64,000 nucleotides of DNA from Verrucomicrobiota bacterium (GCA_049511835.1 JBEKXN010000002.1:11219-75218), one strand, 5' to 3'. Counted from the stretch's first letter, positions 1 to 64,000 are shown. Notes: a model not told the origin generated them from the letters alone. A program made the numbers and translations.

Positions 1-1287
1 GTCGCGCGGAAGCTGGGCATGAAGGTCGAGGAATTCGCCGTCGGTTTCGGCCCGAAAATTCACAGTTGGAAGCGCGAGGGCATTGAATACTCGATCCGTT
101 GGATTCCGGCCGGCGGTTTTGTGAAGCTGCCCCAAATGGTTACCGCCGAGGCGCTCGAAGGCCAGTCGGTGGAAGAAGTTCCGCCGGCGCCGCCCGGGCA
201 CAAAATTCTCGTCGCCGCCGCCGGGCCGTTCATGAATGTGGTTTTTGCGTTCGCCATCGCCACGGTCATTTATTTTGTCGGCCTGCCGGTGCCGGTCAGT
301 CCGCCAATTATCGGCAATGTTGATCCTGATTCTCCGGAAGGCAGGTTGGGGATTCGTGAAGGTGACCGGGTGGTCATGGTGGATAAAAAACCCATAAAAT
401 CGTGGGAGGATGTCATGGAGTCCACGATGCTTGCCCGCACAAACTTGATTCCGGTGGTTATTGAACATGGCGGCGTCTCGAACACTTACAACCTGACCGC
501 CACGGTCAATGAAGTTATCGGCCTGAAAACTCTGAACCTCGACCCGCGCGAACATCCTGTGGTCGGCGCGGTGGAAGGTGGCATGCCGGCGGCGGCGGCG
601 GGCTTGCAGGCAGGTGACAAGATTCTATCTGTAAATGGAATTCCCGTGCCCGGCCAGAAACAGATGATTGAGTTGATTTCAAAATCAGCAGGCAAGCCGT
701 GTGAAATTATTTTCGACCGCAAAAATGAAAAGAAGAGCGTGACCATAACGCCGCAATACGATCCAGCTAATAAACGCGCCCGGATTGGCATCATCTTTAG
801 TGCGGGTGTCTACGAGGTGCAGTACCCGACACCTTGGGCGCAGGTCAAGGACGTTTGTGCGAAGATGGTCAGCCTTTTCAGCGCGTTGGCGCACTCCAAA
901 CAGACCGGTGTGGGCGCAAAAGATTTGGCCGGGCCGGTCGGCATCCTCGCCATGCTCGCCAGCGCGGTGAATAGTGACTATCGCTTGGCTTTGAGTTTCC
1001 TGGTGCTGCTCAACATCAACCTCGCGATCATCAATTTGCTGCCGATTCCCGTGCTCGACGGCGGACACATTTTAATGGCGATCATTGAAAAAATCCGCCG
1101 CCAGCCTTTGAGCATCAGATTTGTTGAATACACCACGACCGGCTTCGCGGTGTTGTTGATTGGCTTCATGCTTTACATCACGGTTTTTGGAGACATCAAA
1201 CGGTTTTCGCTCTATCGCGCGATGTTCAAAAACGACGTGCAAATCCAGCAATCGGCGCAGCCAGCGGCAACCGTGCCGGCAAAATAA
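1..1287 (+). CDS. rseP: RIP metalloprotease RseP (M50 site-2 protease), 5' end cut by window edge
   Basis: The frame is open from nt 1 (VARKLG precedes the ORF-track Met at 19). Contains FAVGFGPKI..IRWIPAGGFVKL, a PDZ-like middle region and the C-terminal NLLPIPVLDGGH motif. Confidence 0.9.
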   Translation, partial: VARKLGMKVEEFAVGFGPKIHSWKREGIEYSIRWIPAGGFVKLPQMVTAEALEGQSVEEVPPAPPGHKILVAAAGPFMNVVFAFAIATVIYFVGLPVPVSPPIIGNVDPDSPEGRLGIREGDRVVMVDKKPIKSWEDVMESTMLARTNLIPVVIEHGGVSNTYNLTATVNEVIGLKTLNLDPREHPVVGAVEGGMPAAAAGLQAGDKILSVNGIPVPGQKQMIELISKSAGKPCEIIFDRKNEKKSVTITPQYDPANKRARIGIIFSAGVYEVQYPTPWAQVKDVCAKMVSLFSALAHSKQTGVGAKDLAGPVGILAMLASAVNSDYRLALSFLVLLNINLAIINLLPIPVLDGGHILMAIIEKIRRQPLSIRFVEYTTTGFAVLLIGFMLYITVFGDIKRFSLYRAMFKNDVQIQQSAQPAATVPAK

Positions 1288-1294
1288 TTTCCCC

Positions 1295-3157
1295 ATGCGC
1301 TACTGCGAATCCCCGTTTTTCCATCACCGGCGAAAGACCCGCGAGGTCGTCATCGGCGATCCGGCACACGGCGGGGTCATCATCGGGGGCGACCATCCCG
1401 TCGTGAAGCAGTCCATGCTCACGTGCGACACGATGGACACCGCTGAATGCGTGAAGCAGACGCTTGAGCTCGTTACCGTCGGCTGCCAGCTCGTCCGCAT
1501 CACCGCGCCGACGGTGAAGGACGCGGCGAATTTACAGCACATCGTTGCCGAACTGCGCCAGCGCGGTTGCCTGGTGCCGATAGTTGCTGACATCCATTTC
1601 AAGCCCGAAGCCGCAATGGAAGCGGTGAAATGGGTTGAGGTGGTGCGCGTCAATCCCGGCAATTACGCCGACTCGAAGAAATTTGCGACCAAGGAATACA
1701 CGGACGAGCAATACACCGCCGAGTTGAAGCGCATTGAGGAGAAATTCACGCCGCTCGTGCTGGAATGCATCCGCCGGAAACGCTGTCTGCGCATCGGCAC
1801 CAACCACGGCTCATTAAGCGACCGGATCATGAACCGCTACGGCGACACGCCGCTGGGCATGATCGAGAGCGCGCTGGAATTCGCCCGCATCTGCCGCAAG
1901 CACAACTTCCACAACTTCAAGTTCTCGATGAAGGCGAGCAATCCCAAGGTGATGATTGAGTGCTACCGGCTGTTGGTCGCCCGGTTGGAACAGGAAGGAC
2001 CGGATTGGAATTATCCAATTCATCTTGGCGTCACTGAAGCGGGCGAGGGCGAGGACGGTCGCATCAAGAGCGCCATCGGCATCGGTTCGCTGTTGTGTGA
2101 CGGTTTGGGCGACACGATTCGTGTCTCGCTCACGGAGGATTCGCCGCGGGAAATCGAGGTCTGCACCGATTTGCTGGCGCAGATTCCCCAACTGTCGAAT
2201 TCCGAACTCCGAATTCCGAACTCCGAATTTCCATTTGACCCGTTCCACTTCGAACGTCGTGAAACGCTGGAAATCGAATTGAACGGGCAGGTCAAATGCG
2301 GCGGCGAACAACTCATCCGTGTCGTGGTCACGCGCGCGACGTGGGACAAGGTCGCGCCGAAGATTCGCCCGAAAGACGACGTGAAACCGGAGGCGGTTTA
2401 CGAAGACCTGAACATTGCCGAGATTGATCCCACTCAGGATTTTGAAATCAACCCCGACTCTGCGTCGGGGCTCGTCACCGTCAAAGACGGTGTCTCGCTG
2501 CCTGTGATTACCGCGTTTCGTCTGCTCGCCGCGAAGTTGAAACGCCTGGGCCGGAACAATCCAATTTTGCTAAAGGATTGCTTGGGCTTTGGTGGTAGCC
2601 GCGGATGTGAATCCGCGGACTCATTCTCCGCGGCAAATCCGCCGATTCACATCGGCGGCTACGAAGGTGTGCTTGAACCGAAGATTGCTTTGTTGCGGGC
2701 GTCGGTGGTCATCGGTTCACTGTTGGCGGACGGCATTGGCGATGCGATTTTGATTCGCGGCGAGGCCGGCGGTGGACAATCACTGCGGCTGGCTTACAAC
2801 CTGTTGCAGGCGGCGGGTTGCCGTTCGTTCAAGACCGATTATGTGGCGTGCCCAAGTTGCGGACGTACGCTGTTCAATCTTCAGACCGTCACGGCACGTA
2901 TCAAGGCGCGCACGGAGCATCTCAAGGGCGTGAAGATAGCCATCATGGGCTGCATCGTGAACGGCCCGGGCGAGATGGCCGACGCGGATTTCGGCTACGT
3001 GGGCGGCGCGCCCGGCAAGATCAATCTCTATGTCGGCAAGCAGGCCATTAAATTCAACATCCCCGAAGCCGAAGCCGTGGACCGGCTGGTGGACCTGATC
3101 AAAGAGCACGGCAAGTGGGTGGAGCCGGAGGCGAAGGCCGGGATAATCTTCAAATAA
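1295..3157 (+). CDS. ispG: 4-hydroxy-3-methylbut-2-enyl diphosphate synthase IspG, long form with insert domain
   Basis: Start moved to ATG 1295 because the ORF-track start at 1160 overlaps rseP. Shows an N-terminal TIM-barrel signature (VKQSMLTCDT, ADIHFKPEAA, NPGNY). The C-terminal Fe-S domain has CPSCGRT...GCIVNGPGE. Confidence 0.92.
   Translation: MRYCESPFFHHRRKTREVVIGDPAHGGVIIGGDHPVVKQSMLTCDTMDTAECVKQTLELVTVGCQLVRITAPTVKDAANLQHIVAELRQRGCLVPIVADIHFKPEAAMEAVKWVEVVRVNPGNYADSKKFATKEYTDEQYTAELKRIEEKFTPLVLECIRRKRCLRIGTNHGSLSDRIMNRYGDTPLGMIESALEFARICRKHNFHNFKFSMKASNPKVMIECYRLLVARLEQEGPDWNYPIHLGVTEAGEGEDGRIKSAIGIGSLLCDGLGDTIRVSLTEDSPREIEVCTDLLAQIPQLSNSELRIPNSEFPFDPFHFERRETLEIELNGQVKCGGEQLIRVVVTRATWDKVAPKIRPKDDVKPEAVYEDLNIAEIDPTQDFEINPDSASGLVTVKDGVSLPVITAFRLLAAKLKRLGRNNPILLKDCLGFGGSRGCESADSFSAANPPIHIGGYEGVLEPKIALLRASVVIGSLLADGIGDAILIRGEAGGGQSLRLAYNLLQAAGCRSFKTDYVACPSCGRTLFNLQTVTARIKARTEHLKGVKIAIMGCIVNGPGEMADADFGYVGGAPGKINLYVGKQAIKFNIPEAEAVDRLVDLIKEHGKWVEPEAKAGIIFK
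2195..2232. repeat. 14-bp tandem repeat GAATTCCGAACTCC (about 2.5 copies), in frame inside ispG
   Basis: Read directly: tcgaattccgaactccgaattccgaactccgaatttcc, translated as SNSELRIPNSEF. Related CCGAAYTCCGA strings occur at 16120, 18541, 25731 and 60306. Confidence 0.8.
2595..2661. repeat. Double-hairpin REP-like element with GTAGC...GCTAC ends, in frame inside ispG
   Basis: GTAGCCGCGGATGTGAATCCGCGGAC...AATCCGCCGATTCACATCGGCGGCTAC contains two perfect 8-bp-stem hairpins. A related string (cacatccgcggac...aatccgcc) lies at 34555-34590. Confidence 0.7.
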
Positions 3158-3187
3158 ATTTCAAACGTTCGGAGAAGGAAAAATTCT

Positions 3188-5782
3188 TCAGGAATGATTG
3201 TTTTCAGAGTTCCCATGAAGCACTTCATGCAGTGTATTAAGAATGGTCTCAGCGGTGTAGGGCTTGGGAATAAAATGCTGGATGCCGGTGTTCTTTACCA
3301 TGGCCAGGCCACCGTCGGAGGCCAGGCCGGTTGAACTGACGATCCTGACTCCCGCATTGATGGCTTTGAGGGCAACAACGGTGGCCGGGCCATCCATGAT
3401 GGGCATGGCCATGTCAGTGATGACCACGTCGATTTCCTTCTGCCGGGGTGCGTACACAGAGACGGCTTCAGCGCCATCAGCCGCGAGCAGGACGCGGTAA
3501 CCAAAACGGGTCAGCACTTTTTGCGCAAGGTTGCGGATCGGCTCCTCGTCATCCACGACCAGCACCAGTTCATTATGGCCGTGCGGCAGTTTGGATTGTT
3601 CGATTTCCTCGTCTTTCAATTCATCCAGCGTGGTGTTGGCTGGGAAATAGACTTCGAACACGGTGCCCTTGCCCGTGGTGCTGTGATAATTGATGAAACC
3701 GCCGTGACCCTTGACGATGGCCAAAGTGGTGGACAAACCCAGCCCGGTGCCTTTGCCGAGTGCTTTGGTGGTAAAGAAAGGATCAAATATCTTGTCCTGT
3801 ATCGCCTTCGGAATTCCCGTGCCGGTGTCCTCCACTTTGATACGCACGTACGGGCCGGGCCGGGCTTCCAGATTCATGCCGGCATAGACTTCGTCGAACA
3901 TCACATTTTCCATGTGGATGACCAGGGTGCCGCCTTTGGGCATGGCGTCGCGTGCGTTGACACAGAGATTCAACAGGACCTGGTGGATTTGGGTCGGGTC
4001 GCCGATGATGGTCCAGAGGTCGTCGGGTGAATGGAATTCAAACTTCACTGATTTGGGGAAGGTTTCATGGACAATCTGTTTGATTTCGCGGGCGACGTGA
4101 GCGGGATAAACCATGGTGCGCTCGCCGGTGACCCCGCGTCCGAAAGCCAGCACTTGTTTCACGAGGCTCGCACCGCGCCGGACGTTGGTTTCCAGAACGC
4201 GCAGCAGTTGTTGCCCGTCGTCATCGGTGATTTTTTCCTTTAACATCTGCACCGCGACGAGGAGTGGTGTCAGCACGTTGTTGAGGTCGTGGGCGATGCC
4301 GCCCGCCAGGGTGCCAATGCTTTCCATGCGTTGAGAGCGCAGGAACTGGGTTTCGAACTTCTTCTTTTCGGTGATGTCGCTGAAAAGAAAAAGCAGGTGC
4401 GGTTCGTCACCCCGGACAAAGGGACTGAATTGACAGACCAGCCAGATTTCCTTGCCGAAGGTGCTGACAAAATGGGATTCACACTGCTGCGGGCTTCCGG
4501 TGGCCAGGGTTTTTTCCGCCAGCTTGAGCAGGCCCGAATTGCGCCACGATTCGAGCTGCCGGAAATCCTGGTTCAAAAGTTGGGACACAGTGGCATTGAC
4601 CGTCCGGGCGGCGGCCTCGTTGGCCAATACGCATTGACCGGACGCCTTGTAGACGAGGATCCCCACGGGAGCGTCCGAGATAATTTTCCGGTTGAAATCG
4701 AGCGTCTCAGCCAGGGAGTGCTCCATCCGCTTGCGTTCGGTGATGTCCTGGAGGGTGGAGCGGATGCCGATAACGCGCCCGTCGTCGTCGTAAAGAATCC
4801 GGTTCTCAATCAGGACCGGCAGAAAGGCCCCATCCTTTCGCCGATAGTTTCGTTCCACCAACTCGGTCGCCGGCGTTTTCCCCGCCAGCCGGGCCATGAC
4901 CGCTTCTCTGGCTTTCTCCCGTTCGGCAACAAAGTCCCACATGAAATGCCCCACCATTTCTTCGGTGGTATATCCCAGCATGACCAGTTCAGTGCGATTA
5001 ACCCTGGTGATGCGTCCCGCCTCATCCAACTCGTGATAGCCCACCGGAGCGTCTTCAAACAACGACTCAAATTGTATTTTGCTCTCTTTGAACTCCTTCT
5101 CCGTCCGCTTGCGCTCAGTAATATCTTCTTTGACGGCCAGAAAATGAGCGATGTGGCCGGCCGCGTCGTAAATCGGGGAAATGGAAGCCCACTCCCAATA
5201 AAGTTCACCGTTCTTCTTCCGGTTATGAAATTCTCCGCGCCACTCCCCGCCAGCGACGATCGTTTCCCACAGTCGCTTGTAATTCCCCGGCGGCATTTCA
5301 CCCGACTTCAAAATGCGGGGATTTTTGCCGATCACTTCCCTGGCCGAATAGCCCGTCACCTCCATGAACTTCGGGTTGACATATTCGATGTTGCCGGCCT
5401 TGTCGGTGATGATAATGGAAACCGGACTATGTTCGATGGCAAGCGACAATTTGCGGACTTCTTCATCCGCCTGCTTGCGCTGCCAAATCACGAAGGCCAT
5501 CACCCACAACACGCTGACGCCCATCAAACGGCTGAACATTGCAAAATGGGGGTCAACCCCCGGCGGGGAAAAAATGAACCCTGCCAGCATCAGCAGCGAG
5601 AAAACGGCGGCGAGCAAAATGGGTAAAAGCCGGCCGCCGACATAAACCGATAACAGCAGGGGAATGAAATAGTAAACCCAGTCGGAGATTCCCCAAGGGC
5701 TGGTCAGATCCAAAACAAACCCCCCAATGGCAAAAATGGGGATTGCCACAAGAGCAACCGTTCTAAGTCGCGCAGCGGTCAT
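3188..5782 (-). CDS. Membrane-bound multi-PAS hybrid sensor histidine kinase with C-terminal receiver
   Basis: N-terminal TM helices and three PAS-like blocks ending DITERK. H-box GIAHDLNNVLTPL. HATPase motifs DTGTGI and GTGLGL. Receiver region VLVVDDEEPIR...ITDMAMPIMDG. Confidence 0.9.
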   Translation of the reverse strand: MTAARLRTVALVAIPIFAIGGFVLDLTSPWGISDWVYYFIPLLLSVYVGGRLLPILLAAVFSLLMLAGFIFSPPGVDPHFAMFSRLMGVSVLWVMAFVIWQRKQADEEVRKLSLAIEHSPVSIIITDKAGNIEYVNPKFMEVTGYSAREVIGKNPRILKSGEMPPGNYKRLWETIVAGGEWRGEFHNRKKNGELYWEWASISPIYDAAGHIAHFLAVKEDITERKRTEKEFKESKIQFESLFEDAPVGYHELDEAGRITRVNRTELVMLGYTTEEMVGHFMWDFVAEREKAREAVMARLAGKTPATELVERNYRRKDGAFLPVLIENRILYDDDGRVIGIRSTLQDITERKRMEHSLAETLDFNRKIISDAPVGILVYKASGQCVLANEAAARTVNATVSQLLNQDFRQLESWRNSGLLKLAEKTLATGSPQQCESHFVSTFGKEIWLVCQFSPFVRGDEPHLLFLFSDITEKKKFETQFLRSQRMESIGTLAGGIAHDLNNVLTPLLVAVQMLKEKITDDDGQQLLRVLETNVRRGASLVKQVLAFGRGVTGERTMVYPAHVAREIKQIVHETFPKSVKFEFHSPDDLWTIIGDPTQIHQVLLNLCVNARDAMPKGGTLVIHMENVMFDEVYAGMNLEARPGPYVRIKVEDTGTGIPKAIQDKIFDPFFTTKALGKGTGLGLSTTLAIVKGHGGFINYHSTTGKGTVFEVYFPANTTLDELKDEEIEQSKLPHGHNELVLVVDDEEPIRNLAQKVLTRFGYRVLLAADGAEAVSVYAPRQKEIDVVITDMAMPIMDGPATVVALKAINAGVRIVSSTGLASDGGLAMVKNTGIQHFIPKPYTAETILNTLHEVLHGNSENNHS

Positions 5783-5941
5783 AAGCCATGGTGTCCCTAA
5801 GTTAAATCTAAATATACGTTATTATTATCGCTTAAGCAAGGTGAATCTTCTTAGTATTCTTAAAAGTGGCCCATGACCCGGGGCCAATAACGCTTGCCAA
5901 ATGCGCGCACTGCATTAAAGTGTGCGGCCACTTTTCAATTT

Positions 5942-6283
5942 ATGGACATATATCGCGCAAGCGGAATTTTAGCGGACGTAACTGCGCCGCCGGCGGCTCA
6001 ACCGCAGCCGCCCGTTTGGATGACGTTTGCCCCGATGATTCTGCTGGTCATTGTGTTTTACTTCATTTTGATCCGTCCGCAGCAGCAGCGCACCAAGCAG
6101 CAGGCCAAATTGATTGCCAGCCTCAAATCGGGCGACAAAGTCGTCACGTCCAGCGGCATCGTCGGCGTTGTCATCACGGTGAAGGACCGGACGGTGTCAC
6201 TCCGTTCGATGGACGCCAAAATGGAAGTCACCAAATCTTCAGTCACGGAAATCCTTGAAGGCGGCGATGCCGTAGAATCCTGA
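5942..6283 (+). CDS. yajC: Preprotein translocase subunit YajC
   Basis: PMILLVIVFYFILIRPQQQRTKQQAKLIASLKSGDKVVTSSGIVGVV is a typical YajC sequence. The start is uncertain: ATG 5942 or the ORF-track start at 5894. Confidence 0.85.
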   Translation: MDIYRASGILADVTAPPAAQPQPPVWMTFAPMILLVIVFYFILIRPQQQRTKQQAKLIASLKSGDKVVTSSGIVGVVITVKDRTVSLRSMDAKMEVTKSSVTEILEGGDAVES

Positions 6284-6290
6284 GCCAACC

Positions 6291-8852
6291 ATGAGCCGAA
6301 ACAATCCCTGGATAGTTCTTTTTGTTGTTCTGATCGTCTGCTGGTCGTTTTACGAAATGTATCCGCCGACGTCGCGCAGCCTGGTGCAGGAGTTTGAAAC
6401 GCGGGCGGTGAACCGGGACACGAACTTTACGGGCATCGTGCAGCGGGTCCAGCCGTTGCAGCAGGCGCGGCCTGAACGCGAGTTCGCCAATTTGCAGGAG
6501 GCCATCGGCACGAACAGCATCGTGCCGTATTTCCCGTTTATCAACACCACCAACCAGGTGCATCCCAATGTTTTCATCCTGAACCAGCTTCAGCGCGATG
6601 CGTCGGGCAAAATCAAGCTGGGACTGGACTTGCGCGGTGGCACATCGTTCCTCGTGGAAATGGACACCAACCAACTGATTTATGTCGAGACGGTCACCAA
6701 CACCGACGGCACGGTCACCACGACGACCAACATGGCCCGGGCGGAAGGCGCGCTGTCCCAGGCGGTCGAGGTGTTGCGCAAGCGCGTGGACGCTTTCGGT
6801 GTGGCCGAACCCATCATTCAACCGGCGGGCGCCAACCGTATTTTGATCCAGTTGCCCGGTCTGTCGGAAGCCGTCAAGGCGGAAGCCCAGACCAACATCC
6901 AGAAATCCGCGTATCTGGAATTCCGAATGGTGAAGGAAGACAGTGATGAAATCATCAGGAACAACGAGCCGATTCCGCCCGGATACGAGAAGCTCCGGCG
7001 CATTGAGCAGCAGCCCAATGGCCCGCCGGTCGTCGAAGAGGTCATCGTCAAGAAAAAGCCGGAGCATGGTTTGGCCGGGGACATTGTTGACAACGCCATG
7101 GCGGTGCGCGGCAATCTGGGCGAGCCGCAGATTGAATTCCGGCTGAACCGGGAAGGCGCGAAACGTTTCGGCGAGGTGACCCGAAACAACATCGGACAAC
7201 GGCTGGCCATCATCTTGGACGGCGAGTTGTATTCCGCGCCGGTCATCCAAAGCGCGATTGAAACAGGCAGCGGCCAGATCACCGGGCACTTTACAACCGA
7301 ACAGGCCCTGCAACTGGCCAACGTCCTGCAAAACCCGCTCCGCGCCCCGCTCAGAATTGATTCTTCCTATGATGTGGACCCGACGCTCGGCGCCGATTCG
7401 ATTCGCAGCGGCATCCGCGCTTCCGTGATGGGTGTCATCTTTGTTTCCGCGTTCATGCTTTGCTATTATCTGCTCGCGGGCGTCGTGGCAAATGTCGCGC
7501 TGGTCACCAACATCATCATCCTGCTCGGGGTGATGTGCTCCATCGGCACAACGCTCACGTTGCCGGGCATTGCGGGCGTGGTGCTCACCGTCGGCATGGC
7601 AGTGGATGCCAACGTGCTGATTTACGAGCGCATCCGCGAGGAACTGGCCAAGGGCAAATCGCTGCGCGGCGCCGTCGCCGCCGGTTATGCCCGCGCCTTC
7701 GGCACGATTTTCGACTCGCATGTCACGACGCTGATTTCCTCGATCATTTTGATTTTCATGGGCACGGGTGAAATCAAGGGGTTCGGTGTCACGCTGACCA
7801 TTGGCGTGGCCGCCAGCCTGTTCACCGCGCTGGTGGTGACGCGGCTCATCTTCAATTTTCTGCTCGACCACAACTGGATCAAATCACTGCGGATGTTTCA
7901 CCTCATTCGCGCCACCAAACTCGACTTTATGAGTCTCGCCAAGCCGGCGTTCATTTTGACCTGGACGATTATCCTCATCGGCATGGGCTACGGAATTTTT
8001 GACCGCGGCTCGAAATTGTTCGGCGTGGATTTCGCCGGCGGCGACAGCACGACGTTCAGCTTTCACCAAAAAGTAGATGTGGAGCAAATCCGCGCCGCGT
8101 TGACACAAGTCGGTGAAAAGGATTCGCAAATCCAATATCAAAAAGACGTGGCTGGCAGCGGCGCCGAGACGCTCCGCGTGACCACGTCAACCGGCTCCGC
8201 CAAAAAAATCGAGCAGGCCCTATCCAGTCAATTTCCGCAAGCGCAGTTCAAAACCATCGGCCAGCAGAGCGTCGGCGCGGTGGTGGGCGACGAAATCAAA
8301 CGCTCGGCCATCATCGCCTCGTTGCTGTCGTTGTTCGGCATTCTGATTTATGTGGCGTTCCGTTACGAATTTTACTTCGCCGTCGGCGCGGTCGTCGCGG
8401 TCATTCACGACGTGTTTATGACGATTGGCTGTTATTGCATTGCCAACGGCATTTCGGGCCGCGAATTCAACGCCACGGTCGTTGCGGCGATTCTGACCAT
8501 CATTGGCTTCTCCACTAATGACACCATCGTGATTTTTGACCGCATCCGGGAAGACCTGAAGCTCGGCGTGCGCGGCACGTTCAAGGAAATCATCAACCAG
8601 GCGCTCAATCAAACCTTGAGCCGGACGCTGATCACCTCGGGCACGGTGTTTCTGGCCACAACGGCGCTTTACATTTTTGGCGGTGGCGTCATCAACGACT
8701 TCGCATTCACGTTCCTCATCGGCATCCTTACCGGCACGTACTCGAGCATCTACATCGCCAGCGCGCTGGTGTTGTGGTTGCACAAGGGTGAGCGTCCGTC
8801 CATCGGCGGCTCGCAGGTGACGATGCAAAACACGACGACGGCGCGCGTCTGA
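6291..8852 (+). CDS. secDF: Protein translocase SecDF fusion
   Basis: 853 aa with a large periplasmic domain followed by two 6-TM blocks (DANVLIYERIREE.. and NDTIVIFDRIRED..). Sits directly after yajC. Confidence 0.93.
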   Translation: MSRNNPWIVLFVVLIVCWSFYEMYPPTSRSLVQEFETRAVNRDTNFTGIVQRVQPLQQARPEREFANLQEAIGTNSIVPYFPFINTTNQVHPNVFILNQLQRDASGKIKLGLDLRGGTSFLVEMDTNQLIYVETVTNTDGTVTTTTNMARAEGALSQAVEVLRKRVDAFGVAEPIIQPAGANRILIQLPGLSEAVKAEAQTNIQKSAYLEFRMVKEDSDEIIRNNEPIPPGYEKLRRIEQQPNGPPVVEEVIVKKKPEHGLAGDIVDNAMAVRGNLGEPQIEFRLNREGAKRFGEVTRNNIGQRLAIILDGELYSAPVIQSAIETGSGQITGHFTTEQALQLANVLQNPLRAPLRIDSSYDVDPTLGADSIRSGIRASVMGVIFVSAFMLCYYLLAGVVANVALVTNIIILLGVMCSIGTTLTLPGIAGVVLTVGMAVDANVLIYERIREELAKGKSLRGAVAAGYARAFGTIFDSHVTTLISSIILIFMGTGEIKGFGVTLTIGVAASLFTALVVTRLIFNFLLDHNWIKSLRMFHLIRATKLDFMSLAKPAFILTWTIILIGMGYGIFDRGSKLFGVDFAGGDSTTFSFHQKVDVEQIRAALTQVGEKDSQIQYQKDVAGSGAETLRVTTSTGSAKKIEQALSSQFPQAQFKTIGQQSVGAVVGDEIKRSAIIASLLSLFGILIYVAFRYEFYFAVGAVVAVIHDVFMTIGCYCIANGISGREFNATVVAAILTIIGFSTNDTIVIFDRIREDLKLGVRGTFKEIINQALNQTLSRTLITSGTVFLATTALYIFGGGVINDFAFTFLIGILTGTYSSIYIASALVLWLHKGERPSIGGSQVTMQNTTTARV

Positions 8853-8864
8853 CGGCGTAAAACC

Positions 8865-9848
8865 ATGCCCGGTTCCGTTGAAATCACGCCGTGGCACTGG
8901 GCGGGTTTCATTCTTTGCGTGCTGATTTTTCTCGCGCTTGATCTCGGCTTGTTTCACCGCCAGGCGCGGGTCGTCAAATTCAAGGAAGCGGCCGCCTGGA
9001 GTGCGGTTTGGTTCGCGCTGGCAATGGCTTTTGCCGGGGCCATGGCGCATTGGCGCGGACGCGAAGAGGCGGTTCAATTCACCACCGGTTATATCATCGA
9101 ACTTTCACTGTCGCTCGACAACATCCTCGTCATCGCGCTCATTTTTGCGTGGTTTCGCATCCCGGTGAAATTTCAGCATCGCCTGCTGTTTTGGGGCATT
9201 CTCGGTGCGCTCGTCATGCGCGGTGCGATGATTGCCGCCGGTGTTGAGTTGATCCATCAATTCGACTGGGTGCTTTATGTTTTTGGCGCGTTTCTCGTTT
9301 GCGCCGGCTTCAAAATGCTTTTTTCCGGCAAGGAAACGGTGCAGCCGGAAAAAAGCCTGGCACTGCGGCTCGCACGAAAATGTTTCGCCGTTGCGCCGGA
9401 CCTTGACGGCCAAAAGTTTTTAACCCGGCTCGACGGCCGCCTGGCCCTCACACCGCTGGCGCTGGTGCTGCTGCTCATCGAGACGACCGATTTGATTTTC
9501 GCCGTGGATTCCGTCCCGGCGGTTTTTTCCGTCACGCGCAAGGCCTTCATCGTTTTTACCTCGAACATTTTTGCCATCATCGGCCTGCGCTCGATGTATT
9601 TTCTGCTGGCCGGCGCGCTCGGTTATTTTCGCCATTTGAAAATCGGTTTGTCGTTCGTGCTCGCCTTTATCGGTGTGAAAATGCTCCTCGATCCGCACGG
9701 TCAGGAGCCGAAAGGGTTTCAGGTCGAAATCCCGACTGGCGTTTCGTTGATGACGGTCGCTACGATCATTGTAATCGCCCTTGTGCTGTCCGTCATGGTC
9801 GCGGAACGGGAGAAACGCACCGGCGCGGACAATTCGTCAAAACCGTAA
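8865..9848 (+). CDS. TerC family integral membrane protein
   Basis: Carries the paired TerC motifs SLSLDNILVIALIF and DLIFAVDSVPAVFSVT and has multiple TM helices. Confidence 0.85.
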   Translation: MPGSVEITPWHWAGFILCVLIFLALDLGLFHRQARVVKFKEAAAWSAVWFALAMAFAGAMAHWRGREEAVQFTTGYIIELSLSLDNILVIALIFAWFRIPVKFQHRLLFWGILGALVMRGAMIAAGVELIHQFDWVLYVFGAFLVCAGFKMLFSGKETVQPEKSLALRLARKCFAVAPDLDGQKFLTRLDGRLALTPLALVLLLIETTDLIFAVDSVPAVFSVTRKAFIVFTSNIFAIIGLRSMYFLLAGALGYFRHLKIGLSFVLAFIGVKMLLDPHGQEPKGFQVEIPTGVSLMTVATIIVIALVLSVMVAEREKRTGADNSSKP

Positions 9849-9854
9849 GCCACA

Positions 9855-11579
9855 ATGAAATTCCGCTGGTCGCTCGCGCCGCCGCAACCGCTCCTTGCCG
9901 GTCAACTGGCGGCGCAGCTCAAAATCCCGCCCCTGCTCGCACAATGCCTGCTCAATCGCGGTTTCAGCGAACCGTCCGCCATTGACAATTTTCTCTCGCC
10001 GCGCCTCAAGAACCTTGCCGACCCTTTTTTGCTCCCGAACATGGCCGTCGCCGTCGAGCGATTGCTCCGCGCCCGCGAACAAAATGAATCGCTGATCATC
10101 TTTGGCGATTACGACGTGGACGGCGTGACCTCCACTGCGCTCCTCGTTGAGGTTCTGCGTCCGCTGGGCTGGAAGGTGGATTTTTATCTGCCCAACCGCA
10201 TGGACGAGGGCTACGGCCTTAGCGCCGATGGCGTCGAAAATTGCCTGAAGAAATTTACCACGACGTTGCTGCTCGCCGTGGACTGCGGCTCAACGGCTGT
10301 GGAAACAATCAACACCCTGCGTTCGCGCGGCGTGGACGTTATTGTGCTCGATCATCATCAGGTTTCATCACCCGCGCCCGCCGCCGTGGCATTGGTCAAT
10401 CCGCAACTCTCAACCCGCAACTCTCAACCCTCAACCACCTTTACCGAGCTTTGCTCCGTCGGTCTCGCCTTCAAGCTGGCGCATGCTTTGGTCAAACGCG
10501 GACGCGAAATTGGCTTGCCTGGCGCGGCGGAATTTGATTTGCGGCCACTGCTCGATTTGGTTGCGCTCGGCACCGTTGCCGACCTTGTGCCATTGACCGG
10601 CGAAAATCGGATTCTCATTTCCACCGGTTTGCAACGCCTTAACCTGACGCAGCGGCCCGGGTTGATGGCGCTCAAGCAGGTCGCACAGTGCCCGCCAACA
10701 CTCGGCGCTTACGAAGTGGGTTTTCAACTGGCCCCGCGCCTGAATGCCGCCGGCCGGCTCGAAACCGCGGAGGAATCGCTGCATTTGCTGCTCGCGCGCG
10801 ATTTGGCCGGGGCCATGCCCATCGCCCAAAACCTCGATTCGCGAAACCGCGAACGCCAGAAGATTGAACGCGGCATCGTCGAAGAGGTCATCGGAGTCGT
10901 TAAATCAAAATTTGATCCGCAGACTGATTTCGTCATCGTCGAAGGGCAATTGCTCTGGCACATCGGTGTGGTCGGCATCGTCGCGTCGCGCGTGCTCCAG
11001 CAATTTTACCGTCCCACGATCATTCTCGGCGGTGAAGGCGGTGAATGGCGCGGTTCGGGCCGCAGCATTGCGGGATTCGATCTGGCCGCCGCGTTGCGGG
11101 AGTGCGGTGATTTGCTCGTGCGGCACGGCGGTCACGCGATGGCGGCGGGCTTGAGCCTTCAGCCGGACAAGATGGACGCGCTCCGGCAGCGGTTGAATGA
11201 ACTGGCGCGCCGCGCGTTGAAGCCGGAAGATTTGCAACCACCGGTGCGTCTCGATGCGGAAGTTGGTTTGGACGAAATGACTTTGGAATCGCTTGGCGAA
11301 CTGGCGTGCTTGAAACCGACCGGGCAGGGGAATCCGCCGGTGCAATTCTGCGCGCGGAACCTCACGCATCAACGTCCTCTCCAGCGCATGGGCAGGGAGA
11401 AACAGCACGTCAAACTATGGGTGACCGACGGCGCCGTGACGCACGAGGCGGTTTGGTGGAATGGCGGCGACAAGTCGTTGCCGGTTGGAAAATTTGACCT
11501 GGCGTTCGCACCGCAGGTCAATGAATTCAACGGCCGCCGCGCGGTGCAATTAAAAGTGCTCGATTGGCGGGCGGCGTAG
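9855..11579 (+). CDS. recJ: Single-stranded-DNA-specific exonuclease RecJ
   Basis: DHH family motifs FGDYDVDGVTS and VIVLDHHQ, the DHHA1 motif GGHAMAAG, and an OB-fold C-terminus. Confidence 0.92.
   Translation: MKFRWSLAPPQPLLAGQLAAQLKIPPLLAQCLLNRGFSEPSAIDNFLSPRLKNLADPFLLPNMAVAVERLLRAREQNESLIIFGDYDVDGVTSTALLVEVLRPLGWKVDFYLPNRMDEGYGLSADGVENCLKKFTTTLLLAVDCGSTAVETINTLRSRGVDVIVLDHHQVSSPAPAAVALVNPQLSTRNSQPSTTFTELCSVGLAFKLAHALVKRGREIGLPGAAEFDLRPLLDLVALGTVADLVPLTGENRILISTGLQRLNLTQRPGLMALKQVAQCPPTLGAYEVGFQLAPRLNAAGRLETAEESLHLLLARDLAGAMPIAQNLDSRNRERQKIERGIVEEVIGVVKSKFDPQTDFVIVEGQLLWHIGVVGIVASRVLQQFYRPTIILGGEGGEWRGSGRSIAGFDLAAALRECGDLLVRHGGHAMAAGLSLQPDKMDALRQRLNELARRALKPEDLQPPVRLDAEVGLDEMTLESLGELACLKPTGQGNPPVQFCARNLTHQRPLQRMGREKQHVKLWVTDGAVTHEAVWWNGGDKSLPVGKFDLAFAPQVNEFNGRRAVQLKVLDWRAA
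10401..10436. repeat. Tandem CGCAACTCTCAACC repeat (reverse complement of the GTTGAGAGTTG motif), in frame inside recJ
   Basis: ccgcaactctcaacccgcaactctcaaccctcaacc is translated as PQLSTRNSQPSTT. The same motif occurs in opposite orientation at 34499-34526 and 37918-37930. Confidence 0.75.
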
Positions 11580-11836
11580 AGCGCAACCAGGCATCGCCGC
11601 CAAACCGACTCAGCCTGTTGGTTGAGTGGTTGTGCCAAGGTGCGTCCGGCGGCGTGAAGTTTTTTAGAAATTACTTGCAATTATTTTGGGAATGACTACA
11701 GTTGCACCGTCTGTTGGACAACTTGTCCTTTCGAGGCATGGAAAATCTTCAAGTGAACGTGGTTCAGTGATGATTTGAGACCCGATGGTCGGGAACAGTC
11801 TGGAAAAACGGTTGGTCTTGAACAGCAAATCATTAA

Positions 11837-12163
11837 ATGAGCACGAAATTGTTTGTTGGAAATCTTTCCTTCAACACTACGGAAAATGACCTGCAAGAAG
11901 CGTTTGCCGCCCACGGCACGGTCGTCGAAGCCAACCTCATGATGGACCGGATGAGCGGCCGCTCGCGCGGCTTTGCCTTCGTCACCATGTCCACGCCCGA
12001 AGAAGCGCAAAAAGCGATCGCCGCCATGAACGGCGCGACGCTGGGCGAGCGTCAATTGACGGTCAATATCGCCCGTCCCAAAGAAGAGCGTCCCCGCGGT
12101 GACCGCGGCCCGCGCCGTGACTTTGGTGGCGGTGGCGGTGGCGGACGCCGGGATCGTTATTAA
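11837..12163 (+). CDS. RRM-type RNA-binding protein with Gly/Arg-rich tail
   Basis: RNP2 motif KLFVGNL, RNP1 motif RGFAFVTM, and a C-terminal GGGGGGRRDRY tail. Confidence 0.9.
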   Translation: MSTKLFVGNLSFNTTENDLQEAFAAHGTVVEANLMMDRMSGRSRGFAFVTMSTPEEAQKAIAAMNGATLGERQLTVNIARPKEERPRGDRGPRRDFGGGGGGGRRDRY

Positions 12164-12185
12164 TCATCGCCGCAAACAGCTTTGG

Positions 12186-12225
12186 CCGGGGCGACGTTCT
12201 TAATGGGCGTTGCCCCGGGTCATTT
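12186..12225 (+). terminator. Possible intrinsic terminator after the RRM gene
   Basis: An 11-bp stem (ccggggcgacg / cgttgccccgg, one G-U pair) is followed by tcatttt. The T-run is short. Confidence 0.4.
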
Positions 12226-12286
12226 TAGGGCGCGGATTTTTTATTGGCTTTGACGGTGCCGGGTTGGATAAGATTCATTTTCATTC

Positions 12287-12499
12287 ATGGAAGAACACAT
12301 ACAAATCGAGGGACGCATTTTAACGGTGCTGGCCGGGACGATGTTTCGCGTCGAACTGGACAATAAACATCAGGTCCTCGCGACCATTTCCGGCAAGATG
12401 CGAAAACGATTTGTCCGCCTCACCGCGGGCGACCGCGTGAAAATGGAAATGTCGCAGTACGATTTGAACAAGGCACGCATCGTCTGGCGGTTGGGCTGA
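12287..12499 (+). CDS. infA: Translation initiation factor IF-1
   Basis: 70 aa. IEGRILTVLAGTMFRVELDNKHQVLATISGKMRKRFVRLTAGDRVKMEMSQYDL is the canonical IF-1 S1 fold sequence. Confidence 0.95.
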   Translation: MEEHIQIEGRILTVLAGTMFRVELDNKHQVLATISGKMRKRFVRLTAGDRVKMEMSQYDLNKARIVWRLG

Positions 12500-12567
12500 G
12501 TGGACGGGGAAAATTTCGTTTGCGGCCGCGCTTGCGTCTGCAACCGGCCAGCAACAGCTTTTACTGC

Positions 12568-13251
12568 ATGAACGCCGCCATTCTTGTCGCCGCCGGCAAA
12601 GGCATCCGCATGGGCGCGGGGGTGGACAAATTGTTTCTCGAAGTGGCTGGACGCCCGGTCATCGCGCACACCTGGCAGCGGTTCGATGGCGCGAAGTGCA
12701 TCGGTGAAATTATTCTCGTCGTCCGCGAGGGGATGGAAAAAAACTTCTCGGAACTCGCGGCAAAATTTCATTTTCAAAAACCATTTCGGGTCGTCGTTGG
12801 CGGGACGGAACGGCAGGATTCGGTCTGGAACGGGCTGGAGGCGTTGTCGGTGACGGCGGAAATTGTGGCCATTCAGGATGCGGCGCGCCCCTGCACGAGC
12901 GGGGAGTTGATCGCCGCAACAGTCAAAGCGGCGGATGAAAGCGGCGCCGCGGTGGCGGCCCAACCGGTAACGGACACCATCAAGGAATCCGACAACGGCA
13001 GATTCATTCAGCGCACCCTCGACCGGTCGCGGCTTTGGACGGTGCAAACGCCCCAGACGTTTCGGGTCGAAGTGATTCGCCGGGCGCTGGCGGAAGCGCG
13101 CCGCCGCAAGTTGATTTTCACCGACGACACGGCGGCGTGTGAATTAATCGGCCAGCCGGTCCGGCTGGTGTCCAGCGTGGCGCCAAATCCGAAAGTCACG
13201 GTGCCGTCCGATTTGCCGTTCATTGAGACGTTGTTGAAAGATAAAATTTGA
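12568..13251 (+). CDS. ispD: 2-C-methyl-D-erythritol 4-phosphate cytidylyltransferase IspD
   Basis: Start moved to ATG 12568 (MNAAILVAAGKGIRMG). Also shows VQDAARP-like IQDAARPC and TPQTF motifs. Confidence 0.9.
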   Translation: MNAAILVAAGKGIRMGAGVDKLFLEVAGRPVIAHTWQRFDGAKCIGEIILVVREGMEKNFSELAAKFHFQKPFRVVVGGTERQDSVWNGLEALSVTAEIVAIQDAARPCTSGELIAATVKAADESGAAVAAQPVTDTIKESDNGRFIQRTLDRSRLWTVQTPQTFRVEVIRRALAEARRRKLIFTDDTAACELIGQPVRLVSSVAPNPKVTVPSDLPFIETLLKDKI

Positions 13252-13326
13252 TTTTGAACCGCCCGGACATAAACCGTTTCCCAATACTTGGTGTTCGGAC
13301 GCTTTTGTGGTAGTTTTTCCCCGTTT

Positions 13327-14655
13327 ATGAGACGACGTTTGATTTATGGTTTGGTGATTGTGGCGCTGATATTAAATCTGGCGATTGGCGCGCGGATTTA
13401 TCTGGGGTCGGCGCACGCGGCAGACAAGCAGGACGCGGTGTATCCGAATCTGGAGTTGTTCGCCAACGTGCTGGAAAAGGTGCGCAAGGAATATGTGGAC
13501 GGCCAGAATCTGACGTATCACGACCTGGTTTACTCGGCGCTCAAGGGCATGCTCGGCTCCTTGGATCCGCACAGTGAATTCATGGACGCGAATGATTACC
13601 AGCAATTGCAGAACGACACGGAAGGACAATTCGGCGGACTCGGCCTCGTCGTTTCGATGAGGGACAATTATGTGACCGTTGTTGCGCCAATGGAGGACAC
13701 GCCGGGATTTCGCGCGGGGATTTTGTCCGGCGATCGCATCATTAAAATTGACGGCAAGAGCGCGGAGAAAATGTCGTTGCCGGAAGCGGTAAAACTGCTT
13801 CGGGGCGAGCCAGACACGAAGGTGACGGTGACCATTCAGCGTCCCTCGTCGGGCCTGGTGAAGGATTACACGCTCACGCGCGCCATCATCAAGATGGCCA
13901 TGGTCAAGGACATCAATGGCAAAAAGGAATTCCCGCTCGGTGACGACAAAATCGGCTACGTCCGCATCACGGAATTCGGTGACAAGGCTGGTGAAGAACT
14001 CGAAGCTGCCATGAACAAACTGAAAGCGGAGGGGATGAAGGCATTGATTATTGATTTGCGCTGGAATCCCGGCGGCTTGCTGGATGAGGCGGTGGAAGTT
14101 TGTGGAAAATTCCTGCCCCACGGCCAGTTGGTTGTCACCACCGAAGGCCGCGATCCGGGCCAGAATTCCGTTCGTCGGGCCGAGGGTCACGGCGATGAAT
14201 TTGCCAACCAGGATGGTTCCCCCAGGCCGATGGTCGTGCTGGTCAATCTCGGCAGCGCGAGTGCGGCGGAAATCGTCACCGGCTGTTTCCAGGATTTGCA
14301 CCGCGCGGTCATTCTCGGCGAGAAAACCTTCGGCAAAGGCTCGGTGCAAAGTGTTTTTCCGCTGGATGACGGCTCGGCGCTGAAACTCACGACCGCCAAA
14401 TATTACACGCCCAGTCACAAGGTCATTCACCAGCATGGCATCACGCCGGACATCGAAGTGCCCATGACCGAGGAACAGGAGGCCGCTTTGGTGCTGAAAC
14501 GCACGCTGGGCGGTCTGGAATCTCTCAGCGAAACAAATCGCGTCAGCATCGAAAAAGTCCATGACATCCAGCTCGAACGCGCCCGGGATTTGCTCAAAGG
14601 CATCATGCTTTATAGCGGACGCGCGGCTGAAGCGGCAAAAATGGCCGCGAAATAA
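13327..14655 (+). CDS. ctpA: Carboxyl-terminal processing protease (S41 family)
   Basis: Signal anchor, PDZ block (GDRIIKIDG), and S41 catalytic region [12 protein letters not shown]...TFGKGSVQ. The ORF-track start at 13288 is TTG, so ATG 13327 is preferred. Confidence 0.9.
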
Positions 14656-14678
14656 AATGAAACCTCTGCAAAACGGGC

Positions 14679-14752
14679 GTAGCGGCTTTCGGCAGAAAGC
14701 CGGACAATTCAATTTTCCGAAGAAATGCGGCGGTCTGCCGACACGCCGCTAC
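14679..14752. repeat. REP family B' (GTAGCGGCTTTCGGCAGAAAGCC ... GCGGCGGTCTGCCGACACGCCGCTAC)
   Basis: Two hairpins bounded by GTAGCGG / CCGCTAC. A near copy lies at 38002-38069. Confidence 0.7.
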
Positions 14753-14759
14753 GATAAAC

Positions 14760-15887
14760 ATGACGGTTCTTGCCCTTGAAACTTCCTGCGACGAAACCAG
14801 CGCCGCCGTTGTGTGCGACGGCAGGGTTTTGTCCAGCGCCGTCTCCTCGCAAATCAAGTTGCACGCCGAATATGGCGGTGTCGTGCCGGAACTTGCCGCC
14901 CGCGAACATCTGCGGAATTTGATTTCCGTCGTGCAAACCGCGCTGGACGAAGCGGGTGTCCAGCCGGGACAACTTGATGCGGTTGCGGCCACGCAAGGGC
15001 CGGGTTTGCCGATGGCCTTGCTCGTAGGACTCAAGGCCGCGCAGGCCGTCGCGTTTGCCTTGCGGAAACCATTCATTGGCATCAACCATCACGAAGCGCA
15101 TTTGTATTCACCGTGGATTTCTAAAAAATCAACGCCCCTCGCCCCGTCCCTCTCCCCGCCCGGCGGGGAGAGGGTGATCGAAGACCGGGAGAGGGGTGGG
15201 AATGCCGAAGGAGTTTTCTTTGCCGACTTCGCCGCCTTTCAGCCGAACGTTTCGCTCATCGTCAGCGGCGGGCACACGATGCTGGTGAAGGTGGAATCCG
15301 AATTGAAACATCGCGTGCTCGGTTCGACGGTGGACGACGCGGCGGGCGAATGTTTCGACAAGACCGGCAAGCTCATGGGGCTGCCCTATCCCGCCGGACC
15401 CGAAATTGACCGGCTGGCAGAACAGGGGAATCCCAAAGCGTATGATTTTCCGCGTCCGTTGCTTCACGATGCCAGCGACGACTTCAGTTTCAGCGGACTG
15501 AAAACCTCCGTGCGCTATTTTCTCCGCGATCACCCGGGGATTTTGGATGACGGGCAAAAACTGCGCGATATGTGCGCCAGCATCCAGGTGGCGATTGTCG
15601 AAGTGCTCGTGAAGAAAACCATCCGCGCGGCGAAACGAAACCATGTGCGTTGCGTGACCGCTTCGGGCGGCGTTACCTGCAACCGCGCGCTACGCCGCGA
15701 CTTGGCCCGCGCGTGCGAGCGCGAAGGATTCGAGCTGCGTCTGGCGGAGAAAAGTTTGTGCACCGACAACGCGGCGATGGTGGGCGTGCTGGCGGAATTC
15801 AAACTTCAAAACGGAGCCGCCGGCGATTCCTTGGACGCGGAAATCCAGCCGGGCTGGGTATTGGCGGACGGGAATACGATTTCCTGA
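14760..15887 (+). CDS. tsaD: tRNA N6-adenosine threonylcarbamoyltransferase TsaD
   Basis: [21 protein letters not shown] and SGGHT motifs, plus C-terminal CTDNAAM. Confidence 0.92.
15135..15200. repeat. GC-rich hairpin element (CCCTCTCCCCGCCCGGCGGGGAGAGGG core), in frame inside tsaD
   Basis: A perfect 11-bp stem at 15148-15174. It is translated as [22 protein letters not shown], between the HxxxH and SGGHT motifs. Confidence 0.75.
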
Positions 15888-15911
15888 AAAAATCATTTTG
15901 GATGGACGATT

Positions 15912-16016
15912 GGTGGGAGCGCGGGCGTCTCGCCCGCAGCATTCGGTGTCCTCGCCGGATGCAGAGATGTTCGCAACGAGACGTTGCGAACGGCGACCGG
16001 GACGGTCGCGCTCCCC
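15912..16016. repeat. Composite multi-hairpin repeat downstream of tsaD
   Basis: The outer arms gggagcgcg / cgcgctccc enclose the hairpins gcgggcgtctcgcccgc and gttcgcaacgagacgttgcgaac. Confidence 0.55.
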
Positions 16017-16059
16017 GCGAAGAAAACAAGGCGGGCCGGGCGCACCCGCAAATGGGTCG

Positions 16060-16111
16060 TGTAGTGTCGGCGCTGTGCGCCGATTCGCTCGATCCACAGG
16101 CTCGACGCTAC
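16060..16111. repeat. REP family A copy (TGTAG..GTCG..hairpin..CGACGCTACA)
   Basis: tgtagtgtcggcgctgtgcgccgattcgctcgatccacaggctcgacgctaca. It has the same ends and arm as the REPs flanking the RAYT gene. Confidence 0.75.
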
Positions 16112-16325
16112 ATCCACATTCCGAATTCCGCATGGGCAGTGGACTTTTTTCCTGAATGCATTTTGGGCTGGATTTGGACGCCATTTGCCCTTGATTTGGC
16201 CAGCGATGAGCCATAGCGTTTGGTCAAAACCAAGCAATCATGCCGGCTCAATGTTTTCCAGCTTAATATCAACTTGGCTTGAAAAGAGTCAATGGAATTA
16301 AATAGTTAAACCACGTCAGCACGCC

Positions 16326-16859
16326 ATGAGAACATTCATCGTCATCATTTTGTCATGCGTATCGGTTTTCGGCGGGGATACCGGCGTTCAAGTCGTTACC
16401 ACCGTCAAGACGAACACTGAGGGTGAGATCATTCTCGCGACGGATGTTTGCACGCGGAATGGTCAGACCAATCTCGTGCGCACCACCTTGACCAAAGCGG
16501 GAGTCGTGCAGATTCGGATTCAGAAGTTTTACCACAGCGGAGTATTTGTCGGCAGATACATGGCCATGAAGGATTCATCCGGTTTCCACGCTGAGGCTGG
16601 CATTCCCTATTCGGTGAGTTTTGAGTTTGGCCGTTCCAACGAGTTGCGCTCTGCTATCATCGAAACGAAGGATTCGATTCTCGATATTTTCTGTTTCACG
16701 AATGGGGTTTTCTACCCTACCGAGGCCATCCGCATCCAGGAGGCCAATGACGCTTTAGGGGCAATAAATGACGCGGGCAATGCTCCGACAACAGCGGAGG
16801 TCGTCAAGAAGATGGAAGAGGCGGCCACGAAAATCAAAGAGAAATATAAAACACCCTGA
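16326..16859 (+). CDS. Hypothetical secreted protein
   Basis: 177-aa ORF with an N-terminal signal-like helix (MRTFIVIILSCVSVFG). The region is AT-richer by eye. No family recognised. Confidence 0.55.
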   Translation: MRTFIVIILSCVSVFGGDTGVQVVTTVKTNTEGEIILATDVCTRNGQTNLVRTTLTKAGVVQIRIQKFYHSGVFVGRYMAMKDSSGFHAEAGIPYSVSFEFGRSNELRSAIIETKDSILDIFCFTNGVFYPTEAIRIQEANDALGAINDAGNAPTTAEVVKKMEEAATKIKEKYKTP

Positions 16860-17051
16860 AGACGTAGTCTAACACCGCGCGAGGCTGTGTGAAAACTCCG
16901 GCGCGGGGCGGGTAGTTGGCGGAGAAAAAGTTTGACCGGCAGTCCGCAAGTTCGGGTCGCCGGTTGGTTTTTCGGAAGTTCAGGTCCGAAGTTATGGACT
17001 GCGGCGACAAGCGGAGCGCTGTGGAGAATGTGAATTATACGGTCAAGAGCT

Positions 17052-17111
17052 GGTAGGGCGGTGCTGCCGCGCCGCCCTGATATTTGGGCTGCGGAGCACC
17101 GCAGCCCTACC
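17052..17111. repeat. REP family D copy (GGTAGGGCGG ... CCCTACC)
   Basis: ggtagggcggtgctgccgcgccgccctga...gcggagcaccgcagccctacc. Shares ends with 17905, 23315 and 52374. Confidence 0.7.
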
Positions 17112-17160
17112 ATTTTTGAGTACGTGGCTGGTGCCGGTAGAATTTTAGGCAGGACCAGTT

Positions 17161-17823
17161 TCAGAACGTCAGGCTGAATCCGCCTTTGACTCCCACGTAA
17201 CCGAAATTCGCGAACAGGTTGTTGTGCTCGCCGCTGTAAGTGGTGGACAGAAACCCGGTGCCGCCGACATCAAATTCGCTGTAGCAGTTCAGATGTTTCC
17301 GCAAACGCAGGCTCAAACCCAATCCGGCGTATCCGTCCGCGCCTTCGAGATAGTCCCGCGTAATGTTGCCAAAATTCGGCGAGTCCACCGGGTGGCGATA
17401 TTCCCAGCTCATCCACAGCAGGCTCGCGCCGGTGGTAAAGTAGGGGTTTAACGCGGCCTTGGTTCCGGTGGGGTAGCAACGCCAGGCAATGCCGAGTTCC
17501 ACAAAAAACGGCTGGCGCGCTTGCGCATCCGCTTGGCTGCCGGGTTTCAATTCAATCACTCCACCCCCGAATACTGCGTCCAGCGCGTTGTGTTCATTCA
17601 GCATTTTCCCGAACGAAATCGTTGCCGGCATCAGCCAGCGGTAATCCCCGTTCAACGGCCAGCGGCAACCGTAGGTCGTGTCCAAGTGATAAACATCGGG
17701 CTTCGTAGCCGGCACCGGTTTGGTCAAGGCGGGCATGGCATTGGTTGCGACTTCTTGCGCCCAGACGCCGGGCAGGGCCGCTCCCAACAACAAATATAAA
17801 ATGGCGGCGCGAAGTATTTTCAT
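17161..17823 (-). CDS. Probable outer-membrane beta-barrel protein
   Basis: Start moved to ATG 17823 (MKILRAAILYLLLGAALPGVWAQE signal peptide). Shows alternating aromatic/Gly pattern and a C-terminal ...GGFSLTF with terminal Phe. Confidence 0.65.
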   Translation of the reverse strand: MKILRAAILYLLLGAALPGVWAQEVATNAMPALTKPVPATKPDVYHLDTTYGCRWPLNGDYRWLMPATISFGKMLNEHNALDAVFGGGVIELKPGSQADAQARQPFFVELGIAWRCYPTGTKAALNPYFTTGASLLWMSWEYRHPVDSPNFGNITRDYLEGADGYAGLGLSLRLRKHLNCYSEFDVGGTGFLSTTYSGEHNNLFANFGYVGVKGGFSLTF

Positions 17824-17904
17824 GCCGGTGGAACCGTGTCCGAGCCTTGTCAATTCTTCGCCCAAAGGCAACTGCCAAAATCAGAATGTCTAAATTTCAA
17901 AATG

Positions 17905-17972
17905 GGTAGGGCGGGCAGTCCCCTGCACGCCGCAATTACGTGGGACGGCGCGCACGGAGTGACGCGCCCTAC
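17905..17972. repeat. REP family D copy
   Basis: ggtagggcgggcagtcccctgcacgccgc...gacggcgcgcacggagtgacgcgccctacc. The right half is nearly identical to 23355-23385. Confidence 0.75.
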
Positions 17973-18023
17973 CATAAAAATCTTTTCGCCAGAAGCTTCC
18001 TTTGCCAGCTACGATTGACGCGC

Positions 18024-20846
18024 ATGGCCGACCGTTTGCCCATTTACGAAATCGAGCGCGACATTATCGCCCGGCTGAAAACCGACCGGCGGCTGATTTT
18101 GTCCGCGCCGACCGGCTCCGGCAAATCCACCCAGGTTCCGCAGATGCTGCTCCAGCACGGATTGCTGGGCGACGGGCAGGTTGTGATTCTCCAGCCGCGC
18201 CGGCTGGCCACGCGGTTGCTCGCATCGCGCGTGGCGCAGGAACTCGGCGTCCAGCTCGGCAACGAGGTTGGCTACCAAATCCGCTTCGAAAATGTCACAT
18301 CACAGCAGACGAAAATCCGTTTTGAGACCGAAGGCATCTTGTTGCGGCAGATGATTGACGACCCGAATTTGCGCGGGATTTCCGTTCTGATCTTCGACGA
18401 GTTTCACGAACGCCATCTTTACGGCGACATCACGCTGGCGCGCGCGCTCGATTTACAGGAGCAGCACCGACCTGACCTGAATCTCATCGTCATGTCTGCG
18501 ACGCTGGATGTGGAGTTGCTGGGGGATTATTTATCGGAGCGCCGAACTCCGATTCGGCGTGATGAAGTTGGAGTTCAAGCTTCAGCTTGTTCGGGCGGCA
18601 GGCTGAAGCCTGAACTCCAACACGCCGTGCCGGAGGCCGGCGCTCCAAAGTGTTCCATCTTGTCTGCTGAGGGCCGGGTATTTCCGGTTGATGTCAAATA
18701 CGCCGCGCAGCCAAGTTACACGGACAAACGGCCGGTTTGGGAGCAGGCGGCCGAGGCTTTCAGTCAGTACGTTGGCTCCGGTGGGGAAGGCGACGTGCTG
18801 GTGTTCATGCCGGGCGGCTATGAAATATCGCAGACTATTGAGGCCATCCGTCACACTTCGGAGTCGGAAGGTTTTATTTTGCTTCCGCTGCACGGCGAAC
18901 TTTCCCCCAAAGATCAGGACGCCGCGGTGGCGCGTTACGGCCAGCGCAAAGTGGTCGTTTCCACCAATGTCGCCGAGACCTCGCTGACCATTGACGGCAT
19001 CCGGCTGGTGATTGACAGCGGCCTGGCGCGCATTCCGCGTTACGATCCGTATCGCGGCATCAACACGCTGCTCATCGAGAAGATCAGCCAATCGTCAGCG
19101 GACCAAAGGACGGGTCGGGCGGGCCGCACCGCGCCGGGTGTTTGCATGCGGCTTTGGTCACGGGAGGAACATGGACATCGTGCGGTGCAGGAACTGCCGG
19201 AAATCAAGCGGCTTGACCTGGCCGAAGTGGTGCTCACGCTCAAAGCTGCCGAGGTCGAAGATTTGCGGAAATTCCGCTGGCTCGAACCACCCGATGAACA
19301 AAGCCTGGTCCACGCAGAGGAATTGTTGGTGGATTTGGGGGCGCTTTACAATGTGGCACAGGTGTCCTCACCTGTGAACGAAAACCAGATTGGCAGAATT
19401 TCAGAACACAGGCCGGAGGCCTGTGCCACACAAATCACGCCCATCAGCCCCAAGATCAGCGTGGCACAGGCGTCTCCGCCTGTGAACGAAAACCAGATTG
19501 GCAGAATTTCAGAACACAGGCCGGAGGCCTGTGCCACACAAATCACCCCCATCGGCCGCAAGATGCTCGCGTTTCCGCTGCATCCGCGTTATTCGCGCAT
19601 GTTGCTTGCCGCCCACGAGTATGGTTGCGTTCATCAAGCCTGCCTCGTTGCCGCGCTCACGCAGGGGCGCGACTTGCTGCTCCGTAATGTTGACCGCGAC
19701 ACGAACTCGTTCCGCGAGGATTTGCTCGGCGAGAAGGCGTCATCGGATTTCTGGATTCTCATGCGCGCGTGGGCTTATGCGGCGAAGAACCAGTTTCGTC
19801 TCGACGCCTGCCGCCGGCTTGGCATTCACGCCGTTACCGCGCGGCAGGTTGGGCCGCTGTTCGAACAGTTCCTTCGCATCGCCAAAGACGAAGGTCTTGA
19901 TGTCAAACCGCGCGAAGTGAAGGACGAGGCGTTGCAAAAGTGCATTCTCATCGGGTTCAGCGACCGGGTGGCGCGGCGGCTGGATCAAGGCACGCTGCGG
20001 TGTGAATTGGTCCACAATCGTCGCGGTGTGCTGGCGCGTGAAAGTGCAGTGCAACACAGCCCCTTGTTCGTTGCCGCCGAAGTCCGCGAAGTCGAGGGCC
20101 GGGAAGTGAACACCATTCTTTCCCTCGCCACCGCCATTGAGGTGGACTGGTTGCGCGAACTTTACCCCGAAGACATGGAATCCGACCTGCATGTCCAATT
20201 CGATTCAACGGCCAAGCGGGTGCAAGCTGCGGAGCTGGTGAAATTTCGCGGCCTGGCGCTGTCGGCCAAGCGCGTTGAACCGCCGCCGGCCGACAGGGCG
20301 GCACGATTGCTGGCCGATGAGATCATTGCCGGACGATTGCCGTTGCCGAATTGGGACCACAGCGTCGAGCAATGGCTGTTGCGGCTGCGCCTGCTTTGCC
20401 AGCATTGTCCCGAACTCCAGCTTCCACCCATCACCGAAGACGACCGCAGGCACATCATCGGACAGCTTTGCCACGGCGCGGTGAGTTACAAGGACATCAA
20501 GGAACGCGAAGTGAAACCGGTCGTGATGTCGTGGCTGTCCGCGGCGCAACGCGAATTGATGGACAAGCACGCGCCGGAGCGGTTGACGCTGCCGAACGGC
20601 CGGACGCCGAAGGTGGCTTACGAGACAGCTGGCCCGCCGCATATTTCGTTGCGCATCCAGGAGCTTTACGACGTGACCCAGACGCCGAAGATTGCGCTGG
20701 GCCGCGTACCGGTGCTGGTTCACATTTTGACCCCGGGCATGAAGCCGATACAAATTACACAGGACCTGGCCAGTTTCTGGCGCGAGCACTATCCGCGCAT
20801 CAAATCCGAGCTGCAGCGGAAATATCCGAAACATCTGTGGCGATGA
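18024..20846 (+). CDS. hrpB: ATP-dependent RNA helicase HrpB (DEAH-box family)
   Basis: Start moved to ATG 18024. Helicase motifs APTGSGKST, IFDEFHERH, MSATLD, TNVAETSLTI and QRTGRAGR, plus an HrpB-type C-terminal domain. Confidence 0.92.
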   Translation: MADRLPIYEIERDIIARLKTDRRLILSAPTGSGKSTQVPQMLLQHGLLGDGQVVILQPRRLATRLLASRVAQELGVQLGNEVGYQIRFENVTSQQTKIRFETEGILLRQMIDDPNLRGISVLIFDEFHERHLYGDITLARALDLQEQHRPDLNLIVMSATLDVELLGDYLSERRTPIRRDEVGVQASACSGGRLKPELQHAVPEAGAPKCSILSAEGRVFPVDVKYAAQPSYTDKRPVWEQAAEAFSQYVGSGGEGDVLVFMPGGYEISQTIEAIRHTSESEGFILLPLHGELSPKDQDAAVARYGQRKVVVSTNVAETSLTIDGIRLVIDSGLARIPRYDPYRGINTLLIEKISQSSADQRTGRAGRTAPGVCMRLWSREEHGHRAVQELPEIKRLDLAEVVLTLKAAEVEDLRKFRWLEPPDEQSLVHAEELLVDLGALYNVAQVSSPVNENQIGRISEHRPEACATQITPISPKISVAQASPPVNENQIGRISEHRPEACATQITPIGRKMLAFPLHPRYSRMLLAAHEYGCVHQACLVAALTQGRDLLLRNVDRDTNSFREDLLGEKASSDFWILMRAWAYAAKNQFRLDACRRLGIHAVTARQVGPLFEQFLRIAKDEGLDVKPREVKDEALQKCILIGFSDRVARRLDQGTLRCELVHNRRGVLARESAVQHSPLFVAAEVREVEGREVNTILSLATAIEVDWLRELYPEDMESDLHVQFDSTAKRVQAAELVKFRGLALSAKRVEPPPADRAARLLADEIIAGRLPLPNWDHSVEQWLLRLRLLCQHCPELQLPPITEDDRRHIIGQLCHGAVSYKDIKEREVKPVVMSWLSAAQRELMDKHAPERLTLPNGRTPKVAYETAGPPHISLRIQELYDVTQTPKIALGRVPVLVHILTPGMKPIQITQDLASFWREHYPRIKSELQRKYPKHLWR
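18541..18621. repeat. Hairpin repeat family F (GCCGAACTCCGATTCGGC plus a long 20-bp-stem hairpin), in frame inside hrpB
   Basis: gccgaactccgattcggc followed by gttggagttcaagcttcagc...ggctgaagcctgaactccaac. The GCCGAACTCCGATTCGGC core recurs at 25731 and 60306. Confidence 0.75.
19353..19568. repeat. REP family C, two tandem 108-bp copies, in frame inside hrpB
   Basis: Each copy reads GTGGCACAGG-hairpin...CACAGGCCGGAGGCCTGTGCCAC. The copies start at 19353 and 19461. They are translated as two 36-aa units VAQ(V/A)[26 protein letters not shown].... Confidence 0.9.
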
Positions 20847-21400
20847 AAAAAGAAATCATTTGTAGCGTCGAGCCTGCGGCTCGAACGAATCGAGGCACAG
20901 CCCCGACGCTACAGCTTTGCCCGAAGTGCGGGCTGTGCTGCAATGGTGTCTTGTTTGCCGATGTGGAATTGCGAAAGGGCGATGACGTCCAACGACTGGC
21001 CGAACTTGGATTGTCGTTGGAGGGAAAAGGCCGCCAACGGGCTTTCGCGCAGCCGTGCGCCTGTTTCAATGGCATGCTTTGCCGGATTTATGCGGAACGT
21101 CCCGCGTATTGCCGGGCGTTTGAATGTGGTTTGTTGAAGCGCGTTCAGGCTGGTGAGCTTGGCGCAGGTGCGGCGTTGGAAACGATTGCCCAAGCCAAAC
21201 GTCAGGTGGAAAAAGTTTGTGAACTTTTGCGCGGCACGGGTTCGGATGACGGGCGACTCGCGTTGAGTCAACGCTACGGGCGGGCCATGAGCGAGCCGGT
21301 TGATTTATCTGGCGGGGAAACGTCAGCCAGATTGCCCGGTAAACTGATGACAATCTATCGCAATTTGATGCAGACGCTCCAGCGGGATTTTTTAGCGTGA
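20843..21400 (+). CDS. YkgJ/UPF0153-like Cys-rich (CxxCxxCC) putative Fe-S/zinc protein
   Basis: Start at ATG 20843 in an ATGA overlap with the hrpB stop. The ORF-track extension back to 20351 lies inside hrpB. Motifs CPKCGLCCNG and CACF..LCRIY..RPAYCRAFEC. Confidence 0.75.
   Translation: MKKEIICSVEPAARTNRGTAPTLQLCPKCGLCCNGVLFADVELRKGDDVQRLAELGLSLEGKGRQRAFAQPCACFNGMLCRIYAERPAYCRAFECGLLKRVQAGELGAGAALETIAQAKRQVEKVCELLRGTGSDDGRLALSQRYGRAMSEPVDLSGGETSARLPGKLMTIYRNLMQTLQRDFLA
20861..20913. repeat. REP family A copy, translated as residues 7-24 of the YkgJ-like protein
   Basis: tgtagcgtcgagcctgcggctcgaacgaatcgaggcacagccccgacgctaca. Confidence 0.8.
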
Positions 21401-21404
21401 GGTT

Positions 21405-21466
21405 TGTAGCGGCGGTCTGTGACCGCCGGAAATTTCAAATGGCGACGGTCGCAGACCGCCGCTACA
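21405..21466. repeat. REP family B copy (TGTAGCGGCGGTCTGTGACCGCC ... GGTCGCAGACCGCCGCTACA)
   Basis: A long imperfect palindrome immediately after the stop of the YkgJ-like gene. Confidence 0.8.
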
Positions 21467-21504
21467 ACTAACTCCAAAACCTGTCGCCCAACCGAGTTTT
21501 TGGC

Positions 21505-21813
21505 CTATGCCGATATCCTGCGGGACATTTTTTTTGTGAGTGTCACCCGCCAGGGCTCGTCATCGGTGTAACTCACCTGGGCAAACCAAATGTAATAAAA
21601 TTCACCATCATCCTCAAACATCCACTGCTGCACCGGGTCCCCGGCTTTCATTCGGAACGTCATGCCGGGCTGGTTGCCCCAATCCGAACCCAAGGGCACT
21701 TCCGAATCCTCCATTTCCACCGGCCCGCCAAGCAGTCCCAGCACCTGGGATGGGCTCCAACCTCCCTTGATTTGGCCAAACTTCTTTTTGAATGACGGTT
21801 TGAACCACAACAT
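21505..21813 (-). CDS. Hypothetical small protein
   Basis: 102-aa ORF with protein-like composition (GDPVQQWMFEDDGEFYYIWFAQVSYTDDEPWRV). No family recognised. Confidence 0.5.
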   Translation of the reverse strand: MLWFKPSFKKKFGQIKGGWSPSQVLGLLGGPVEMEDSEVPLGSDWGNQPGMTFRMKAGDPVQQWMFEDDGEFYYIWFAQVSYTDDEPWRVTLTKKMSRRISA

Positions 21814-21879
21814 ATATTGGACTGTCTGATTAACCCAAGTTGAACTCCGAAGAACTAGCGGCGCAAGCAGAAACTGGCC

Positions 21880-21979
21880 GTAGCGCAGGCTTCCAGCCTG
21901 CGGGTCCGGGTGACTTTCCAGTCACCCGAAACGGAACTGGGAAGTTCCTCAACCAGCAGACAGGAATGTCTGCTCTACA
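21880..21979. repeat. Four-hairpin repeat family E
   Basis: GTAGCGCAGGCTTCCAGCCTGCG, GGTGACTTTCCAGTCACC, GGAACTGGGAAGTTCC and GCAGACAGGAATGTCTGCTCTACA. The reverse-complement copy is at 62281-62382. Confidence 0.85.
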
Positions 21980-21987
21980 ATAAAGAG

Positions 21988-22018
21988 GGCCGCGACGAAT
22001 CGCGGCCTTTGGTTTTTT
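21988..22018. terminator. Intrinsic terminator-like hairpin between aspC and the upstream region
   Basis: ggccgcga-cgaa-tcgcggcc is followed by tttggtttttt on the plus strand and preceded by aataaagag. It may serve the minus-strand aminotransferase as a bidirectional terminator. Confidence 0.5.
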
Positions 22019-22027
22019 GATGGGAAA

Positions 22028-23203
22028 CTACTTCACCAGTGTCCGGCAGAACCGCTCAATTCGTTCCAATCCCTTCTCAAGGTTCGCCATGCTGGTGGCG
22101 TAGCTGATGCGGATGTAATCGTCCGCGCCGAAGGCGATGCCGGGCACGGCGGCGACCTTCTCCGCTTCGAGCAGCTTCGCGCAGAATTCAGTGGACTTGA
22201 GGCCGGTCCTGGAAATGTTCGGGAACAGGTAAAACGCGCCCTTTGGGTTGACGCACGAAATACCCGGAATGCGGTTCAATTTCTGGTGTGCGAAGCGGCG
22301 GCGTTTGTCAAATTCCACTAGCCAGGCCTTCAAATGATCCATTGAACCGGTGATCGCGGCCAGCGCACCCTTCTGCGCGAATGACGTCGGGTTGCTGGTG
22401 CTGTGGCTTTGCACGGCGTCAATTGCTTTCGCAATCGGCTCCGGCGCGGCGAGAAATCCCAAACGCCAGCCGGTCATGCTCCAGGCCTTGGCGAATCCGT
22501 GAACGATGATGGTGTGATCCTGGTGCGCGGGCGAGAAGCTGGCAACGCTCTTGTGCACTGCGCCGTCGTAAAGCAGGTGCTCATAAATTTCATCGCTCAT
22601 GATGAGCACGCCCTTTTCCACGCAAACGTCGCCCAGCGCCCTGGTTTCCTCCGGCGTATAAACGCTGCCCGTCGGATTGCTCGGCGAGTTCAAGATGAAA
22701 AGCCGCGTGTTGGGCGTGATGGCGGCGCGGAGTTGCGCGGGTGTGACCTTGAATTCGGTCTTGTCGGTGGTTGGCAGAATCACCGGTTTCGCGCTCGCGA
22801 GCTTCACCATTTCCGGATAACTCAACCAATACGGCGCGGGAATGAGCACTTCATCGCCCTCCTGGCACGTCGCCAGAATGACGTTGTAACACGAATGTTT
22901 GCCGCCACAACTCACGATGATTTGCGACGGCTTGTAAGTGAGGCCGTTTTCGCGCTTGAACTTGTCGGCGATGGCCTGGCGCAATTCCGGGATGCCGCTG
23001 GACGGCGTGTATTTCGTGAACCCGGCGGCGAGCGCCCTGGCGGCGGCGTCCTTGATGTGTTGCGGCGTGTCGAAGTCCGGCTCGCCGGCGCCGAAGCCGA
23101 CAACGTCCTCGCCCGCGGCCTTCATGGCCTTGGCCTTGGCGTCAATGGCCAGGGTGAGCGACGGCGACAGTGAAGCAGCGCGTTGAGAAATTTTGTAGTT
23201 CAT
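22028..23203 (-). CDS. aspC: Aspartate/aromatic aminotransferase (PLP-dependent, class I)
   Basis: Start moved to ATG 23203 (MNYKISQRAASLSPSLTLAIDAKAKAMKAAGEDVVGFGAGEPDFDTP). Also has the SPSNPTG and FAKAWSMTGWRLG (PLP-Lys) motifs. Confidence 0.9.
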   Translation of the reverse strand: MNYKISQRAASLSPSLTLAIDAKAKAMKAAGEDVVGFGAGEPDFDTPQHIKDAAARALAAGFTKYTPSSGIPELRQAIADKFKRENGLTYKPSQIIVSCGGKHSCYNVILATCQEGDEVLIPAPYWLSYPEMVKLASAKPVILPTTDKTEFKVTPAQLRAAITPNTRLFILNSPSNPTGSVYTPEETRALGDVCVEKGVLIMSDEIYEHLLYDGAVHKSVASFSPAHQDHTIIVHGFAKAWSMTGWRLGFLAAPEPIAKAIDAVQSHSTSNPTSFAQKGALAAITGSMDHLKAWLVEFDKRRRFAHQKLNRIPGISCVNPKGAFYLFPNISRTGLKSTEFCAKLLEAEKVAAVPGIAFGADDYIRISYATSMANLEKGLERIERFCRTLVK

Positions 23204-23314
23204 AATTTTAAAACGCGGAAAGATTACGAGCGATGCGCTGAAATTCAAGAAAGGAAATTGAACGAGAGGTGATGAAGTCGCCAACAGACGGCGCTGGTTT
23301 TGATTTGTTGCTTC

Positions 23315-23385
23315 GGTAGGGCGGGCGCTGCCGCGCCGCTCGTCCATATGCCAAAGACGGCGCGCACGGAGTGACGCGCCCCACC
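23315..23385. repeat. REP family D copy
   Basis: ggtagggcgggcgctgccgcgccgc...gacggcgcgcacggagtgacgcgccccacc, lying between aspC and the phosphorylase gene. Confidence 0.75.
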
Positions 23386-23391
23386 TTTCAT

Positions 23392-25569
23392 TCACTTCGT
23401 CAAATAATACTTCCGGGTGTATTCCTTGACCATGCGGTCGGTGGTGAAATGTGGGACGAGCGTGACCATCGCGCGGCGGATGCGCTTAATCCACTGGCGC
23501 GGAATGCCTTGTTCGTCGCGGTCGAAGAACATCGGAATGACCTGTTCGGTGAGCGTCTGGTAAAGATTGGCGCTGTCCACGCGATCCTGTTCCTCGACGT
23601 TGTCCGGATTGGAATCGCCGCCGATGGCAAAACCATTGGTGCCGTCGTAGCCTTCGCGCCACCAGCCGTCGAGGACGCTGAAATTCAGGCAGCCATTGCA
23701 GCCGGCCTTCATGCCGCTGGTGCCGGAGGCTTCCAGCGGTCGGCGCGGGTTGTTCAGCCAAACGTCGCAGCCGGAAACCATCTGCCGCGCGATGTGAATG
23801 TCGTAGTTTTCGACAAACACCACACTGCCCACCAATTCGCCCTGTTTGCTGAGGTGAATGATTTGCTGGATGAAACGTTTGCCTTCATCGTCGCGCGGAT
23901 GCGCCTTGCCGGCGAAAATAAATTGCACCGGACGCTGTTTGTCGTGCGCGAGCTTCACGATGTTGTCAAATTGCTGGAAAATCAGCGGCGCGCGTTTGTA
24001 GGTGGCAAAACGGCGGGCGAACCCAATGGTCAGCGCGTCAACGTTGAGCAAATGTTCGAAGCGGATGTAATCGCCGGGCGCGATGCGCTGGGTTTGGTGC
24101 AACAGCCGGCGGCGGATGAACTCAATCATCTCGCGCCGCAGTTTGTAGCGCAACGCCCAAAGCTCCTCATCGGAAACGAACGACGCGTCGGCCATTTTTT
24201 CCCAGAATTCATGGTGGTGAATCGCCGCCGCCCAATCGTGTCCATATTTTTCGTCCCACATCTTGACCACGCCTTCCCGCTTGTCCTTCATTTTTTCCCG
24301 CCAGAACTGGCGCACAGAACCCTTCATCCAGCCGAGCAGGTGAATGCCGTTGGTGATGTGGCCGATGGGAACTTTTTCGACGGGCGTGCCGGGGTAAAGG
24401 CATTGCCACATGCGGCGGCTGGTGTTGCCATGCAATTCGCTCACGCCGTTGGCGGCGCGCGACACTTTGAGCGCGAGGACGGTCATGCAAAATGGCTCGC
24501 GCGCGTCTTCGGGACGCACACGGCCCAGCGGCATGATGTCCTGAAACGGCACGGGCAATTGGTGTTGGTAAAGCAGGAACGCGTAGTCCATCAATTCGGG
24601 AGGGAAGCGGTCATGTCCGGCCTCAACCGGCGTATGGGTGGTGAAAATACATTGCGCCCTGGTTGCCGCGCGCGCGTCGGCAAAATTTTGTCCGGCGGCC
24701 ATTTTTTCGCGGATCAATTCCAGCGTCAGAAAGGCCGCGTGACCCTCGTTCATGTGAAAGACCGACGGTTGCACCCCGAGTTTGCGCAGCAGGCGGACCC
24801 CGCCGATGCCGAGCAGGATTTCCTGCATGACGCGCATCGTGTTGTCGCCGCCATAGACGCGCGCCGTCAAATCGCAGAAATGCTGGGCGTTTTCCGGGCG
24901 GTTGGTGTCGAGCAAATACACCGGCACGCGCCCGACGTTCGCGCGCCAGACCTGAAAGAAGACGCGGTTCATGTCAATTTCCACGTCGCACACGACCGGC
25001 TGGCCGTTGGCGTCCAGCACGGGTTCGAGCGGCACGTTTTTCGGGTCCACCAGATTGTAGAATTCGGTCTGCCAGTTGTTCGTGTCAATGGCCTGTTGAA
25101 AGTAGCCTTCGCGGTAAAACAAACCGATGCCGACGAAGCCGAGGCCGAGGTCGCTGGCGGATTTCGCGTGGTCGCCGGCCAGGATGCCGAGTCCGCCCGC
25201 CGAAATCGGCAGCGACTCGTGAAAACCAAATTCGGCGGAAAAATACGCGACGGGATTTTGGAGCAATTGCGGGGCATTTACGTGTCCCCAGGTGGTTTTG
25301 CTCTGGAGATACGACTCGAAATTGAGCAGCACGGCCAGGGCGCGATGCTCAAAGTCGGCGTCCTGCAAACGGACGCGCAGTTCGTATTCCGAGACTTCGC
25401 GCAGAATGGCGGCGGCATTATGATACAGGTTCTGCCAGCTGCGCGGCGAGAGTTCCTGGAATAAATCCTGCGCTTCCTGGTCCCAGCTCCACCACAAGTT
25501 GCGGGACAACTTGTTCAAGCCCGCAACCAGCCCGTTCAGTTCCGCGCCCGCGAGAGGTTTCCTTGTCAT
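23392..25569 (-). CDS. glgP: Alpha-glucan (glycogen/maltodextrin) phosphorylase, GT35 family
   Basis: 725 aa. N-terminal LSRNLWWSWDQEAQDLF block, GGLGILAGDH, and EASGTSGMKAGCNG (PLP-Lys region). Confidence 0.9.
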   Translation of the reverse strand: MTRKPLAGAELNGLVAGLNKLSRNLWWSWDQEAQDLFQELSPRSWQNLYHNAAAILREVSEYELRVRLQDADFEHRALAVLLNFESYLQSKTTWGHVNAPQLLQNPVAYFSAEFGFHESLPISAGGLGILAGDHAKSASDLGLGFVGIGLFYREGYFQQAIDTNNWQTEFYNLVDPKNVPLEPVLDANGQPVVCDVEIDMNRVFFQVWRANVGRVPVYLLDTNRPENAQHFCDLTARVYGGDNTMRVMQEILLGIGGVRLLRKLGVQPSVFHMNEGHAAFLTLELIREKMAAGQNFADARAATRAQCIFTTHTPVEAGHDRFPPELMDYAFLLYQHQLPVPFQDIMPLGRVRPEDAREPFCMTVLALKVSRAANGVSELHGNTSRRMWQCLYPGTPVEKVPIGHITNGIHLLGWMKGSVRQFWREKMKDKREGVVKMWDEKYGHDWAAAIHHHEFWEKMADASFVSDEELWALRYKLRREMIEFIRRRLLHQTQRIAPGDYIRFEHLLNVDALTIGFARRFATYKRAPLIFQQFDNIVKLAHDKQRPVQFIFAGKAHPRDDEGKRFIQQIIHLSKQGELVGSVVFVENYDIHIARQMVSGCDVWLNNPRRPLEASGTSGMKAGCNGCLNFSVLDGWWREGYDGTNGFAIGGDSNPDNVEEQDRVDSANLYQTLTEQVIPMFFDRDEQGIPRQWIKRIRRAMVTLVPHFTTDRMVKEYTRKYYLTK

Positions 25570-26002
25570 ACGTCTTTGGTCCTAAATGTTGCGTTGACTG
25601 GCACAAATGGCCAGTTACCGGCGCTGACACTAATTGCGGGCGCGTTGTTCGGCAATAAAAATTGAATCGCGTTCCAATGCTATCAACCGAACAATCTGAC
25701 TCCGACTTCCATCCAGACTAATCCGAATGGAACTCCGATTCGGCATCACGAGTATTTGGCGTTCCCAAACCAGAATTTTGCCCGGGGGGATGGCATAACT
25801 ATTGCGGCTATCGGAGGCGTGAAAGTGACTTCCCGGAAGATTTGGAAAGAAGGGAAATCCAGTGGGGAAACAAAAATTGGCAGCTCGAAGCTGCCCACGC
25901 TTTGGATCGAATGTCACAATCCGAGACATTCATACGCGAGCGGCTTGAAGGTGCCAGGCAGGATATAAAAGGATTGCGTGGAAGTTTAAAAAATGTAGTC
26001 GC

Positions 26003-29002
26003 ATGAAAGCGACCCTTATCAAAGAGAAAAAATCGGTTGAGCCGTCGCCCCAGGTGCAAACCGCGCCGGGCAATTTGGAAAACCGGATCGGGGCCGAACC
26101 AACCTGCGAGCGTGACTTGTTGCGGACGCTGATTGACGGCCTGCCCGATAACATTTTCATCAAAGACCGGCAAAGCCGGTTTCTGATCAGCAATCTGGCG
26201 CACGTACGGACGTTGGGCGTGACCCGTCTCGACGAGGTGATTGGTAAAACCGACCTCGATATTTTTCCGCCGGAATTAGCCAATCGATATTATGGGGATG
26301 AACAGGCGCTGATGGAATCCGGCCAATCGCTGAATCGGGAAGAAATGGTGGTGAATCCGCGAACCGGCGAGAAGCGCTGGCTGCAAACCACGAAAGTGCC
26401 GCTGAGAGACAAGGAGGGGAAGGTCGTCGGGCTGATGGGCATCAACCGGGACATCACGGATCGGAAGCGGGCGGAAGAGGCGCTGGCCAGTGCGCATCGG
26501 CTGTTGGAAGCGATGCTGGACAACATTCCTGACCGGATTTATTTTAAAGACACCCAATGCCGGTTCGTTCAATGCAACCGGGCGGTTGCCAGGCGCGTGG
26601 GCGTGGAAGATCCCAAACAGGTCATCGGTAAAACGGACTTTGATTTTTACCCTCCGGAAAAGGCCGAGGAGTTCCGGAAGGATGATCAAAGGATTATGCA
26701 GAGCGGCGAGCCGTTGCTCAACAAGACCGAGCAGGTCATCAAGCCCAACGGCGAAATGACTTGGTCGTCCATTGCCAAAGTGCCGCTGCGAGACAGGGAA
26801 GGGAAAATCGTGGGTTTGGTGGGCATCAGCCGGGACATTACGGATCAGAAACGAGCGGAGGAGGTCCTGCGCCAATCGCGCGACGAACTGGAGAAACGGG
26901 TCGCCGAACGCACCGCTGAACTTTCACACGAACGCCTGCTGCTGCGAACGCTCATTGACAACCTGCCGGACGGCATCTACGCCAAGGACACCGCCGGCCG
27001 GAAGACGCTGGCCAATCCGGCTGACCTGAAAAACCTCCGCTGCAAAACCGAAGCCGAGGCGATCGGCAAAAGCGATTTCGATTTTTATCCGCACGACATT
27101 GCCGAAAAATTCCAAGCCGACGACCAGAGTGTAATTCAGGGCCAGCCGGTCATCAACCGGGAGGAGTATTTCTTCGACGGCGAGGGCCAGAAGCGCTGGT
27201 TGTTGACCAGCAAGCTGCCGTTGCACGATCAAAACGGAACAATCGTCGGTCTGGTGGGCATCGGCCGGGACATCACGGAACGTAAGCGGGCGGAAGAGAT
27301 GTTGGTCAGGGAACGCCTCCTGCTGCGGACGCTGATAGACAACCTGCCGGACGGCATTTACGCCAAGGACACCGCCGGCCGCAAGACCCTGGCCAATCCG
27401 GCCGACTTGAAGGTTATGGGGTGCAAGACGGAAGCCGAGGCCGTCGGCAAGAGCGATTTCGATTTCTTTCCCAAGGACATTGCCGAAAAATTTTGGGCCG
27501 ACGATCAAAAGGTGATTGAGGGCCAACCGGTCATCAACCGGGAGGAGTATTTCTTCAACGAAAAAGGCCGGAAATGTTGGTTGTTGACCAGCAAGCTGCC
27601 GTTGCGCGATCAGGACGAAAAGATCTTCGGCCTGGTGGGCATTGGCCGGGACATCACCGACCGGAAACTGACCGAAGCCAAGCTGGCTCATGAGCGCGAC
27701 CTGCTGAACACCCTCATGGACAACACGCCGGACCTTTTTTACTTCAAGGACCTTCAGTCGCGCTTCGTGCGGGTGAGCAAATCCACGCTGAAGTATTCAT
27801 TTGAATCGGCCCTGAAACGCCACCGCTCCAGTCACCAATCCCCTGACGCCGGGGAACTGCCACCGCACCTGGCCAGCCTGGAAGAGTTCAAAAAGTATCT
27901 GATTGGCAAAACGGATTTCGACGTCCTCGACGAGGAACGCGCCCGGTCGACATACAACGACGAGCAGGAGATCATCCGTACCGGCCAGCCCATCATCGGC
28001 AAACTCAGACGCACGACCATGCCCGACGGCACGGTTGGCTGGCGGATCACCAACAAGATGCCCTGGCGTGACAAGGACGGGAAGATCATCGGTACCTTCG
28101 GCACTGGCCGGGACATCACAGCCATCAAGGAAGCTGAAGCCAAGCTCGAGCAAAGCCACAAACAGCTTCTGGAAGTCTCGCGCCAGGCCGGGATGGCTGA
28201 AGTGGCCACCAGTGTCCTTCACAATGTCGGCAATGTGCTGAATAGCGTCAATGTCGCGTCCTCTTGTGTTGCCGACAGCCTCAGGAACTCCAAGGCAGCC
28301 AACCTGTCCAAAATTGTCGCTTTGCTGCGTGAGCACGAAGCGGACTTGGGCCATTTCATCGCCAATGATCCCAAAGGCAAACAGTTGCCCGGGTATCTGG
28401 CGCAACTGGCCGGGTATCTGGCTGGCGAACAAACCGACGCTTTGGATAAACTTGCCCGGCTGCAAAAGAACATCGAGCACATCCGGGAAATTGTTGCCAT
28501 GCAACAAAACTACGCGAAGGCTTCAGGTGTCCTTGAGTCGTTGCCCATTGTTGATCTGGTGGAAGACGCCGTTCGAATGAATGTCGGCTCACTGGAGCGT
28601 CATAATGTAAAGATGCTGCGCGAATATTCCGAAACGCCCCTGGTTTTGGTGGACAAGCACAAAGTGCTGCAAATTTTGGTGAACCTGATCAGCAATGCCA
28701 AACATGCCTGCAAAGATTCTGAAAAGCCGGACAAACAAATCACCCTGCGCGTGGCGAATGAAAAGGAACGGATCAAAATATCAGTCATTGATAACGGCGT
28801 CGGCATTCCCGCGGAAAATATGACCCGGATTTTCAATTACGGATTCACAACCAGAAAAGACGGCCACGGCTTCGGCCTTCACAATGGCGCCCTGGCCGCA
28901 AAAGAAATGGGCGGAAGCCTTGCCGCTTTCAGCGAAGGACCGGGGCGGGGAGCCACCTTTACGCTGGAACTGCCAATCCAGGGACAAAAGGCAAACGTAT
29001 GA
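26003..29002 (+). CDS. Multi-PAS sensor histidine kinase (cytoplasmic, about 6 PAS units)
   Basis: Repeated PAS blocks each ending GI(N/S/G)RDIT(D/E)(R/Q)K. DHp H-box [15 protein letters not shown] (His codon at 28220-28222). HATPase motifs DNGVGI and GHGFGL. Confidence 0.9.
26930..27691. repeat. Internal tandem duplication of one PAS unit (2 x 381 bp)
   Basis: [34 protein letters not shown]...GIGRDIT occurs twice, starting at 26930 and 27311. Long stretches are nucleotide-identical. Confidence 0.85.
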
Positions 29003-30846
29003 ACGTCAACCCGGATAAAAATCATCGGATTCTGGTCATTGATGACAACAAGGCCATACACGAAGATTTTCGCGCAATCCTGACCAAGCCCAAAGCTCCG
29101 TCGCATGATATGGCCGAAGCTGAAGCCGCCTTGTTCGGCGACGCAATGCCGCAAATTGAATTTCCGGAATTCCAGATTAATTCCGCGTTTCAGGGGCAGG
29201 AGGGGTTGGATTTAATCGAGAAAAGCCTTCAGGAAAATCAGCCTTACGCCATGGCCTTCGTGGATGTTCGCATGCCGCCCGGATGGGACGGCGTTGAAAC
29301 CACGGCAAAAATCTGGCAAAAGTACCCCGATCTGCAAGTCGTTATTTGCACCGCCTATTCGGATTATTCGTGGGAAGAAATGTTGAAAAAACTCGGCTAT
29401 TCCGACCGGTTGGTCATTCTGAAAAAGCCGTTCGATAATATCGAAGTTTTGCAACTGGCCATTTCCATGACTGAAAAGTGGCGGCTCTATAATCAGGCCA
29501 AGCTCCGGTTGGAAGATCTGGAAAAAATGGTCCAGGAACGCACCGTCCAACTGGAAGCCACCAACAACGAACTGGTTGCCGCCAATCGACTGTTGATGAT
29601 AGCGACGGAAAAAACGCAGAAAATGGCCCAAGCCGCGCTGGTCGCCACCGAGGCCAAAAGCGAATTCCTCGCCAACATGAGTCATGAAATCCGCACTCCC
29701 ATGAACGGCGTCATCGGCATGATCAATCTGTTGCTCGATACGCCGCTGGCGCCCGAACAGCGCGAGTTCGCCAATACAATAAAAATTAGCGCCGACAGTC
29801 TGTTGTCCATCATCAATGACATCCTCGACTTTTCAAAAATTGAAGCGGGCAAGATGACCATTGAAAAAGTGGATTTTGACCTGGGCGAGACGGTGAAAAA
29901 TTCCATCGTGCTGCTCCAGCCGCGGGCAAAAGACAAAGGGCTGGCCCTGCATTATGCAATCCATCAAGACGTTCACACCCGCCTCGTGGGCGATCCCACG
30001 CGGCTTCGGCAAATCCTGCTTAACCTGTTCAACAACGCCATCAAATTCACCGATCGGGGCGAGGTCTTTCTGGAAGTCGCGCAACTCAGCGAAAAGGATG
30101 GAGAAACTGAATTGCGTTTTTCCGTCCGCGACACCGGCATCGGAATGTCGGAAGAAGTTCGGAAAAAATTATTTCAATCCTTCACGCAAGCGGACTCGTC
30201 CACGACCCGCCGGTTCGGCGGCACGGGTTTGGGGCTGGCCATTTGCCGCAAGTTGGTTGAATTGATGGGCGGATCCATCAACGTCACCAGCGATCCGGGC
30301 AAAGGTTCAACCTTCTGGTTCACCCTTCCATTCGCGAAACAAAAACCGCACGACCTGGTGAGTGATGGATCAATTGCCCAGCCGGAATCTACCAACGGCG
30401 CCGATGCGATGGCAGGTTCCGCTGCGCCAAACAGCCCCCGTGTTCTTTTGGCTGAAGACAATAAAATCAACCAGTTGGTTGGGGTGAAGCAGCTCCAAAA
30501 ACTTGGTTACGATGTGGATGTCGCGCGTAACGGGCTTGAAGCGGTGGAAGCCTGGAAACGGGACAAATACAGCGTCATTCTGATGGATTGCCATATGCCG
30601 GAGATGGACGGATATGAGGCCACTCGAAAAATTCGTAAATTGGAAGCAGAGCAAAATTTGCCACACGCGCGAATCATTGCGTTGACGGCCAGCGTGATGA
30701 AAGAGGACCGTGAACTTTGCCTGGCCGCGGGCATGGACGATTACATTGCCAAGCCGGTGGACACCGGCGAATTAAAAGGCTTGCTTGAAAAAGCAACCCC
30801 GCGCCGGACAGATATTAATTGTGCGTTGAAACCATCCAATCAATGA
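28999..30846 (+). CDS. Hybrid histidine kinase with receivers at both ends (REC-HisKA-HATPase-REC)
   Basis: ATGA overlap with the upstream kinase. N-terminal receiver [14 protein letters not shown]...[11 protein letters not shown]-box [13 protein letters not shown]. HATPase motifs DTGIGM and GTGLGLAI. C-terminal receiver [11 protein letters not shown]...[10 protein letters not shown]. Confidence 0.9.
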
Positions 30847-31003
30847 CCAGCGAATGTGGCAACCCATAGTTTGGCTTCCCCAGCCCGCCACAAGTCAGTA
30901 TTCCGATGAGGAGATGTTGGAAGTCGTTTCCCATTGAACCGGTAAAAATTTCCATTCGCAAATTGGCCGAACGCGGCTGGATTTCCAGCGCGTTCGCTGA
31001 GGA

Positions 31004-31067
31004 ATGAAAAAATACTGGCACGTCATCGGCATCGGGATCCAGAACAACCTGACGTATCGCGTCAATT
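31004..31067 (+). pseudogene. Orphan 5' fragment of the ABC-2 permease gene (direct repeat of 33687-33750)
   Basis: 64 bp with one mismatch to the start of the permease gene at 33687 (atgaaaaaatactggcacgtcatcggcatcggga...gtcaatt). Weaker similarity extends about 55 bp upstream of both copies. Confidence 0.85.
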
Positions 31068-31079
31068 CTTTGGCACAGT

Positions 31080-33458
31080 TCACGGACCGAGCGCGGCGCG
31101 GTAAAAGCGAAAACGATAAACTGCGGAGTTCGGATCGGTGAAATCGTAAATGCCGGCGCTGTTGGTCAGTATCGGCGTCCAAGTAGAAAAATTGGTTGTG
31201 GCTTGAATGAGGTTGGTCTGACCCCCAATTCCGAAAAGCCGCATTCGAAACAGGCCGTTGGTCGCGAAGAGGGGGCTGATTTGCGGCGTGTCGAAATTCT
31301 TCTGCTCGTTCCAGCGCGCGATGTAGAACGATGGCTTGTCACCCATCATTCGGAAACTTCCGCTGGCATAAAGGCTGTTGCCCAAAACACCGAGACCAGA
31401 GATGGAGGGGTTGCTCAGACCGGGATAAGTGGCACCGTTGCCGAGCGCGGACCAATTTGTGCCGTCCCATTTGGCGATGCGATTAACCGGTGTGCCGCCC
31501 ATGTTGGTGAACGTGCCGCCGGCGTAAAGATTCCCGCCCATGGTCGCCAGTCCGTTGATAACGCCGCTGCCAACCAGCCCGCTGCCAAGATTCGTCCAGT
31601 AATTGCCATTCCACAGGGCAATCTTGCTGGCCGCCACGCCGCCGGCATTCGTGAACTGTCCGGCAACATACAAATTGGTGCTGATGACGGCCATGGTGGT
31701 GACGTTGCTGCTAAGTCCCGTGCCCATTACCCATCCATAGGTGCCGTCGAAGCGCATGATATTGTTGCAGCCGACGTAGCCGGAAGGGGGATTGGTATAT
31801 TCACCGAGGTAGAAATAGCCGCCGATGAAAATGTTGGTGCCGATGCAGGCCAACGCGGCCATGCCAAGGTTGGGACCAATAGAAGTTTCCCAATCGGTAT
31901 AAGGCGGAAAGTTGATGGCAACACCCTGCCAGCTCGAACCGTCCCAACGGGAGAAAAACGGGGTGTTGTAATAGCTGACATTGTAAAACGGCGCGCCCAC
32001 CGCATAAACGCCGTTCGAGCGGACGAGAAGGGAAGCCACCACGCCGCCGGGCCCGCTGCCCATCGCGGACCAGTTTGTCCCGTTCCAGGAAGCGATGTTG
32101 GTTACCGGCACACCGCCGGCGTTTGTGAAATAGCCGCCGGCATAAACGTAATTATTGGTGAGGGCGATGGTGAGAATACCGCTGCCGATGGGGCCGCTGA
32201 TGACGCTTGACCCGCTGATGCCGGTGCCGAGCGGATACCAATTCGTGCCGTCGAAGCGGCCGATCAGGTTCACGTTGGTTTGTCCCGCCCAATAAAACGA
32301 GCTTCCGCCTGTGTATAAATTTGTCCCATTGCCAGCCAAAGCCCGGACGGAGGCATAAATGCCATTGATTTGGCCGGCGGTGCCAACGGCATTCCAATTC
32401 GTGCCGTCCCAAGCTGTAAGGCCGTTCATCAATTTGTTGCCTGCTGTAAGAAAATTACCGCCCACATACAGATTGGCTCCGGCAGGATACACCCGCCCCC
32501 CTTGCGCGCTCAATCCGCTGCCGGCGCCAGCCCAAGAGACACCGTTCCACACAGCGAAACGCGATGCGCCGACACTTCCAGCATTCGTAAATGATCCTGT
32601 GGCGCAAATGAGATTGTTGAAAACGGCGATGCTTTGCGCCCCGCTGTTGAAACCGTTCCCAACCAGCGACCAATTTGCCCCATCCCACTTGGCCACTCCG
32701 GAATACGGTGACGACCCGAACAGGCCGCCAGCATACAAATTGCTGCCGTTCAGCATCAGCGAAGTCACGGTGCTGTTAAGACCGCTGCCTAATGCCGACC
32801 AACTCACGCCATCCCAACGCGCCACATTGCTGACCAGCAACGACCCGGCGTTAGTGAACGAGCCTCCGGCATAGACGATGCCGTTGGTGACGGCCAACGC
32901 CCCTACCTGATCAAAATTGGTACCCAACCCGCTACCCAGCACCGACCATGTGCTGCCGTCCCAGCGGCCGATCCGATTCATCGCCAGGCCATCGGCATTG
33001 GTGGTGAAGTAACCGGCCGCATAAAGGTTCCCGCCATCCACCGCCAGGGCGTAAACCGCGCCATTTAAACTGACACTGCTCCAGGTGTTGCCGTCCCACT
33101 TCGCCAAACAGGTCGCCGCCACACCATTCACGTTGGTGAAAACGCCCCCCGCATAAAGCGTGTCACCGACGAAAGCCAGATCATATATCACGGTTATCGG
33201 CGGCCCCGAGAACTGACCGATGCTTGACCATTGCGCGCCATCCCAGACCTGCACCGTCGTATTGGTGTTTGAAACGCCCGTTCCACTGACATAAAGCCGG
33301 CCGTTGTGGGTTGTGACGGCAAGAATGAATCCGCCCGGACCCGGCCAGCCGAACTGCGCGTCCCAATGCTCATCGCCCGGAACTGCGTGCGACGAAAACG
33401 TCGAGAGGAGAAAAACCGCCATACAGCCTGTGTGAGCGAAAGAAATAAACTTTTTCAT
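31080..33458 (-). CDS. Secreted beta-propeller repeat protein (Kelch-like W-x-G/LYAGG-F repeats)
   Basis: Start moved to ATG 33458 (MKKFISFAHTGCMAVFLLSTFSSHA signal peptide). About 14 repeats follow the pattern (I)A.W(D/N)G..WS.LG.G..G.V.AL....LY.GG.FT.AGG. The C-terminal ...FYRAAL type domain is common in PVC secreted proteins. Confidence 0.8.
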   Translation of the reverse strand: MKKFISFAHTGCMAVFLLSTFSSHAVPGDEHWDAQFGWPGPGGFILAVTTHNGRLYVSGTGVSNTNTTVQVWDGAQWSSIGQFSGPPITVIYDLAFVGDTLYAGGVFTNVNGVAATCLAKWDGNTWSSVSLNGAVYALAVDGGNLYAAGYFTTNADGLAMNRIGRWDGSTWSVLGSGLGTNFDQVGALAVTNGIVYAGGSFTNAGSLLVSNVARWDGVSWSALGSGLNSTVTSLMLNGSNLYAGGLFGSSPYSGVAKWDGANWSLVGNGFNSGAQSIAVFNNLICATGSFTNAGSVGASRFAVWNGVSWAGAGSGLSAQGGRVYPAGANLYVGGNFLTAGNKLMNGLTAWDGTNWNAVGTAGQINGIYASVRALAGNGTNLYTGGSSFYWAGQTNVNLIGRFDGTNWYPLGTGISGSSVISGPIGSGILTIALTNNYVYAGGYFTNAGGVPVTNIASWNGTNWSAMGSGPGGVVASLLVRSNGVYAVGAPFYNVSYYNTPFFSRWDGSSWQGVAINFPPYTDWETSIGPNLGMAALACIGTNIFIGGYFYLGEYTNPPSGYVGCNNIMRFDGTYGWVMGTGLSSNVTTMAVISTNLYVAGQFTNAGGVAASKIALWNGNYWTNLGSGLVGSGVINGLATMGGNLYAGGTFTNMGGTPVNRIAKWDGTNWSALGNGATYPGLSNPSISGLGVLGNSLYASGSFRMMGDKPSFYIARWNEQKNFDTPQISPLFATNGLFRMRLFGIGGQTNLIQATTNFSTWTPILTNSAGIYDFTDPNSAVYRFRFYRAALGP

Positions 33459-33686
33459 CTGATTATCCCGGGTCTGAAACGCCATCATGATAGCCGGGAC
33501 ATAGTCATAAGGCAAGCTTTTTTCGCCGATGCATCGTTTTACTTTCTCCTTCGCACTCCAGCCAATCACGACTCCTAACCACCAGCTTCAGCCTGCGCCT
33601 CCTCGCTTTTGAAAGTCGCGGCGGCAATTTACCCGCCTGTTTTCATTCGCAATTTGCCGTTGCGTGGATAAATTTTGCCTGCGCGA

Positions 33687-34493
33687 ATGAAAAAATACTG
33701 GCACGTCATCGGCATCGGGATTCAGAACAACCTGACGTATCGCGTCAATTACCTGACGCGAACGCTGTTCAGCTTCATCCCGCTGTTCGCCATGCTGTCA
33801 CTCTGGCGCACGATTTACGCGGGGAAAGAGCAGGGGAGCGCCCTCGGCGGTTACACCCAGGCGCAGATGATTTTTTATTACCTCATGGTCGCCGTGGTGG
33901 ACGTGCTGACGGCGGTGAACGAGGATGACTGGCAGATCGCGGCGGACATCCGGGAAGGCAACATCAGCCAGTTCCTGCTCAAGCCGATTGATTATCTGCG
34001 GTACCGGCTGTGCCTGTTTTTATCCGGGCGCATCACGTTCATCGCCATGGCGGGCGTGCCGCTGGCCGTGTTCATCTTCTGCTTTCGCGAATATTTTGTC
34101 GGCCCGGCAAACGCAACGGCGCTGCCCGCTTTTGTGATTTCGCTGGTGCTGACGGCGCTGCTGCAATTTTTCATTTCCTACACGATGGCCATGCTGGCGT
34201 TCTGGCTGCTGGAAATTTCCACGTTCATCTTCATCCTGTTCGCGCTCGAATATCTCGCCAGCGGCCATTTGTTCCCGCTTGACCTGTTGCCGCCGGTCAT
34301 CGGGCACGCGCTCTTTTTCACGCCGTTTCCGTCCATGCTTTACGTTCCCATCGCCATTTACATGGGCAAAATAGCCGGGACCGCCATCTGGTTCGGTTTG
34401 CTGGTGCAATTGCTGTGGCTGCTGCTGGCGTATGTCGCCGCCCGGTTTATGTGGCGGCGCGGCGTGAAAAAATACTCGGCTTTTGGAGGATGA
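33687..34493 (+). CDS. ABC-2 type transporter permease (ABC2_membrane_6-like)
   Basis: Start at ATG 33687. Six predicted TM helices and an N-terminal LTYRVNYL motif. Paralogous in layout to 37084-37905. Confidence 0.65.
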   Translation: MKKYWHVIGIGIQNNLTYRVNYLTRTLFSFIPLFAMLSLWRTIYAGKEQGSALGGYTQAQMIFYYLMVAVVDVLTAVNEDDWQIAADIREGNISQFLLKPIDYLRYRLCLFLSGRITFIAMAGVPLAVFIFCFREYFVGPANATALPAFVISLVLTALLQFFISYTMAMLAFWLLEISTFIFILFALEYLASGHLFPLDLLPPVIGHALFFTPFPSMLYVPIAIYMGKIAGTAIWFGLLVQLLWLLLAYVAARFMWRRGVKKYSAFGG

Positions 34494-34498
34494 CGGGC

Positions 34499-34526
34499 TG
34501 AGTTGAAAGTTGGGGGTTGAGAGTTG
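34499..34526. repeat. GTTGA(A/G)AGTTG motif, tandem, 6 bp after the permease stop
   Basis: gagttgaaagttgggggttgagagttg. The same motif lies at 37918-37930 and, reverse-complemented, in recJ at 10401-10436. Confidence 0.7.
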
Positions 34527-34909
34527 AAAGCCAGCAACTGTCGCCGATGCTGTCCGCCAAGACTCACATCCGCGGACAGTTTTTTAATCCGCCACCGAAT
34601 TATTTGCGGGAGATGTCGTCCCGATGGAGCTTGGATTTTTTGCTTTCGTTTTCGACAAAGATGTCGGGCCGGCAGTGCGGGGGTGCGGCTGAATTGAAAC
34701 TTCCAAAAAACTCTCGACACGGTTCGAAAACGGGTGTATTCAGAAAACAGTTGGGGAAATCCGGGCTTCAAAGTGCTGTGATGTTTGGCTGTCTTCTTAG
34801 GGACTCGTGGTTTTCTGTTGGTGCAGGTTCATTCCAATTGCCTGAAAGAATTGGACGTCAACAAACCTTCACGAAAGCGAGGTCCAGAATAAAACCATGG
34901 AATAATTTT

Positions 34910-36922
34910 ATGAAAAGGCCATTTGATTTGATGATTGTTCTCGGTGTCATTTTTCTTACCGCATCATGCGCTACTGATACTGAGAGAAAGATTTACAAAA
35001 CGACAGCAGAACTGAATGATGTCGAGAAATCACTGAATTATTGGGGAAAGGTCGCGATGTCCGAGCCGGTGTTCATTGAAAATAAAGGCCAGTTCAAAGT
35101 TGCCTTTAATGAGGATGCGACCAATTATGTTCAAGCGGCGCGAAGTAACATCAGCGGGGCTTCCCGTTCTGCCTTGGAGACAAGTCTGTATCTGGGTTTG
35201 GCTTTACAGGGCCAGGTTACTCCGCCAATTTCCACCAGTTTAGCTGCCAGTTCAAATTCCACCAATCAATCCGGTGGAGCGAGTTTGCCAAATCAGGCCG
35301 GAGGCGCCTTAAACGCTTTCACGCCACTGCTTGCTTCGGGCGCGCTTGCGCCTGCGATTGATGAACGGCAGGCGGTGCAAAAGGGAATCAATGACAAAAT
35401 AGCCGAGCAACTTCTCGCGTTTATGGCTAATCCAAGTGTCAGCAACAGTGAGCAACAAATTGTTTTTGGAGTCATGCAAATCACCTGCCAGCCGGGACAG
35501 AATACCAAGCATGGATATTTGGCGGATTTGAATGTTTCACTGGGTTATGGGCGTATCCCGGATACAAATTCTCCCTATAAAGAAGATACGGACGGCTTTC
35601 TAGACAGGGACGGCATTCAGGAGAATACGAATTGTTCCCCGGGTATTTTTGCCGTCTTACCACTCGTGGACAGCAGGAATGTCGAGTTACAGAACAGCGA
35701 CCGAAGTCAAATCGAATTGGCATCCGCATTATCAGTGGCCTTCGCGGCAAAGGGGATAAATGCGGCTGCCAAGAGCCTGTCAGACTATGTCAAGCGGCAG
35801 GAATCGGATATGGAGACACGCAATTCACTTCCCGTTGTGACTTCTTATACCGACGGTTCGACTTTTGGGTTTCAGATTTATCCATCGTTTCAAGCCATTG
35901 AAAATCCCAGCAAAGCCAAATCGGCAGACGATGTTTTGGAACCCATTACTTTTCCCGCCGTCGTTGCCATCATCATTAATAAGGAAGCTTACTACTATAC
36001 AACAACAGATTACTCAACGAATTACTATACAACGAATCATGATGAAATAATAACGAATCGTATCGAAGTAACGCCCGGTAATCGTTTAAAAAATCCCTGG
36101 AATTATCTGGTGACCGAATCAGAGACGCGTTGGATTCCCTTTAAACATCCATACTTTGTAAATCATTCGCCTTTTGACAGATTTTTAATGGATAGCTGGC
36201 TTTTCAAGCGTTTGACGGATCCCTCACTTTCTGATCGAGTCAGACGAGCCCAGTTGATTGGCAAAGCAACTGATGCCCTGGACTCGTTGGCTACAAATAA
36301 AATGGTTAGTGATCAACATGAATATCAATTTCAATGTGACCAATTAAAGATCGCGCGTGATTCATTAGAAACGACCGCCTTGGGTCTTCAAGTGGAAAGA
36401 CCTCTGCCTAGTGATCTCGGTGATCTTTTTACGGGCGATGGCAAGACAAACAAACCTAGTATTACAGATGTATTTCCCCATGCCGTCTGGCGTGACACGA
36501 ACACAACGTTCACCATCATTCTCAAAGGGGTGACAAGCAGTGATATTACTGACGTCAACATCGCTGGAGTAAGCTGTCAGGCAAACAGTTCTTATTCTTA
36601 TACTGAGGGCACCAATAGTGGCGTTGTCCTTAATGTGACACTGCCAAATATATTTTACAACACCGCCAACGCTTCCAACACCGTCGAATTCGTCGTCTTG
36701 GCCAAAAATCAACCGCCCATCAGCAAAGTGTTCACTATGCCACTGCAAGGTAAAATTGCCCCTGAAGCGATCGCCACCGTCAACCGGGACACTTCTGGAA
36801 AAGTGTCCGGTCTGGATATTAAACCGGGGCAAAATTTGACGGAGCAGCAACTATTGGATGCGATCAAGGACGTTCTTGAAAAAAGCGAGCCGGTTCCCAT
36901 AACAACCACCATTATCAAATAA
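34910..36922 (+). CDS. Orphan probable lipoprotein, 670 aa, AT-rich
   Basis: Start moved to ATG 34910 (MKRPFDLMIVLGVIFLTASC, signal peptide with Cys). It is clearly AT-richer than its flanks by eye. Contains Ser/Thr/Asn-rich low-complexity stretches. No family recognised. Confidence 0.7.
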   Translation: MKRPFDLMIVLGVIFLTASCATDTERKIYKTTAELNDVEKSLNYWGKVAMSEPVFIENKGQFKVAFNEDATNYVQAARSNISGASRSALETSLYLGLALQGQVTPPISTSLAASSNSTNQSGGASLPNQAGGALNAFTPLLASGALAPAIDERQAVQKGINDKIAEQLLAFMANPSVSNSEQQIVFGVMQITCQPGQNTKHGYLADLNVSLGYGRIPDTNSPYKEDTDGFLDRDGIQENTNCSPGIFAVLPLVDSRNVELQNSDRSQIELASALSVAFAAKGINAAAKSLSDYVKRQESDMETRNSLPVVTSYTDGSTFGFQIYPSFQAIENPSKAKSADDVLEPITFPAVVAIIINKEAYYYTTTDYSTNYYTTNHDEIITNRIEVTPGNRLKNPWNYLVTESETRWIPFKHPYFVNHSPFDRFLMDSWLFKRLTDPSLSDRVRRAQLIGKATDALDSLATNKMVSDQHEYQFQCDQLKIARDSLETTALGLQVERPLPSDLGDLFTGDGKTNKPSITDVFPHAVWRDTNTTFTIILKGVTSSDITDVNIAGVSCQANSSYSYTEGTNSGVVLNVTLPNIFYNTANASNTVEFVVLAKNQPPISKVFTMPLQGKIAPEAIATVNRDTSGKVSGLDIKPGQNLTEQQLLDAIKDVLEKSEPVPITTTIIK

Positions 36923-37083
36923 ATTGTTCCGCAAAAAAAGTGATATAAAAACAATCCCGGAGACGAAGAATATATCAACTTTGCTGGTTGTTCTCAGATG
37001 TGGAGCAGCCGGTTTTGGGCATTCATAAAATTCATTGGCAAGGATGATGCGCGCCGGCTAACTTGTATCGTATCTCATCTTGA

Positions 37084-37905
37084 ATGGTTATTTTTGCCGC
37101 CGAACAAATGAACTTGAAACGTTACCTGGCGATTTACGCCGCTCTGTGGAAGACGTCGGTGACGCGCGAAATGTCGTTCAAAGGCAACTTCCTCCTTTGG
37201 ATTGTCGTCGAGCTGGCCTGGTTCGGGCTGCAACTCGCTTTCGTCGGTGTGATTTTCAGCCAGACCACCACCATCGGCACGTGGACGGTGTGGCAGGTGG
37301 TGCTGCTCACCGGCACGAGCAATTTCATCCAGGAAATTTACCAGGCGTTTTTCCTCGTGAACTGCACGAACCTCTCCGAACTCGTGCGGACCGGCAAAAT
37401 GGATTTCCTGTTGTTGCTGCCGGTCAACACGCGGTTTGTCGTCTCGACGCGGCAGGTGGATCTGCCTTCGTTTGCCAACGCCGCGTTCGCCGTTTGCGTC
37501 ATGATCTACGCGGCGGGGAAATTGCAGCTGCACCCGGCCGCCGGACAACTCCTCGGCTTTGGCGTGTTATGTGTCATCGGGCTTTTGGTGCATTACTCGC
37601 TCATGTTCATGCTGGCCTCGGTGAGCTTTTGGACGGTGCGTGCGCAAGGCATCGTATGGGGCTACTACAGTCTGTTCAACCTTGCGCGAATGCCGGACGA
37701 GGCGTTTCGCGGCGCGTTCAAGGCCGTGTTCACCTTTGCGCTGCCCGTGCTGCTTGTGTCCAACGTGCCTGTGCGCGTGTTGGCGGACAAATTAACTTCG
37801 CCTTCCATGTGGCTGGTGCTGTTGGGCCTGGGCGTCATCTGGGCGCTCATTTCCGAATGGTTCTGGCGGTTCTCCATCCGCCGTTACACCAGCGCGAGCA
37901 CGTGA
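37084..37905 (+). CDS. ABC-2 type transporter permease (second subunit)
   Basis: Six predicted TM helices and an N-terminal REMSFKGNFLLW motif. An alternative start is ATG 37108. Confidence 0.65.
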   Translation: MVIFAAEQMNLKRYLAIYAALWKTSVTREMSFKGNFLLWIVVELAWFGLQLAFVGVIFSQTTTIGTWTVWQVVLLTGTSNFIQEIYQAFFLVNCTNLSELVRTGKMDFLLLLPVNTRFVVSTRQVDLPSFANAAFAVCVMIYAAGKLQLHPAAGQLLGFGVLCVIGLLVHYSLMFMLASVSFWTVRAQGIVWGYYSLFNLARMPDEAFRGAFKAVFTFALPVLLVSNVPVRVLADKLTSPSMWLVLLGLGVIWALISEWFWRFSIRRYTSAST

Positions 37906-37917
37906 GGAAAAAGTCGA

Positions 37918-37930
37918 GGGTTGAGAGTTG
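37918..37930. repeat. GGGTTGAGAGTTG motif, 12 bp after the permease stop
   Basis: Read directly. It is followed by the hairpin ccgccttc...gaaggcgg at 37931-37983. Confidence 0.65.
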
Positions 37931-38001
37931 CCCGCCTTCACTTCGTTTCGGCGCGGTCGCGCCGTAGCCAAAGGCGAAGGCGGAAAGGTTGGCAGTAAAA
38001 T

Positions 38002-38069
38002 GGCTTTCGGTAGAAAGCCGCACTGCTCAAATTCCCCGAATCATCCGGCGGTCTGCCGACCGCCGCTGC
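38002..38069. repeat. REP family B' copy
   Basis: ggctttcggtagaaagcc ... ccggcggtctgccgaccgccgctgc. Compare 14679-14752. Confidence 0.65.
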
Positions 38070-38108
38070 GAACGCGCAACTTGGACGCCTTGTCCGGAAC
38101 CGTGGCGG

Positions 38109-39572
38109 CTATTCGTTGTGCGGAATCTTGATCGTGCTCCCGCCGATGAATTCCCGGATAACGGCGTCCCCCGGGATGAGGTCGCAGGTTAAAAGTTGTT
38201 TCTTCGTAAAACCTTCCACCGATTCGAGCAGCGCCTTTACCCGGTCGTAACGGATGCGCGCGTCGAGAAAGCCCGCGTAAGGCGCGAAATCCTCCGGCTT
38301 GGGCAGCAGACCGCCTTCCCCGATGAAGAACGGTTTGAGCGCGGGCAATTCGAAGGGAAATCCGCCGTTGATGATGTAATCGCCCAGTCCCATGAGCGGG
38401 ATGATGCTGAACAGCTCTCCGTAACGCACGTAATGCCAGTGCAAAATCGTGCGCAGCGCGCTGTGGTTGCGGTGGCGCGCGTCACGCAACATGCGCCGGA
38501 TGAGACGCACATCGGTGAACTGCGTGAGCCGGTTCGTGCTCCCGTCGCCTTCGTACAACACGTTCAGCGTTTCGATGTAGAGACGGAATTGCGCGGAGGC
38601 ATCAATCCCTTCGGTGATGGGCGGGTAAAACCCGTGCAGGCAATCCAGCAAAAGAATCTGGTCCGGCTCAAGCCGCACCTGCCTGGTGCCTACGCGCCGG
38701 CCTTCCTTGAAACTGTAAATCGGTTTTTCAACCGTCTGCCCCTCGAGCAGCGCCCGAAGGTGCTGATTCAACAACTGAATGTCCAGCGCTTCCGGCGTCT
38801 CGTAATTCCGGTCATTGATCCAGTCGGTCGGATGCTCGACCAGCGACCAGAAATAGTCGTCGAGATTGAGCATCAAAAAACGCAGGCCCTGTTTTTCGAG
38901 CCGCTGCGTCAGCTTGACCGTCGTGGTTGTCTTGCCGGAGGAACTGGGGCCGCTCACCCACATCATCCGCAAACGGTTGCCCGCGTTCAGCCGCGCCAGG
39001 ACTTTCTGCGCCGCCTCGTCCAGCGACCGTTCATAGGCATCCAGCGACGCAACGATCACCTCCTTGATGCGCCCGCTGCGGACCGCGTCGTTCAGGCCGG
39101 CCACCGTGTCCACCCCCAGCCGCCGATTTTCTTCGAGGATTTGTTCCATCCGCTCGCGGGGAAAACCGTTGCCGGCGAATTTTTCCGGCGTCAACGCTCC
39201 CTCCCGCAGCCAATGCCGTCCCCAGCGATAACATTCGTAGGCATCGGCGGTGTTCTGGAAACCGTAGCTGCGCAGCGTGTGCAACACCTCGTCCTGGATG
39301 GACTCAATCGTCGGCGGAAAATTTGAAATCAGGTGATGCGGGTCAGAGTTGAGGCAGACGGTGGCCGCGTCCGCCAGAAAACCCGCGATGTTTTCATCCG
39401 AAACCTGTGCGCTGAAAATCTTGTCGTTAATGCCCGGCAGAAAATCCCGGTGAAAACCGCCGATGGATTCCGCGGCGCGCAAAATGGCCCTGCCGATGCG
39501 GTCCGAATCGAATTTGACCAGCGCCCGGTTGCGCTTCTGGACCTTGACAATGCGGTTTTGTACTGGCATCAC
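38109..39572 (-). CDS. ATP-cone domain fused to a uridine kinase/phosphoribulokinase-family P-loop kinase
   Basis: The N-terminal IVKVQKRNRALVKFDSDRIGRAILRA resembles an ATP-cone. A P-loop VSGPSSSGKTTTT follows, then LNLDDYF as in the PRK/UK family. Confidence 0.7.
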   Translation of the reverse strand: MMPVQNRIVKVQKRNRALVKFDSDRIGRAILRAAESIGGFHRDFLPGINDKIFSAQVSDENIAGFLADAATVCLNSDPHHLISNFPPTIESIQDEVLHTLRSYGFQNTADAYECYRWGRHWLREGALTPEKFAGNGFPRERMEQILEENRRLGVDTVAGLNDAVRSGRIKEVIVASLDAYERSLDEAAQKVLARLNAGNRLRMMWVSGPSSSGKTTTTVKLTQRLEKQGLRFLMLNLDDYFWSLVEHPTDWINDRNYETPEALDIQLLNQHLRALLEGQTVEKPIYSFKEGRRVGTRQVRLEPDQILLLDCLHGFYPPITEGIDASAQFRLYIETLNVLYEGDGSTNRLTQFTDVRLIRRMLRDARHRNHSALRTILHWHYVRYGELFSIIPLMGLGDYIINGGFPFELPALKPFFIGEGGLLPKPEDFAPYAGFLDARIRYDRVKALLESVEGFTKKQLLTCDLIPGDAVIREFIGGSTIKIPHNE

Positions 39573-39660
39573 CGCGAACTATACCGCAGCGGGACAAACA
39601 CTCAATGCCGTTTCAACGCGGCCGATGAAGCGCGAATTCTTGGAGAAATCAGTCGGCCGC

Positions 39661-40410
39661 CTACCAGTCGGGCAACTTTTGGGTGGTAGTTTTGGTGGAA
39701 GTGGCTGGCGCTTTTGGGGTGGAACTGCCGGACGCCTTTGGGGGGGCAGGCTGGGTGACGACTGGCTTGAGCGGCGTTGGCCGGGGCACTTCCTTGTAGT
39801 CGCGCGGGATTCCAAACAGCGAAGCGTCCAGCGGCCCTTCCTTGGCCGAAATCAGGGCCAGCGTGATTGTCTGACCGCCGCCGGTGACTTGTGACCTTAC
39901 CACCATGCCCGGCAACGCGCCCAACGTAGGAGTCATATCCGTGTCCGCGCCGGGGGTTTTGTCCAGCACGGCGTAGTCGGCCCGGATCCGGGCGTAATCC
40001 GGATAATTTTTGGCCACCCAGACCATCCCGGTAATGCCACGGGAATTCGTCCACGAATAAAGCTCCGTATCGTAGTCGCCCACTTTCTGGGTTTTGCCCG
40101 TGGGCCGCGGCACGGGCGCCCGGGAGGCGGTGCCCGCCGGCTTGGCTTGTTTCATCGGCTGGCCGGGCGATTTTAAATACAGCTTCTGGGTGTGCAACAG
40201 CGTGATGGTTTCGCCCGTGTTCAAATCCGTGATGGTGCTCAAGGCCTGCGACTGGCCGGCATACATGTCCATGCGGATCTTGGTGCCCTTGATCTTTATT
40301 GCGGCCACCCCGTTGTAGTTCGGGGTGACGATTTGTTGTTGCGTGACCAGATCGGCCTGCACACCGGTGGCGGCGCAAACCAGCGCGAGGGAAGTAAAAA
40401 TTCGTTTCAT
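39661..40410 (-). CDS. Secreted protein with Pro/Thr-rich C-terminal tail (DUF4412-like by recollection)
   Basis: Start moved to ATG 40410 (MKRIFTSLALVCAATGVQA signal peptide). Beta-rich body. C-terminal tail PRPTPLKPVVTQPAPPKASGSSTPKAPATSTKTTT. Confidence 0.6.
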   Translation of the reverse strand: MKRIFTSLALVCAATGVQADLVTQQQIVTPNYNGVAAIKIKGTKIRMDMYAGQSQALSTITDLNTGETITLLHTQKLYLKSPGQPMKQAKPAGTASRAPVPRPTGKTQKVGDYDTELYSWTNSRGITGMVWVAKNYPDYARIRADYAVLDKTPGADTDMTPTLGALPGMVVRSQVTGGGQTITLALISAKEGPLDASLFGIPRDYKEVPRPTPLKPVVTQPAPPKASGSSTPKAPATSTKTTTQKLPDW

Positions 40411-40463
40411 GGCGGCACGATAATCCTTCCGTCCTTCGTGGAAGAAAAGCAAAAAACATGAGG

Positions 40464-40530
40464 TTGCAGCGTTGAGCCTGCGGCTTGCTAAATCGTTCAG
40501 ATAAAATCGGCGCACAACGCCGGCGCTACA
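40464..40530. repeat. REP family A-like copy
   Basis: ttgcagcgttgagcctgcggcttg...cggcgcacaacgccggcgctaca. Confidence 0.6.
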
Positions 40531-40714
40531 ACTTCGAAGCGTCTGCGTCAGTAGTTTCTTCTTGGCTCTCCAAATGCTTTATCTCAGTTGAGCTTATTAT
40601 GCGAACCAACGATAAGAGGCGATGTGCACAAGATGAAGGCGGGCCGCGTCTGAATTCTGGACAGGGCCGGGCTTCAGAAGGCAGCACTGTCGCCGTCATG
40701 CAAAAGGGGTTTGC

Positions 40715-41590
40715 ATGAGTTTCAGTTTCCCACAAGTCATGGAGTTCATCACCGGCGCGCTGCAATTCAGCGTTGCTGGTTACGCCCTGCGACTAAACCG
40801 GATCTTCGGGACGGCCCGCGTGGGCTGGTCGCTGTTCTGGGCCTTTACGCTTCTGGCACTGCTCCACTTGTTTCAATCCATTGCGTTGTTCAATTCCGGC
40901 GAACCGTTGGGGGTCGAGATTGAGGTGATGTATTCCCTCATTTCGCTGCTGCTGCTGACCGGCATGGTCCACATCGAAACCTTGCTCAAGGAGCGTTTGC
41001 GGTTTGAGCGCGAGGAACGGCGTTTGCGGGCCGAATTGGAATCCGAAGTCAAAAAGAAAACGGCGTACCTGAGCCGGGCCATCGAGGAGCTGCAATCGGA
41101 AATTGACGGACGCAAACGAATGGAGGCGGAGGTCGAGAAGACGCACAAGGAACTCCTCGCCGCTTCCCGCCAGGCGGGGATGGTGGAGATAGCCGCCGGG
41201 GTGCTGCGCAACGTGGGCAATATTCTCAAGAATGCCGATGTCTCCGCCAGCCTGGTTTCCGACCAGGTGAAGCAATCCAAGATCGCCAATGTCGTCCATG
41301 TTGGCAACCTGATACGCGAACACGTGAAGGATCTGGGTGACTTTATGGCGCGCGATCCGAGGGGCCAAAAGTTGCCGGAGTATATCGCGGAACTGGCCGA
41401 GCATCTGGCCAATGAACAAACCATGCTCTCAAGTGAGCTGGAATCCCTTAGAAAGAACATCGAGGAAGCCGAAGTGGAGCAGGAAAGCTACACCAAGCTC
41501 ATGAGCAAGGAAGAAGCGGCAAAAGCCGCTGCCCCGCTCGAACAAGCGCCAACGATGAATGGCGACACGCCGGCGCGGCCGGACGTGTAG
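40715..41590 (+). CDS. Membrane-anchored DHp-only histidine-kinase paralog with Arg in place of the phosphoacceptor His and no ATPase domain
   Basis: Three N-terminal TM helices and a coiled coil, then SRQAGMVEIAAGVLRNVGNILKN. This aligns to [23 protein letters not shown] of the 26003-29002 kinase. Similarity continues to LRKNIE, after which the protein ends in a low-complexity tail. Confidence 0.75.
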   Translation: MSFSFPQVMEFITGALQFSVAGYALRLNRIFGTARVGWSLFWAFTLLALLHLFQSIALFNSGEPLGVEIEVMYSLISLLLLTGMVHIETLLKERLRFEREERRLRAELESEVKKKTAYLSRAIEELQSEIDGRKRMEAEVEKTHKELLAASRQAGMVEIAAGVLRNVGNILKNADVSASLVSDQVKQSKIANVVHVGNLIREHVKDLGDFMARDPRGQKLPEYIAELAEHLANEQTMLSSELESLRKNIEEAEVEQESYTKLMSKEEAAKAAAPLEQAPTMNGDTPARPDV

Positions 41591-41655
41591 ATTTTCAGGG
41601 GATATAAACCGCGCCTCCCCGAAATCACCGTGCATCGCCCTCGCGCGCAACTCCG

Positions 41656-42012
41656 TCAGCGTGGTTCGTCGTCATGGCCCAACAATCGGGCGAAGTAAAA
41701 GCAGCCGGCCGCAATGAGGATTGAAACCGCCACAATGATTTCCGCCTGTGTGCCGGGCTGTTTCAGGTCATCGAACCACTCCTCAATTACCGGGCCCATT
41801 TTGCCGTAGAGCATTCCCATCTGCCGCGTCTGGGCCTTGTTGTATCCCAGCATGGATAGGTCATCCGACATATCCGGAGAACGCGTCCCCAGCCAATAAA
41901 CCACGCCCGCGCCGCCCAAGCCCAGCACCAGCACGATGATGCCAATCATCCTGAGCCGCGCACTGCGCCTGGAGGACGCATGAGGACCGGAAATTTTGTC
42001 AATTGGCATCAT
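41656..42012 (-). CDS. Small two-TM membrane protein, hypothetical
   Basis: 118-aa ORF with two hydrophobic helices (MIGIIVLVLGLGGAGVVYWLG and IIVAVSILIAAGCFYFA). Confidence 0.5.
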   Translation of the reverse strand: MMPIDKISGPHASSRRSARLRMIGIIVLVLGLGGAGVVYWLGTRSPDMSDDLSMLGYNKAQTRQMGMLYGKMGPVIEEWFDDLKQPGTQAEIIVAVSILIAAGCFYFARLLGHDDEPR

Positions 42013-42106
42013 GTGCGCAGTGTTCTACGCGCACCGCCAGTAAAACACAAGTCCGCCGACGCTGCCGGATTGCCATTTGCGCCTGAACCGGCAATGATGT
42101 CCGTTC

Positions 42107-42385
42107 ATGAAACACAATTCGTATTTTGACGGAAAAGTTCAGAGCTTGGCCGTGAACACATTGGAAGGCCCGGCCACGGCTGGCGTGATTGAGCCGGGCA
42201 AATACACCTTCAAGACCGACTCGGAGGAACACATGCACGTCGTCGCCGGCACATTGAAAGCGAAAATTCCCGGAGCCTCGTGGCAGACGTTTGCCAGGGG
42301 CCAGTTTTTTGTGGTCCCGGCGCATGCGTCCTTTGATGTCGAGGCCGCTGCCGACGTAGCCTATCTCTGCCATTACAAAAAGTAG
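42107..42385 (+). CDS. ppnP: Pyrimidine/purine nucleoside phosphorylase PpnP (DUF1255/YaiE)
   Basis: 92 aa. N(S)YFDGKVQS...G.YTF.T...E.M.VV.G.L....P......F..G..F.VP....F......A.YLC.Y follows the E. coli PpnP pattern. Confidence 0.85.
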   Translation: MKHNSYFDGKVQSLAVNTLEGPATAGVIEPGKYTFKTDSEEHMHVVAGTLKAKIPGASWQTFARGQFFVVPAHASFDVEAAADVAYLCHYKK

Positions 42386-42387
42386 TT

Positions 42388-42413
42388 TGTAGCGGCGCTC
42401 TGTGAGCGCCGGA
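42388..42413. repeat. REP family B half-copy (TGTAGCGGCGCTCTGTGAGCGCCGG)
   Basis: The identical string occurs at 50689-50714. Confidence 0.8.
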
Positions 42414-42423
42414 AGATGGCAAA

Positions 42424-42478
42424 TGTGGCACAGACCTCTGGTCTGTGTTTTGGCACACAGGCCGGAGGCCTGTGCCAC
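42424..42478. repeat. REP family C copy
   Basis: tgtggcacagacctctggtctgtg...cacaggccggaggcctgtgccac. Confidence 0.85.
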
Positions 42479-42614
42479 GAGAAGTTGCGTCTTGGCAACA
42501 TTGCAGACTTGCGCATCCGCGCACTGACTTCGGAGCGCCGGCCTCCGGCCTGGTGAGGGTCGAGAGATTTCAGAAACAACGCGCCGGATCGGAATTCGGC
42601 ACTCCGCGTTGCCA

Positions 42615-43016
42615 TTAAAGTCGGGGGTAGTGTGATGCGTCTCTTGCGGACTTGCACGGGATGCGATTTGGCCGGGACAACTTGGGAGACTTTTTGCTGC
42701 CGGCGGCGATTTGAATCGCACGATGCGCCCAAGCCACCAACTCTTCCCGGTTTTCCAGCACGTCCGGCGGCACTTCGTGATAACCCATCGTCATCACGCG
42801 CCCCTTCATCTCGTAGGTGAACGGTCCCATGCCGCGCGCAATATAGTCAGCCTGCGACAGCGTGTCCGTTTTGAAAAACAGCCGGCCCTCGTCCAGAATT
42901 GCGAAGAAGGACTCACCCTGATACAACCCATGCGCGCCAAACATTGCCCGGGCACGCACGTCCGGCAACGCGCTCAACTGGTCGAGCACAAATTCTTTGA
43001 ACGAGTCATCCGCCAT
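42615..43016 (-). CDS. TfoX N-terminal domain protein
   Basis: Start moved to ATG 43016. MADDSFKEFVLDQLSALPDVRARAMFGAHGLYQGESFFAILDEGRLFFKTD is typical of the TfoX_N fold. Confidence 0.8.
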   Translation of the reverse strand: MADDSFKEFVLDQLSALPDVRARAMFGAHGLYQGESFFAILDEGRLFFKTDTLSQADYIARGMGPFTYEMKGRVMTMGYHEVPPDVLENREELVAWAHRAIQIAAGSKKSPKLSRPNRIPCKSARDASHYPRL

Positions 43017-43338
43017 TGCTGCGAAAGATTTAACGCAAAAATCGCGGCCTGTCACGCCGCAGCCGAAAGCGAAAGAGAAAGGTGCAAAGTCAAAAAGCAA
43101 TAGCGGCAACTCTGGGAACATTGCCATTGCGGCGGGTGGAGTTGTTTGTTGGTTGCCTTAAAGCCGGTCGGGATATCGGCCTTTGCTCTGAAGCTTCGGC
43201 GCGACCGACTGGCTTCTCCGGAGGTGTGCGCCATGGTTCAAAAATATGTGTTACCTAAAGGAATAGAGGAAGTTGCGCAAATTGCCAATAATTTTCCTTG
43301 TCTTTTTCCGGAACATGTCCCATACTTAGACAGTTGTT

Positions 43339-43812
43339 ATGGTATTAAATGTTCCAACTCAAAAAATCCTGGTTGTTGATGACAATCCGATAATTCTAAG
43401 GGTCTTGTCTTCGGCCTTCAAAGCCAGAGGCTACGAGGTGTTTACCGCCGTTGACGGTCCCGAGGCCTTCATCATCGTGAGCCGGGAACAGCCGGACCTT
43501 ATTTTGCTCGATATTTTCTTTCCGCCGGATCTTTTCCAAAGCGGCAACACTTGGGATGCGTTTAAGATTATGAACTGGCTCCAACGCATGGGCGGACCCC
43601 AAGCCAAGCATATTCCCGTCATCATCATGTCCGGCGCTGACCCGGGGGAAATCAAGGATCGTTGTCTGGCCGCCGGCGCAGTGGACTACTTCCAAAAACC
43701 GATCCAGATGCCCGAACTGCTGGAAGCCATTCAGCAAATCTTCTGCCCGGCTGTGAGCGAAGTGCCGCATGAATTGGTGGTCATTTCAAGTTCCGGTCGC
43801 CTGCGCCTTTAG
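43339..43812 (+). CDS. Single-domain response regulator (CheY-like receiver), copy 1
   Basis: KILVVDDNPIILRVL...DLILLDIFFPP...VIIMSGA...DYFQKP. Confidence 0.85.
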   Translation: MVLNVPTQKILVVDDNPIILRVLSSAFKARGYEVFTAVDGPEAFIIVSREQPDLILLDIFFPPDLFQSGNTWDAFKIMNWLQRMGGPQAKHIPVIIMSGADPGEIKDRCLAAGAVDYFQKPIQMPELLEAIQQIFCPAVSEVPHELVVISSSGRLRL

Positions 43813-43911
43813 CCAAACATCCGGTGGTAATGCGCTCAACGGGCCGGTGGCAAATTGCCAATAATTTGCCTTCTTTTTGTCCGGAGTATTTGCCATGCTG
43901 AAGCCGTTGTT

Positions 43912-44385
43912 ATGGCGTCAAGTCTTGCCACAAAAAAAATTCTGGTTGTTGATGACAATCAGATAATCCTGAATGTCTTGTCGTCGGCCCTCAAATCCAG
44001 AGGCTACGAGGTGTTTACGGCCGTTGACGGTCCCGCAGCCTTCACGGTCGTGCTTCAGGAACAGCCGGACCTCATCCTGCTCGATATTTTCTTTCCGCCC
44101 GACATCTTCCAGAGCGGTAACACCTGGGATGGGTTTCTGATTATGCACTGGCTCCAACGCATGGGCGGACCCCGGGCCAATCGCACCCCCGTAATCGTCA
44201 TGTCCGGGGCTGAACCGGTGGAAATCAAGGATCGTTGTCTGGCCGCCGGCGCAGTGGACTACTTTCAAAAACCGGTCAAGATTCCCGAACTGCTGGACGC
44301 CATTCAGCAACTCTCCCGCCCGAGGGTGAGCGAAGTGCCGCTTGAAGTGGCGGCCATGTCAAATTCCGAGCAACTGCGCCTCTAG
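43912..44385 (+). CDS. Single-domain response regulator (CheY-like receiver), copy 2
   Basis: Start moved to ATG 43912 (MASSLATKKILVVDDNQIILNVL...). Paralog of 43339-43812. Confidence 0.85.
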   Translation: MASSLATKKILVVDDNQIILNVLSSALKSRGYEVFTAVDGPAAFTVVLQEQPDLILLDIFFPPDIFQSGNTWDGFLIMHWLQRMGGPRANRTPVIVMSGAEPVEIKDRCLAAGAVDYFQKPVKIPELLDAIQQLSRPRVSEVPLEVAAMSNSEQLRL

Positions 44386-44392
44386 CCAAACC

Positions 44393-44446
44393 TCTGGCTG
44401 CAACGCACTCAACTGGTCGAGCACAAATTCTTTGAAGGAGTCGTCA
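44393..44446 (-). pseudogene. tfoX 5'-end fragment (start codon lost)
   Basis: ctggctgcaacgcactcaactggtcgagcacaaattctttgaaggagtcgtc matches 42962-43010 of the intact tfoX-like gene. Confidence 0.7.
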
Positions 44447-44463
44447 GTCAAGATACGGGAGAG

Positions 44464-45900
44464 TCATTTAGGTTTGGCAGCTTGTTCTTTAGCGAGTTGA
44501 ACCATTTTATCGAACTCATCCTTGCCGCCGAAACGGGAATAGGTTTCTGGCCCCAGTTTTGGAATCAGTTCGTTCAATACGTCCCACTGTCCGGCTTGAT
44601 ATGCGTACCAAGCGTAATATTCATTATAGGAACCGCCGGGATTGGGGTATAGCTGGAAGAAGCGGTCGTAGGCTGATTTGATGTCAGCCCAGACATCAGG
44701 CTGCTTCCAGTAATTGGTCTGTTCTGATTTGTCAATGTAACCTTGGCAATAGTTCCAATGGGCGTCGACCAGCACCAAGGGGACCCGACCGGCCCAATTT
44801 GTGTTCTGTACACATTCGCGTCCGAAATCAAGCATCGCTTCCCGGGAGCCATACCATTTAGGCTCCAGATAGTAGAGTTTTCTTGAACAGGCTTCATAGT
44901 CATTGGGGTTCAATACCATCGCCCGATCAAACCACAGTTCCATTCGATCCTGACCTCCACCCTGGCCCAACATCACGGTCATCATCTGGTGGGCAATTTC
45001 CGGGTCTTTGGGATTTAATTTCCAAGCGTGTTCCAAAGCTTTTTCCGCCGTGTCGAGTCGTTCGCTGAAATGTTCCCAGCCTTTGGCGCTGACGGTGTAG
45101 GCCCAACCACTGCCGCGGGCATTCCACGCCATCTGGATGTAGGCGGTGCCTTTCAATAACCAGACGATGTAATCATCCGGCCAGTTTTCCAACAGTGGTT
45201 TTTCAACGCAACGATAGGCTTGTTGATAATTGTTCGTGTCGCCGCTCATCCAATACAGGTCTTTGTTGGCGATTTCATATGCCTCACGTGCCGGCATGGT
45301 CTTGTCGTTGAGGGCTGCCTCAACGTTTTGGCCGATTAATGGCGTAAATTCTCCCCAAATCGGCTGGTTGGCCGTGTTCGTACCGTAGGTGTATAAGATC
45401 TGATCCAATGCCCATGTTGCCGCATAGAATTTCCGAACAGGAGGATACGTGCTCTTTTGCATGTCCTTCGCCGTTTGGCAAAATGCCTTGAGAAAGGCTT
45501 CCTTGCTGTTCGTCTGGTCGAGCGCGAACCGGATGAAGAGGTATTTTAACATGGGATCGTCACAGCCGGCTTGGACGGCGGATTCACAGTTAGTTGCAAT
45601 GATCAAGCCCCAAGCTTCATTCGATTCGGTGCAGAGCGATCGTACGCGGGCAAATTCAGTCATGGCACGTTTGACTGGCGCGTCCCATTTTGGACTGGTA
45701 TGACCTGCTTTTTCGTAAGCCTCAACCAGCGTTTTAAGGTTCCACGCCAATCTTTGCTCTTTGGCCTGCTCGGGGGAAAGAGTGGGTTGAATTGGCTTCG
45801 GCGCAGTCGTTTTTTTACAACCCGTCGCCGTGAGAAGAAGAAAACCCGTCGTACCTAATACCGCGAGCCACACCAGCAAGATTGAATTCGCGAGCTTCAT
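44464..45900 (-). CDS. Probable lipoprotein with helical-repeat body
   Basis: MKLANSILLVWLAVLGTTGFLLLTATGC signal with Cys. Trp/Tyr-rich helical repeats include ...LEPKWYGSREAM.... AT-richer than the flanks by eye. The resemblance to DUF4034-type proteins is from memory only. Confidence 0.65.
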   Translation of the reverse strand: MKLANSILLVWLAVLGTTGFLLLTATGCKKTTAPKPIQPTLSPEQAKEQRLAWNLKTLVEAYEKAGHTSPKWDAPVKRAMTEFARVRSLCTESNEAWGLIIATNCESAVQAGCDDPMLKYLFIRFALDQTNSKEAFLKAFCQTAKDMQKSTYPPVRKFYAATWALDQILYTYGTNTANQPIWGEFTPLIGQNVEAALNDKTMPAREAYEIANKDLYWMSGDTNNYQQAYRCVEKPLLENWPDDYIVWLLKGTAYIQMAWNARGSGWAYTVSAKGWEHFSERLDTAEKALEHAWKLNPKDPEIAHQMMTVMLGQGGGQDRMELWFDRAMVLNPNDYEACSRKLYYLEPKWYGSREAMLDFGRECVQNTNWAGRVPLVLVDAHWNYCQGYIDKSEQTNYWKQPDVWADIKSAYDRFFQLYPNPGGSYNEYYAWYAYQAGQWDVLNELIPKLGPETYSRFGGKDEFDKMVQLAKEQAAKPK

Positions 45901-45948
45901 GTCGCCTCATCCTTTGTAAAGGATATTACTAGTGCCCAAGTGTTTTTT

Positions 45949-46467
45949 TCATTTTGCAAGTGGCGGCGGGGTGTTCTGCTGGCTCTTCTGAAGGGCCTCT
46001 GCTCCGATTTTGACCAGAACAAGCCTCCGCAAATTGTCGGACGGTTTTGAGGGGTCCGGCCCCTTAAGCATGCCGGCTATGTTGCGCGTAATCTGGACCG
46101 GGGTCAGGATGAGGCCCCAGGGGAATCCCCACCAGCCGAACACGGCCGAGAACAGCACGCCGCCCAACTGGCTTTTGGTCGCACAGGAACGGCAGGAGAC
46201 CTGCGGCTTGGTGGTCCATCGTGTCAAAAACAGGGCTGACCAGACTTGATGGACTTTGTGAACGTCAATCGGGCCGAGTCCACGGCACTTGGGACAGTTG
46301 CCCCGGAAAATTTCCTCCACCTGCCGGTCAATCACGTCCGGCGGGACTTTTTGGGCAACGCTGAGGACATAAGCGTTGGTGAGGCATTTTTTGTTGCAGA
46401 AGCGCTGGGTGCCGGAGCTCAAGCCGCCCATTATAATCGTCGAGCCACAATAACCACATTTTGCCAT
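45949..46467 (-). CDS. Zinc-ribbon membrane protein, hypothetical
   Basis: CGYCG...FCNKKC, CPKCRG and CRSC motifs, followed by two hydrophobic helices (GGVLFSAVFGWWGFPWGLIL). Confidence 0.55.
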   Translation of the reverse strand: MAKCGYCGSTIIMGGLSSGTQRFCNKKCLTNAYVLSVAQKVPPDVIDRQVEEIFRGNCPKCRGLGPIDVHKVHQVWSALFLTRWTTKPQVSCRSCATKSQLGGVLFSAVFGWWGFPWGLILTPVQITRNIAGMLKGPDPSKPSDNLRRLVLVKIGAEALQKSQQNTPPPLAK

Positions 46468-46530
46468 AGGCTTATGGCTCCTTACCCTGAAGCCTCCCGG
46501 TGCGAATGTCGAGTCAGGATTTCCGCGCTC

Positions 46531-48264
46531 TTACGGCTGGAAAGTGTAGGCCTGAACGGTTCCGTTGGCCAAGGCAATCAAAACACCGCTTTGGCCTGAA
46601 CGCGATGCGATGGCAAAACCTGCAAACTCTTTTGCATGGGCAATGGACGAGATTTTTTGTCCGGTTAAGGCAGCAATGACGAGATTTCCCGATCCGTCAA
46701 TGAAGGCCCACTCCTGGGTTCCGTCGCCTTTAAGATCGCCGACGGCGAAACTACTCGTTCGCCAGCCCGCGTGATTGCCAATCGCGGAGGTCGTCCAGGC
46801 GACCTTTCCGGTCTCGTCAAAAGCCACCGCGTTGTCACCGTTGATCGCGGCTATCTGAATGGTTTTGTCGGCGGTCCGGCACGCGGCCATTTGCGCGTAA
46901 TATCCGCCGTTCGGGCGCAATGTTGCCTGCGGCTTCCCTTGGGCATCAAACATTCTGACCGATCCTCCAGCTTCGGTGGCAAACACCCGCGCCGGTTGGT
47001 CCCGGGTTGCGGAGACGATGGCCTGGTTCCAGACATTGCCGAGGTCTGCCGACCATAGTTTGTTGCCCTCAGCCGACCACGCCTGAAGACCTCCACCTCC
47101 GTTCATGCCCACAATCATTTCGTCGGTTCCGTCGCCGTTTAAATCGCCCCAATGTGCTCCATCAACGCCGGCGGAAGCGCTGACGCTCCATAATTTCTTT
47201 CCGGAATGATCCATAACCGTCACATCATGGCCCCAGTTGCTGTAACCCAGCAGACGCGCCCCTTTTTCCTTGTTTCGTCCGCATTCGATCAGGGTAAACC
47301 GGCCGGGCAGGGGCAGGGATGACGTTTCCGCCCCGGTCAAATCAAGCACGTGAAGTGTTGACCCGGCGGCAACCAGCACGCGGGGGACGCCGTCGTTCTC
47401 CCAATTGCCCACGCACAGTGCCTGCGCGCCGGTAATATTTGTTGACCACAGGACGGATGGTTTCAGCATCTGGGTCGCGTCGGGCAGGGTGGGTGGACCC
47501 GCCGGTGCCGGCTTGGGTGCGCCGGAAAAATCCGCTGCCAACGCATCGCGCTTCAGGTCGTTGTACTCATGGTAACCGACCGCAACCGTTTGAATGACGC
47601 CTTTGCGGTCAATGAAGAAAGTCGTGGGGATGGATTGGATGTCGGCATAGGGCGATGGCAGATTTTTGGCGGAAGCGATGGGGTAGTTTACCCCCTGTTT
47701 CTTGACGAATTCCGTCAAGGTTTTCGCGTCCTCATCCGAAATGCCGACGATGATCAGGTCATCCCGTGACGTTTGGCTGAAGAGTTGGATGAAATGCGGA
47801 ATTTCCCGCCGGCACGGTGGACACCAGGTCGCCCAAAAATCCAACACGACCCGCTTCCCCTTCAATTCGCCCAGCTTGATGGTCCGGCCATCGAGGGTCG
47901 TAACCGAAATGTCGGGAGCGACCACGCCTTCCCATTTCGTGAAATCAACTTCCGTGCTCTGAGATGCGGACTGCATGAGTTTGCTAAACTTCTGATAGGC
48001 GGAATAGTACAGGATGGCGAATCCGATGCTGGCGATAAGGCCGAGAACTGAAAGCGCCACTCCCCAGCGGGCCATGCCGGCCGGCCGTCTTTTCTTCACC
48101 AGATGCGCCACGCCCAAAGCCAGTCCAATCAATCCCAGGACGCCGCTTACCACCAGAAAACTCAGCACCAAAGACAGAATGCCAAGCACCAGGCTGGCAA
48201 TCGCGAGTCCCAGAGAAGCAGATGATGAAGGCACCGGAACGGAATCAGGGGTTGGTGGTTCCAT
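46531..48264 (-). CDS. Membrane-anchored TlpA/ResA-like thioredoxin fused to an FG-GAP/VCBS-type beta-propeller
   Basis: Two TM helices, a redoxin domain with WATWCPPCRREIPHF, and a C-terminal repeat region with GDLNGDGTDEMIVG and GDLKGDGTQEWAF. The start is ATG 48264 or the ORF-track start at 48327. Confidence 0.8.
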   Translation of the reverse strand: MEPPTPDSVPVPSSSASLGLAIASLVLGILSLVLSFLVVSGVLGLIGLALGVAHLVKKRRPAGMARWGVALSVLGLIASIGFAILYYSAYQKFSKLMQSASQSTEVDFTKWEGVVAPDISVTTLDGRTIKLGELKGKRVVLDFWATWCPPCRREIPHFIQLFSQTSRDDLIIVGISDEDAKTLTEFVKKQGVNYPIASAKNLPSPYADIQSIPTTFFIDRKGVIQTVAVGYHEYNDLKRDALAADFSGAPKPAPAGPPTLPDATQMLKPSVLWSTNITGAQALCVGNWENDGVPRVLVAAGSTLHVLDLTGAETSSLPLPGRFTLIECGRNKEKGARLLGYSNWGHDVTVMDHSGKKLWSVSASAGVDGAHWGDLNGDGTDEMIVGMNGGGGLQAWSAEGNKLWSADLGNVWNQAIVSATRDQPARVFATEAGGSVRMFDAQGKPQATLRPNGGYYAQMAACRTADKTIQIAAINGDNAVAFDETGKVAWTTSAIGNHAGWRTSSFAVGDLKGDGTQEWAFIDGSGNLVIAALTGQKISSIAHAKEFAGFAIASRSGQSGVLIALANGTVQAYTFQP

Positions 48265-48456
48265 GACAAATCCTTTCGCTTTTATGGCCAGGTGTTTCTG
48301 ACATGAATTGAAACCAAACTGGTTCACCCCGGTCGTCAGTGCAAGAACAAAGCAGCCTTCTGGCCGGGAGATTCATCATGCTTTATGCGCTTCCTTTGCC
48401 CGGGTGTCAATTTGGCGGCTCAGGCCGGTCGGGGAGACTTTGGACGGGTTGAAGTG

Positions 48457-48999
48457 TCAGTCTTGCGAACATTCCTCCCACAGCCTGAAAATTCCGAGCG
48501 CCCGGGTCCAGCGTTCGATGTAGATGGCGTCGCAGCCGGTGGCCGCGAGGTTCTTCACGTCGCGCAGGTGCCGGGGAGAACGTGATTTCCGGGCCCAATG
48601 CAGTTTCGAGATGATGAGATCCTCCTTGCTCACGATCCAAGTCTTGAAGTTTTCAAATTTGACGCGTTGCCGGCGGCTGAATTCCATGAGGCGATAATCG
48701 ATTTGCCGGCAGATGATGCAGTTCACTTTGATGCGGTTTTTCCGGTGGTAAAGGTTGAAGAATGACTGTTGGGCAATGGCACTGTCCACCGCTTCGCGCG
48801 AAATGTCGTACTCAGGATTAAACAACCGGACCATGACCTCGGCGGCAGCGGGGCGCAGGGCAATAACGAAGTCAAGGTTGTGGGGCACGCAGGGCAGGGC
48901 GTAGCAGTTCAGTGCCATCGAGCCGGTGAGCATGTAGCCGATCTGTGCCGCATCGAGTCGCGTGGAAATGTCGCGGACGATGTCAATTTCGTTTTGCAT
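48457..48999 (-). CDS. Nucleotidyltransferase-fold-like protein with degenerate catalytic motif
   Basis: Start moved to ATG 48999. The GS motif is present in LTGSMALNCYALPCVPHNLDFVI, but the usual R-x-T-x-D-x-D is replaced by C-V-P-H-N-L-D. The C-terminal SKEDLIISKLHWARKS...HLRDV block is typical of this family. Confidence 0.5.
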   Translation of the reverse strand: MQNEIDIVRDISTRLDAAQIGYMLTGSMALNCYALPCVPHNLDFVIALRPAAAEVMVRLFNPEYDISREAVDSAIAQQSFFNLYHRKNRIKVNCIICRQIDYRLMEFSRRQRVKFENFKTWIVSKEDLIISKLHWARKSRSPRHLRDVKNLAATGCDAIYIERWTRALGIFRLWEECSQD

Positions 49000-49225
49000 G
49001 CGGGGCAGGGAAGCGACATTTCCAGTTTCACCTTTGATCGAAATGACCGGCCCACTCCGCAGCAGAGGAAAGGATTTGGCGCCGGGGCGCAAATCAACAA
49101 GGTCGCTATTTTGGCATGTTCTTTTTCCAGTCATCGTGCCTCCGCGGTAATAAATCAGCACAAGTTGGGCCAAGCATCCGACAGGTCGCCAGCGTGGATG
49201 GCGTCAATAATGTTGACACCGAGGG

Positions 49226-49372
49226 AAGGATTTAACGCAACTCCGCTGGCGCGCGAGCAGGCGACGCGAAGGCGCAAAGTCACAAAGCGAAAGCGATGTC
49301 GGGCTCTGGTCCAGGACGTGGACGCGATTTTCTGCGTCTCTCGATGTATGTGAAGCGTCCTGGCGGCCCGGT
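49226..49372. repeat. About 150-bp dispersed leader-type repeat (family G)
   Basis: ggaaggatttaacgcaactccgctggcgcgcgagcaggcgacgcgaaggcgcaaagtc...atgtgaagcgtcctggcgg matches 50537-50682. A related sequence lies upstream of tfoX at 43017-43100. Confidence 0.75.
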
Positions 49373-50257
49373 TCAATTACGCGTCAACGCTTTCGCCACG
49401 GCTTCGCCCAGGTCTTCACCGCGCAGTTCCTTGCCGATGATGATGCCGTGGCGGTCGAGCAGATAATCCATCGGGATGCTGTGCACGCCGTATTTTTTCG
49501 CCAGCTTGTTGTCCCAACCCTGGCCATCAAAATACTGCGGCCACGCCATTCCGTGCGCCGGCAGAAAATTCACCAGCGCATCCCGGTTTTCATCCAGGCT
49601 CACGCCGATGATATCGAAACCCTGCGCGTGATACCTCTGGTAGGTGGCGACCACGTTCGGCATCTCCGCCCGGCAGGGCGGACACCACGTCGCCCAAAAA
49701 TCAATCATCGTCACCTTGCCCCGATAGGCCGACACCGACAGCGGCCTGCCCGCGAGGTCCGTCTCGTTGAAGCCGGGAAATTTCTGGCCGACGGCCAATC
49801 CTTCCGGGACCTTCGGGTCCGGTTCGGCGGCAATTTCCGCATTCAATTTCGCGAGCGACAGGCTGGCTCCCTGCGCCGCCGCCGTTCCCTGGAAATCCCG
49901 CGCCACCTGGGTCCAGATGGCCCGCGCCTTGGCCTTGTCGTTCAGGGCGTCCGCGTAGATGTGTGCATCCAGCAGATACAGCCGCGCCAGTTGCTCGCGG
50001 TTGCCATCCTTCACGTGCTGCGCGATCAGGGCATTGATCGCCTGGAGATTTTCCGCCAGATCAGGTTCCGAAGTTTTGCCCGCGTCAAATTTTTGCTTCA
50101 ACTGCGCCGTGACCGCTTGCAGTTCCGGGGCGAAATCCACCTTGCTGGCCGGGGCTTTCGCTGCGGCGGCGGGCGCCTCCGCCAGAGGGATGGAATTGCT
50201 TTGGCCAAACCCGGTATAAGCGACTCCTACCAACGCGAGGAACAGGAGCTTTTTCAT
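49373..50257 (-). CDS. Secreted TlpA-like thiol:disulfide oxidoreductase with N-terminal helical domain
   Basis: Start moved to ATG 50257 (MKKLLFLALVGVAYTGFG). Redoxin motif FWATWCPPCRAEMP. Confidence 0.85.
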   Translation of the reverse strand: MKKLLFLALVGVAYTGFGQSNSIPLAEAPAAAAKAPASKVDFAPELQAVTAQLKQKFDAGKTSEPDLAENLQAINALIAQHVKDGNREQLARLYLLDAHIYADALNDKAKARAIWTQVARDFQGTAAAQGASLSLAKLNAEIAAEPDPKVPEGLAVGQKFPGFNETDLAGRPLSVSAYRGKVTMIDFWATWCPPCRAEMPNVVATYQRYHAQGFDIIGVSLDENRDALVNFLPAHGMAWPQYFDGQGWDNKLAKKYGVHSIPMDYLLDRHGIIIGKELRGEDLGEAVAKALTRN

Positions 50258-50351
50258 AGGCAAATTGGATTCATCCGATGCTGCCAAACAAACCACCGAA
50301 ATCAAACCGGCTCAAGCTTAAACCGATTCAGCTCCCGGCTTTAAAGACAAC

Positions 50352-50407
50352 TGTGGCACAGACCTCTGGTCTGTGTTGTAGGTTCACAGGCCGGAGGCCT
50401 GTGCCAC
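50352..50407. repeat. REP family C copy
   Basis: tgtggcacagacctctggtctgtg...cacaggccggaggcctgtgccac. Confidence 0.85.
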
Positions 50408-50462
50408 GAAAAGTCACGTTCTAGCATCTTTGCGCCAAGGCGTAAAAAAAATGAATTACCGC

Positions 50463-50521
50463 GACTTCGGCAACGCGTTCAGCGGGTCGGGGACAATTTC
50501 TTTGAAGGAGTTGTCGGGCAT
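50463..50521 (-). pseudogene. tfoX 5'-end relic (encodes only MPDNSFKEIVPDPLNALPKSR then stop)
   Basis: Matches the first ~55 bp of the tfoX-like gene. ATG is retained at 50519-50521 and a stop falls at 50456-50458. Confidence 0.7.
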
Positions 50522-50536
50522 GATGCAAACGTGGCG

Positions 50537-50682
50537 GAAGGATTTAACGCAACTCCGCTGACGCGCGAGCAAGCGACGCGAAGCCGCAAAGTCCAAATGC
50601 CGCGAAGCGGCAACGGAAATTAGCCGGGGACAACGTCCCCGGTTGGCATGAAGAATGTGTTACGTCCTGGCGGGACGATGGA
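50537..50682. repeat. Family G leader-type repeat copy
   Basis: See 49226-49372. Confidence 0.75.
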
Positions 50683-50688
50683 AGGTGT

Positions 50689-50714
50689 TGTAGCGGCGCT
50701 CTGTGAGCGCCGGA
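50689..50714. repeat. REP family B half-copy
   Basis: tgtagcggcgctctgtgagcgccgg, identical to 42388-42413. Confidence 0.8.
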
Positions 50715-50724
50715 AGTTAGCAAC

Positions 50725-50780
50725 TGTGGCACAGACCTCCGGTCTGTGTCATAGATTCACAGGCTGGAGGCCTGTGCCAC
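50725..50780. repeat. REP family C copy
   Basis: tgtggcacagacctccggtctgtg...cacaggctggaggcctgtgccac. Confidence 0.85.
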
Positions 50781-50835
50781 GAGAAGTCACGTCCTGACAT
50801 CTTTGTGCCTTGGTGTTGAAATGAATCAGCGCTAC

Positions 50836-50886
50836 TCCGGCAACGCGCTCAACGGGTCAGGGACAATTTCTTTGAAGGAGTCGTCG
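50836..50886 (-). pseudogene. tfoX 5'-end relic
   Basis: ccggcaacgcgctcaacgggtcagggacaatttctttgaaggagtcgtc. Confidence 0.65.
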
Positions 50887-50939
50887 CCGTAAATTTGTTG
50901 TAGTGTCGAGCCACAGGCTCAACGCTACACCGGAGAACA

Positions 50940-51440
50940 CTACACCCGATCTATCACATGAATCTCGCCTTGATACGGCCAATCATCCGGTCGCTCTACC
51001 AACTTCGCTCGCACCGGATTGTGCCAGACGTAATCCCATTTTTGCGTGTAACTTTCATCGCGCCGCAACAGATGGTCGAAAAAGCCCGGCTGCCAGAAGC
51101 TTTTCAACTTCGCGCCTGGAATCGTCGCTGGCTCGTAGCCCAGCGCTGACAACGCCTTGCCCAGACATTGTTTCAAGCCGCTTTCCCACCGCCGCAGTGT
51201 TATGTCGCGCCCGATGCGCACAAAGACATGGATGTGATCCGGCATCAAGACATAGCGTCCCGTCGCCACGTTGAATTTCAATCCGCGCTCAGCGTAGCTA
51301 CAGAACGCGGCATGCACGGAATCATTCGCGAGCAAGGGACGTTTCAACAGCGTGTTGAACGTGACAAAATAAAGCGGCGCATCGAAATGCTGGAAAAGGA
51401 TCGGCAAACGCGGCGGAGTCCCTTTGAGCTTGCGTTCCAT
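50940..51440 (-). CDS. REP-associated tyrosine transposase (RAYT; IS200/IS605 Y1 HUH family)
   Basis: Start moved to ATG 51440, giving 166 aa. The ORF-track N-terminal extension is just translated REPs. HUH motif PDHIHVFV. Catalytic Tyr region YVWHNPVRAKLV. Confidence 0.88.
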   Translation of the reverse strand: MERKLKGTPPRLPILFQHFDAPLYFVTFNTLLKRPLLANDSVHAAFCSYAERGLKFNVATGRYVLMPDHIHVFVRIGRDITLRRWESGLKQCLGKALSALGYEPATIPGAKLKSFWQPGFFDHLLRRDESYTQKWDYVWHNPVRAKLVERPDDWPYQGEIHVIDRV

Positions 51441-51484
51441 GCCGGAAAAATCCGGCGTCTGCGAAGCTTTGTCGAGCCGGAAAT

Positions 51485-51593
51485 TGTAGCGTCGAGGCTG
51501 CGCCTCGATTTTACTGTAGCGTCGAGCCTGTGGCTCGATTGGATTGCGTCGAGCCTGCGGCTCGTCCGGTTGAGCCGCAGGCTCAACGCTACA
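51485..51593. repeat. REP family A cluster (3-4 units)
   Basis: tgtagcgtcgaggctgcgcctcga..., ctgtagcgtcgagcctgtggctcga..., tgcgtcgagcctgcggctcg..., ttgagccgcaggctcaacgctaca. Confidence 0.88.
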
Positions 51594-51694
51594 CCTATGG
51601 CGGGTGGCAGCACTGGTTATGTAGAGATTGGAACGATCCCATCTCGCACATGGCGATTTAAATAATGGTGGCGACTCACAGAAATAACAGAACA

Positions 51695-52273
51695 CTATAG
51701 TCGCCTAAAATCGCACACAGTTTGATAGCACTTTTGAAACTCGGAACCGGATTCACTTGTAAGGAAAAATCCATATTCAAGCACATAGTGTCCAGCAGGC
51801 AATTTTATTGGGATGCTGACAATATTTGTTCCTGCCTTGAAAGAAAAAATGTCTTGGTAAATCATTGTGCGGCTTGTGGCAGAATCTGGTCGAAGGATTC
51901 TTACTACTAGAGGGCTCAAATCCATGAGCACCGCCGAATTTTTGATTACAAATCTAAATTCCACACGATCTTCCGAAACCACACTGTTTTCAAGGCACTC
52001 TCCCTCACCAATTAGGGAAAATGAAGCACCCTGATATTTACCAGGGAAATTATATTGATCGTGGACCGGCTTCGCGATGTTTGCCGTGTTTGTTCTTGTC
52101 GCTGATGTTAAAACTTCTGGGCTTGGTTTGAAGAACGTGTGGATTTTTTCCAAAGCATCGGTGAGTTGCCCCAGACCAATAATTATCAAGCAAACAAAGA
52201 GTAAAATTGAAATCAATCTGTGGTTTTTACACCAGCGAATGAACTCATCCACTTTTGTAATTTTTTCACCCAT
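51695..52273 (-). CDS. Hypothetical membrane-anchored protein, AT-rich orphan
   Basis: 192-aa ORF with one N-terminal TM helix (LISILLFVCLIIIGLG). Strongly AT-richer than the flanks by eye. Sits directly beside the REPtron. Confidence 0.55.
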   Translation of the reverse strand: MGEKITKVDEFIRWCKNHRLISILLFVCLIIIGLGQLTDALEKIHTFFKPSPEVLTSATRTNTANIAKPVHDQYNFPGKYQGASFSLIGEGECLENSVVSEDRVEFRFVIKNSAVLMDLSPLVVRILRPDSATSRTMIYQDIFSFKAGTNIVSIPIKLPAGHYVLEYGFFLTSESGSEFQKCYQTVCDFRRL

Positions 52274-52310
52274 GTATGCAACTAATTATTTATGAAAGCC
52301 TTCATTCTAC

Positions 52311-54227
<1,917 letters not shown>

Positions 54228-54341
54228 TTGTCATGCGCAGGCTAACAAACCAATGAGCAATTGTCCAACGGCGGTAAAAAGCCGTGGCGCGGCTGAAGAA
54301 GGTGGCCCACAGCGGCAGCCGTGGGATGTGGAATTAAACAT

Positions 54342-54503
54342 CTACCGTCTGCCGTAGCGAAGCATTACCATCGCCATGGTTCCAGCGACAACAAGGCTGA
54401 CCAGCAGAACGAGAACGATGATGGACATCTGATTTTTGCGCTGATCGCGTGCCAAATGCGGGAACAGCAGCTTGCCCAAACGTTTGGAGAAATACCTTGT
54501 CAT
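54342..54503 (-). CDS. Small membrane protein (53 aa), not in the ORF track
   Basis: My own translation: MTRYFSKRLGKLLFPHLARDQRKNQMSIIVLVLLVSLVVAGTMAMVMLRYGRR. Paralog of the adjacent gene. Confidence 0.6.
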   Translation of the reverse strand: MTRYFSKRLGKLLFPHLARDQRKNQMSIIVLVLLVSLVVAGTMAMVMLRYGRR

Positions 54504-54519
54504 ATTCACAACGGAGCCA

Positions 54520-54678
54520 TCAGTGCCGGCCGGACATCATCCACATCACCAGCGAGCCGGCGCCGCAAAGGCTGGCCATGAAAACGAGCAGGATGGTTTG
54601 CAACTGGTGATTGCGCTGGTCGCGCGCCAGATGCGGGAACAGCAGCTTGCCCGTGCGTTTTACAAGATATTCGGTCAT
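54520..54678 (-). CDS. Small membrane protein (52 aa), tandem paralog, not in the ORF track
   Basis: My own translation: MTEYLVKRTGKLLFPHLARDQRNHQLQTILLVFMASLCGAGSLVMWMMSGRH. Synonymous differences from its neighbour in the conserved GKLLFPHLARDQR block argue for real coding sequence. Confidence 0.6.
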   Translation of the reverse strand: MTEYLVKRTGKLLFPHLARDQRNHQLQTILLVFMASLCGAGSLVMWMMSGRH

Positions 54679-55245
54679 GGTGTAAAAAATGGTGTTTCCA
54701 GTCGCGGTGGCTCAACGCAGCTTATGTGCCACCATCGGCGCGAGGGACAGTTGCTATTTATTTCCAGAAAACGATTCCGGCATGAAACCTATTGCAGCGG
54801 AAGCAAATCCACCAAACCAGTTGAAAATAAAACGGGGGATCGAAGGAATGACGATTAACGGCCTTTTCGAAATCTGGTCCGCACCGAATCGCCAACATCA
54901 AACGGGCAGAACGAGTGAAAAGCGCACGCCTGGCAAAGCAAAATATGCAGCCGCACGGTTTCGACAGAGTGCTGATGCCAGCCTTAGTTTATTATCGTGT
55001 CCCGGTTCATTACACTAATTCACCCATTACTTCCCCATTCATGTCTCAATTATTTACACCAGTGTTCAATTTGTGTCTCAGATATTTACATAACGAGACA
55101 ATTCTGGCGCATTAACAATGATCGAAGAGTTTTCCCGTTTTGGGTGTCCTGGTTCTTTGCAGAATCGTGTGTGCGATTCGGAGAAGGTGGTTGGAATGAA
55201 AATCCCCCAATGACACGCCGCCCTGAATTGAATCCGCGCGCAGCG

Positions 55246-55746
55246 TCAGATTTTCAGGTTTTGATTTTTTGCACGCGATTCGTCGGCAAGCTTTTGTTTG
55301 AATTCCACCAACGCCTTTTGCAGTCGTTCGCTGCCCCCACTCAAAATTTGAACCGCCAGCAGTCCGGCGTTTTTCGCCGCGCCAATCCCGACGGTTGCGA
55401 CCGGCACGCCCGGCGGCATTTGCACCATGGAGAGCAACGAGTCGAGGCCCTTGAGCGATCGGCTTTCGATGGGCACGCCGATGACGGGCAGGGTGGTGAA
55501 CGCCGCCGTCACGCCCGGCAAATGCGCCGCACCGCCCGCGCCGGCGATGATGACGCGCAGGCCGCGTTCGTGCGCTTTGCCGGCGTATTGCTCCAAATCC
55601 TTCGGCGTGCGATGGGCCGAAATGACCTTCGCTTCGCTGGCGATGCCGAATTGCGCGCACACATCGGCGGCGGCTTTCATCGTCGGCCAGTCGGAGTCGC
55701 TGCCCATGAGAATTCCGACCAAAGGTTTGGTTTCACTCGTTTTCAT
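55246..55746 (-). CDS. purE: 5-(carboxyamino)imidazole ribonucleotide mutase PurE
   Basis: [20 protein letters not shown] and [10 protein letters not shown] motifs. Confidence 0.93.
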
Positions 55747-55838
55747 TCAGTAAAGTCTAACGGATTCAAAACCGAAAGTCACCCGAATTGAATTGGTGCA
55801 AATTCGTGAAATTCGTGTCAAACTCCGGGGCATCGGCC

Positions 55839-56444
55839 ATGACGACCGCCAACAAAATCACGATTCTGCGAATCCTGCTGATCCCGTTCTTTGTCGTCGA
55901 ATTGATTTATTACCTCCAAACCGGCAACGAGGTCCACCGGCTGCTGGCCATCCTTTCATTTGCGGTCACGGCGATTCTGGACGGCGTGGACGGTTACATC
56001 GCGCGGCGTTACAACCAAAAAAGCGAGCTGGGCGCGATGCTCGATCCGCTCGCGGACAAAATGTTGCTCGTGTCGGGCATCGTCACGTTGAGCTTCAACC
56101 ACGCGTCTTATCTGGGGCAAATCCCGCTTTGGCTCACCGGCACCATCCTCGGACGCGATTTGCTGCTGCTCATCGGCATCGCCGTCATCCGGCTCACCGT
56201 CGGCAAGGTGATCGTGCGCCCGCGCTTCATGGGAAAAATCGCAACGGTACTGCAAATGATCGTGGTCCTTTGGATTTTGCTGGACTGGGACCGCGACTTG
56301 AATGTGCGCTGGCTCAAGGTCTGGACGATTGGCGCCGCAGTCTGCACGGGTGTTTCGGGGCTGTTGTATGTCTGGGACGGCGTGAAACAACTCGGCGCAC
56401 ATCCGGCCAGTTCGCCGACGGTGAAAAGCGGAGAAAGGGAGTAA
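55839..56444 (+). CDS. pgsA: CDP-alcohol phosphatidyltransferase (PgsA-like)
   Basis: Start moved to ATG 55839. Motif DGVDGYIARRYNQKSELGAMLDPLADK. Confidence 0.85.
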   Translation: MTTANKITILRILLIPFFVVELIYYLQTGNEVHRLLAILSFAVTAILDGVDGYIARRYNQKSELGAMLDPLADKMLLVSGIVTLSFNHASYLGQIPLWLTGTILGRDLLLLIGIAVIRLTVGKVIVRPRFMGKIATVLQMIVVLWILLDWDRDLNVRWLKVWTIGAAVCTGVSGLLYVWDGVKQLGAHPASSPTVKSGERE

Positions 56445-56532
56445 TGGAATATCGGAGTGATGGAGTGATGGAAGAAAAAGTATTGCTTCAGGTCCCAACA
56501 TTCCATTCCTCCAATACCCCACTCTCTGATTT

Positions 56533-57000
56533 ATGACAAAGGAACTGAAATTAAAGGAAGGCGATCCCGCGCCGGCGTTTTCGGCGGCAACCAACGGCGG
56601 AGGCAAAGTTTCGCTGGCCGATTTGCGGGGCAAAAATGTTGTTCTGTATTTTTATCCGAAGGATGACACGCCGGGCTGCACGAAGGAGGCGTGCGCGTTC
56701 CGCGACCATTTCGCCGATTTCAAAAAAAGGGGCGCCGTGGTGCTGGGCGTCAGCACCGACCCGGTGAAGTCGCACGACAAATTCGTGGAGAAATTCAAGC
56801 TGCCGTTCACGTTGCTGGCGGACGAGGACAAAAAGATCGTCCAGGCTTATGGCGTTTGGGGCGAGAAAAGTTTCATGGGCCGGAAATACCTGGGAACGCA
56901 CCGCGTGACGTTTCTCATCGGTCCGGACGGGCGCATCAAAAAAATCTGGCTGCAAGTGAAACCCGACGAGCACGCGGAGGAAGTGCTGGCGGTGTTGTAA
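56533..57000 (+). CDS. bcp: Thioredoxin-dependent peroxiredoxin Bcp
   Basis: GDPAPAF...VVLYFYPKDDTPGCTKEACAFRD. Confidence 0.9.
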   Translation: MTKELKLKEGDPAPAFSAATNGGGKVSLADLRGKNVVLYFYPKDDTPGCTKEACAFRDHFADFKKRGAVVLGVSTDPVKSHDKFVEKFKLPFTLLADEDKKIVQAYGVWGEKSFMGRKYLGTHRVTFLIGPDGRIKKIWLQVKPDEHAEEVLAVL

Positions 57001-57225
57001 AATCTGACAGGTGCGTGGAAAATCGCCGGAGGCATCGTGATAAAAATCAGGCCCCGAAGAGTCTCGTTTTGCGACACCCCAGCCATCCGTGCTTGGATTC
57101 AGGAACTTACAGGGCCAGTCCTTCCGAAGATTTCGAGACGTGGCATGATACACCACCGGCATTATTCGTGCTTGAACAGGGGTTTACAACGTGCAGTCTA
57201 AGGAAAATTAGGATGGATTGAAGTT

Positions 57226-58869
57226 ATGATTAACCGCTGGCACTTGGCATTGGCTTGTGCCGTTTCCAGCTTGCTGCTGCTGCTTTGCGGCTTGCTGGTG
57301 CCGGCGTATTTGCGGGCGGTGGATGTCAATGTTATCCAACGGGCCGGGCGGGACACGCCGGCCCTGACCGCACAGGGGCTGTCGCTCGTGAACCAGCAGA
57401 ACCTGGGGACCGCCTGGTTGTTTTTTCAAACGGCGCAAGCGGGGGGAATTTCCGGCCGGGAAAATCTCGGCCTGGCCGTGACCAATGCGATGCGGCAGCA
57501 TCCCGACTGGCTGGTTTGGGGCAACGACTCCGCGTTGAAACGTCTCTTCGGGAATGATTCCCCGTCGCCGGAGCCTTTCACCGGGTTCATCGTCCGGCAA
57601 AAAAACCGGGAGGCCGCCCTGGATCTGCTGCGCGCCTCCACCAGTCCCACCGTGCAGGAGTTGCTGCGCTGCCGCACGCTGACCGGCACCATCCTGTTTA
57701 CGCCGTCGCAGTCGGCTTCCGGCCAGGCCTTTGATGTGGCGGTGACGACTTGCGGATTGTTGGTGGAGGAAGGGCGGTTGACGACGGGTTTGGGCGACAA
57801 CATTTTCAAACTGGCCTCGACCGCCAATCGTGGCGGTGGTTCGCAACCGTTGGAGCAGGTGCTGATGGATTTGATGTCGCTGGGCCGGCGATTCAGTTGG
57901 GACCAGCTTGTGGCGTTTACCGGCCGCGTTGAAGACGCCGGGACGTTGCATGCCCTCGCCGACCAGGTCCGCGATGTCGGCGGGCAATTGCCCGTGCTTT
58001 TCTCCGCCGTGGCGCTTTCCGGCAAGCCGGCGGCGGTGGCGAAATATGTCGCGCATTTTCCCCAGACCGCGTTGACCGATCTCGGTTACAGTCTCCGGTT
58101 CGGTGCGGGCGGTGTGAACGAACTATTGGCGCGCGACCAACTGCTTTACCGCGCCGGGTCCCGCCTGCACCTGGGGGTGGAATGCAGTCTGCGGCTGCCG
58201 TGGCTGGCGTTCATGCTGAAATGGCTGGGCTACCTGTCGAGTGGATTTCTTCTGGCCGCATCGCTGCATTTTGCGCGGCCGGCCGTATCGTCCCTGGAAC
58301 GACCGTTGCAGGTGCGCGGGTTCCATGTGGTCCGCGAGAGTTTGTTTGCGTTGGGTTTCCTGCTGGTGGTGCTGCTTCTGAGCGAGCCGTTTCTCGCCCA
58401 GGACACACGGAAAGAGGAGTACGCCTTTCGGCTGCACGTGCCCACGACGGGCCCGGTGGTCCTGGCTGGATTCGCCCGCAATCATCCCAAAATTATGAAC
58501 AACATGATCCTGCTGACCCTGCTGCTGTTCTTCGTGCTGCAGGCACTGATCTACATCGCCTGCCTCGTGAAGCTGGCGGAAATCCGCCGGCAGAACGTCA
58601 CGCCGCGCTTCAAGCTCAGGCTGCTCGAAAACGAAGACCACCTGTTCGACGCCGGCCTGTACCTGGGCTTCGTCGGCACCATCATCTCGTTGATCCTCGT
58701 CTCGATGGGGGTCATCAAATTCAGCCTGATGGCCGCCTACTCGTCCACGTCCTTCGGCATCATCTTCGTGTGCGTGTTTAAAATCTTCAACCTGCGCCCG
58801 GCCCGCCGGCGATTGCTGCTGGAATCCGAAGCCGAAGCCGCCACGCCAACGCCGGTCACACCGTCATGA
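57226..58869 (+). CDS. Large membrane protein with C-terminal MotA/TolQ/ExbB-like channel domain
   Basis: 547 aa with an N-terminal signal anchor, about 300 aa of unknown domain and two extra TM helices. A final three-helix block follows with AGLYLGFVGTIISL and SSTSFGIIFVCVFKIFN. This resembles the G-L-L-G-T-V and T-T-x-x-G-L signatures of ExbB/TolQ. Confidence 0.6.
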   Translation: MINRWHLALACAVSSLLLLLCGLLVPAYLRAVDVNVIQRAGRDTPALTAQGLSLVNQQNLGTAWLFFQTAQAGGISGRENLGLAVTNAMRQHPDWLVWGNDSALKRLFGNDSPSPEPFTGFIVRQKNREAALDLLRASTSPTVQELLRCRTLTGTILFTPSQSASGQAFDVAVTTCGLLVEEGRLTTGLGDNIFKLASTANRGGGSQPLEQVLMDLMSLGRRFSWDQLVAFTGRVEDAGTLHALADQVRDVGGQLPVLFSAVALSGKPAAVAKYVAHFPQTALTDLGYSLRFGAGGVNELLARDQLLYRAGSRLHLGVECSLRLPWLAFMLKWLGYLSSGFLLAASLHFARPAVSSLERPLQVRGFHVVRESLFALGFLLVVLLLSEPFLAQDTRKEEYAFRLHVPTTGPVVLAGFARNHPKIMNNMILLTLLLFFVLQALIYIACLVKLAEIRRQNVTPRFKLRLLENEDHLFDAGLYLGFVGTIISLILVSMGVIKFSLMAAYSSTSFGIIFVCVFKIFNLRPARRRLLLESEAEAATPTPVTPS

Positions 58870-60260
58870 ACCGCAGCATCCTCATTGTCATCTGCGACTT
58901 CCTGTTGCTGAGCCTGCTGACGTTCTCAACGGACCTCAGCAAGATGGCCGGCGAGAATGAAGGCTCCGCGGCGACCGTCAAGGTGGACGTCATGCCCAAA
59001 ACGGGGGACAACAACTCGAAGGATCTCGCGGCGGTCATGCAACAGGCGCTCGGCGAGGAGCAAAAGAACCGCGAACAATTGCAGGCGGAACTGGCCCAGG
59101 CCCGCGAGGCGGCGCGGCAGCAACAGGAGCAATTCGACCAGCAGGCCAAAGAACTGCAGCAAAAACAATCGAACCTGGAACAGCAGTACGCCACGGCCCA
59201 GGCCAGCATCCAGGCGCTCAACCAGAAATTGCAGAGCAGTTCCGCCGAAACCTCGATGACCCGGGAACAGCTCGCGGTGAAGGAGGCTGAAATCCAAAAG
59301 CAGACCGACCTGGCCGCCGCCCTGCAGAAGCAACTCGCTCAACTCGCGAAAAACAACCAGATTGCCCAGGACGAAAAGCAGAAGCTGGCCGGCCAGCTCC
59401 AGGTGGCGGAAGTTGAGAAGCGGGCCGCCGGCGAAAAAGCCGCCCTGATGCAGCAACAGGTGCAGGCCGAGCGCGCCACCAACGTCAGGCTGGCCGAAGA
59501 TTTCAAGGCGCTGGCAACCAATTCCAGCGCCCTGACCCAGGAAATCCGGGAGAACCGGGCCTTGGCGCCCAACACCATCTTCAGTGAATTTGTCAGCAAC
59601 CGGGTCTGGACCCGGTTCCTGGCTTCCCGATCCGGCTTCCTCGGCATTAATTCCAGGAGCAGCAAGGAGACCGAAACGGTGCTGGTCACCGACGGGACCC
59701 ATACTTTCGCGTTGTGCCATGTGCAAGACACCCCGCTGACTTTGTGGGATCCCGGCACGGACTGGGATGTGCTTACGGGAACGCTGGATCACAACACGGC
59801 GCAAGTTCCCATCCGCTCGTTGTCCTTTCACATTCAGGATCCGCGCGTGGTATTCATGCCCGTCACGCAGACGGAAGTCCGCCAGCTCGGCTGCAAGGTT
59901 TACCCGGTTGCATCAGACCCGTACAAATTCCAGGATGCGGTGGTGATCGGTGTGCAAGGGGACTATTACGGCCAAAGCAGTTTCCAGATTGATGTGAACA
60001 CGCCAGCATACGTCAAACTGGACCGCAATCTTTTGAAGGGGCTGTTCGGGAAATTCAATCCCTCACGCGGCGACCTGGTCTTCAGCCGGACCGGCGAATT
60101 ATTGGGCGTCATGGCCAACAGCACCTACTGCCTGGTGCTGCATGACTTTGCTTCGGAGGTAACCTTCCCCTTTGGCCGGGACATTCGCGCCCAGCACACC
60201 GGCGACGCCTTGTCCCAGCTTTATTCATACGTGTTCAACCTGCCCTCGAAACTGAAATAA
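58866..60260 (+). CDS. ExbD/TolR-like single-pass protein with long coiled coil and unknown C-terminal beta domain
   Basis: ATGA overlap with the upstream gene. The N-terminal SILIVICDFLLLSLLTF has a lone Asp (D11, codon 58896-58898), then ATVKVDVMP. Compare ExbD/TolR (I/L)DV(M/L)LVLL(I/L)IF ... V-x-V-x-LP. About 200 aa of Q/A/E/K-rich heptad-like sequence and about 230 aa of beta-rich domain follow. Confidence 0.6.
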   Translation: MNRSILIVICDFLLLSLLTFSTDLSKMAGENEGSAATVKVDVMPKTGDNNSKDLAAVMQQALGEEQKNREQLQAELAQAREAARQQQEQFDQQAKELQQKQSNLEQQYATAQASIQALNQKLQSSSAETSMTREQLAVKEAEIQKQTDLAAALQKQLAQLAKNNQIAQDEKQKLAGQLQVAEVEKRAAGEKAALMQQQVQAERATNVRLAEDFKALATNSSALTQEIRENRALAPNTIFSEFVSNRVWTRFLASRSGFLGINSRSSKETETVLVTDGTHTFALCHVQDTPLTLWDPGTDWDVLTGTLDHNTAQVPIRSLSFHIQDPRVVFMPVTQTEVRQLGCKVYPVASDPYKFQDAVVIGVQGDYYGQSSFQIDVNTPAYVKLDRNLLKGLFGKFNPSRGDLVFSRTGELLGVMANSTYCLVLHDFASEVTFPFGRDIRAQHTGDALSQLYSYVFNLPSKLK

Positions 60261-60410
60261 TTAAGACACCCAATTGACGGGCGCATCTTGACACCGCTCC
60301 GGAACGCCGAACTCCGATTCGGCAGGCCAATGCCGACAGGAACAACTGGACAACCAGAGTCTTGGCAAGGAGAGACATTACCGCCGCGCGAACTGCGACT
60401 TTCGGGTTGG

Positions 60411-60445
60411 AAATAAAAAACCCCGCAGAAGTCTGCGGGGTTTGG
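60411..60445 (-). terminator. Intrinsic terminator between convergent genes (strong on the minus strand, weak on the plus strand)
   Basis: aaataaaaaa-ccccgcag-aagt-ctgcgggg-tttgg. An 8-bp GC stem with a long T-run on the minus strand. Confidence 0.8.
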
Positions 60446-60464
60446 AAAAAGACTTTATAATTAC

Positions 60465-61325
60465 TCAGGCGCTACGACGACGCAGAGCCACAATGCTCGC
60501 CAAAAAGCCCAAACCTAGCAAGGCCATAGACGCCGGCTCAGGAACGGCATCTAAGTGGGCCGTGATCTGCGACTGAGTGAGGGCGTAACCGTAGTAAGCG
60601 ACATCGGCCATGTCGCCTACGAAGCAATTGTAAACATAGTACTGGTTACCCTCGGCGCCGAGCAAGAGATCCTGATAAGTGCCGGGTGGTGTAAAAGCAC
60701 CTGAACCCGTAAAGGTTCCTTCGAGGGTGCCGTTAACATACAAATTCGCCGTTGCGCCGCTGTAAGTTAGAACGACATAGTTCCAAGCTCCATTGGCGAG
60801 ATTTGGCGGCCATCCATACGAAGTACTACCGGGAACATTCAGGAATGGCTGACCGGCATTAGCTCCATTTTGATTCATGCCAAGCATGTAGTTACCAGTA
60901 CCCCCGTCTGCGTGCGAAATTAAACGGGCGTATGTCTCACTCGCTTGCGGGGATGACTTTTCCCATAATTCGATACTAAAGCTTGTTGCGCTCTCCAGTC
61001 TGTAGGCTGGGCTGGTATAGGAGTTATCAACAACGTCGATGAAACTACCGCTGCCGCCGGAGCCACCATTGAGCTGAATCCCATTGCCTCCGGTGCCCGG
61101 CCCTGATACGAACGAAATACCGCCTTCATATAAGCCTGGCGAGAGTCCTCCCGACGCGCTATCGGCGGCCGTAGCACCATTGGCACTTGAGGCATCATTA
61201 AACTGCCAAAATGACATCGGGTTATCAGCTAAAACCGTGCTTGCATAATCTGCCCGCGCTGAGATGGTCAGCGACAAGCACACAGCAATTGCGCCAGCCG
61301 TCAAGATCACATTTGATGTTTTCAT
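60465..61325 (-). CDS. PEP-CTERM-anchored secreted LamG/concanavalin-like protein
   Basis: Signal peptide MKTSNVILTAGAIAVCLSLTISARA. Body resembles a LamG-type lectin fold (LYVNGTLEGTF). C-terminal VPEPASMALLGLGFLASIVALRRRSA. Confidence 0.8.
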   Translation of the reverse strand: MKTSNVILTAGAIAVCLSLTISARADYASTVLADNPMSFWQFNDASSANGATAADSASGGLSPGLYEGGISFVSGPGTGGNGIQLNGGSGGSGSFIDVVDNSYTSPAYRLESATSFSIELWEKSSPQASETYARLISHADGGTGNYMLGMNQNGANAGQPFLNVPGSTSYGWPPNLANGAWNYVVLTYSGATANLYVNGTLEGTFTGSGAFTPPGTYQDLLLGAEGNQYYVYNCFVGDMADVAYYGYALTQSQITAHLDAVPEPASMALLGLGFLASIVALRRRSA

Positions 61326-61729
61326 AATCTTTTTCTTCTAATTTTAACGTCTTTGTAAGTAATTACTTGTTTAAGGGTCTTATTTTTTAATGGCCAACCG
61401 TGGCCAACCGTGCTGCTAGCATAGTAGCCGCTACGGTATCTGTCAATACAAAAAGTCAATGACTTATGGATGATTTTTTACAGATAAGTGTAACCGCAAC
61501 ATGCCTATTATAAACGTCTTATGTGGTTGATGTTGGTGTAAAAGTTGGCGTAATTTGGGCCAAAGTTTGTCGAATGTCGCTTCAGATGCGGCCTTTTTCC
61601 CCAGAGTGGGACACTTCAAATCGCGCGCGTCCAGAATCTGTCGCTGCATTGCAAATCCTTGTTTGACAGCGGCCGGACAAACTTCCAAATTGTTTGCAAA
61701 GAAAGTTAAATTAGAAACCAAAAAAGATT

Positions 61730-62209
61730 ATGGCAATATCTGTCGGCTCCAAGGCTCCCGACTTCAACCTTAAATCCAAACAGGCGTCCGGCGTCGTGGA
61801 CGTGAAACTCAGCAACAACTTCGGCAAAAAGAACACCGTCCTGCTGTTCTTCCCGCTCGCCTTCACCGGCGTCTGCACCACCGAGATGTGCGACATCACC
61901 GCCGGCCTGTCGGCCTACTCCGGCATGAACGCCGACGTCATCGCCATCAGCGTGGACAGCCCGTTCGCCCAGGAAGCGTGGGCCAAGCAGAACAAAATCG
62001 GCATCACGCTCGCCAGCGACCTGAACAAAACCACCGCCAAGGCTTACGGCGTCCTGCTCAACGACCTGATGGGCTTCGGTTCCACAGCAGCGCGCGCGGC
62101 GTTCGTGATTGATAAGCAAGGCGTCGTGCAATACAGCGAACAAACGCCGACGCCGAAGGACCTGCCGAACTTCGAAGCCGTCAAGGCGGCGCTGGCGAAG
62201 TTGAAATAA
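61730..62209 (+). CDS. Peroxiredoxin (AhpC/TSA family, AhpE-like)
   Basis: KAPDFNL...VLLFFPLAFTGVCTTEMC. Confidence 0.88.
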   Translation: MAISVGSKAPDFNLKSKQASGVVDVKLSNNFGKKNTVLLFFPLAFTGVCTTEMCDITAGLSAYSGMNADVIAISVDSPFAQEAWAKQNKIGITLASDLNKTTAKAYGVLLNDLMGFGSTAARAAFVIDKQGVVQYSEQTPTPKDLPNFEAVKAALAKLK

Positions 62210-62232
62210 ACGTTCATCTCAAAACGAATGCG

Positions 62233-62268
62233 TTCAGGCCGCTCTTCCGGGCGGCCTGAATTTATTTG
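62233..62268 (+). terminator. Intrinsic terminator of the peroxiredoxin gene
   Basis: A perfect 10-bp stem (ttcaggccgc / gcggcctgaa) followed by tttatttgg. Confidence 0.8.
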
Positions 62269-62280
62269 GCGGAGAGATTT

Positions 62281-62382
62281 TGTAGAGCAGACATTCCTGT
62301 CTGCTGGTGGCGGAACTTTCCAGTTCCGCTTTTGGGCGACTGGAAAGTCGCCCAAACCCGCAGGCTGGAAAGCCTGCGCTAC
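62281..62382. repeat. Four-hairpin repeat family E (reverse-complement copy of 21880-21979)
   Basis: tgtagagcagacattcctgtctgct, ggaactttccagttcc, gcgactggaaagtcgc, gcaggctggaaagcctgcgctac. Confidence 0.85.
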
Positions 62383-62391
62383 TAAGGTTAT

Positions 62392-63324
62392 TTACAACTT
62401 TGGCGGAACGTTTGAAGCAGCCATCCATTCGCTCATGGGTCGCAGGCTGCCGCATTCGGGGCAGGACGCTGCGGCGAATTGAGTTCCACAGTTGGGACAG
62501 ACGCCCCGCGTTTCAAACATGTCAAAGGCCTTCCGGCATTTGCCGCATACCCAGAATGCGCCGCGGGGCGGGGCGACTTTGCAGACCGGGCAGGCAAATC
62601 CGTCGTGATGCGGCGCATTGGCGACACGGCCCAGTGCGCGGGCCTGCATCAAACCGCCCCAGCAATTCATCACAATGAGCACGCAGATGCCGCCCAGTAT
62701 GAGATTTTGTTGCAACATGGCCAGTCCGATTAACGCCGCCACGCCAATGAATCCAATGATGCTGACAATCATCAAACTTTTCGCGCGTCCGAACGCAAAC
62801 CAGAGCAGCGACCGCAAAATCTGTCCACCGTCGAGCGGGTAAATCGGCAGCATGTTGAAAACAAGCAGGACTACGTTGATGGAAAAGAGCATGAAGATAA
62901 AATTGAAGACGTTTGGATTCGCGTCCTCCCAGCCGGCGGATTTTCCAAAGACCAATAAAATCCCGAACAGCGGGAACAGCACCACATTCACCAGCGGCCC
63001 GGCGGCGATGCTCCACAGCGTCGCGCCTGGACGCTGCGGCGGCGACACATAAGCCACGCCGCCAAGCACCCACAGCACAATGTCATGAGTTTTCCCGCCT
63101 ACGGAGCGGCACGCCAGTTGGTGTCCAAACTCATGAATCAACACGATCAAGAACAACGAGAAACATTCCAACACGCTCCACAACAGAGATGAATAACCTT
63201 TCGCCTGATAGACGAAATAAGCGACAGCTAAAAACCACGCCCAGTGTAAATAAACTGTGATGCCGAAAAGTTGGAAGAGTCGGATGGAGCCTTGTCGCGT
63301 TGGCATGTTGCATGAACTTATCAC
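62392..63324 (-). CDS. M50 family (site-2 protease-like) metallopeptidase with C-terminal double zinc ribbon
   Basis: HEFGHQLACR and NMLPIYPLDGG motifs. The C-terminus carries four CxxC pairs (CPVC, CGKC, CPNC, CPEC). Confidence 0.85.
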   Translation of the reverse strand: MISSCNMPTRQGSIRLFQLFGITVYLHWAWFLAVAYFVYQAKGYSSLLWSVLECFSLFLIVLIHEFGHQLACRSVGGKTHDIVLWVLGGVAYVSPPQRPGATLWSIAAGPLVNVVLFPLFGILLVFGKSAGWEDANPNVFNFIFMLFSINVVLLVFNMLPIYPLDGGQILRSLLWFAFGRAKSLMIVSIIGFIGVAALIGLAMLQQNLILGGICVLIVMNCWGGLMQARALGRVANAPHHDGFACPVCKVAPPRGAFWVCGKCRKAFDMFETRGVCPNCGTQFAAASCPECGSLRPMSEWMAASNVPPKL

Positions 63325-63381
63325 ATACTAGCTTGCGGCAAACAAGTTTTTTGGCGGAATTCGGCAGGCGTCAGTTGCGGG

Positions 63382-63480
63382 TGTAGCGCAGACTGGCAGT
63401 CTGCCGTGTCTGCCGATTGGCAATCGGCGGACGCTGGATTGCGCAGGGCAGAGCTGCGGGTTGCCAACCCGCGATACAGC
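63382..63480. repeat. Multi-hairpin repeat related to family E
   Basis: tgtagcgcagactggcagtctgc, ctgccgattggcaatcggcgg, gcgggttgccaacccgc. Confidence 0.7.
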
Positions 63481-63584
63481 AGATTATTTGTTAATCTGCG
63501 CCCTCGTCGTTCGTTTCCATTTCGTAACACCACTTTAACCGGACCGTCATTGAGCCCGGCACGAGACGGGGTAAGCTACCCCAA

Positions 63585-63965
63585 ATGGTGCCGCGTATTT
63601 TGATTGTGGATGATGAGCTCGATTTCGTCGAGTTGTTGCAATATCGCCTCGCCGGGTTGGGTTGCGAGTTCATCGTGGCCAACAACGGGGTGCAGGCGTT
63701 GAGCCAGGCGCGTCAGTTCAAACCGGATTTGATCCTGCTCGACATCCTGCTGCCCGACCTCGACGGTCTGTCCGTTTGCAAGATTCTGCGCCGCCAGCCG
63801 GCCACCAAAAAGACCCCCATAATTTTCATGAGCGCGCTTTCGAGCCAGGTGACCAAACGCACCGTGGCGGTGCAGGCCGAGGATTTTTTCATCAAGCCGC
63901 TCGATCTACCGCGTCTGGAACGCCGCATTGTTGATTTGCTGCATTCCGAGCCGGCGGTGAAGTAA
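63585..63965 (+). CDS. Single-domain response regulator (CheY-like receiver)
   Basis: RILIVDDELDFVELL...DLILLDILLPDLDG...IIFMSA...DFFIKP. Confidence 0.85.
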   Translation: MVPRILIVDDELDFVELLQYRLAGLGCEFIVANNGVQALSQARQFKPDLILLDILLPDLDGLSVCKILRRQPATKKTPIIFMSALSSQVTKRTVAVQAEDFFIKPLDLPRLERRIVDLLHSEPAVK

Positions 63966-64000
63966 TCGGTGCCCGGCCCGCCGACAGTGCCCCAATTTGC

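Follow-up and report, generated by a model that had tools for sequence, protein, structure and literature searches.

Two adjacent, translationally coupled genes in a Verrucomicrobiota genome form a self-contained inner-membrane module, and we give about even chances to the proposal that they make up a divergent 5:2-type motor in which the inner subunit would be its own force transducer. The window analysed is a stretch of 64,000 nucleotides from Verrucomicrobiota bacterium (GCA_049511835.1, JBEKXN010000002.1:11219-75218), and all positions are counted from its first letter. Both open reading frames lie on the plus strand where a reading of the sequence alone had placed them: gene 1 (57226..58869) encodes a polytopic inner-membrane protein of 547 amino acids, the putative A (outer-ring) subunit, and gene 2 (58866..60260) encodes a bitopic, N-in membrane protein of 464 amino acids, the putative B (inner, dimeric) subunit. 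The sequence-only reading had interpreted the pair as an ion-driven stator, an interpretation that is partly supported by the analysis presented here, and its picture of a self-contained module with both arm and effector on the inner subunit is plausible.

The two genes overlap in the four bases ATGA (58866..58869, plus strand), as had been noticed from the sequence; the same four-base overlap occurs in most of 79 related loci and implies translational coupling. The pair is co-conserved as neighbours, on which the stator interpretation had depended: gene 2 comes directly after gene 1 at 79 of 80 related loci, and the one exception is a contig end. Homologues number at least 1,468 for gene 1 and at least 2,283 for gene 2, and relatives are found in at least 542 species genomes, almost all of them Verrucomicrobiota. 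The two genes occur always as a pair, in a single group of Verrucomicrobia from soil and peat; the module is conserved across Limisphaerales/Pedosphaera-type Verrucomicrobiota, and its conservation is broad and vertical, with strong purifying selection. The flanking genes are housekeeping genes, the local GC content is ordinary and the genomic context varies between loci; comparison of the related loci yielded no other recurring neighbour within ±6 kb and no conserved third gene. As had been stated, no TonB, TolA, Pal, OmpA or flagellar genes were found near the pair, nor was TolB or a separate TonB/TolA found at it. The strong terminator thought to follow gene 2 has to be reassigned: the GC-rich hairpin between the convergent genes (60418..60443, minus strand) lies 158 nt downstream of gene 2, and its T-run is on the minus strand, with only TTT on the plus-strand 3' side, so that its chief role is to terminate the convergent PEP-CTERM gene.

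Gene 1 belongs to a family of 762 representative clusters (50 % identity), nearly all with proteins of about 550 amino acids, and its six hydrophobic helices (residues 5–27, 325–349, 361–390, 426–455, 471–493 and 501–522) and soluble domain agree with the earlier description. TM1 (57238..57306, plus strand like all features of both genes) was located by hydropathy, is matched by an AF2 helix at residues 2–24 and carries an invariant P26; it is an N-terminal signal anchor or possibly a cleavable signal peptide. The soluble domain that follows (residues ~30–320, 57313..58185) is confidently predicted to be all-alpha, with about 17 helices at an AF2 pLDDT of ~85–94, and is predicted to be periplasmic; Foldseek against the PDB returned no known fold for it (nothing at E<0.39), and Pfam returned no family even when the family consensus was used. 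TM2 and TM3 (residues 325–349 and 361–390, 58198..58395) are extra helices that are absent from ExbB/TolQ, the invariant E387-P388 (in SEPF) standing at the end of TM3. TM4 (residues 426–455, 58501..58590), in which F435 and Q439 are invariant, is the topological equivalent of ExbB TM1, and the cytoplasmic ENE(D/E)xLFD loop together with the TM5-TM6 hairpin (residues 460–530, 58603..58815) makes up the candidate MotA/ExbB/TolQ-like channel module, the order of TM4, short cytoplasmic loop, TM5 and TM6 being that of ExbB. The motifs quoted in the sequence-only reading are confirmed, and no part of the family is more strongly conserved: among 61 sequences at 27–60 % identity G481, G484, Y505, S507, G511, K519 and R524 are invariant, T485 is Thr in 57 and Ser in 4, and T508 is Thr in 49, Asn in 9 and Ser in 3, with the G-x-x-G-T and S-T-x-x-G motifs of the last two helices near-invariant. 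The AF2 monomer model of the transmembrane region is poor (pLDDT 30–76).

The assignment of this C-terminus to MotA/ExbB fell short in the library searches and was borderline in a targeted profile comparison. Pfam, NCBIfam, PADLOC, PDB sequence profiles and Foldseek gave no match of gene 1 to MotA/ExbB, and no Pfam, NCBIfam or PADLOC family of any other kind was assigned to it; PF01618 was touched by only 1 of 61 diverse family members (E = 0.16), and the family consensus, run against all of Pfam, reached DUF4407 at E = 0.015 with MotA_ExbB unmatched. Against a reference profile built from 17 genuine ExbB/TolQ proteins, HHalign placed residues 460–547 of gene 1 at 43.6 % probability with a score of 29.7 and a P value of 2.4e-4, a value that belongs to a hypothesis picked post hoc, by eye, from the same motifs and that is not significant after Pfam-wide correction. 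As a control, E. coli MotA was compared with this profile and gave 44.9 % (P 2.2e-4, score 34.2). Shuffled sequences scored 14.7±2.7, with 0 of 100 reaching the score of gene 1 (z ~5.6), the reversed control scored 16.5, and other regions of gene 1 scored 9.0 (TM2/TM3) and 15.9. A longer segment (residues 420–547) covered ExbB 22–214 at 32 % probability, and improving the reference profile had raised the probability for the shorter one from 5.8 % to its final value. When an HMM of the gene 1 C-terminus was used for searching, ExbB-family proteins ranked 1, 3, 4, 5, 6 and 10 of ~5,970 sequences, and with an ExbB/TolQ channel HMM 50 of the 100 best-ranked sequences were gene 1 homologues, against an expected 1.4. 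In the HHalign register G481, G484 and T485 fall on ExbB G144, G147 and T148, and T508 and G511 fall on T181 and G184; hydroxyl residues are conserved in the gene 1 family at the equivalents of T148 and T181, and the conserved Glu176 of ExbB is Ala in gene 1. These comparisons suggest that the last two helices of gene 1 are as similar to TM2/TM3 of ExbB/TolQ, the helices of the ion path, as MotA is, a likeness that is faint and borderline.

Gene 2 encodes a type-II membrane protein composed of a transmembrane helix, a variable linker, a helical rod and an HtrA-fold head. The helix (residues 3–22, 58872..58931), which follows an N-terminus of three cytoplasmic residues and reads SILIVICDFLLLSLLTF, contains no His, and its key residues are conserved in all 75 homologues compared, down to 42 % overall identity, with N2, R3, D11, F12, L13 and L14 invariant. 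The lone membrane Asp pointed out earlier is thus among the fixed positions: Asp11 (codon 58896–58898) lies near the cytoplasmic end of the single transmembrane helix, and HHalign sets it on ExbD D25 and MotB D32, without statistical support for the alignment. The proposed match of the N-terminus to ExbD/TolR was not borne out, the HHalign comparison with 17 ExbD/TolR proteins giving no signal (P 0.02–0.2) under conditions in which the MotB control also fails against the same profile (P 0.07), and no likeness of this N-terminus to ExbD, TolR or MotB was detectable. Searches of Pfam, NCBIfam, PADLOC, PDB sequences and folds likewise gave no assignment of gene 2 to ExbD. We reject membership of gene 2 in the ExbD family because the ExbD periplasmic alpha/beta domain is absent, a rod and an HtrA fold standing in its place. 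The linker (residues 23–49, 58932..59012) is predicted to be disordered, with a pLDDT below 50, and is poorly conserved; it holds the stretch TVKVDVMP, whose likeness to the V-x-V-x-L-P strand of ExbD is a matter of chance, since the stretch varies among the homologues.

The Q/A/E/K-rich arm and beta-rich domain described for the remainder of gene 2 correspond to the rod and the head. The rod (residues 50–230, 59013..59555) is a coiled-coil-type segment rich in Q, A, E, L and K that would measure ~27 nm if extended, and AF2 models it as helices 50–127 and 133–230. Periods of 3.5 and 7 carry power above shuffled sequences (p ~0.013), rod lengths range across the family from 161 to 283 residues (~24–42 nm) with two mod-7 classes holding 74 of the 75 sequences, and the length of one helix segment varies independently of that of the other (r = 0.28). 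The rod is heptad-quantised and long enough to cross the periplasm. An NCBIfam TolA match (E = 0.031) covers the coiled coil only, and the sole PADLOC hit, ZorA3 at E = 0.03, falls in the same coiled-coil region and is noise.

The head (residues 235–464, 59568..60257) is confidently predicted, at an AF2 pLDDT of 85–95, to adopt the HtrA/Deg-type chymotrypsin fold, and no other part of the module has a fold assignment that is statistically solid. The top 22 Foldseek matches in the PDB are all chymotrypsin-fold serine proteases (E down to 4.9e-7, probability 0.99–1.00), including Deg9, Deg2, Deg1, DegS, DegQ, HtrA1, sobemovirus proteases and a kallikrein. A trypsin-like domain had been proposed from the sequence as lacking its Ser, which turns out to be the wrong residue: in the HHalign register S400 (60063–60065; 71 Ser and 4 Thr among 75), within an invariant NPS(R)GD motif, falls on the catalytic Ser of HtrA, H285 (59718–59720; kept in 74 of 75) falls on the catalytic His, and it is the canonical Asp that is missing, its position being occupied by P315 (Pro in 51, Ser in 11, Ala in 9 and Asp in 1). 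Ten residues past P315 lies D325, part of an invariant D325-P326-R327. Pfam detected neither Trypsin_2 nor PDZ in the protein or the family consensus, the protein ending ~25 residues past the protease fold, and no match to an OmpA-like peptidoglycan-binding domain was found, the C-terminal fold being HtrA-like instead. The head shares with HtrA/DegP/DegS (MEROPS S1C) the two-barrel chymotrypsin-type fold, the periplasmic location and a His and Ser in canonical motifs (xxHV; Ser followed by xGxLV...GELxG), but differs from them in the Pfam and PDZ results, in the replaced Asp, in having NPSRGD for GNSGG and in sitting at the end of a coiled-coil rod that an Asp-bearing transmembrane helix anchors.

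ExbB-ExbD and TolQ-TolR, working with TonB and TolA, are 5:2 motors powered by the PMF in the Gram-negative cell envelope. The pair is like them in its A-then-B gene order and tight coupling, in the A-subunit topology of the last three helices of gene 1 with G-x-x-G-T and T-x-x-G placed in register by HHalign, and in the single helix of gene 2 with an Asp near its cytoplasmic end as in ExbD/TolR; the rod recalls TolA domain II, also a long periplasm-spanning helical element. It differs from ExbB/TolQ in that gene 1 gives no significant HMM match, has its cytoplasmic domain cut to ~25 residues, does not conserve Glu176 and places three extra transmembrane helices and a 290-residue periplasmic helical domain before the channel module. 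Gene 2 lacks the ExbD/TolR periplasmic domain, and the pair has neither the SHLS helix nor the C-terminal domain of TonB/TolA, its rod and head being fused to gene 2 itself. MotA scores against the ExbB/TolQ profile as gene 1 does, and the Asp-Phe of the MotB helix (ADF) is comparable to the CDF of gene 2; unlike MotA-MotB and PomA-PomB, the pair has no OmpA-like domain, no FliG-interacting cytoplasmic domain and no flagellar genes. GldL-GldM is a further 5:2 motor and has diverged so far from MotAB that simple HMM searches miss it; its inner dimeric subunit, GldM, starts from a single transmembrane helix and spans the periplasm as an elongated dimer, features comparable to those proposed for the pair. 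The differences are that GldM consists of beta-rich domains with no coiled coil or protease fold, that GldL has two transmembrane helices and a cytoplasmic domain, that the key charged residues are placed differently, and that the system occurs only in Bacteroidota, in association with T9SS genes (type IX secretion and gliding).

The literature already contains a proposal for a self-contained motor with a fused effector. TolQ-like pentamers paired with an Asp-bearing transpore helix that is fused to a vWA effector, with no ExbD/TolR gene, were predicted to be "monomeric force transducers", and such pairs were also reported in Verrucomicrobia (PMC12204202). Like the present pair as we read it, these systems have two genes and no tolR/exbD, and their inner dimeric subunit consists of an Asp-bearing helix, a periplasmic linker and an effector; they differ in carrying a vWA domain on a proline-rich or disordered linker where gene 2 has a coiled-coil rod tipped by an HtrA fold, in an A subunit that is a recognisable TolQ homologue whereas gene 1 is missed by every HMM library and bears large additions, and in vWA genes that usually come as heterologous pairs whereas the present module has only one B gene (PMC12204202).

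For the present pair we infer a 5:2 architecture and ion conduction. Five gene 1 subunits would ring a dimer of gene 2 transmembrane helices through TM5/TM6, and a flux of protons (or Na+) by way of Asp11 and the hydroxyls of Thr485 and Thr508 would power motion, the gene 2 dimer either rotating relative to the ring or moving like a piston. The rod, as a parallel coiled coil, would transmit the work across the periplasm to the HtrA-like head, which may bind and perhaps cleave a partner near the outer membrane or the peptidoglycan, at an extended peptide segment. The extra helices and periplasmic helical domain of gene 1 could serve as a collar that anchors or gates the complex, and would then replace the missing plug and peptidoglycan-binding domains of ExbD/MotB.

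It is possible, if on the whole unlikely, that no motor is involved and that the pair is a membrane-anchored HtrA-like protease or pseudoprotease with a polytopic scaffold or regulator. Gene 2 would then be a stalked periplasmic quality-control or signalling protease, gene 1 a partner resembling a modulator or an anti-sigma-type sensor, and Asp11 would only pack helices against the invariant polar residues Q439, E387 and K519 of gene 1, several such membrane residues being available to pair with it. That the one solid fold assignment is to HtrA, that H285 and S400 are kept and that every library search for MotA/ExbB/ExbD was negative all speak for such a protease, which leaves unexplained the control-validated likeness of TM5/TM6 to the ExbB/TolQ ion-path helices (top rank in ~6,000 ORFs), the extreme invariance of the whole gene 2 helix and the presence of a 24–42 nm rod under a protease head. 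The loss of the catalytic Asp at P315 and the Thr at S400 in 4 of 75 sequences, along with a heptad-quantised rod whose length fits the width of the periplasm, would suit a passive tether or spacer, in which gene 2 is a static coiled-coil strut, comparable to Lpp or TolA domain II, that is anchored in the membrane by gene 1 and links the inner membrane to peptidoglycan or the outer membrane by means of an HtrA-fold binding domain that has no catalytic activity. We consider this quite improbable: a passive anchor needs no invariant buried Asp, no invariant MNR N-terminus and no ExbB-like polytopic partner of 547 residues, and H285, S400 and their NPS.GD surroundings are conserved far beyond what a scaffold requires.

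A Zorya-like sensor of phage or envelope damage, in which a 5:2 motor would perceive perturbation of the envelope and activate a protease effector, shares with the pair a two-gene self-contained logic and a variable genomic context. Zorya itself shows that motors of the MotAB type can serve in defence (PMC11890865). Such a role is nonetheless very hard to credit, as PADLOC is blank for gene 1 and gives only coiled-coil noise for gene 2, the flanks are housekeeping genes of ordinary GC content, and vertical conservation under purifying selection in so many species is unlike that of patchy defence islands; moreover the pair has no ZorC/ZorD or ZorE partners and no counterpart of the cytoplasmic ZorA tail, its own long arm belonging to gene 2 and being periplasmic.

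The divergent 5:2 motor may also be put in a more specific form, which we regard as improbable, namely a PMF-powered proteolytic or extraction machine in which a rotary motor turns or pulls a 25–40 nm coiled-coil shaft and the HtrA-fold head takes hold of substrates close to the outer membrane and possibly cleaves them. We know of no energy-dependent protease or unfoldase function coupled to any 5:2 motor. If the proposal is true, such a machine would give the ATP-free periplasm of these bacteria an energy-dependent protease or unfoldase.

The two open reading frames lie exactly where the sequence-only reading had placed them, gene 1 (encoding a 547-aa polytopic membrane protein) at 57226-58869 (+) and gene 2 (encoding its 464-aa partner) at 58866-60260 (+), with stop and start codons overlapping in an ATGA. 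The GC content around the module (0.58-0.60) is ordinary for the window, and the genes on either side have housekeeping or unrelated roles: upstream a glutaminyl-tRNA synthetase (GlnRS), PurE, a CDP-alcohol phosphatidyltransferase and a Bcp-type peroxiredoxin, and downstream a convergent LamG/PEP-CTERM protein, a second peroxiredoxin, an M50 peptidase and a response regulator. The GC-rich hairpin between the convergent genes (60418-60443), 158 nt beyond the gene-2 stop, had been taken as a strong terminator of the operon; since it carries the T-run TTTTTTATTT on the minus strand and TTT alone on the plus strand, it is a strong intrinsic terminator primarily for the minus-strand LamG/PEP-CTERM gene, and termination of gene 1 and gene 2 is less clear than had been claimed.

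Several of the neighbours have features of their own. The GlnRS (52311-54227, minus strand, 638 aa) has a catalytic-domain match in which 359 residues correspond to 312 profile positions, which points to an insertion of ~45 residues within that domain. Between glnS and purE are two small tandem paralogues of 55 and 52 aa, at 54342-54509 (-) and 54520-54678 (-), each with a basic N-terminal motif (…KRxGKLLFPHLARDQR…) followed by a single C-terminal transmembrane (TM) helix, and the DNA beneath them is a 117-nt direct repeat with 74 % identity. The M50-family (site-2 protease-like) membrane peptidase at 62392-63324 (-) has a Cys-rich C-terminal tail with four CxxC pairs (CPVC…CGKC…CPNC…CPEC) that resembles a double zinc ribbon. 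AhpC/TSA-type peroxiredoxins at 56533-57000 (+) and 61730-62209 (+) stand one on either side of the module, an arrangement outside the conserved module itself and common only to the closest ~7 loci.

Relatives of both proteins are numerous. A large protein collection holds at least 1,468 for gene 1 and at least 2,283 for gene 2, all unnamed or 'hypothetical', and an exhaustive profile search for gene 1 yields 762 representative clusters at 50 % identity, nearly all with the full architecture of ~550 aa. In data with one genome per species, at least 542 genomes encode a relative. The carriers with trustworthy names are Verrucomicrobiota (Limisphaerales, Pedosphaera and 'subdivision 3'), many of them from peat, bog and soil. 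The pair also has close homologues in several MAGs (loci L024, L026, L031, L041, L044, L054, L068, L071, L075, L076 and L084) that bear other labels (Acidoferrum, Limnocylindrales, Baltobacteraceae, Bifidobacteriaceae, Saccharimonadales, Sulfopaludibacter or Angelobacter); because the sequences are 43-67 % identical to Verrucomicrobial ones, the labels appear to stem from faulty binning or taxonomy in the source records.

The conservation of the two genes as neighbours, which the sequence-only reading expected of related genomes, is borne out: gene 2 lies directly downstream of gene 1 in 79 of the 80 related loci compared, usually with the same ATGA overlap, and at the sole unpaired locus the contig stops 57 bp past gene 1. 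No further gene family recurs within ±6 kb of the pair at these loci, and the neighbours seen in the window are common to at most 7 closely related loci. Gene 1 and gene 2 therefore form a self-contained, vertically conserved pair, one that is obligate and translationally coupled. At one distant relative on a 4.6-Mb Verrucomicrobial contig (L001), overlapping genes of 690 and 432 aa (4494-7861, plus strand) lie directly upstream of the pair; they have no Pfam domain and are absent upstream of the pair in the window and in a second related locus (L002).

For gene 1, hydropathy and an AlphaFold2 model concur on the layout: an N-terminal hydrophobic helix (aa 5-27), an all-alpha soluble domain (aa ~30-320) that is modelled confidently (pLDDT about 85-94), and five further membrane helices (aa 325-349, 361-390, 426-455, 471-493 and 501-522), which in the monomer are of low confidence (pLDDT 30-76). 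No relative of the soluble domain was found by sequence (Pfam, including a search with the family consensus) or by fold (Foldseek), and Foldseek with the full model gave no match at E<0.39. In an alignment of 61 family members with 27-60 % identity, the invariant residues cluster in the last three helices and in the short loop preceding them; they comprise E387, F435, Q439, N469, E470, F474, D475, L478, G481, G484, L489, Y505, S507, G511, K519 and R524, while position 485 is T or S in all 61 sequences and position 508 is T or S in 52 and N in 9.

The sequence-only reading had likened this C-terminal block to the MotA/TolQ/ExbB channel, and a significant library or fold match to MotA/ExbB was not obtained from Pfam, NCBIfam, PADLOC, PDB or Foldseek. 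Gene 1 matches no Pfam, NCBIfam or PADLOC family and nothing in the PDB by sequence or fold; single-sequence scans of both proteins against the three libraries return coiled-coil noise only (SMC, MAD, JetC, TolA and the ZorA3 tail), and profile searches of PDB sequences, from narrow alignments as well as broad ones (A1, A2, A3 and A5), find no ExbB, MotA, TolQ, ExbD or HtrA. Nor do the 61 diverse members of the gene-1 family point to a consistent Pfam family, with DUF2231 in 5 (best E = 0.029) and MotA_ExbB (PF01618) in 1 (E = 0.16). The family consensus matches DUF4407 (E = 0.015) rather than MotA_ExbB, with aa ~478-534 of the hairpin (TM5-TM6) HMM consensus on the N-terminal TM hairpin of DUF4407 (positions 13-69 of 297). 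No individual family member reaches this match, and it was set aside as noise because our literature search found nothing informative published on DUF4407.

A comparison by HHalign with E. coli ExbB/TolQ only gave gene 1 a probability of 4-10 % and was underpowered, since genuine MotA itself reached just 3 %. Genuine ExbB/TolQ genes to serve as references were sought in ~1 Mb of Verrucomicrobial loci and none was found, so the reference profile was built from 17 genuine proteins with ~30 % mutual identity from annotated plasmids and chromids. Against this profile aa 460-547 of gene 1 score 29.7 (43.6 %, P 2.4e-4), in a test whose hypothesis was picked from the same motifs that score, and the MotA control scores 34.2 (44.9 %, P 2.2e-4). 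One hundred locally shuffled versions of the segment score 14.7 ± 2.7 with a maximum of 22.1, the reversed alignment 16.5, and the remainder of the protein 9.0 (aa 320-459) and 15.9 (aa 1-319). The alignment reproduces the motif register proposed from the sequence, with G481, G484 and T485 on ExbB G144, G147 and T148, and T508 and G511 on ExbB T181 and G184; the helix and short loop that precede the last two helices also fit the topology of ExbB. A ranking test agrees: with a decoy set of ~6,000 ORF segments taken from 1 Mb of Verrucomicrobial DNA, a search with the gene-1 hairpin HMM puts ExbB-family references at ranks 1, 3, 4, 5, 6 and 10, and one with the ExbB/TolQ channel HMM puts gene-1 homologues, which are 1.4 % of the set, at 50 of the top 100 positions. 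Since each E-value by itself is weak (1-30) and the sequences within either family are related to one another, the ranking counts as one observation and not many. We consider the targeted profile-profile test borderline positive: as judged by sequence profiles, the last two helices of gene 1 resemble the ion-path helices of ExbB/TolQ as closely as those of MotA do, in an ExbB-like hairpin with conserved Gly and Thr residues of the pore type.

Gene 2 consists of four parts, namely a TM helix, a linker, a rod and a head. The single TM helix (aa 3-22), preceded by a cytoplasmic N-terminus of three residues, contributes to a set of invariant positions (M1, N2, R3, I5, L6, I7, D11, F12, L13, L14, L17 and F20) that holds even in homologues only 42-45 % identical overall. 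Neither an ExbD nor an OmpA-like domain is found in gene 2, and Pfam, NCBIfam and HHalign against ExbD/TolR give no match, so that on profile evidence it is not a member of the ExbD/TolR/MotB family. It nevertheless shares the defining functional feature of that family, a single TM helix with an invariant, buried Asp near the cytoplasmic end. In HHalign, D11 aligns with ExbD D25 and MotB D32; the test is a weak one, since a helix of 20 residues holds too little information and MotB fails equally against the ExbD/TolR profile (P 0.07). The segment TVKVDVMP, which had been read as an ExbD-like strand, falls in the variable, disordered linker (aa 23-49) and is not conserved.

The rod comprises two long predicted helices (aa 50-127 and 133-230), rich in Q, A, E, L and K, with excess power at periods 3.5 and 7 (p about 0.013). 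Its length ranges from 161 to 283 residues among 75 homologues, two mod-7 classes covering 74 of them. A hairpin folded back on itself in antiparallel fashion was rejected, as the lengths of the two helix segments change independently of each other (r = 0.28), which argues for an extended, parallel and periplasm-length rod of about 24-42 nm. The head (aa 235-464, predicted pLDDT 85-95) has an HtrA fold: its 22 best Foldseek matches in the PDB are all chymotrypsin-fold serine proteases (E down to 4.9e-7, probability 0.99-1.00), mostly HtrA/Deg (Deg9, Deg2, Deg1, DegS, DegQ and HtrA1), plus sobemovirus proteases and a kallikrein. This likeness goes undetected in HMM searches (Pfam, NCBIfam, PDB profiles and the family consensus), and an HHalign alignment with DegP/DegQ/DegS, not significant (P 0.09), served for register alone. 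In that register H285 (74 of 75 homologues) takes the position of the catalytic His and S400 (71 S, 4 T) that of the catalytic Ser, in a local motif NPS-R-G-D-L-V that compares with GNS-G-G-A-L-V, so the trypsin-like motif earlier described as lacking its Ser appears to have one. The position of the catalytic Asp is held by P315, which is variable, and an invariant D325-P326-R327 lies ten residues further on. The head may be an active protease, a Ser/His dyad enzyme or a peptide-binding pseudo-protease.

How the two proteins work together is a matter of competing readings. What the sequence-only reading observed stands, with three points corrected (the terminator, the TVKVDVMP segment and the Ser of the head). 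Its interpretation as a self-contained 5:2 stator is partly supported: the pairing and the invariant Asp are upheld, the likeness of the hairpin to ExbB is borderline, and formal membership of MotA/ExbB or ExbD falls short. We judge the chances evenly balanced that the pair forms a 5:2-type assembly with a gene-2 dimer as inner 'axle'. Ion flux by way of gene-2 D11 and gene-1 T485/T508 would move this dimer relative to the gene-1 pentamer, and the rod would pass the work on to the HtrA-like head on the far side of the periplasm. Candidates for a gate or contact in the cytoplasm are the invariant gene-1 residues that face it (N469, E470, D475, K519 and R524) and, likewise invariant, N2-R3 of gene 2; the helical domain of gene 1 in the periplasm and its two extra helices could stand in for the missing plug and anchoring functions. 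The same logic has been described for TolQ-like genes that are paired, with no tolR or exbD, with Asp-bearing 'transpore helix'-vWA (TPH-vWA) proteins, Verrucomicrobia included (PMC12204202), and a recent survey of MotAB relatives reports that non-flagellar A subunits carry N-terminal appendages as yet uncharacterised (PMC12505986).

Gene 1 could instead be a non-motor scaffold for a stalk-mounted, HtrA-like gene 2, which we hold less likely, or the pair could be a passive tether, which seems improbable. A defence sensor like Zorya is the least credible, because PADLOC is negative and the pair is broadly and vertically conserved. FtsX/EnvC-like and NfeD/stomatin-like pairs were discarded for misfits of topology and folds.

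Ion-driven 5:2 motors (MotAB, ExbBD, TolQR, GldLM and ZorAB) are, to our knowledge, the sole means of delivering energy across the bacterial periplasm, and every new output domain found on them so far has uncovered new envelope biology. The pair is an undescribed family that is invisible to current domain libraries; being missing from Pfam, NCBIfam and PADLOC, it would be overlooked by surveys that start at MotA_ExbB matches, yet at least 542 species of the Verrucomicrobiota abundant in soil and peat have it. Should the 5:2 assembly prove correct, the sequence space of A subunits would be widened by one with three extra TM helices and a large periplasmic domain, or collar, and the B subunit would be novel in serving as its own coiled-coil force transducer, the second such self-transducing subunit after the predicted TPH-vWA proteins, in what would be the first 5:2 motor linked to an HtrA-type head. 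Should it fail, the module is still a conserved one that had not been described: an HtrA-like protein mounted on a stalk, with an obligate partner in the membrane.
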